From: an uncultured archaeon
Lineage (GTDB): Archaea > Asgardarchaeota > Thorarchaeia > Thorarchaeales > Thorarchaeaceae
Assembly: GCA_964590575.1 (NCBI GenBank)
Contig: CAZPWM010000075.1
Coordinates: forward strand, 1-16,040
DNA length: 16,040 bases
Reading direction: 5' to 3'
The notes beneath the pieces are model-generated. The model saw nothing but the letters and a program-made list of their open reading frames with translations, searched no databases and was not told the DNA's origin. The position numbers and the translations under genes were made by a program. Below, piece by piece: positions 1 to 16,040 of this stretch. The number at the start of each line of letters is the position of its first letter. Within the stretch, counting starts at the first letter, position 1.

Positions 1-217
1 ATCGTGCATCAATCTCTGAAAATACAACCCCGGCTTCCTTAACCAAGGCTGCTCTCTCAAGGAGAAAAGGAACTGGATTCTTTTGTGAATCCATCAACCC
101 CATACGTCCATCCCAACTAATTGCTTCATCAATATTAAACAAGCGAGCTAGCGTATTGATTTCTGCTTTTGCTACAGTGATATTCTCACCAGATAGATAG
201 ACAAAGTATTTGGTCAA
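1..217 (-). CDS. Partial CDS (5' end only; runs off the window), probable tRNA (guanine(10)-N2)-methyltransferase Trm11/TrmG10, N-terminal region
   Basis: Manual translation from TTG at 217: MTKYFVYLSGENITVAKAEINTLARLFNIDEAISWDGRMGLMDSQKNPVPFLLERAALVKEAGVVFSEIDAR, open to the window edge. The YF.xLSGE...AxAE start resembles archaeal TrmG10 N-termini. It lies 7 bp downstream of the GPN GTPase stop. Absent from the supplied ORF track. Confidence 0.55.
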   Translation of the reverse strand, partial: MTKYFVYLSGENITVAKAEINTLARLFNIDEAISWDGRMGLMDSQKNPVPFLLERAALVKEAGVVFSEIDAR

Positions 218-224
218 ACAACAA

Positions 225-1004
225 TCACTCGTATAGGTTATCGCCACCAGAAAAGATACGCTGCATTTCACCATATAATGTATCGATTCCAGTCATCTCC
301 TTTGCTGAAACTGGTATATTACCTGTCGCAGTGTCTAGGGATTCAAGCATTTGCATAATTGCTCGTGAATACTCTGTCCGCAATCCTTCTGCAGAGGAGT
401 CAAGAGCCTCTTCAAGGAGATACAACTCTGAACCCCATCCCACAATCTCTTCTACTTCCTCAGTGGTTAGAATATCTGGCTTGCTCAAAACATTCAGCTG
501 TGGAAGACTAAATCGAATACTGATTGAGATTCCTAGGAGCGTCGATGAAAGATATCCTGAAGGAGTACGAGCAATATTTGAATCGAGCAAGTACAAAGAG
601 AGAGCTGGATCATCGCCTCTGAGACTAGACACCATCAAGGGCCCTGAGTTTCGATACGCAAAAAGTTCCATTTGTCCCGGACAATCTATGAGTATATAGT
701 CTCGGTCAGTATCAATAATCTCATCTCTTATATCATTGACACTACTAACTGCCATATCCAGTGAAGCAACAAGAGCTCCATTTGGGCCCAACCCAAATGA
801 GCTCATTACTTCTCCATAATCCACATACTCTCTAATATCAACATCACTTGTGTATGGTGGGGAGTCCACACCAGGGTCGAGATTGACAACAGTCACACTC
901 AAATCCGAACCTACAAGCCACTTCTCCAGTGATGCAGTGAGTAAGGACTTTCCTGAGCCTGCTGTACCAACTATAAATGTGAAAAACATCTGTAATACCG
1001 ACAT
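225..1004 (-). CDS. GPN-loop GTPase (archaeal GPN1/PAB0955 family)
   Basis: P-loop GTAGSGKS, VVNLDPG, signature GLGPNGAL, LIDCPGQMELF (G3), NVLSKPD (G4), IPVSA (G5). The true start could be the ATG at 989 (MFFTFIVG). Confidence 0.95.
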   Translation of the reverse strand: MSVLQMFFTFIVGTAGSGKSLLTASLEKWLVGSDLSVTVVNLDPGVDSPPYTSDVDIREYVDYGEVMSSFGLGPNGALVASLDMAVSSVNDIRDEIIDTDRDYILIDCPGQMELFAYRNSGPLMVSSLRGDDPALSLYLLDSNIARTPSGYLSSTLLGISISIRFSLPQLNVLSKPDILTTEEVEEIVGWGSELYLLEEALDSSAEGLRTEYSRAIMQMLESLDTATGNIPVSAKEMTGIDTLYGEMQRIFSGGDNLYE

Positions 1005-1048
1005 TAAGTTGTTGAAACAACCTCTTTGAGTTCTTCGGTACTATCACA

Positions 1049-1120
1049 ATTTAATACAAACCTATTCTTCTTCTATTAGCAATCAAAAGATTTCAAATCA
1101 GCACCTACGCAACTCTTATA
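1049..1120. promoter_or_regulatory. Divergent promoter region with TATA-like boxes for the GPN GTPase (minus strand, TATTAAAT ~1056-1049) and the HTH gene (plus strand, CTTATA ~1115-1120)
   Basis: AT-rich archaeal TATA-like motifs in a divergent intergenic gap. The plus-strand box is ~25 nt before ATG 1145, consistent with a nearly leaderless transcript. Confidence 0.4.
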
Positions 1121-1144
1121 GCGATTCTGAAGGGCAGAGAGTTT

Positions 1145-1888
1145 ATGGACAATAGTGAGGCACTTCGAAGGCTGGCAGAAGCAATGGCTGGTGAGATATG
1201 TCTCGCAGAAAATAATCCTGGTGCTGTTATGCGACGATGGCGTGAAAGATTTCACATTTCCCAGAAAACCCTCGCCAAATATCTTAAGGTTTCACCTTCT
1301 GTTATTAGTGACTATGAGAGCGGTAGACGGAAATCACCCCGGGTTGAAACCATCAAACGTTTTGTCGAAGGGCTGATTGAAATGGATGCTTCTGATGGTG
1401 GTAGGATTGCTATGGCACTGGAGAAATTAATCACCCCAGAAATCTCCTCTGATGCAATCCTAGATAGTCGTGAGTTTGGGGTTCCAATACCTGCACGGTT
1501 GCTTGTAGAACTTCTTGATTGCAAAGTCCTCACTCATCGTAATCTACTTGACAGGGACATTTATGGATACACAGCGCTTGACAGTATCAAGGCGATTATC
1601 AATTTGACCCCCCAACAACTTCTTCGGCTTTATGGGGGGACAACCCAACGCGCTGCTATTCTCACAAATGTTTCTACAGGTCGGTCACCAATGGTGGCTA
1701 TCAAAGCTAGTCAAATTGGTACCTCCGTTGCAGTAAAACCTGCTGTGGTGATACTCCAGGGAGTAAAAGAATTAGACCCACTTGCTGTACGAATAGCTGA
1801 TAGTATACACCTACCTTTATGTTTATCAGAAATAGAAACAGCTGATGAATTAATACGCGAAATTCGGTCGTTTGACCCTCAGATGTGA
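1145..1888 (+). CDS. Xre/HTH_3 family archaeal transcriptional regulator (COG1709-like) with C-terminal DRTGG-like domain
   Basis: AGEI...PGAVMRRWRERFHISQKTLAKYLKVSPSVISDYESGRRKSP helix-turn-helix. C-terminal IYGYTALDSIKAI, GGTTQRAAILTNVSTGRSPMVAIK and LDPLAVRIA match this conserved archaeal family. Confidence 0.9.
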   Translation: MDNSEALRRLAEAMAGEICLAENNPGAVMRRWRERFHISQKTLAKYLKVSPSVISDYESGRRKSPRVETIKRFVEGLIEMDASDGGRIAMALEKLITPEISSDAILDSREFGVPIPARLLVELLDCKVLTHRNLLDRDIYGYTALDSIKAIINLTPQQLLRLYGGTTQRAAILTNVSTGRSPMVAIKASQIGTSVAVKPAVVILQGVKELDPLAVRIADSIHLPLCLSEIETADELIREIRSFDPQM

Positions 1889-1910
1889 TTCTTGCTCAAG
1901 ATGGTGAAAA

Positions 1911-3209
1911 ATGATGAAGTTTACTATGGAGATTAACGACCCTGTCCATGGTTTCATAGGTATTACCGAAACTGAGGCAAAAATAATCGATTCACTACCC
2001 TATCAGAGATTACGACGAATCAAACAACTCTCAGGTGGCCACTTTGTTTACCCAACAGCTGAACACACACGTTTTGGTCACTGTATCGGTGTTATGTATC
2101 TTGCAGGACTTAGTGGTAGGAGACTTCTGAGCCAAATGGGTCTTGGGGACCAGAAGCTCCAAGAAGTAAGAATAGCTGGTCTTCTTCATGATATTGGCCA
2201 CGGTCCCTTTAGTCATGTCTTTGAGGAAGTACTCATAGAAAAACGTGGAATGAACCATGAGGATGTAACAGAGTGGTTAATCCTCAAGAGTGAGCTGGGT
2301 GATTTACTAGAAGCTGATGGAATCTCAAAAAACCGAATTGCTGATTTAGTTCGAGGCCGCCATAAGACCAAGAAGGATGCAATCATAGCTGGAATTGTTG
2401 CAGGACAAATTGACTCTGATAAGATGGACTACTTGATTCGGGACTCATTTTATTGTGGAGTAAATTACGGACTAGTTGATATCCATCGTCTAATTGATAG
2501 TATTGAAATCTCAAAGGACTACCAGATGTATTTTGATATCGCAGCAAGAGGGGCACTAGAATCATTTCTTGTAGCTAGATACGAAATGTTTCTCAATGTC
2601 TATTATCACAAAACAGTACGCAGTGTCGAAGTCATGTTAGTCAAATTAATTGATGCTGCAGATAAAATACTGGAACTTACCAGTTTTTCATCTCCTGAAG
2701 AGTTTTTAGAATTGGATGATATGTCACTCATATCCAGAGTTCGAAGCATAAATCCCTCAGATTCGGAGGATGCTAAAGAAGCGACAAAGATGGTCAATCT
2801 TCTTGATTCACGTACTCTTTACAAATCCGCCTTCGAAAAAGTCATTCATACACAAGATCGATTTGTTTCTAAGATTCTTACCAAAAGGAAAGTTCGCGAG
2901 AGCATCCAAGAAGAAATAGCTACCATTGCAGGAGTTAGTTGTGATGAGGTGATAGTTGATGTGCCCACATTGCCATCAGTACCATACAATCCACATCAAC
3001 TCAATCCGATGGAGATAGGAATTTTTGAAATTGTCGACGGAAAGAGAGTCCCTCATAATCTCTCAGAGTATTCCAATATTGCAGAAATGATGAAAACTTA
3101 CCTTGACGTCATTCGCGTGTATACATTTGACAAAAATCGAGTAAAAGTAGGGAGAGCTGCACGCGAAGTTTTCCAAGAAGTTCCTGATACTGCGCTGATA
3201 CACATGTGA
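1911..3209 (+). CDS. HD-domain phosphohydrolase, SAMHD1/COG1078-like putative dNTP triphosphohydrolase
   Basis: INDPVHGFI, QRLRRIKQL, VYPTAEHTRFGH, LLHDIGHGPFSH, DSDKMDYLIRD, ARYEMFLNVYYHKTVR. SD-like GGTGA at ~1903; 22 bp after the HTH gene. Confidence 0.92.
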   Translation: MMKFTMEINDPVHGFIGITETEAKIIDSLPYQRLRRIKQLSGGHFVYPTAEHTRFGHCIGVMYLAGLSGRRLLSQMGLGDQKLQEVRIAGLLHDIGHGPFSHVFEEVLIEKRGMNHEDVTEWLILKSELGDLLEADGISKNRIADLVRGRHKTKKDAIIAGIVAGQIDSDKMDYLIRDSFYCGVNYGLVDIHRLIDSIEISKDYQMYFDIAARGALESFLVARYEMFLNVYYHKTVRSVEVMLVKLIDAADKILELTSFSSPEEFLELDDMSLISRVRSINPSDSEDAKEATKMVNLLDSRTLYKSAFEKVIHTQDRFVSKILTKRKVRESIQEEIATIAGVSCDEVIVDVPTLPSVPYNPHQLNPMEIGIFEIVDGKRVPHNLSEYSNIAEMMKTYLDVIRVYTFDKNRVKVGRAAREVFQEVPDTALIHM

Positions 3210-3289
3210 TTGTATTTTCCCACCATATACTCTGATTTCAACTCAAACTTGGAAAGAAAATGTATGAAACATCAAATTCTGTGTGGTGG

Positions 3290-3296
3290 TTATATA
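3290..3296 (+). promoter_or_regulatory. TATA-like box (TTATATA) upstream of the roadblock/DENN-like/MglA unit
   Basis: Archaeal TATA consensus in a 139-bp intergenic gap, ~55 bp before TTG 3349, which is preceded by GGGGCTGAGGA. Confidence 0.5.
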
Positions 3297-3348
3297 GTCG
3301 CGACATGAATTCTACATTGAACCCAACCTTCCGCCTGGGGCTGAGGAC

Positions 3349-4296
3349 TTGAGCGACGAACTGACTGAAACCTTACAGAACATTAAGGCTATTACTGGCG
3401 TTGAGAATGTCGTTTTGATTCAAAAAGATGGACTCCCTGTAGCAAGCGCAGGAGTATGGTTCAGTAAGGATGAAGTCTTTGCAGTAGCATCATCAACCTG
3501 TGCCATTTTTGGTGTAGCTAAACTCATACATGGTGATTTCAAATATTTACTGATGGAGTCTGATACCTCTAAGGTCTTTCTTGCCTCTCTACCAAATGAC
3601 CCCGATTATTTCTTGACAGTGACAACTGCACCTCGGGTCAATCTAGCAGCATTATTCATTGAGATGAAAGACAATCTATCCAGACTATCATTCCTTCTTA
3701 GACAACATGTAGACGGAAGACTTCCCCCACTTCGATCCTATAGTCTTGATGAAACTCAGAAAGTGCTCCAAGGATTTGCTGTAGCTGAAGGTCGAGATAC
3801 AAGTTACGGCGTGACACGTTCCATGATTTCACTCGACCGTTCACAAGCACTTAGCCTCAGAGCGCTTCTACGCCAAGTTCATGACTGTATCCCAAATATT
3901 GGATCTGTATTTCTGTCGCTAAGTGGTGGAGTTCGAGTTTCATTGGAAGGATTCACCAATGATAGGCTAGCCGCAATGTCTTTTGCACTTCATGATGCAT
4001 CCGAACGAGTTGTACGAACATTAAGGAATAGTTCACTACAGACGGTTCTATGTGAAACCGAAGACACACGCCATTTCATTTATGCAGTTCCAAATGGTGT
4101 TTTCAGTTTGTGGGTGGACAGGGACAGTCAGAAACTTGGTCTTATGAGGCTTTTATTGAAACATTATATTGAGGAAATAAGGCGGGTCTTAGCAGCTGCA
4201 GCAGCGGTAAAACCTGCAGTTCCAGATGATTTGAAAGAATTACTATTGTCAGGTGGTTCTGATAGCGGCCTGATGTTAACGAGGAGAGAACCATGA
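3349..4296 (+). CDS. Tandem double Roadblock/LC7 (MglB/LAMTOR2-like) domain protein
   Basis: Domain 1 (aa ~1-117): LQNIKAITGVENVVLIQKDGLPVAS ... YFLTVTTAPRVNLAALFIEMK. Domain 2 (aa ~166-281): LLRQVHDCIPNIGSVFLSLSGG ... DRLAAMSFAL ... KLGLMRLLLK. TTG start. Confidence 0.85.
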   Translation: MSDELTETLQNIKAITGVENVVLIQKDGLPVASAGVWFSKDEVFAVASSTCAIFGVAKLIHGDFKYLLMESDTSKVFLASLPNDPDYFLTVTTAPRVNLAALFIEMKDNLSRLSFLLRQHVDGRLPPLRSYSLDETQKVLQGFAVAEGRDTSYGVTRSMISLDRSQALSLRALLRQVHDCIPNIGSVFLSLSGGVRVSLEGFTNDRLAAMSFALHDASERVVRTLRNSSLQTVLCETEDTRHFIYAVPNGVFSLWVDRDSQKLGLMRLLLKHYIEEIRRVLAAAAAVKPAVPDDLKELLLSGGSDSGLMLTRREP

Positions 4297-5213
4297 CATA
4301 TTCAATTATGAACCTAATCGAGTTGATGGGTGACCAATTCCCGCTTCTACTAAACTCAATATTAGAACGGATGCCAGTAATTGTCGCAGGTGAGGACATT
4401 GAACTAGTGGATGATATCACAGAGAGTCTAACCACTTTATGCCCACATCGACATAAACTAGTATTTTGGCGCGATTTCACGTCTGAAGCTGAAATTTTCT
4501 CAGTCTGGGAGGAAGAAAAACACAATTATGAAGTGAGTAGAACTATTGTTTGTGGGCTTTCCGGGAACCTTCGACTCGCTATGGATAGAATTTCTCGTTT
4601 TGCAGGTTGGATATTAGCTATCCCATTAGGCTTCACTGTTTTGGGAGTACAAGTAACTGAGAGCACTCTTCAAGATATGACTTCTCACATTCTCAAAAAC
4701 TCAAACAACTGTGGAATATTGAGGGTGAGTTCACCTTCGTCCATAACATTCTCACTTGTTAGACCGTCGAACAGTAGTCTTGAGGTTGAGAAGAAGATTG
4801 TAAATAAAATATTGATGCGAAAGAAACAATCTCTAGAGAGAATTAGACGACTTCTCACAAAATCACTACGTGGTCTCGATGTATCAAATCACATTCTGAC
4901 CGCAGTCCTCAAACTAGATGATGAGTCTGAGAAACTCACACAAGATGTTTTCGAGGAAGAGATAAACAACTATGTTCATGCAGCTCGTAGAGCAGTCACT
5001 CTATTGTCAAGAATCCGGTTGGCAAGGGAACTTGGTGCATCCACGACATTAACGGAACGAAATCTCTACGAGGCCATTGGATGGGATGGAGGAGAATTAC
5101 CAGATTTGATCCAGTTCATTAGAGCTGAGTGGCACGAAGATTTCTCTGATTGCGTTAAAAGTGGAGCATTGTCAGGACTTGGGGCTTGGGTAGACAGCAT
5201 GTGGGGTACATAA
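4293..5213 (+). CDS. Hypothetical protein with folliculin/DENN-core-like N-terminal alpha/beta region and helical C-terminus
   Basis: 306-aa ORF overlapping the upstream gene by ATGA. The N-terminal LMGDQFPLLLNSILERMPVIVAGEDIELVDDITESLTTLCP follows the helix-strand-helix-P pattern of cDENN/FLCN C-terminal domains. The coding call is solid; the fold call is by eye only. Confidence 0.6.
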   Translation: MTYSIMNLIELMGDQFPLLLNSILERMPVIVAGEDIELVDDITESLTTLCPHRHKLVFWRDFTSEAEIFSVWEEEKHNYEVSRTIVCGLSGNLRLAMDRISRFAGWILAIPLGFTVLGVQVTESTLQDMTSHILKNSNNCGILRVSSPSSITFSLVRPSNSSLEVEKKIVNKILMRKKQSLERIRRLLTKSLRGLDVSNHILTAVLKLDDESEKLTQDVFEEEINNYVHAARRAVTLLSRIRLARELGASTTLTERNLYEAIGWDGGELPDLIQFIRAEWHEDFSDCVKSGALSGLGAWVDSMWGT

Positions 5214-5227
5214 TAGGGGGTCAAAAA

Positions 5228-5809
5228 ATGATAATCGATTATGGTAATCGTACCGTGGGACTCAAAATCGTTTTCTTTGGACCTGCAATGAGTGGAAAAA
5301 CCACTTCGATTCGCTGGCTGTTTTCAACACTTGATTACGCTGAGAAGCTCACCTCAATAGAGAATACAGTGGGACGAACAATGTTTTGTGATTTTGGTAC
5401 AATTCCTTTTTCACTGAGCAGCAGCTGGACAATAAATGCGCATGTTTGGTCAGCTACCGGCCAAGATTTCTACAGATCAACACGTGAGGTAGTATTAGTC
5501 GGGGCTGATGGAGTGATTTTCATCGCAGACTCTCAAGAACATCTTCTTGACGAGAATCTGGCAAGCTGGAACGAGCTAATGTCAATGATTGAAGAGGAAG
5601 AGCGACCACTTCCATTAATTGTTTGTCTTAACAAACAAGACCTACCAAATGCGGTTCAAGAAGAACAGATTAGAACGCATCTGAAAATACCGATATCTGT
5701 GCCTGTCTTCAGGAGTGTGGCAAGAGAGGGTCACAATATCATGGAAGCTTTTCAATATCTTTTCCAAAACGCTATGCGTGCAAGTATACTTACTCAACCC
5801 GTTTCATGA
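5228..5809 (+). CDS. MglA-like small GTPase (Ras superfamily, Arf/Rag/MglA branch)
   Basis: MIIDYGNRTVGLKIVFFGPAMSGKTT (G1), RTMFCDF (G2, cf. MglA RTLFFDF), WSATGQ (G3 without Asp, cf. MglA YTVPGQ), GADGVIFIADSQ, NKQD (G4), SVA (G5). The start is placed at ATG 5228 after AGGGGGT rather than at 5186. Confidence 0.92.
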   Translation: MIIDYGNRTVGLKIVFFGPAMSGKTTSIRWLFSTLDYAEKLTSIENTVGRTMFCDFGTIPFSLSSSWTINAHVWSATGQDFYRSTREVVLVGADGVIFIADSQEHLLDENLASWNELMSMIEEEERPLPLIVCLNKQDLPNAVQEEQIRTHLKIPISVPVFRSVAREGHNIMEAFQYLFQNAMRASILTQPVS

Positions 5810-5847
5810 GCGCGAAACCTGCACATTGACAGATATCAAGCAAACCA

Positions 5848-5853
5848 TTTATA
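5848..5853 (+). promoter_or_regulatory. TATA-like box (TTTATA) upstream of pyrG
   Basis: Archaeal TATA-like motif in the gap between the GTPase and pyrG, preceded by an A-rich CAAGCAAACC stretch. Confidence 0.4.
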
Positions 5854-5927
5854 CGAACTGATACGACTTCAACCTCAGTTCCAGGTTGGGACAGTATACA
5901 TCTTCTCAAAATCAATTCTTGAGGTTC

Positions 5928-7613
5928 ATGCTATTGCTTTCAGAACAAGAAAAACCCAGTTTTGTCTTCATTACAGGGGGCGTGCTGTCTGGTATCGGAA
6001 AAGGAGTCACTACTGCTTCTATTGCGAAACTATTCCAATTCCGAGGGTATAACATTCGAATAATCAAGATTGACCCCTATCTAAACATTGATCCTGGTAC
6101 TCTGAATCCAATCGAACATGGAGAAGTCTTCGTAACAGACCAGACTTGGACATTCCAACCTGTCGCTGATTTTGAATTCAAAATCTCAGAGATTGACTTA
6201 GACTTTGGAACCTATGAACGATTTACTGGGTTGGAGGTTCACCCATCACAGAATATCACATCCGGGCAAATTTACATTTCAGTTATCCTTGAGGAGCGCA
6301 AAGGAGGATTTCTTGGACGGACTGTTCAAATCATCCCTCATATCACAGACAGAATCAAACAAAGGATTTGGGAGGTAGTGGAGAAGAAACCAATACCAGA
6401 TATTCTCCTAGTAGAAATAGGTGGTACCGTCGGTGATATTGAGGCGATGCCATTTCTAGAAGCTGTAAGACAGCTTGTTCGCGAACTAGGTCGAACCCGT
6501 ACTGCTGTTGTTCATGTCACTCTAGTGCCTTACATGAACTCAGTAGGTGAGTTCAAGACCAAACCGACACAGCATAGTGTTAGAACACTTCAAAGCTTAG
6601 GTCTCCAACCCGACATTATGATTTGCAGAGCAGATGAAAAACTTCCAGATACCGCTAAGGAGAAAATTGCTTTATTCTGCAATATTCCAGAAGAAAGAGT
6701 TGTTTCGAATCCTGATATTCCGGTGATATACCAGCTTCCTCTCTCATTTGAAGAGGAAGGACTTGGAAACATACTTGTTGAACACTTTGGACTAGAATCA
6801 AGAAAACCTGACACCGAAGTTTGGTCAAACATGGTACGATCCTTTGAAGATGTATCTGAAACAGTAGTAATTGCAATGCCCGGTAAATACACAACACTTG
6901 GCGACTCCTACAAAAGTATCAATCAAGCTTTAACACATGCTGCTGCTGCATGTGGGGCTAAAGTCGAGATACATTGGATTGAAACAGAAGAACGAAGCAC
7001 TGAAGAATGCCTTACAGAGGATTTGGCAGATGTGGATGGGGTTCTTCTAACACCGGGTTTCGGAGAACGTGGTGTTGAAGGAATGATTTGCGCTGCTTCA
7101 GTGACCCTAAAATCCATGATACCTCTTCTAGGCATTTGTTATGGCGCTCAACTCTCTACCGTTGCATTTGCTAGGAATGTTATGAGTTGGAAAGGCGCGA
7201 ATACCACGGAAGTAGATGTGGACAGCCTTTATCCTGTTGTAGACCTAATGGATGAACAAAAGCTAACAGACGATAAAGGTGGCACAATGCGTCTTGGTGG
7301 CCATGATGTACATATTGTAAAAGGAACACGATTACACGAAATCTATGGTACTGATATTGTCCATGAACGGTTTCGTCATAGATATCATCTAATTGACCGT
7401 TACTTGAAGAAGATGAATGAAATGGGTTTGAAGGTTTCAGCCCTTGACTCAACTGGTCGAATAATCAATGCAATTGAGCTCATCAATCATCCCTTTTGGA
7501 TTGGAGTACAATACCATCCCGAGTTCAAGTCCCGCCCAGACAACCCGCATCCACTTTACTTGGGTCTAATAAGAGCTGCACTAGAATACAAAAGGTTGAG
7601 AGTGAAAAAGTAG
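5928..7613 (+). CDS. pyrG: CTP synthase (glutamine-hydrolysing)
   Basis: FVFITGGVLSGIGKG, KIDPYLNIDPGTLNPIEHGEVFV, EIGGTVGDIE, KTKPTQHSV, PGFGERG, GICYGAQ (catalytic Cys), GGTMRLG, RHRY, QYHPEF (His-Glu). The start is probably ATG 5928 or TTG 5934 after GAGGT. Confidence 0.98.
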   Translation: MLLLSEQEKPSFVFITGGVLSGIGKGVTTASIAKLFQFRGYNIRIIKIDPYLNIDPGTLNPIEHGEVFVTDQTWTFQPVADFEFKISEIDLDFGTYERFTGLEVHPSQNITSGQIYISVILEERKGGFLGRTVQIIPHITDRIKQRIWEVVEKKPIPDILLVEIGGTVGDIEAMPFLEAVRQLVRELGRTRTAVVHVTLVPYMNSVGEFKTKPTQHSVRTLQSLGLQPDIMICRADEKLPDTAKEKIALFCNIPEERVVSNPDIPVIYQLPLSFEEEGLGNILVEHFGLESRKPDTEVWSNMVRSFEDVSETVVIAMPGKYTTLGDSYKSINQALTHAAAACGAKVEIHWIETEERSTEECLTEDLADVDGVLLTPGFGERGVEGMICAASVTLKSMIPLLGICYGAQLSTVAFARNVMSWKGANTTEVDVDSLYPVVDLMDEQKLTDDKGGTMRLGGHDVHIVKGTRLHEIYGTDIVHERFRHRYHLIDRYLKKMNEMGLKVSALDSTGRIINAIELINHPFWIGVQYHPEFKSRPDNPHPLYLGLIRAALEYKRLRVKK

Positions 7614-8776
7614 TGGAAAGAAACCTCGACAAGCTACTATCAAAATTGGTTGAAGAAATAGAACACATTGAGGTCACAAGAGAGCGATTTGGCGAGGTTC
7701 TCAGAAATGTTAGAAACAAAATTGATTTGGGCAAGTTTCCCGCTGTGGCTTCAAACATAATCGATAGACAGTTCTACACAAAAATTGAACCTACAAGTCT
7801 ATCAGGTCTTCGAATTGCTGGTATAGATGGTGGTCTAGTCAGAAAGCGATTCAAATCTATGGATTTAGTCTTGACAAGAGGGGTCGCAGTCATATTCCAA
7901 TTTGGGCCAGAAGATAGTCCAGTCGTTGACTTTTATCCTGACGCGTTTCCTGAACCAAAGATTAGTCCACTAATGCTAACATTATCCAGCATAGAGCTTG
8001 ACCAGCTCGCATCACTTGAACGAATTGCAGCTGAACTTAGAGTGACTCTGTCAGTTCTTGAAGAATTCCACACTGACTTAATCCTTCTTGACGGATCACT
8101 ATTCTACCATCCTCGAGACCGTCCCCAAACTGGTTCTATAGTGTATGAGAAGTTCCAAGAAGTATTATCCCTTTACAAACAACTCTATCATAAAGCTCGG
8201 AAGAAGGGTACTACTTTGGTAGGCATAGTCAAAGACAGCAGGTCAACACGAATTGCTACAATACTGGGTGAAATACTTCCACATATTGTCCGTGAACCGG
8301 CAGTCTTTGAGATGATGCAAGGTGTTGATTATAGGTGGTTACTCAAAATTTCTCGAGATTGTGACCTCCTCGATACATTCCTTGAAGAAGGGGAACGGTC
8401 CTTTGCATTTCGATATTCATCAGAACTTGCTTTCAATACAAACTCAATAAGCGATGATATCTCTGTTTGGGCATCCTCAATTTGGGTAACATATCTAAAA
8501 ACAGCAAGAGATGACCTACCGATAAGAATAGAATTTCTTTCGACTGAGGATGGTGACACTACTACGACAAAATTAGACAAGGCACTATCTGCAATACTCC
8601 CACTCTCTTCACAACATCCTGAATATGGTATTCCCACACCGATTCTTGAGGCTGATGCTCGTGCAAAGATAACTGCGAATGAAACACGGTTAATTATCGA
8701 TAGGCTCATGGCACTATCAGGACTTACCTATATGACACTTGAAAAAAGACGTTCACGAAACCCGTTTGGAGGTTGA
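7613..8776 (+). CDS. nurA: DNA double-strand break repair nuclease NurA
   Basis: IAGIDGG, LILLDGSL, VGIVKDSRS, IRIEF, YGIPTPILEADARAKI; directly upstream of herA. The start is placed at GTG 7613, overlapping the pyrG stop (TAGTG). Confidence 0.9.
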   Translation: MERNLDKLLSKLVEEIEHIEVTRERFGEVLRNVRNKIDLGKFPAVASNIIDRQFYTKIEPTSLSGLRIAGIDGGLVRKRFKSMDLVLTRGVAVIFQFGPEDSPVVDFYPDAFPEPKISPLMLTLSSIELDQLASLERIAAELRVTLSVLEEFHTDLILLDGSLFYHPRDRPQTGSIVYEKFQEVLSLYKQLYHKARKKGTTLVGIVKDSRSTRIATILGEILPHIVREPAVFEMMQGVDYRWLLKISRDCDLLDTFLEEGERSFAFRYSSELAFNTNSISDDISVWASSIWVTYLKTARDDLPIRIEFLSTEDGDTTTTKLDKALSAILPLSSQHPEYGIPTPILEADARAKITANETRLIIDRLMALSGLTYMTLEKRRSRNPFGG

Positions 8777-8779
8777 TTA

Positions 8780-10294
8780 ATGACTGAATTTCCAACAATC
8801 ACACGACTTGGCACTGTTGTTTCCACTGACTCTGGTCCTAACGTTATGGAATTCTCGTTCGTGCTCGAGGGTGGTCCTCGAGAGATAATTGCACGACGTG
8901 GTGAATTCATATCAATCGTGACTGATGCTGGAACTGTGATTGCCAGAGTTCAGGATCTCGTACGTACAAACCGTTACTATCAACATGCAGAAGCAGTTCG
9001 TGAATATCAATCAAGAGGCGAACCTCTACGGTCTATATTTCCTACTGATAGATGGCAATACACTGTTGCCAAGGCTCGAGTGTTAGGTATATGGAGTAAT
9101 GGTCGAACAATTCGACCATATTTCGCGGTTTCTCCGGGAGCTGTTGTTAGAATAGTCGATGAAGATGTTCTCGCTCGCTTCCTGAAGTTAGATTTAGAAA
9201 AAGGTCTTCATCTTGGTCAATTAGCATACCAGAACCTTCAGTTTACTCCATCGCTTGACAGCTTATTGTCTAAGCATCTAGCTATACTAGCAATGAGTGG
9301 AGCAGGGAAATCATACTTTGTATCTGTTCTTTTGGAGGAGCTACTCTCCCGACCAAAAGATAGAGGTCGACTCTCTGTGGTTGTTATTGATGTACACGGC
9401 GAGTATACATATCTGAAAGATGTAACCACAGAAGCGCTTGGAATATCAAAAGGACAATTCGAAGTAGAACATATACGTGGATCGCACTTTCAGATTCCCG
9501 TTCAGATGCTCTCTGCAGAAGCGATAGGTGCTCTTGTTTCCGATATGAGCTCAATTCAAGTCCGCGATTTACGACGAGTAGTATCTGAGATGAAGAATAT
9601 ACTGAAAGAAGGATACACGTTATCGGATATCGTAGAATATGTACAAAATGACGAAAAAATTAGCAAGAATACACGCGAAGCACTTTCTGGTTGGTTGATT
9701 AACCTTGATGAAACAGGTCTTTTTGGCAAGGAAGCCGCTCCAAATCTTAAGACTATTGTAAGACCGGGAAAAATTGCACTGGTCGATCTTAGTGATTTCA
9801 TCAGTCTCAAGAAGAAACAGATTATAGTGTCGTACTTGGCTAACGAACTTCTTTATCTGCGGAGACGTGAAGTAATCCCGCCATTCTTACTGGTTCTCGA
9901 AGAAGCACATCAGTTTTGTCCAGAGAGCCGGCATGAGCTTGCTTTGCCAAAGAGTCGTATCGAAACAATTGCACGAGAAGGTAGAAAATTCCATGCTCTT
10001 CTTTGTTTGATATCCCAAAGACCTGTGAAACTCTCCACAACGGTTCTGAGTCAATGTAGCAACCAAGCGATATTTAGATGTACAAACCCGTATGATTTAG
10101 ATCATATTGGTAAATCAAGTGAAGGGATCGACCGGGCATCCTTGGATGCAATCACCACCCTCGAGATTGGAGAATCACTATTTGTTGGTGAAACAGTATC
10201 AGTTCCCACATTTGTGAAAATTCGCCAACGGAAATTTGAGCCAACTGGTTCAATCAAGAACTTGTCTGAGGCTGTAAAGAAGTCCGATAAATGA
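8780..10294 (+). CDS. herA: HerA/FtsK-family bipolar DNA helicase/ATPase with N-terminal HAS barrel
   Basis: N-terminal LGTVVS...RRGEFISI barrel. KHLAILAMSGAGKS (Walker A), VVVIDVHGEY, LLVLEEAHQF (Walker B), IAREGRKF, ISQRP. 3 bp after nurA. Confidence 0.93.
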   Translation: MTEFPTITRLGTVVSTDSGPNVMEFSFVLEGGPREIIARRGEFISIVTDAGTVIARVQDLVRTNRYYQHAEAVREYQSRGEPLRSIFPTDRWQYTVAKARVLGIWSNGRTIRPYFAVSPGAVVRIVDEDVLARFLKLDLEKGLHLGQLAYQNLQFTPSLDSLLSKHLAILAMSGAGKSYFVSVLLEELLSRPKDRGRLSVVVIDVHGEYTYLKDVTTEALGISKGQFEVEHIRGSHFQIPVQMLSAEAIGALVSDMSSIQVRDLRRVVSEMKNILKEGYTLSDIVEYVQNDEKISKNTREALSGWLINLDETGLFGKEAAPNLKTIVRPGKIALVDLSDFISLKKKQIIVSYLANELLYLRRREVIPPFLLVLEEAHQFCPESRHELALPKSRIETIAREGRKFHALLCLISQRPVKLSTTVLSQCSNQAIFRCTNPYDLDHIGKSSEGIDRASLDAITTLEIGESLFVGETVSVPTFVKIRQRKFEPTGSIKNLSEAVKKSDK

Positions 10295-10377
10295 TGTCCC
10301 TCCCAGTAATCCTGATAAGACGAAAGAATGGTGTTCCACTCGGGAAAGATAAAAAATGAATCGGGGGTTCTAATCAA

Positions 10378-10944
10378 TTGTCCGATGAAGAACTAAACGA
10401 GATAAAACAACTAATTGATTCAATGCAGTCAAACCTCGTAGAGCTTTTTGATCAACTCCGTGAATTACGTAGTCGTCTGAACATTGTTTCAAATATGACA
10501 TCAGAAACAACTCCATCTATTCTTCCACTGTTCTCTGAAGTCAAGGCACCAAACTCAGATGCACCTGGCACGACATCAAAATCCCTTGTTGAAGATGAAG
10601 AACTTAGCACCACCATTATAGAAAACGAGACGCCTAGTGATATGATGATACCCGAAGATCAGGAGGGCGGAAACAGTGCAAAAGTGAATCGGGTTCTTGA
10701 TCCAATCGCCCATGAACTGCGTACTGGAGAGGCTCCTGCAGAGATAATTTATGAATATTTACAAGCTGCAAGAGAATACCTAATTGATGATGATGACGGT
10801 GAGTCTAAAAAAGGGAAAGTTGCCAGAGATATGGATATTGTCCTTAATTTTTTGAAGGCTCGGGGTAAAAGAACAATTCGTCCAGATGAACGTGATAATA
10901 TCCTGAAAAGAATACGTCGTTGGAAAGCTCATTTAACAGTATAA
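10378..10944 (+). CDS. Hypothetical protein (N-terminal coiled coil, acidic S/T/E/P-rich linker, helical C-terminal domain)
   Basis: 188-aa ORF filling the gap, with a TTG start after GGGGGT and a protein-like composition. No family recognised. Confidence 0.75.
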   Translation: MSDEELNEIKQLIDSMQSNLVELFDQLRELRSRLNIVSNMTSETTPSILPLFSEVKAPNSDAPGTTSKSLVEDEELSTTIIENETPSDMMIPEDQEGGNSAKVNRVLDPIAHELRTGEAPAEIIYEYLQAAREYLIDDDDGESKKGKVARDMDIVLNFLKARGKRTIRPDERDNILKRIRRWKAHLTV

Positions 10945-10995
10945 TCTTGCTCTCCAACTGACTAACTTCTAAATAGTCATTATTGACCAAAAGAA

Positions 10996-11277
10996 TTATT
11001 CTAAGTCAATGATGATACGCTTTATCTTGGTCCATGAAATCTTCTTGAGACCGTGCTGGCCAGGTTCGTACCTACAATCCAGTAAATCTGCTTCTTTCAG
11101 AATCTTAATCTGGGCGCTAGCATTAGCCTCAGTTCCACCGAGGTGTCTAGCTACTCGTGTCACGTCTTTCTCTCCTTGAAGCAAAATCTTCAGTATTTTT
11201 AGTCGAGTTCCTGATGATAGAGCGCGTCCAATTCGTAGTATTGCGTCGTCGTTATTGATTTCAAGTGTTTCGGACAG
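10996..11277 (-). CDS. ArsR-type winged-helix transcriptional regulator (~93 aa)
   Basis: GRALSSGTRLKILKILL, DVTRVARHLGGTEANASAQIKILKEADLL, wing YEPGQHGLKKI. The supplied 153-aa ORF overlaps the divergent gene and crosses the promoter; the likely start is CTG 11277 after GAGGTG. Confidence 0.85.
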   Translation of the reverse strand: MSETLEINNDDAILRIGRALSSGTRLKILKILLQGEKDVTRVARHLGGTEANASAQIKILKEADLLDCRYEPGQHGLKKISWTKIKRIIIDLE

Positions 11278-11321
11278 TTTGTTACACCTCGAATGAGTGT
11301 TGCGTGGTTGCTCAAGCAGGG

Positions 11322-11331
11322 CTTTATTATA
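11322..11331. promoter_or_regulatory. TATA-like element between the divergent ArsR and DUF460 genes
   Basis: Reads TATAATAAAG on the minus strand, ~45 bp before the proposed ArsR start, and CTTTATTATA on the plus strand. Confidence 0.45.
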
Positions 11332-11431
11332 GTTGTTGTTTGAGGATGGTCTAGACAGCAATAGTGCAAGATTGAACCAACAAATAGGTTCATAGGTTTT
11401 CTCTGATTCACTTGGATGAGCGCTGAGCCTT

Positions 11432-13453
11432 ATGGATAATGATGGCGTATTCATCATAGGTTTTGATATACTTCCTTCTCATAGTGCAAGTTCTAAGAGT
11501 GCCCCTAAATTTGCTTGCGTCATTACTAGAAACGAGATAGTTCTGAATGAATACCCTGAAATATCTAGAGGCGCACTACTGAAACTTGTTCGTGAGGTTT
11601 CTCCCAAGTGGCTCTGTACCGACAATATCTTTGAAATAGTCCCAGATACAAAATCACTCTTTCATCTCGTGGATAGAATTCCACCAGAAACCAGAATTGT
11701 TCAAGTCACTGGAGTGCCACCTCACCAAACACCTCTCAAGATACTGGCAAAACGTCACGGTTTAATTGCTCGAGGCAAACCTAACCCTCTTGAATCAGCC
11801 CATATAGCTGCAAAGTTGGTTTCTAGAGGTATTGGTTATTCACTAGAGTGCTTTGGAGAGCAGACGGAAATCAAGGTGACTCGAGGTCGCAAACCTGGAC
11901 GCGGTGGACAGAGTGCAAATAGATATCGTCGCAGAGTTCACTCACAAATCCAACAGATGACCCGTTTCATAGAATCCACGTTAAAAGCTGCAGAAATCGA
12001 GTATGATCTTGACATTCGTGCATCTGATTTTGGCTATGCTAGCGCAAGGCTTGTTACATATGCACCTTTACCAGCCGTTCGTAGTCTTGTTGAAACAAAA
12101 CGTGGGGGCGACTTCAACATAATTATCTCCCCAGTTCGAAAAAGAGTTGAGTTTCTTTCTCTCGAACCTCGTCCTGTAGTATCGGATTTGAAACCGAAGT
12201 ATTTCATTTTGGGTATCGATCCTGGGACCACGGCCGCATATTGTCTTCTATCATTGAATGGAAAAATCCGTGAACTGAGAAGTAAAAAGGGACTTACAAG
12301 AGCAGATATCATTAGAGAAGTATATGAAAAGGGAATTCCCGTAATCGTGGCTTCAGATGTGCCTCAGGTTCCTCACTTTGTCGAGAAAATTGCAAGTACA
12401 GTGAATGCTCCTATTTTCACTCCCAATAAACCAATTGCGGTTTCAAGTAAACAAGAACTAGCTCGTGACTATAGTAGCGAGATGAAAATTCGTAACGCTC
12501 ATGAACGAGATGCATTGACAGCTGCGGTCTATACGTACAAGAGTCTCCTTCCGAAATTTCAACAGATTGACAGAATGATCCTTGATGAGCAGATATCAGT
12601 TGACCGTAATTACCTAAAGGCTTTGGTGATTAAGGGGTCTTCAATCAACGAAGCTTTAGCCAAGATAGAGAGTGAGGAATCAGAACCAATAGAGAGTATT
12701 CCAGAACAACCAGCGACTGAAGAAGAATCTTTGACTCAAGAACGATATGACTCACTAAAAGCGAAAACCGCGCAATTGGAATCGGAAAACAGACTGCTAG
12801 GTGAAAAGATTGAGGACTTGCAGCGATTTGTAGAATATCTGAAATTTAGAGAGAGTGAGCTTTCAGACAGTCTCGAGATTGTCAGTCGTGAGAACCACTG
12901 GAAAATCAAACGAGATCGTGAAGTGGAAAAAACCAAATTCACGTTGAAAAAAACGCAACGTGAAGCAGATTCACTTAAAGAACAAGTAGACACTCTAAGT
13001 AGACGGCTTGAACGCTTAACGGGAGTAAAACGTCTAGAAATGCGTGGAGACATGCTTGCAGTCAAAGTAATTCCCCACTTCACACGTGAGAGTATCGAGG
13101 ATTTCATCAAGAAAGTAGGCCTAAAAAGTGGTGATGTTGTTCTCTTTGAGGATGCATCAGGAGGAGGTCCACAGACTGCTGGAATATTGATAGATCGAGA
13201 GATACGGGCCGTCGTTGTAGATACGCCGCTTTCCCATCTCCCGCAAGATGAACTGATTAAGGCACTCATACCAGTCGTAGATGCTAAACAAGTTGAACTT
13301 CAAAGAGTTGACGAATTTGCATTCATAAGTCGAGGGAAGTTCGACCAACAACTCCAATCATTCATTCGGACTGTACGTGAACAAGCTAGACAAAAGGGAG
13401 AAGAACAACTTGTAGAGTTAGTGGAACGATACCGTCGCGAGATTGAGCGATAG
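11432..13453 (+). CDS. DUF460/COG2433 family protein (predicted RNase H-fold nuclease domain plus long coiled coil)
   Basis: N-terminal IIGFDI...LCTDNIFEI...IVQVTG; central ILGIDPGTTAAYCLLSLNG, PVIVASDV, NAHERDALTAA; heptad-rich coiled coil at aa ~435-535; C-terminal GDVVLFEDASGGG. Confidence 0.88.
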   Translation: MDNDGVFIIGFDILPSHSASSKSAPKFACVITRNEIVLNEYPEISRGALLKLVREVSPKWLCTDNIFEIVPDTKSLFHLVDRIPPETRIVQVTGVPPHQTPLKILAKRHGLIARGKPNPLESAHIAAKLVSRGIGYSLECFGEQTEIKVTRGRKPGRGGQSANRYRRRVHSQIQQMTRFIESTLKAAEIEYDLDIRASDFGYASARLVTYAPLPAVRSLVETKRGGDFNIIISPVRKRVEFLSLEPRPVVSDLKPKYFILGIDPGTTAAYCLLSLNGKIRELRSKKGLTRADIIREVYEKGIPVIVASDVPQVPHFVEKIASTVNAPIFTPNKPIAVSSKQELARDYSSEMKIRNAHERDALTAAVYTYKSLLPKFQQIDRMILDEQISVDRNYLKALVIKGSSINEALAKIESEESEPIESIPEQPATEEESLTQERYDSLKAKTAQLESENRLLGEKIEDLQRFVEYLKFRESELSDSLEIVSRENHWKIKRDREVEKTKFTLKKTQREADSLKEQVDTLSRRLERLTGVKRLEMRGDMLAVKVIPHFTRESIEDFIKKVGLKSGDVVLFEDASGGGPQTAGILIDREIRAVVVDTPLSHLPQDELIKALIPVVDAKQVELQRVDEFAFISRGKFDQQLQSFIRTVREQARQKGEEQLVELVERYRREIER

Positions 13454-13498
13454 ATTTCCCTTAGATGATGACTCGACTCCAAGATTGCTGGAATCTGA

Positions 13499-13726
13499 CT
13501 ATTCAGGAATCTGAATCCACAGAATATTGTTACCTCTTATCAGAATTTGGCCATACTTGGCTCTGATTTCTTCATTTTCAAGTTCTTCAGCGTCTGCAAG
13601 TGTGAGGTTCATATATATGTCACATCTAGTTAAGCGCCCTCGAAAGATTCTCTGGTCTTTCAATTTTATCGAAACAATATCATTGAGTTGGTCTTCTAGG
13701 GCTTTTATTGGCATTTTCTCAGGCAC
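13499..13726 (-). CDS. Sm-like archaeal protein (SmAP/Lsm)
   Basis: Sm1 motif VSIKLKDQRIFRGRLTRCDIYMNLTLADAEE and Sm2 motif YGQILIRGNNILWI. The start is either GTG 13726 (6 nt after GAGGTG) or GTG 13735 (leaderless). Confidence 0.93.
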   Translation of the reverse strand: MPEKMPIKALEDQLNDIVSIKLKDQRIFRGRLTRCDIYMNLTLADAEELENEEIRAKYGQILIRGNNILWIQIPE

Positions 13727-13760
13727 TCGGGGCACCTCTCAAAAGAGGCCTTCTAAGTAT

Positions 13761-13768
13761 ATTATAAA
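13761..13768 (-). promoter_or_regulatory. TATA box (TTTATAAT) for the Sm-like gene
   Basis: Strong archaeal TATA match ~26-35 bp upstream of the candidate start codons. Confidence 0.55.
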
Positions 13769-13873
13769 GCCTTTGCTAGATAACGTTGTATCTCTATATG
13801 GTCCAAACGTAAGAGTCAACTGGTGATGAAACACACGATTTATCCAGAACATAACATTTCAGGTAAGTGAAAG

Positions 13874-14860
13874 ATGACACTATACTGTCTTGGAATTGAA
13901 GGAACCGCTCACTCATTTGGTGCTGGAGTTGTGACCAGTGAAGGTAAGGTTCTTTCAAATGAATGGGATATGCTTAAACCGGCTCAAGGTGGGATTCATC
14001 CACGTGAAGCTAGTCGTCATCATTCAGAGCTTGGTCCAGGAATAATCAAAGAAGCTGTTAAGAAGGCAGGTCTTGATTTTCATGAAATTAATCTCATTGC
14101 TTTCTCTCAGGGTCCTGGATTGGGTCCATGCCTAAGAACCACTGCAACAATTGCCAGAACTCTTTCTCTCAAACTAGAAACTCCTCTTGTTGGTGTCAAT
14201 CATTGTGTTGCTCATATCGAGATTGGTTGTCTAGAATCCAATTTCAATGATCCCGTGACCGTGTACGTATCTGGTGGGAACACACAAATCATTGCTTTTG
14301 CGGGTGGTCGATTCAGGACTTTTGGTGAAACCCTAGACATTGCGATTGGAAACATGTTAGATGTACTTGGTCGCGAGCTGGGGATGGGCTTTCCTAGTGG
14401 ACCAATTGTTGAAGAAGAAGCAAAGAACGGTAGACAGTATCATAGTTTACCTTACTCGGTAAAGGGAATGGACCTGAGCTACTCTGGTATGCTTACAGCT
14501 GCAAAAAAACTTCATTCAGAAGGTGTTCCCATTCCTGACATTTGTTTTAGTGTACAAGAAACCTCATTTGGAATGCTAGCAGAAATTGCAGAACGAGCAA
14601 TAGCACATACTAAGAAGAATGAGCTACTTCTGACAGGTGGTGTCGCTCGAAATAATCGCCTCACCGAAATATTATCAGGTGTTGCAGAAAGACACGACGC
14701 ACGGTTTCATCGAGTTTCTCCGTCCTTGGCTGGAGATCAAGGTGCGATGATAGCTTGGAATGGTATTCTCCAATATAATACAGGTCATGAAACTAAAGTC
14801 GAGAACTCTCATGTACTACCGAAATGGCGTACTGACGACCAAGATATATTGTGGAGGTAG
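13874..14860 (+). CDS. kae1: tRNA N6-adenosine threonylcarbamoyltransferase Kae1 (KEOPS)
   Basis: LGIEGTAHSFG, GGIHPREASRHH, AFSQGPGLGPCL, VNHCVAHIEIG (metal-binding His pair), YVSGGNTQ, GETLDIAIGN, LPYSVKGMDLS, TGGVARN, GDQGAMIA. Confidence 0.97.
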   Translation: MTLYCLGIEGTAHSFGAGVVTSEGKVLSNEWDMLKPAQGGIHPREASRHHSELGPGIIKEAVKKAGLDFHEINLIAFSQGPGLGPCLRTTATIARTLSLKLETPLVGVNHCVAHIEIGCLESNFNDPVTVYVSGGNTQIIAFAGGRFRTFGETLDIAIGNMLDVLGRELGMGFPSGPIVEEEAKNGRQYHSLPYSVKGMDLSYSGMLTAAKKLHSEGVPIPDICFSVQETSFGMLAEIAERAIAHTKKNELLLTGGVARNNRLTEILSGVAERHDARFHRVSPSLAGDQGAMIAWNGILQYNTGHETKVENSHVLPKWRTDDQDILWR

Positions 14861-14865
14861 CTAGT

Positions 14866-15492
14866 GTGAAACAAGTATTAGCCAAGGGAGCTGAATCCAT
14901 TATTTACAAGGTAGAACAATGGGGATTACCCCTTGTTTTAAAATGGCGTCAAGGCAAATCTTACCTCTTGAAAGACATAGACTCGCAACTCAGAAAATCA
15001 CGCACTAGTCGAGAATGCAAAATGTTGACAGTATCAAGAACGCTTGGAGTGCCTACTCCCGCAGTATACTCTGTGGATCTCAACAAACACATAATCACAA
15101 TGGATTTCATATCAGGAACTCAGTTCAAACAATTAGCAGGACAAATACCACGTTCTAATCTTATTTCTCTAAGCTATGGATTTGGAAAGCTCATTGCTAC
15201 TCTTCATGAAGGTGATGTAGTTCATGGAGACCCAACCACCAGCAACGTCATTATAGACGATAAATCACGCATGTGGATTATAGACTTTGGCTTGTCTGAG
15301 ATGAATGCAACCACTGAGATGAAAGGAGTAGACCTTCATCTGATTCATAGAGCATTGGAAACCACCCACTGGGACCTTCAAGAAACTATGTTAGATGCCA
15401 CACTTGAAGGGTATGTTGAAGTCTTGGGAAACACTGCTGAACTCACACTATCAAGAATGAAGGAGATCCGTGAACGCGGAAGATATCACTAG
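14866..15492 (+). CDS. bud32: KEOPS kinase/ATPase Bud32
   Basis: KGAES, LKWR, RTSRE, GVPTP, VVHGDPTTSN, IIDFGLS, KGVDL, C-terminal IRERGRY. The start is likely GTG 14866 after GGAGGT. Confidence 0.95.
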   Translation: MKQVLAKGAESIIYKVEQWGLPLVLKWRQGKSYLLKDIDSQLRKSRTSRECKMLTVSRTLGVPTPAVYSVDLNKHIITMDFISGTQFKQLAGQIPRSNLISLSYGFGKLIATLHEGDVVHGDPTTSNVIIDDKSRMWIIDFGLSEMNATTEMKGVDLHLIHRALETTHWDLQETMLDATLEGYVEVLGNTAELTLSRMKEIRERGRYH

Positions 15493-15543
15493 CTTCCAGT
15501 CAAATCAATTTGATAGATGAAATCGCCTCGCCACAAGGTAATC

Positions 15544-15549
15544 TTTATA
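15544..15549 (+). promoter_or_regulatory. TATA-like box (TTTATA) upstream of rps15
   Basis: TATA consensus ~70 bp before ATG 15617; SD GAGGT at 15605-15609. Confidence 0.5.
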
Positions 15550-15616
15550 TCCACAGCCTTAGGCCGTGGGGCAGACCCGGTTTCTGAGGGTATCAATGGA
15601 CTTAGAGGTAATTCCA

Positions 15617-16040
15617 ATGGCAAGAATGCACACAAGACGCAAGGGCCAATCTGGTAGCAAACGCCCCTCCACATTGAGAGTCCCAGAGTGGATGGACAAG
15701 GAAAAGGATGCCCAGTGGGTGGAAGCCAAAGTAGTTGAACTTGCCAAAGCTGGAAATGCTCCTTCCATGATAGGTAAAATTCTCCGTGACCAATATGGCA
15801 TACCTCTAGTTCGAGTGATTGCAGGGAAGCGCATAATGGACATTCTTCGTGAGAACGACCTCCAGAGGAATGTGCCTGAAGACCTTCGAAATATGATTGC
15901 AAGAGCTGTTACAATCCGCAAACACTTGGAAGAGAACAAGAAAGATTTTGTTTCCAAGCGAGGTCTTCAACTGGTTGAAAGTAAAATCCATAGACTCTCG
16001 AAGTACTATCGCAAGAAGAAGGTATTACCTGCAGATTGGA
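15617..16040 (+). CDS. rps15: 30S ribosomal protein uS15 (S15P/S13e), partial at the 3' end
   Basis: Manual translation: MARMHTRRKGQSGSKRP...PSMIGKILRDQYGIP...PEDLRNMIARAVTIRKHLEENKKDFVSKRGLQLVESKIHRLSKYYRKKKVLPADW, open to the window edge. Absent from the supplied ORF track. Confidence 0.98.
   Translation, partial: MARMHTRRKGQSGSKRPSTLRVPEWMDKEKDAQWVEAKVVELAKAGNAPSMIGKILRDQYGIPLVRVIAGKRIMDILRENDLQRNVPEDLRNMIARAVTIRKHLEENKKDFVSKRGLQLVESKIHRLSKYYRKKKVLPADW

Follow-up and report, generated by a model that had tools for sequence, protein, structure and literature searches.

Three adjacent, co-oriented genes, for a tandem roadblock protein, a DENN-like protein and an MglA-family GTPase, probably make up a single self-contained module of Asgard archaea that would work as a small-GTPase switch, a reading whose probability is put at about 0.7. 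The genes occupy positions 3349-5809 (+ strand) of the window, that is, of the whole 16,040-nt stretch of Thorarchaeaceae DNA that was analysed. The features on which the argument draws are as follows.

3281-3296, + strand: candidate archaeal promoter, composed of the TATA box TTATATA (3290-3296) and a G-rich BRE-like stretch (3281-3289)
3337-3340, + strand: putative Shine-Dalgarno-like GGGG, ~8 nt upstream of the TTG start
3349-4296, + strand: gene 1, 315 aa, TTG start; tandem roadblock protein
3349-3708, + strand: roadblock domain 1 of gene 1 (about aa 1-120), from AF2, Foldseek and profile matches
aa 121-163 of gene 1, + strand: linker, with an invariant PPLR at aa 126-129
3838-4194, + strand: roadblock domain 2 of gene 1 (about aa 164-282), from AF2, Foldseek and profile matches
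4293-5213, + strand: gene 2, 306 aa; DENN-like protein without a longin domain
4293-4772, + strand: cDENN-like alpha/beta domain of gene 2 (about aa 1-160), from AF2
4782-5201, + strand: dDENN-like helical domain of gene 2 (about aa 164-303), from AF2
5216-5222, + strand: putative Shine-Dalgarno-like AGGGGGT inside the 14-nt gap, 5' of gene 3
5228-5809, + strand: gene 3, 193 aa, ATG start; MglA-family small GTPase
5848-5854, + strand: TTTATAC, TATA box ahead of CTP synthase, the next transcription unit; it sets the 3' limit of the trio

As read directly from the DNA, the stop codon of gene 1 and the start codon of gene 2 share an ATGA (4293-4296), creating a 4-nt overlap, and 14 nt (5214-5227) separate gene 2 from gene 3, just as an earlier note on this DNA had described. 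Gene 3 begins with the ATG at 5228, which agrees with the starts of its orthologues; a mechanical list of open reading frames has 5186. The start codon of gene 1 is TTG, and the aligned position is TTG, GTG, or ATG across Thor-type loci. The TATA-like boxes at 3290 and 5848, which the earlier note had placed on either side of the trio, are likewise present and are conserved in the aligned Thor-type loci. The upstream TTATATA is exact in 11 of 12 such loci (the twelfth has TTAAATA), and a GTGTGGWGR stretch directly 5' of it is also conserved in these 12 loci, within surrounding sequence that is poorly conserved. Given this conservation and a position ~53 nt upstream of the start codon, the TTATATA element is a putative promoter. 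The GGGG at 3337-3340 reads GGAG in most relatives, with G columns that are nearly invariant in the 12-locus alignment. Downstream of the trio, TTTATAC is exact in 6 of 10 aligned Thor-type loci, three loci having one mismatch and one having two, and the TTA core of the box is invariant (10/10). Between 5810 and 5847, the sequence shows no oligo-T terminator.

The trio is strictly co-inherited across deeply diverged lineages with unrelated flanks. Through the gene 2 family, 71 loci were collected from species genomes with two peptide patterns taken from a four-sequence alignment. The set covers the Thor-, Hermod-, Baldr- and Odin-labelled MAGs reached by these patterns, and most of the 66 representatives of the gene 2 family are <40% identical to any locus in it. 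Directly downstream of the DENN-like gene, a GTPase gene like gene 3 is present in 71/71 loci, always beginning 3-23 nt past the DENN-like gene. Directly upstream, a tandem roadblock gene like gene 1 was found by script in 68/71 loci; addition of L030, whose roadblock gene is broken by a masked run of N (81% identity over 230 aa), brings this to all 69 of the loci that extend upstream, since L047 and L069 start within the DENN-like gene and are not judgeable on this side. Of 68 loci, 61 have a 4-nt overlap between the roadblock and DENN-like genes, and in the remaining seven these two genes lie within 26 nt of each other. Thor-type loci are flanked by genes for a GPN GTPase, HTH and HD proteins, CTP synthase, NurA and HerA, each present in 40-46 of the 71 loci. 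The 18 non-Thor-type loci contain none of these six flanks, and all 18 keep the trio, within three other contexts: one with histone deacetylase, eS26 and PadR, one with FtsZ and fumarase, and a third in L066. No further conserved gene stands beside the trio in the non-Thor-type contexts compared. Thus, the synteny in relatives that the earlier note had proposed as a check is seen in every judgeable locus. Between lineage groups, the roadblock and DENN-like proteins are 25-37% identical and the GTPase is 42-54% identical. Pairwise identities are correlated among the three proteins (r = 0.96-0.97); this was rejected as evidence of co-evolution, since shared descent alone predicts it.

The closest relatives of gene 3 are MglA proteins, which match it over its full length. 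A phmmer search of the PDB returns MglA chains at 3.2e-29 (3t12) to 2.4e-28, the best non-MglA protein being Arf1 (2.7e-9), and a profile of 24 orthologues gives 7.3e-42 for MglA vs 1.9e-14 for the best Rab (Rab11B), with an alignment to MglA that spans positions 3-183 of 192. The homologue search with gene 3 returned Thor-type close relatives only. Gene 3 contains a G1 motif GPAMSGKT, a switch I GRT with an intrinsic Arg (R50), a G3 motif SATGQ, which lacks the Asp, and a G4 motif NKQD; these motifs are invariant in 24/24 orthologues, with G3 as S/T-A-T-G-Q. In Group 1 MglA, an intrinsic Arg finger lies beside a conserved G2 Thr and TVPGQ replaces the DxxGQ of G3; in the accessible text of this 2014 survey, the group is reported from Bacteria only (PMC4316618). 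In HMMER alignments, the R-T of gene 3 pairs with the R-T of Thermus thermophilus and Myxococcus xanthus MglA, and its S-A-T-G-Q aligns with the MglA T-V-P-G-Q, such that the Asp is absent and the first position bears a hydroxyl as in MglA, with Val-Pro replaced by Ala-Thr. Consequently, the G3 of gene 3 differs from both the TVPGQ of Group 1 and the GTPGQ of Groups 2-5. The protein is a single G domain of 193 aa, and its Pfam match to Gtr1_RagA is marginal (22.5 bits vs a cut-off of 22) and far weaker than its matches to Arf or Ras.

Gene 1 has the fold of the Roadblock/LC7 superfamily, which includes MglB and LAMTOR proteins. Pfam Robl_LC7 matches it above the cut-off (1e-10) and matches 22/24 orthologues; MAPKK1_Int (LAMTOR3) and LAMTOR5 are matched by 5/24 and 2/24, respectively. 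The AF2 model (pLDDT 78.6) contains two alpha-beta-beta-alpha-beta-beta-beta-alpha units, and the C-terminal tail is disordered. Foldseek gives 102 matches at E <= 1e-3 and TMt values of 0.74-0.85 to solved roadblock proteins, the best being the MK-D1 roadblock 9jue (E 1.2e-6, TMt 0.85), LAMTOR2, the Thor roadblock 7f8m, and MglB. Profile matches divide the protein in the same way, positions 3-113 matching 7f8m (3.4e-6) and positions 167-285 matching 9jue (4.2e-6). Gene 1 departs from MglB proper, which is a single-domain homodimer, in joining two unlike roadblock domains covalently in tandem. Domain 1 carries an invariant Q-x-D-G-x-P in its beta1-beta2 loop, a general roadblock feature. Inspection by eye of the orthologue alignment and the AF2 model revealed no strand or loop with an invariant Arg in either roadblock domain; near-invariant Arg occurs in the protein at two sites only, the linker residue R129 and the helix residue R267. 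An Arg finger in the roadblock beta4-beta5 loops, in the style of Avl9-type DENN GAPs, was considered and dropped, since none was seen in the alignment or the model.

Gene 2 matches no family in Pfam or NCBIfam. Its predicted fold has a cDENN-then-dDENN architecture, a likeness no more than moderate (best E 1.8e-3). In the AF2 model (pLDDT 89.5, pTM 0.85), an alpha/beta domain with strands at residues 29-33, 54-58, 84-88, 106-111, 141-147 and 150-155 is followed by a helical part (helices within 164-303). Folliculin chains take all of Foldseek ranks 1-5 (E 1.8e-3 to 7.3e-3, probability 0.98-1.00), with TMt up to 0.54 vs the FLCN C-terminal domain 3v42, and lower matches include DENND1A/B, DENND10, and one chain of the C9orf72:SMCR8:WDR41-ARF1 entry 7mge. 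There is no PDB match at E <= 1e-3; normalised to the query, the TM-score ranges over 0.32-0.41. Below the Pfam thresholds, Folliculin_C matches 2/36 gene 2 relatives and DENN matches 1/36, in the N-terminal 50-60 residues only and starting at residue 5-9; the best relative scores 20.2 bits for Folliculin_C (cut-off 27) and 13.1 bits for DENN (cut-off 23.4). When the whole protein and residues 1-162 are compared by language model, nearly all of the named neighbours have DENN-superfamily Pfam families (C9orf72-like, Folliculin_C/SMCR8_C, SPA, DENND11, Avl9), Njmu-R1 being the exception. The longin (uDENN) domain is absent from gene 2, whose chain opens directly with a cDENN-like helix and strand. 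True family members are all ~290-310 aa; a 1725-aa representative (P0181) is an Ig-repeat protein and was discarded as spurious. The catalytic Arg of eukaryotic DENN-family GAPs lies in the longin domain (PMC12290439; bioRxiv 10.64898/2026.01.05.697756), which gene 2 lacks, an observation that speaks against the module reading.

The identities that the earlier note had given to the three products hold: the double roadblock by Pfam, AF2, Foldseek and profile matches, the MglA-type GTPase by phmmer and the orthologue profile, and the folliculin/DENN-like protein, at moderate scores, by AF2, Foldseek, sub-threshold Pfam matches and language-model neighbours. Its Rag/Ragulator flavour survives as an analogy only, as the GTPase is not Rag-like and there is no LAMTOR1 or longin component.

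In the proposed module, gene 3 would be the switch, since this MglA-family GTPase has a catalytic Arg (R50) and Gln (Q79) of its own, and gene 1 would be a built-in pseudo-dimer, the equivalent of the MglB homodimer or of a LAMTOR2/3-type heterodimer. The MglB dimer binds one MglA and acts by positioning the intrinsic Arg finger (PMC4316618). By homology with MglB, gene 1 would most likely be a platform that binds one GTPase and stimulates hydrolysis by placing the intrinsic Arg and Gln. Gene 2 would be a stand-alone cDENN plus dDENN-type protein, akin in fold to folliculin, SMCR8 and C9orf72 in their C-terminal halves, and most likely a second regulator, which is the weakest step of the proposal. 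It might be an exchange factor that takes hold of the switch regions in the way that DENND1B holds Rab35 through its cDENN, or it might dock on the roadblock platform, forming a split, DENN-module-like regulator. A three-protein complex and control of the GTPase by the DENN-like protein, which the earlier note had inferred, would be no more than predictions. More tentatively, the trio may be an unfused, pre-eukaryotic DENN module on its original client, in which a roadblock platform and a cDENN-dDENN protein jointly control an MglA-type GTPase, a possibility to which odds of less than even are given; within the same joint reading, and just as doubtfully, the MglB-like roadblock platform might be the forerunner of longin/uDENN. 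In the accessible text of the literature surveyed, a link between an unfused DENN module and MglA as its original client was not found drawn.

The tandem roadblock and the DENN-like protein could instead form one FLCN-FNIP-like composite GAP, a split DENN module, with no exchange factor encoded. Folliculin chains head the fold matches of gene 2, and folliculin works in GAP complexes with longin platforms (PMC12290439). The 4-nt overlap of genes 1 and 2 in 61/68 loci would fit translational coupling of the two subunits, and roadblock and longin are related folds, the longin of the DENN module having been proposed to derive from MglB-like domains (PMC3521125). However, MglA has its own Arg finger, and a roadblock dimer alone suffices as the bacterial GAP (PMC4316618). 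In addition, no fused roadblock/longin-DENN form of the family was found among longer proteins, although this is weak evidence. On balance, a composite GAP of this kind is unlikely.

It is improbable that the DENN-like protein works downstream, binding MglA-GTP and passing on its signal as an effector or a scaffold for localisation, rather than regulating the nucleotide cycle. The characterised proteins of the DENN superfamily are, in the accessible text of the sources, all GEFs or GAPs of small GTPases (PMC12290439; bioRxiv 10.64898/2026.01.05.697756; PMC3521125), and strict co-inheritance of three genes suits a core regulatory set, yet is compatible with an effector. In favour of such a role, no catalytic signature was recognised in the gene 2 alignment, in which the invariant residues include R26, P28, R83 and E211, and Myxococcus RomRX, long held to be a GEF, is reported to be an MglA-GTP effector, with MglB being bifunctional (PMC13408092).

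Gene 2 could also be a degenerate P-loop/AAA+-like domain with a helical lid, whose likeness to FLCN-C is convergent or too remote for function. AAA+ lid-containing ATPases enter its Foldseek list at rank 6, and RavA, clamp-loader subunits, ClpB and Vps4 fill much of the list from there (E 8e-3 to 9e-2); a PDB sequence profile search with the gene 2 family gave no DENN protein, only ferritin-type chance matches (E >= 0.004). However, the probability of these ATPase matches is 0.13-0.63 vs 0.98-1.00 for the folliculin chains at ranks 1-5, and the Walker A motif is absent from the gene 2 family alignment. The two Pfam families matched below threshold, Folliculin_C and DENN, align co-linearly from the N-terminus, and none of the language-model neighbours, nearly all of the DENN superfamily, is AAA+. 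Such an origin is very improbable. Finally, there is scarcely any chance that the three genes adjoin by descent only, without a functional link: the flanking genes are conserved too within Thor-type loci, such that synteny in the Thor group alone proves nothing, but the trio is kept in 18/18 non-Thor-type loci with 0/6 Thor flanks and three other contexts, its overlaps and gaps are <=26 nt throughout, and the conserved promoter-like boxes lie solely 5' of gene 1 and 3' of gene 3.

The switch module preferred here can be compared with several known systems. The bacterial mglB-mglA pair (T. thermophilus, M. xanthus) also has a roadblock gene upstream of an MglA-family GTPase gene in one operon, and bacterial MglA shares with gene 3 the intrinsic Arg beside the G2 Thr and the lack of a G3 Asp. 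The C-terminal roadblock domain of gene 1 gives weak sequence matches to MglB (E 0.025-0.04) and fold matches to 6h5b_B, 3t1s and 1j3w. However, MglB is a homodimer, whereas the roadblock pair is fused here, and a DENN-like gene is interposed, lying between the coupled roadblock gene and the nearby MglA-type GTPase gene in 69/69 judgeable loci. With Ragulator, the trio shares the design of a pseudo-heterodimer of two unlike roadblock domains, and gene 1 has the LAMTOR2 chains 6ehr_B and 6b9x_B among its top fold matches; unlike Ragulator, the trio lacks a Rag GTPase with a C-terminal roadblock domain of its own as well as a LAMTOR1 wrap, and nothing points to a lysosome-like membrane.

Gene 2 resembles the C-terminal DENN-type domains of FLCN-FNIP and C9orf72-SMCR8 in fold and in language-model features, and these systems, like the trio, combine a roadblock/longin-type platform with a small GTPase. 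In the eukaryotic GAPs, a catalytic Arg finger and a GP motif on the longin face the GTPase (PMC12290439). In contrast, the DENN chain of the trio is without a longin, its platform has no identifiable Arg finger, and its GTPase is MglA-type, not Rag or Arf; the three proteins are small and separate, with no LAMTOR1-like anchor seen. The cDENN alpha/beta plus helical dDENN arrangement is also shared with the monomeric DENN Rab-GEFs (DENND1A/B) and DENN GAPs (Avl9), and the fold matches of gene 2 include DENND1B 3tw8_C and DENND1A 6ekk_B, with scores weaker than those of folliculin. However, in DENND1A/B and the Avl9 family, as is described for the DENN module (PMC3521125), the one chain also includes an N-terminal longin (uDENN), and gene 2 has none.

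The operon is real, deeply conserved, and already in the literature as a prediction. Working independently, Liu et al. had predicted an Asgard operon of a Roadblock (LAMTOR1-like) gene, a small GTPase gene and a DENN-domain gene, described by them as conserved in most Asgard and read by analogy with FLCN/Ragulator (bioRxiv 10.1101/2020.10.19.343400, Fig. 5b; published Nature 2021). Compared through their text and not gene for gene, that operon has the same three-part composition in an Asgard host, and the novelty that the earlier note had implied is wrong. Among the loci collected here, the original Thorarchaeota genomes SMTZ1-45 and AB_25 contain copies of gene 2 that are 94-95% identical (L009, L007). 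The GTPase is "Rab-like" in Liu et al. (bioRxiv 10.1101/2020.10.19.343400) but clearly MglA-family here, and their accessible text is silent on a roadblock tandem and a longin-less DENN protein, both of which are features of this trio. The MglA-type GTPase, the fused roadblock pseudo-dimer and the unfused DENN protein may therefore be additions to the published prediction.

Small GTPases with roadblock/longin and DENN regulators organise membrane traffic and nutrient signalling in eukaryotes (Rag-Ragulator-FLCN, C9orf72-SMCR8, Rab-DENN). The operon sets these three kinds of part together in a prokaryote, as three small, soluble-looking proteins. Most Asgard GTPases are not matchable to regulators by genome layout (PMC10933270); unlike most of these, the trio has a pairing that is fixed by gene order. 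Its remaining value lies in biochemistry and in the refinements, namely MglA identity, the fused roadblock pseudo-dimer and the unfused DENN protein. As such, the trio would provide a test bed for the role of a DENN domain without a longin and for whether such regulators began as controllers of MglA.

The window appears to come from a genome of the Thorarchaeota type, the label borne by the nearest relatives of its proteins. Three plus-strand genes (together, the trio) are placed between the HD phosphohydrolase gene and the CTP synthase gene, and their neighbours are archaeal housekeeping genes. Besides a GPN-loop GTPase, the window encodes an HTH protein, the HD phosphohydrolase, CTP synthase, NurA, HerA, an ArsR-type regulator, a DUF460 protein, Kae1, Bud32 and ribosomal protein uS15. 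The features around the trio are as follows.

225-1004, minus strand: GPN-loop GTPase
3290-3296: TATA-like box, TTATATA
3349-4296, plus strand: gene 1, tandem roadblock protein, 315 aa, TTG start
4293-5213, plus strand: gene 2, putative DENN-like protein, 306 aa
5228-5809, plus strand: gene 3, MglA-family GTPase, 193 aa
5848-5854: TATA-like box, TTTATAC

Genes 1 and 2 are joined by an ATGA (4293-4296), and genes 2 and 3 are 14 nt apart (5214-5227). The earlier note had described this three-gene layout, with its overlap, 14-nt gap and TATA-like boxes, and each element is present in the sequence.

Elsewhere in the window, the CTP synthase stop codon TAG (7611-7613) shares one base with a GTG (7613-7615) lying in the NurA reading frame; the NurA start in a mechanical ORF list is 7496. 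Relatives have the NurA start right at the stop codon of CTP synthase (5639-7321 and 7321-8484 at locus L001, for example), which makes CTP synthase, NurA and HerA look like a single tightly coupled unit. A 673-aa DUF460 protein (11432-13453) is encoded downstream of the NurA-HerA pair, and a divergent ArsR-type regulator (10996-11457, minus strand) lies between its gene and a 188-aa ORF (10378-10944) that has no Pfam family. An unannotated 99-aa ORF (13527-13826) is immediately upstream of Kae1. The KEOPS pair Kae1 (13874-14860) and Bud32 kinase (14851-15492) is present as separate genes with a 10-nt overlap; Kae1 and Bud32 are fused in some archaea.

Synteny of the three genes in relatives, which the earlier note had proposed to survey, was assessed in one scan of species-representative genomes seeded by two peptide patterns. 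The scan recovered 71 loci with a gene 2 relative (26-95% identity). Most representatives of the gene 2 family, roughly 40, are <40% identical to any fetched locus, and Loki-, Heimdall- and Hel-type contexts lie outside the survey. The loci comprise 53 of Thor type (L001-L052 and L065) and 18 others that carry the submitter labels Hermod-, Baldr-, Odin- or Promethearchaeota. A gene for a GTPase like that of gene 3 is found directly downstream of gene 2, on the same strand, in 71/71 loci, with its start 3-23 nt away in every case. A tandem roadblock gene was detected by script upstream of gene 2 in 68 of the 71. At L030 the roadblock gene is broken by a masked N run (81% identity over 230 aa), and the contigs of L047 and L069 begin inside gene 2; counting the first and leaving out the other two, the roadblock gene precedes gene 2, and the trio is intact, in 69/69 judgeable loci. 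Once start codons are refined, the overlap between genes 1 and 2 is 4 nt in 61/68 loci, and the rest fall within 26 nt.

The surroundings of the trio serve as a control. Each of the six Thor-type flanking genes (GPN GTPase, HTH, HD, CTP synthase, NurA and HerA) is present in 40-46 of the 71 loci and in 0/18 of the non-Thor-type loci. There, one context has a histone deacetylase upstream and eS26, PadR and a CDP-alcohol phosphatidyltransferase downstream, a second has FtsZ upstream and fumarase subunits downstream, and a third is that of L066. Comparison across lineage groups gives 25-37% identity for the roadblock and DENN-like proteins and 42-54% for the GTPases. The three genes have therefore been kept together across a divergence that reshuffled all their surroundings. 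Some Thor-type loci, too, have a rearranged 3' flank next to an intact trio.

Several loci merit separate mention. In Thor-type L006, L018, L020, L022, L065 and L048, the trio is not followed by the CTP synthase-NurA-HerA block; L048 has a GPN GTPase gene in this downstream position instead. Submitter lineage labels are at odds with the sequence grouping in four cases: L035, submitted as Hermodarchaeota, belongs to the Thor type (77% identity); L064 and L067, submitted as Thor and Odin respectively, fall among the Hermod-type loci; and L054, submitted as Odin, falls among the Baldr-type loci. L056 (CAZWON010000051.1), a 5-kb contig titled 'uncultured Planctomycetia bacterium', carries an Asgard trio with Baldr-type downstream genes and is probably mis-binned.

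In an alignment of the 150 nt 5' of gene 1 from 12 Thor-type loci, conservation is nearly confined to a G-rich stretch, the TATA box and a GGRG some 8 nt upstream of the start codon. The TATA box is exact in 11/12 loci, the remaining one being TTAAATA. Where gene 1 has its unusual TTG start, Thor-type loci have TTG, GTG or ATG at the same position. Downstream of gene 3, the second box keeps its exact sequence in 6/10 loci and its TTA core in 10/10. No oligo-T terminator was seen after gene 3.

The reading of gene 1 as a double roadblock is borne out by family, model and fold matches. Pfam Robl_LC7 is above cut-off in the protein and in 22/24 orthologues. The AF2 model (pLDDT 78.6, pTM 0.76) contains two alpha-beta-beta-alpha-beta-beta-beta-alpha units, residues 1-120 and 164-282, with a low-confidence linker between them and a disordered tail. 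Foldseek returned 102 PDB matches at E <= 1e-3, led by the MK-D1 roadblock homodimer 9jue (TMt 0.85), a Streptomyces roadblock, LAMTOR2, the Thorarchaeota roadblock 7f8m and MglB; with Mon1 and Ccz1 chains, the alignment spans both units. In sequence-profile searches the first unit matches 7f8m (3.4e-6), and the second matches 9jue (4.2e-6) and MglB (0.025-0.04). The first unit is the better conserved and contains an invariant Q-x-D-G-x-P, where the second has G-G. Within the linker, both prolines of a P-P-L-R (aa 126-129, window 3724-3735) are invariant and its Leu and Arg nearly so among 24 orthologues, whose identity between lineages is otherwise 26-35%; the P-P-L-R is a candidate for a docking or catalytic role. 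In a single chain, two covalently linked, unlike roadblock domains correspond to the MglB dimer, which binds one MglA (PMC4316618), or to the LAMTOR2/3 heterodimer.

In Pfam, gene 3 has only general Arf, Ras and Roc similarity. Against PDB sequences, however, its assignment as an MglA-type GTPase holds up well, with MglA far ahead: four MglA entries match at 3.2e-29 to 2.4e-28 and the next protein, Arf1, at 2.7e-9, while a profile of 24 orthologues matches MglA at 7.3e-42 versus Rab11B at 1.9e-14. The profile alignment to MglA is full length, including the N-terminal strand. An invariant switch I G-R-T aligns with the R-T of MglA, whose Arg is an intrinsic arginine finger and a hallmark of Group 1 MglA (PMC4316618). 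The G3 motif, S/T-A-T-G-Q, is without the usual Asp; it is T-V-P-G-Q in Group 1 and G-T-P-G-Q in Groups 2-5 (PMC4316618). Gene 3 therefore encodes an MglA that has the catalytic arrangement of Group 1 and its own version of the G3 motif. The MglA1 and MglA2-5 groups are already on record in Asgard genomes (bioRxiv 10.1101/2024.02.28.582541).

Gene 2 has no Pfam or NCBIfam family match, and its relatives are annotated at source only as 'hypothetical protein'. This is a small family: the scored candidates form 228 clusters at 90% identity, and a set of 1.84 billion proteins contains 66 representatives at 50% identity. Nearly all members are about 290-310 aa long, and R26, R53 and R83 of the gene 2 protein are invariant. 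An AF2 model built with 36 relatives is confident (pLDDT 89.5, pTM 0.85), with residues 1-160 forming an alpha/beta domain and residues 164-303 a helical one. A fold search of the PDB gave no match at E <= 1e-3. Its top five places are taken by folliculin chains (probability 0.98-1.00, E 1.8e-3 to 7.3e-3; TMt 0.54 to the crystal structure of the folliculin C-terminal domain), followed by DENND10, DENND1B, DENND1A and chain 7mge_C of C9orf72:SMCR8:WDR41-ARF1. AAA+ ATPases are interleaved at lower probability; no Walker A motif is present in the gene 2 alignment. Sub-threshold Pfam matches to Folliculin_C occur in 2/36 relatives (best 4.8e-4, 20.2 bits versus a cut-off of 27) and to DENN in 1/36, all co-linear from the N-terminus. 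Among the named language-model neighbours of the full-length protein, nearly all belong to DENN-superfamily Pfam families (C9orf72-like, Folliculin_C/SMCR8_C, SPA, DENND11, Avl9), Njmu-R1 being the exception; the neighbours of the alpha/beta half alone give the same picture. The sub-threshold Pfam matches, the whole-protein neighbours and the alpha/beta-half neighbours are three independent lines that agree with the fold search. The folliculin/DENN-like assignment of the earlier note is therefore upheld at moderate scores: gene 2 is best read as a DENN-like protein, cDENN plus dDENN, probably homologous and closest to the C-terminal halves of folliculin-type proteins. The N-terminal longin domain that defines a full DENN module is absent.

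By homology, the GTPase would cycle between GTP and GDP forms, and the roadblock tandem, like MglB, would bind it 1:1 and speed hydrolysis by positioning its R50 and Q79. More tentatively, the DENN-like protein may be a second regulator, acting either as an exchange factor or by docking on the roadblock tandem to form a split DENN-type regulator. According to recent work, DENN proteins can act as GEFs or GAPs; in the GAPs the catalytic Arg is in the longin part, and cDENN contacts the switch regions (bioRxiv 10.64898/2026.01.05.697756; PMC12290439). An effector role for gene 2 is also conceivable, because Myxococcus RomRX, a supposed GEF, was lately reported as an effector, with MglB bifunctional (PMC13408092).

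The trio is a real, well-conserved feature that was correctly read at the outset, and the operon as such has already been described in silico. According to the accessible text of Liu et al. (bioRxiv 10.1101/2020.10.19.343400; Nature 2021), an Asgard operon of the same composition was likened to FLCN and Ragulator, with a GTPase not of the Rag family and a proposed GEF role, so the novelty of composition implied earlier does not stand. Near-identical copies are present in the original Thorarchaeota genomes (L007 and L009), and the operon of Liu et al. is very likely this one. No paper on an Asgard DENN-domain GTPase operon was found from 2021 on, nor, in the accessible texts on Asgard or archaeal DENN, folliculin, roadblock, MglA/MglB and FLCN/SMCR8/C9orf72, an experimental study of the trio. 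Tran et al. determined structures of roadblock and Rab-like proteins from Thor and Loki archaea and remarked that MK-D1 GTPase genes are generally outside operons with roadblock or longin genes (PMC10933270). A 2025 survey (PMC12290439) connected the longin GAPs of eukaryotes with Asgard longin proteins of FLCN/SMCR8 type, which are a different set. In 2026 a model of a Thorarchaeota MglA-MglB-like pair with a roadblock dimer was published in a paper whose accessible text does not mention a DENN gene (PMC13408092).

Three points may be new: the GTPase belongs to the MglA type, with an intrinsic Arg finger, and is not Rab-like; its roadblock partner is a fused pseudo-dimer; and the DENN-like protein is without a longin domain. 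This combination fits the scenario of Zhang et al. (PMC3521125), in which MglB-like GAPs acting on MglA-like GTPases gave rise to the DENN longin domain and the module was built by accretion. On this attractive reading, the operon would be the unfused stage of the DENN module.

Follow-up and report, generated by a model that had tools for sequence, protein, structure and literature searches.

A Probable Stand-Alone DENN Protein of a Tandem Roadblock/DENN-Like/MglA-Like GTPase Module in Asgard Archaea

The product of gene P0001, found in a 16,040-nucleotide stretch of Thorarchaeales DNA (referred to here as the window), is probably a stand-alone DENN protein, without a longin domain, that is part of an Asgard module comprised of a tandem roadblock protein, the DENN-like protein, and an MglA-like small GTPase (Table 1). 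Eukaryotic DENN proteins, such as folliculin and C9orf72, control Rab, Rag, and Arf GTPases in membrane traffic and in nutrient signaling. The finding itself is already known, because the available text of Liu, Makarova et al. (bioRxiv 10.1101/2020.10.19.343400) describes an operon for a Roadblock-superfamily protein, a small GTPase, and a DENN-domain protein as conserved in the majority of Asgard archaea and proposes that it is a folliculin-like GEF module. The DENN-like family and its operon were reported computationally in 2020/2021. The operon in the window is very likely the same one, with the same three components, in the Asgard lineage, and with the same folliculin-like GEF proposal, and the gene family is almost certainly shared. 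As far as that text goes, the GTPase was designated 'Rab-like' and the roadblock protein 'LAMTOR1-like', whereas here the GTPase was nearest to MglA and the roadblock protein consisted of tandem units. Papers later than that of Liu et al. count 'DENN domains' among the eukaryote-like proteins of Asgard archaea, and our literature search found no paper with biochemical work on the Asgard DENN-like protein or the operon. What is added here is confirmation, the MglA-like character of the GTPase, the tandem pseudo-dimer of the roadblock protein, and the observation that sampling of the Hodarchaeales-type family did not turn up the trio.

Table 1. Features of the roadblock/DENN-like/GTPase locus (window coordinates)
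Feature	Position	Strand	Details
TTATATA, possible archaeal TATA box	3290..3296	+	53 nt upstream of roadblock start; sequence reading alone
Tandem (double) Roadblock/LC7 protein P0002	3349..4296	+	315 aa; Pfam Robl_LC7 and predicted model
ATGA overlap of roadblock stop and P0001 start	4293..4296	+	Sequence reading: ccATGAca, ATG 4293-4295, TGA 4294-4296
Stand-alone DENN-like protein P0001	4293..5213	+	306 aa, stop-free translation
P0001 cDENN-like alpha/beta part	about residues 1-160 (4293-4772)	+	Predicted model
P0001 dDENN-like helical part	about residues 164-304 (4782-5204)	+	Predicted model
MglA-like small GTPase P0003	5228..5809	+	193 aa from ATG 5228; phmmer, Pfam

The P0001 gene is real and conserved. 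It had 228 relatives at E of ≤1e-3, the best 120 of which were 78 to 97% identical, and protein identity in the family drops to 26 to 35%. The source names seen for these relatives were Thorarchaeota, Odinarchaeota, and Promethearchaeota only. The open frame encodes 315 amino acids compared with 306 from the ATG, leaving nine open codons upstream. Because only these nine codons are available and the stop codon of the roadblock gene falls inside the start codon, a longin domain could not be accommodated in cis at the N terminus. This result demonstrates directly the lack of a longin domain that the preliminary description had proposed. The chain begins at the helix before strand 1, and the tripartite layout with a uDENN/longin domain in the same chain is not seen in P0001. 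The ATGA overlap suggests that translation of the roadblock and DENN-like genes may be coupled. Contigs from three sediment metatranscriptome runs covered the roadblock gene alone (3459 to 4174, depth of about 2), the uncovered parts being uninformative; no contig of these runs lay on P0001, an absence of cover that proves nothing on transcription. Scans for sigma-70 promoters and terminators were level with shuffled controls, and the sigma-70 model is not relevant to archaea.

The best 66 listed relatives of P0001 were mostly about 290 to 310 amino acids long or were shorter fragments. The longer ones among them were P0139 (400 amino acids), P0191 (370 amino acids, with an N-terminal extension), and P0184 (1,725 amino acids, with six matched stretches). 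P0184 was rejected as a fused form, being an Ig-repeat protein with a chance match. The family alignment search found no fused relatives of 546 to 2,000 amino acids, which is weak evidence.

The structure predicted for P0001 (pLDDT, 89.3; pTM, 0.85) was best matched by DENN-clan proteins. The nine best matches were all from this clan, with Z scores of 13.5 to 10.0, and they spanned both halves of the protein, from residue 1 to residue 282 or 289. DENND10 of Commander (8p0v_M) gave a Z of 13.5 over 186 residues of the chain region 157 to 357 (rmsd, 4.3 Å). The C-terminal DENN domain of folliculin, with model residues 1 to 282 on residues 345 to 558 of 3v42_B (Z, 13.2; 187 residues; rmsd, 3.5 Å), was the best-covered match, at Z of 12.1 to 13.2 over 187 to 189 residues and rmsd of 3.5 to 3.7 Å when the FLCN-FNIP2 structures (6NZD, 6ULG, and 8DHB) are included. 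The C9orf72-SMCR8 structures (6LT0, 7O2W, and 7MGE) matched over 188 to 209 residues (Z, 10.0 to 11.5), C9orf72 at 11.2 to 11.5 and SMCR8 at 10.0 to 11.1. DENND1A/B in complex with Rab35 (6EKK and 3TW8) ranged from 9.6 to 10.1, with DENND1B at 10.1, and like DENND10 matched the cDENN and dDENN parts. Across the best alignments, about 187 of the 306 residues were superimposed at 3.5 to 4.3 Å with 10 to 14% identity. The same top five matches came from a structure search independent of Foldseek. The top five Foldseek matches were all folliculin (E of 1.4e-3 to 6.5e-3); none reached E of 1e-3, and the query-normalized TM was 0.38 to 0.41.

The preliminary description had suggested a cDENN plus dDENN layout from three strands and a long helical C terminus, and this layout held up in both the alpha/beta and helical parts of the confident model. 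In the predicted model, alignment to the cDENN of DENND10, folliculin, C9orf72, SMCR8, and DENND1A/B covered residue 1 to roughly residue 160 and further, and the same alignments continued through the helical part to residues 281 to 289. Each of the motifs TIVCG (residues 84 to 88), GWILAI (105 to 110), and CGILRV (140 to 145) is present in P0001 and coincides with a predicted beta strand (84 to 88, 106 to 111, and 141 to 147, respectively). Residues 164 to 304 are helical, with helices at 164 to 192, 209 to 246, 255 to 262, and 269 to 280. The segment from which the likeness was first noticed was located at residues 4 to 51 (SIMNLIELMGDQFPLLLNSILERMPVIVAGEDIELVDDITESLTTLCP), and its proposed alignment to the start of the human folliculin C-terminal domain recurred in the same register in Pfam Folliculin_C and in the structural alignment. 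The non-DENN fold without any DENN-clan profile match that would have spoken against the proposal did not appear, in view of the nine top structures and the weak Folliculin_C and DENN matches in the family. The DENN fold is described as common throughout the tree of life in the available text of PMC13392464, and therefore, to the extent of that text, a shared fold alone proves neither homology nor function.

Profile searches pointed in the same direction at lower strength. P0001 alone had no Pfam, NCBIfam, or PDB sequence match above cutoff, and no member of its family matched a curated DENN-clan profile at the Pfam gathering score. Folliculin_C was the best profile match in the family, found in 2 of 37 members: P0136 (residues 5 to 62 to profile positions 4 to 62; E, 4.8e-4; 20.2 bits against a cutoff of 27) and P0137 (15.3 bits, same cutoff). 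The DENN profile was found in one of the 37, P0142 (13.1 bits against a cutoff of 23.4; E, 0.093), and all of these matches were on residues 5 to 62. The nearest named Atlas clusters by language model were C9orf72-like (0.95 and 0.92), Folliculin_C/SMCR8_C (0.92), SPA (0.91), and DENND11 (0.89), with Avl9 clusters also among the neighbors. An hhalign comparison aligned columns 16 to 68 of the P0001 family to positions 185 to 238 of a family of ~360-amino-acid Hodarchaeales/Heimdall proteins (probability, 89.8%; E, 1.8e-6), in which 2 of 31 listed members carry PF27109 (SMCR8_C according to the Atlas clusters). R26 and P28 are invariant in the P0001 family alignment, and R53, E75, R83, W106, E166, E211, and E279 are at least 90% conserved. 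Pfam Sec2p (E, 0.25) and NCBIfam sce7726 (E, 0.045) were far under cutoff on P0001 and were dropped, and ferritin-type PDB matches of the family profile to the helical part (E, 0.006 to 0.07) were judged to be chance.

The upstream gene was found to encode a double-roadblock protein, as had been proposed. Pfam Robl_LC7 matched P0002 in two stretches (1e-10; 41.7 bits against a cutoff of 23), and the predicted model (pLDDT, 76.2) contains two alpha-beta-beta-alpha-beta-beta-beta-alpha units, at residues 1 to 121 and 164 to 282. Profile score and topology both place P0002 in the Roadblock/LC7 family, and in the predicted model two roadblock units make up a pseudo-dimer within one chain. Unit 1 matched Asgard Roadblock3 (9jue_D; Z, 12.3; rmsd, 1.4 Å; 114 residues), MglB (6hjm_A; Z, 12.1), a Thorarchaeota roadblock protein (7f8m_A; Z, 11.3), and MP1-p14 (2zl1_B; Z, 10.5). 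Unit 2 (profile positions 167 to 286) matched a single-domain roadblock protein of the same genome (E, 1.5e-9), which itself matches Robl_LC7 at 6.6e-16.

The mechanically called P0003 reading frame, from TTG 5186, would overlap the end of P0001. GGGGG directly precedes ATG 5228, and orthologs begin there. In phmmer searches against the PDB, MglA scored 1.7e-29 (3t12_A) to 2.4e-28, with Arf1 (2.9e-9) and Rab7 (1.8e-8) far behind; Pfam gave Arf at 5.4e-13 and Ras at 1.3e-8. GPAMSGKT, G49-R50-T51, A76-T77-G78-Q79, and N135-K136-x-D138 are invariant in the P0003 family, as is S-A-T-G-Q, with serine at the aspartate position of DxxGQ. P0003 belongs with MglA by its closest similarity, by this serine, and by its switch-I arginine; a serine or threonine in place of that aspartate and a switch-I arginine are MglA motifs. 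An MglA R53 finger is mentioned in the available text of PMC10933270. The P0003 GTPase profile had 14 matches in the genome from which the window comes. A classical pair of an MglA-like GTPase and a single-roadblock protein is also present in that genome.

Three adjacent genes of the kinds described by Liu et al. are present in the window and are conserved across nine families. All 24 loci for which coordinates were listed (families f1, f2, f3, f6, f8, f9, f12, f15, and f24) had the tandem roadblock, DENN-like, and GTPase genes in this order on one strand, adjacent or overlapping; the remaining 20 matches for each of three queries were attributed by count to 20 close-kin loci (L002 to L022). 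Of the 201 Asgard genomes sampled, 110 had a match to the DENN-like profile and 113 had the tandem roadblock. The same nine families contained both, and neither was found in 17 of the 18 other families, the exception being f22, in which 2 of 10 genomes had weak DENN-like matches only (E of about 1e-4). In one genome, G183, the GTPase gene directly follows the tandem roadblock gene, with a divergent DENN-like gene on a separate contig; therefore, the DENN gene can be unlinked. The sampled Hodarchaeales-type family has longer proteins with a shared cDENN core motif.

The architecture differs from that of the known systems it resembles. Folliculin has a longin domain in the same chain, whereas P0001 lacks one, is 13 to 14% identical, and has its gene next to that of an MglA-like GTPase. 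Folliculin, whose N-terminal longin domain carries the GAP arginine, has FNIP as its partner and Rag GTPases as its targets. DENND10 and DENND1A/B (10 to 12% identity) have uDENN, cDENN, and dDENN in one chain, unlike P0001. C9orf72 and SMCR8, both longin-DENN proteins, together make up a heterodimeric GAP that acts on Arf/Rab GTPases, in contrast to the DENN-only P0001. The flanking genes match bacterial MglA-MglB (3T12, 3T1Q, and 6HJM), with the GTPase at 1.7e-29 to MglA and the roadblock protein at a Z of 12.1 to MglB, but in the window a single chain contains two roadblock units and the DENN-like gene lies between the roadblock and GTPase genes. Bacterial MglA/MglB is not known to have a DENN partner.

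The three proteins might form one GTPase switch. The tandem roadblock P0002 would be the single-chain equivalent of an MglB dimer or of a longin/roadblock heterodimer and would serve as the platform binding the GTPase, probably stimulating hydrolysis via the GTPase's own switch-I R50 and Q79, with DENN-like P0001 as a second regulator. The tandem roadblock may also supply a longin-like module in trans, a suggestion that fits the fixed gene order and the same family distribution. It is the gene neighborhood that suggests that P0001 may bind the GTPase and have GEF or GAP activity; a complex prediction for the three proteins scored 0.00 against a mark of 0.32, a result that speaks neither for nor against binding. 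Our preferred reading, held tentatively, is that P0001 would be a nucleotide exchange factor acting on the switch regions of the GTPase, by analogy with DENND1B on Rab35. DENND1 is the precedent for GEF activity.

It is also possible, though again short of probable, that P0001 has the DENN fold but is no exchange factor and instead either docks on the tandem roadblock in a structural or co-GAP role or binds the GTP-bound GTPase as an effector. As a scaffold or co-GAP on the roadblock platform, P0001 would resemble the DENN halves behind the longin dimer in FLCN-FNIP2 and C9orf72-SMCR8. The best-matching solved complexes are these (6nzd, 6ulg, and 8dhb for FLCN-FNIP2; 7mge for C9orf72-SMCR8), and in them the longin domain provides the catalytic arginine, with the DENN halves serving as scaffold. 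However, P0001 is also matched by the true Rab GEFs DENND1A/B (Z, 9.6 to 10.1), and the family-conserved charged residues R26, R53, E75, and R83 suggest an interaction or catalytic surface that is compatible with either reading. According to the available text of PMC10933270 and PMC11016934, MglB-type roadblock dimers act as GAPs and reportedly also as GEFs; therefore, a separate GEF may not be required. The proposed MglA GEF RomRX has, in the available text of PMC13408092, been reinterpreted as an effector, which also favors a role other than exchange.

The fold assignment and the functional connection of the genes have rivals of their own. P0001 might be a degenerate P-loop/RecA-like ATPase of the VirB11/GspE/FlaI type with a helical tail, its DENN likeness being convergent. 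GspE (2oap; Z, 9.7 to 9.8 over 182 to 183 residues), RuvB-like 5f4h (9.7), VirB11 (9.2 to 9.7), and FlaI (9.2 to 9.3) did appear among the matches, P-loop/RecA-type scores on residues 1 to 160 being 3 to 4 units under the best DENN-clan score, and clamp-loader and AAA+ chains were in the Foldseek list. Yet the P-loop matches mostly stop at residues 156 to 166 and score under all nine DENN-clan chains. None of the 37 aligned family members has Walker A GxxxxGK[ST] after strand 1; the loop at this place reads G-[EKN]-[DNE]-x-x-x-V-D and lacks a conserved lysine. Folliculin_C and DENN were the sole recurrent fold-relevant profile matches, and the Atlas neighbors are DENN-clan; the ATPase assignment is very improbable. 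It is likewise very improbable that the three genes are mere neighbors without a common function and that P0001 acts on other GTPases or none. The adjacency of roadblock and GTPase genes in G183 with no DENN-like gene between them and the 14 GTPase-profile matches in the window's genome would be consistent with this. Against it, the gene order is kept in all 24 loci with listed coordinates, from nine families, despite identity down to 26 to 35%, the DENN-like and roadblock genes have the same family-level presence, and in the window the DENN-like start codon overlaps the roadblock stop codon.

A more speculative proposal, which we regard as less probable than not, is that the trio represents the eukaryotic longin/roadblock-DENN regulators in a split state preceding fusion, operating on an MglA-type GTPase rather than on Rab, Rag, or Arf. 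DENN would have begun as a separate protein working with an MglA/MglB-like switch whose platform was a single-chain roadblock pseudo-dimer, and fusion to longin would have come later, as in the ~360-amino-acid Hodarchaeales/Heimdall proteins and eukaryotes. If this were true, the trio would be a testable ancestor-like state of FLCN-FNIP and C9orf72-SMCR8. The split Asgard roadblock/DENN/GTPase set may provide a small expressible system in which to evaluate DENN action without a longin domain and the pre-eukaryotic origin of these regulators.

The DENN-like protein P0001 alone has no sequence match in Pfam, NCBIfam, or PDB. Its confident structural model, built from a 37-sequence alignment of its family (pLDDT 89.3, pTM 0.85), has an alpha/beta part of five to six strands (residues 1 to ~160) followed by a helical part (residues 164 to 304). 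The top five Foldseek hits were folliculin chains (E values of 1.4e-3 to 6.5e-3, none reaching 1e-3). A Foldseek-independent aligner ranked DENND10 first (Z 13.5), then the folliculin C-terminal domain (13.2 and 13.1), C9orf72 (11.2), and SMCR8 (11.1), with GspE and a RuvB-like helicase (Z 9.7) and then DENND1A (Z 9.6) at lower ranks. In a second look at the Foldseek list the top nine chains were all members of the DENN clan (Z 13.5 to 10.0), with 177 to 209 residues aligned, extending to model residue 281 to 289. P-loop ATPases ranked below them, with alignments mostly ending near residue 160, and a Walker A motif was found in 0 of the 37 family members.

Sequence-level support for the DENN assignment is weak but consistent. 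Folliculin_C matched two of the 37 family members (P0136, E = 4.8e-4, residues 5 to 62 aligning with profile positions 4 to 62; P0137, E = 0.015) and the DENN profile matched one (E = 0.093), all under the curated cut-offs and all on the N-terminal segment highlighted in the preliminary description. In the language-model Atlas, C9orf72-like, Folliculin_C/SMCR8_C, SPA, DENND11, and Avl9 were the closest named clusters. Because the structural ranks, the lack of a Walker A motif, and these weak, consistent matches agree, we accept a cDENN+dDENN-like fold for P0001, resting on a predicted structure at 10 to 14% identity; a caveat is that PMC13392464 terms the DENN fold widespread.

The preliminary description had proposed a stand-alone DENN/folliculin-core-like protein, and its observations were borne out. 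On translation of the open reading frame (ORF), every quoted sequence element was found where it had been placed, and its three "strand" motifs are strands in the predicted model. Ahead of the ATG the frame stays open for only nine codons, which excludes a longin domain in cis. Together with the predicted fold and the weak profile matches, this supports the proposed reading. The gene is conserved: among proteins of 168 to 536 aa, 228 relatives were found at E ≤ 1e-3, the best 120 of them at 78 to 97% identity. When 1.84 billion representatives were searched exhaustively, 66 clusters matched (45 at E ≤ 1e-10), the majority stand-alone proteins of about 290 to 310 aa or shorter fragments.

A length-shifted search returned no longer relatives, which is weak evidence. 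Weak profile matches in other genomes led to a family of ~360 aa with source names of Hodarchaeales or Heimdallarchaeota. It shares the core motif with the P0001 family (hhalign probability 89.8%, E = 1.8e-6), at residues 185 to 238 after an N-terminal extension of ~185 residues. PF27109 (SMCR8_C) is annotated on 2 of the 31 members listed, and 3 of 19 aligned members have a C9orf72-like match at residues 53 to 164 (best E = 0.0021). These features fit, without proving, the longin+DENN proteins described for the Hodarchaeales/Heimdallarchaeota lineage by Liu et al. (bioRxiv 10.1101/2020.10.19.343400) and in PMC12290439. Distant relatives from other Asgard families (loci L048 to L051; 294 to 397 aa) carry the core motif LL.E.PV..G ... 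LVPHR after an N-terminal extension. Their weak Pfam matches are to DENN (0.026), C9orf72-like (0.0099), and Fuz_longin_1 (0.059), and they are probable longin+DENN proteins.

Coordinates of genes in the window and at other loci
Feature	Location	Coordinates	Strand	Remarks
GPN-loop GTPase	window	225-1004	-	strand opposite to trio; Pfam ATP_bind_1 6.2e-56
HTH protein	window	1145-1888	+	
HD-domain protein	window	1911-3209	+	
Roadblock protein (P0002)	window	3349-4296	+	315 aa
DENN-like P0001	window	4293-5213	+	306 aa
Small GTPase (P0003)	window	5186-5809	+	mechanical ORF
CTP synthase	window	5886-7613	+	
NurA nuclease	window	7496-8776	+	Pfam 2.7e-21
HerA helicase	window	8780-10294	+	Pfam 1.1e-29
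188-aa ORF	window	10378-10944	+	Pfam search without match
673-aa protein	window	11432-13453	+	Pfam DUF460 2.3e-35
Kae1/TsaD-like	window	13874-14860	+	Pfam TsaD 4.4e-75
Bud32-like RIO-type kinase	window	14851-15492	+	RIO1 2e-10
Distant relative	L048	3370-4563	-	
Distant relative	L049	3347-4231	+	
Distant relative	L050	3241-4338	-	
Distant relative	L051	3165-4100	+	
Roadblock-GTPase locus	L054 (G183:C50)	2805-4503		
Diverged DENN-like gene	L038 (G183:C66)	3546-4517		323 aa
MglA-like GTPase	L052 (G000:C136)	705-1277		own genome
Single-domain roadblock	L052	1294-1665		
IS605 OrfB/TnpB-type gene	L052	1720-2931	-	
Roadblock paralogue	G011:C2	22723-23595		L055 2712-3692
Roadblock paralogue	G052:C70	36631-37506		

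The 16-kb window belongs to an assembly (3.40 Mb, 91% completeness) of a Thorarchaeota-type Asgard, judging by the source names recorded for near-identical proteins. The roadblock stop and the P0001 start overlap as ATGA. ATG 5228, 14 nt past the P0001 stop and preceded by a GGGGG run, is the most likely GTPase start; orthologues start at the same position. Roadblock gene positions 3459 to 4174 were also found in contigs of three sediment metatranscriptome libraries (depth ~2, some with 0 to 1 differences), for which DNA carry-over is possible. Farther along, the NurA ORF overlaps the CTP synthase end by ~118 nt, so its TTG start was probably called too early; no Mre11 or Rad50 gene was seen within the window. 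The Kae1/TsaD-like and Bud32-like genes, overlapping by 10 nt, are the usual archaeal KEOPS pair.

Of the 201 Asgard genomes sampled, 110 (including 63 of the 85 of high quality) matched the DENN-like profile, mostly in single copy, and 113 matched the tandem-roadblock profile. Their patterns agree across genome families, with both present in f1 (42/43 DENN-like, 43/43 roadblock), f9 (36/40 each), f12 (15/19 and 19/19), f3 (4/4), f15 (4/4), f24 (3/3), f2, f6, and f8. Neither was found in 17 of the 18 remaining families of this sample (for example, 0/21 in f5), the exception being f22, with weak DENN-like matches only (2/10 genomes, E ~1e-4). Such counts cover the genomes searched and do not prove absence, and related genomes are nonindependent samples. 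The order roadblock, DENN-like, GTPase, on one strand and adjacent or overlapping, held at all 24 loci whose coordinates were read, in nine families; the other 20 matches per query were assigned by count to 20 close-kin loci (L002 to L022).

One f9 genome, G183, has the GTPase directly after the tandem roadblock without a DENN-like gene between them; its diverged DENN-like gene, which matches the family profile at E = 3.7e-21, is on a separate contig without roadblock or GTPase neighbors. Many f9 trios lie within 0.2 to 2 kb of the end of their contig, and in every case it is the roadblock side that faces this end (for example, G132:C32, G192:C9, G071:C49, G008:C15, G049:C28, G065:C83, and G156:C2). 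These assemblies share their neighboring break site, which may be a repeat or mobile element.

Pfam and the predicted model place two roadblock units in tandem in P0002. Unit 1 matched Asgard roadblocks, MglB, and MP1-p14 structurally (Z 10.5 to 12.3), and unit 2 resembles in sequence a single-domain roadblock from the same genome. The match of P0003 to MglA (1.7e-29) was better than those to Arf or Rab by some twenty orders of magnitude, and GPAMSGKT, GRT, SATGQ, and NKxD are invariant among its orthologues. The genome has 14 small-GTPase profile matches. At L052 it also encodes a classical MglA-like GTPase and single-domain roadblock pair without a DENN gene, directly adjoined by the IS605-type gene. 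The f12 genomes have a second, diverged tandem-roadblock paralogue (E ~1e-85) at a separate locus (examples are on G011:C2, G052:C70, G073:C24, G060:C23, and G033:C8); that at L055 has no adjoining DENN-like gene and a distant small GTPase 2 kb downstream.

The analysis shows the predicted fold, the gene order, the codistribution of DENN-like and roadblock genes, and the neighbors' families. Beyond these, we infer a mechanism in which the MglA-like GTPase would have the tandem roadblock as its platform and probably also as its GAP, this single chain corresponding to an MglB dimer or to a longin/roadblock heterodimer. In 3T1Q, MglB and MglA are present at 2:1. P0001 would be the second regulator, and the reading we prefer is a GEF on the pattern of DENND1-Rab35. 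Of nearly equal standing is a role as scaffold or co-GAP, like that of the DENN proteins in FLCN-FNIP2 and C9orf72-SMCR8.

The P0001 family and its operon are already known. Liu et al. (bioRxiv 10.1101/2020.10.19.343400) reports an operon, conserved across most Asgard archaea, in which a DENN-domain protein is encoded together with a small GTPase and a member of the Roadblock superfamily, and proposes that it acts as a folliculin-like exchange factor; a later preprint (10.1101/2024.02.28.582541) counts DENN domains among known Asgard homologues. Full-text literature searches found no experimental work on the P0001 protein. The GTPase of Liu et al. is "Rab-like," whereas that found here is MglA-like. 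Added here are this GTPase assignment, the roadblock protein as a tandem pseudo-dimer, the phyletic pattern over 201 genomes, and the unlinked DENN-like gene in G183.
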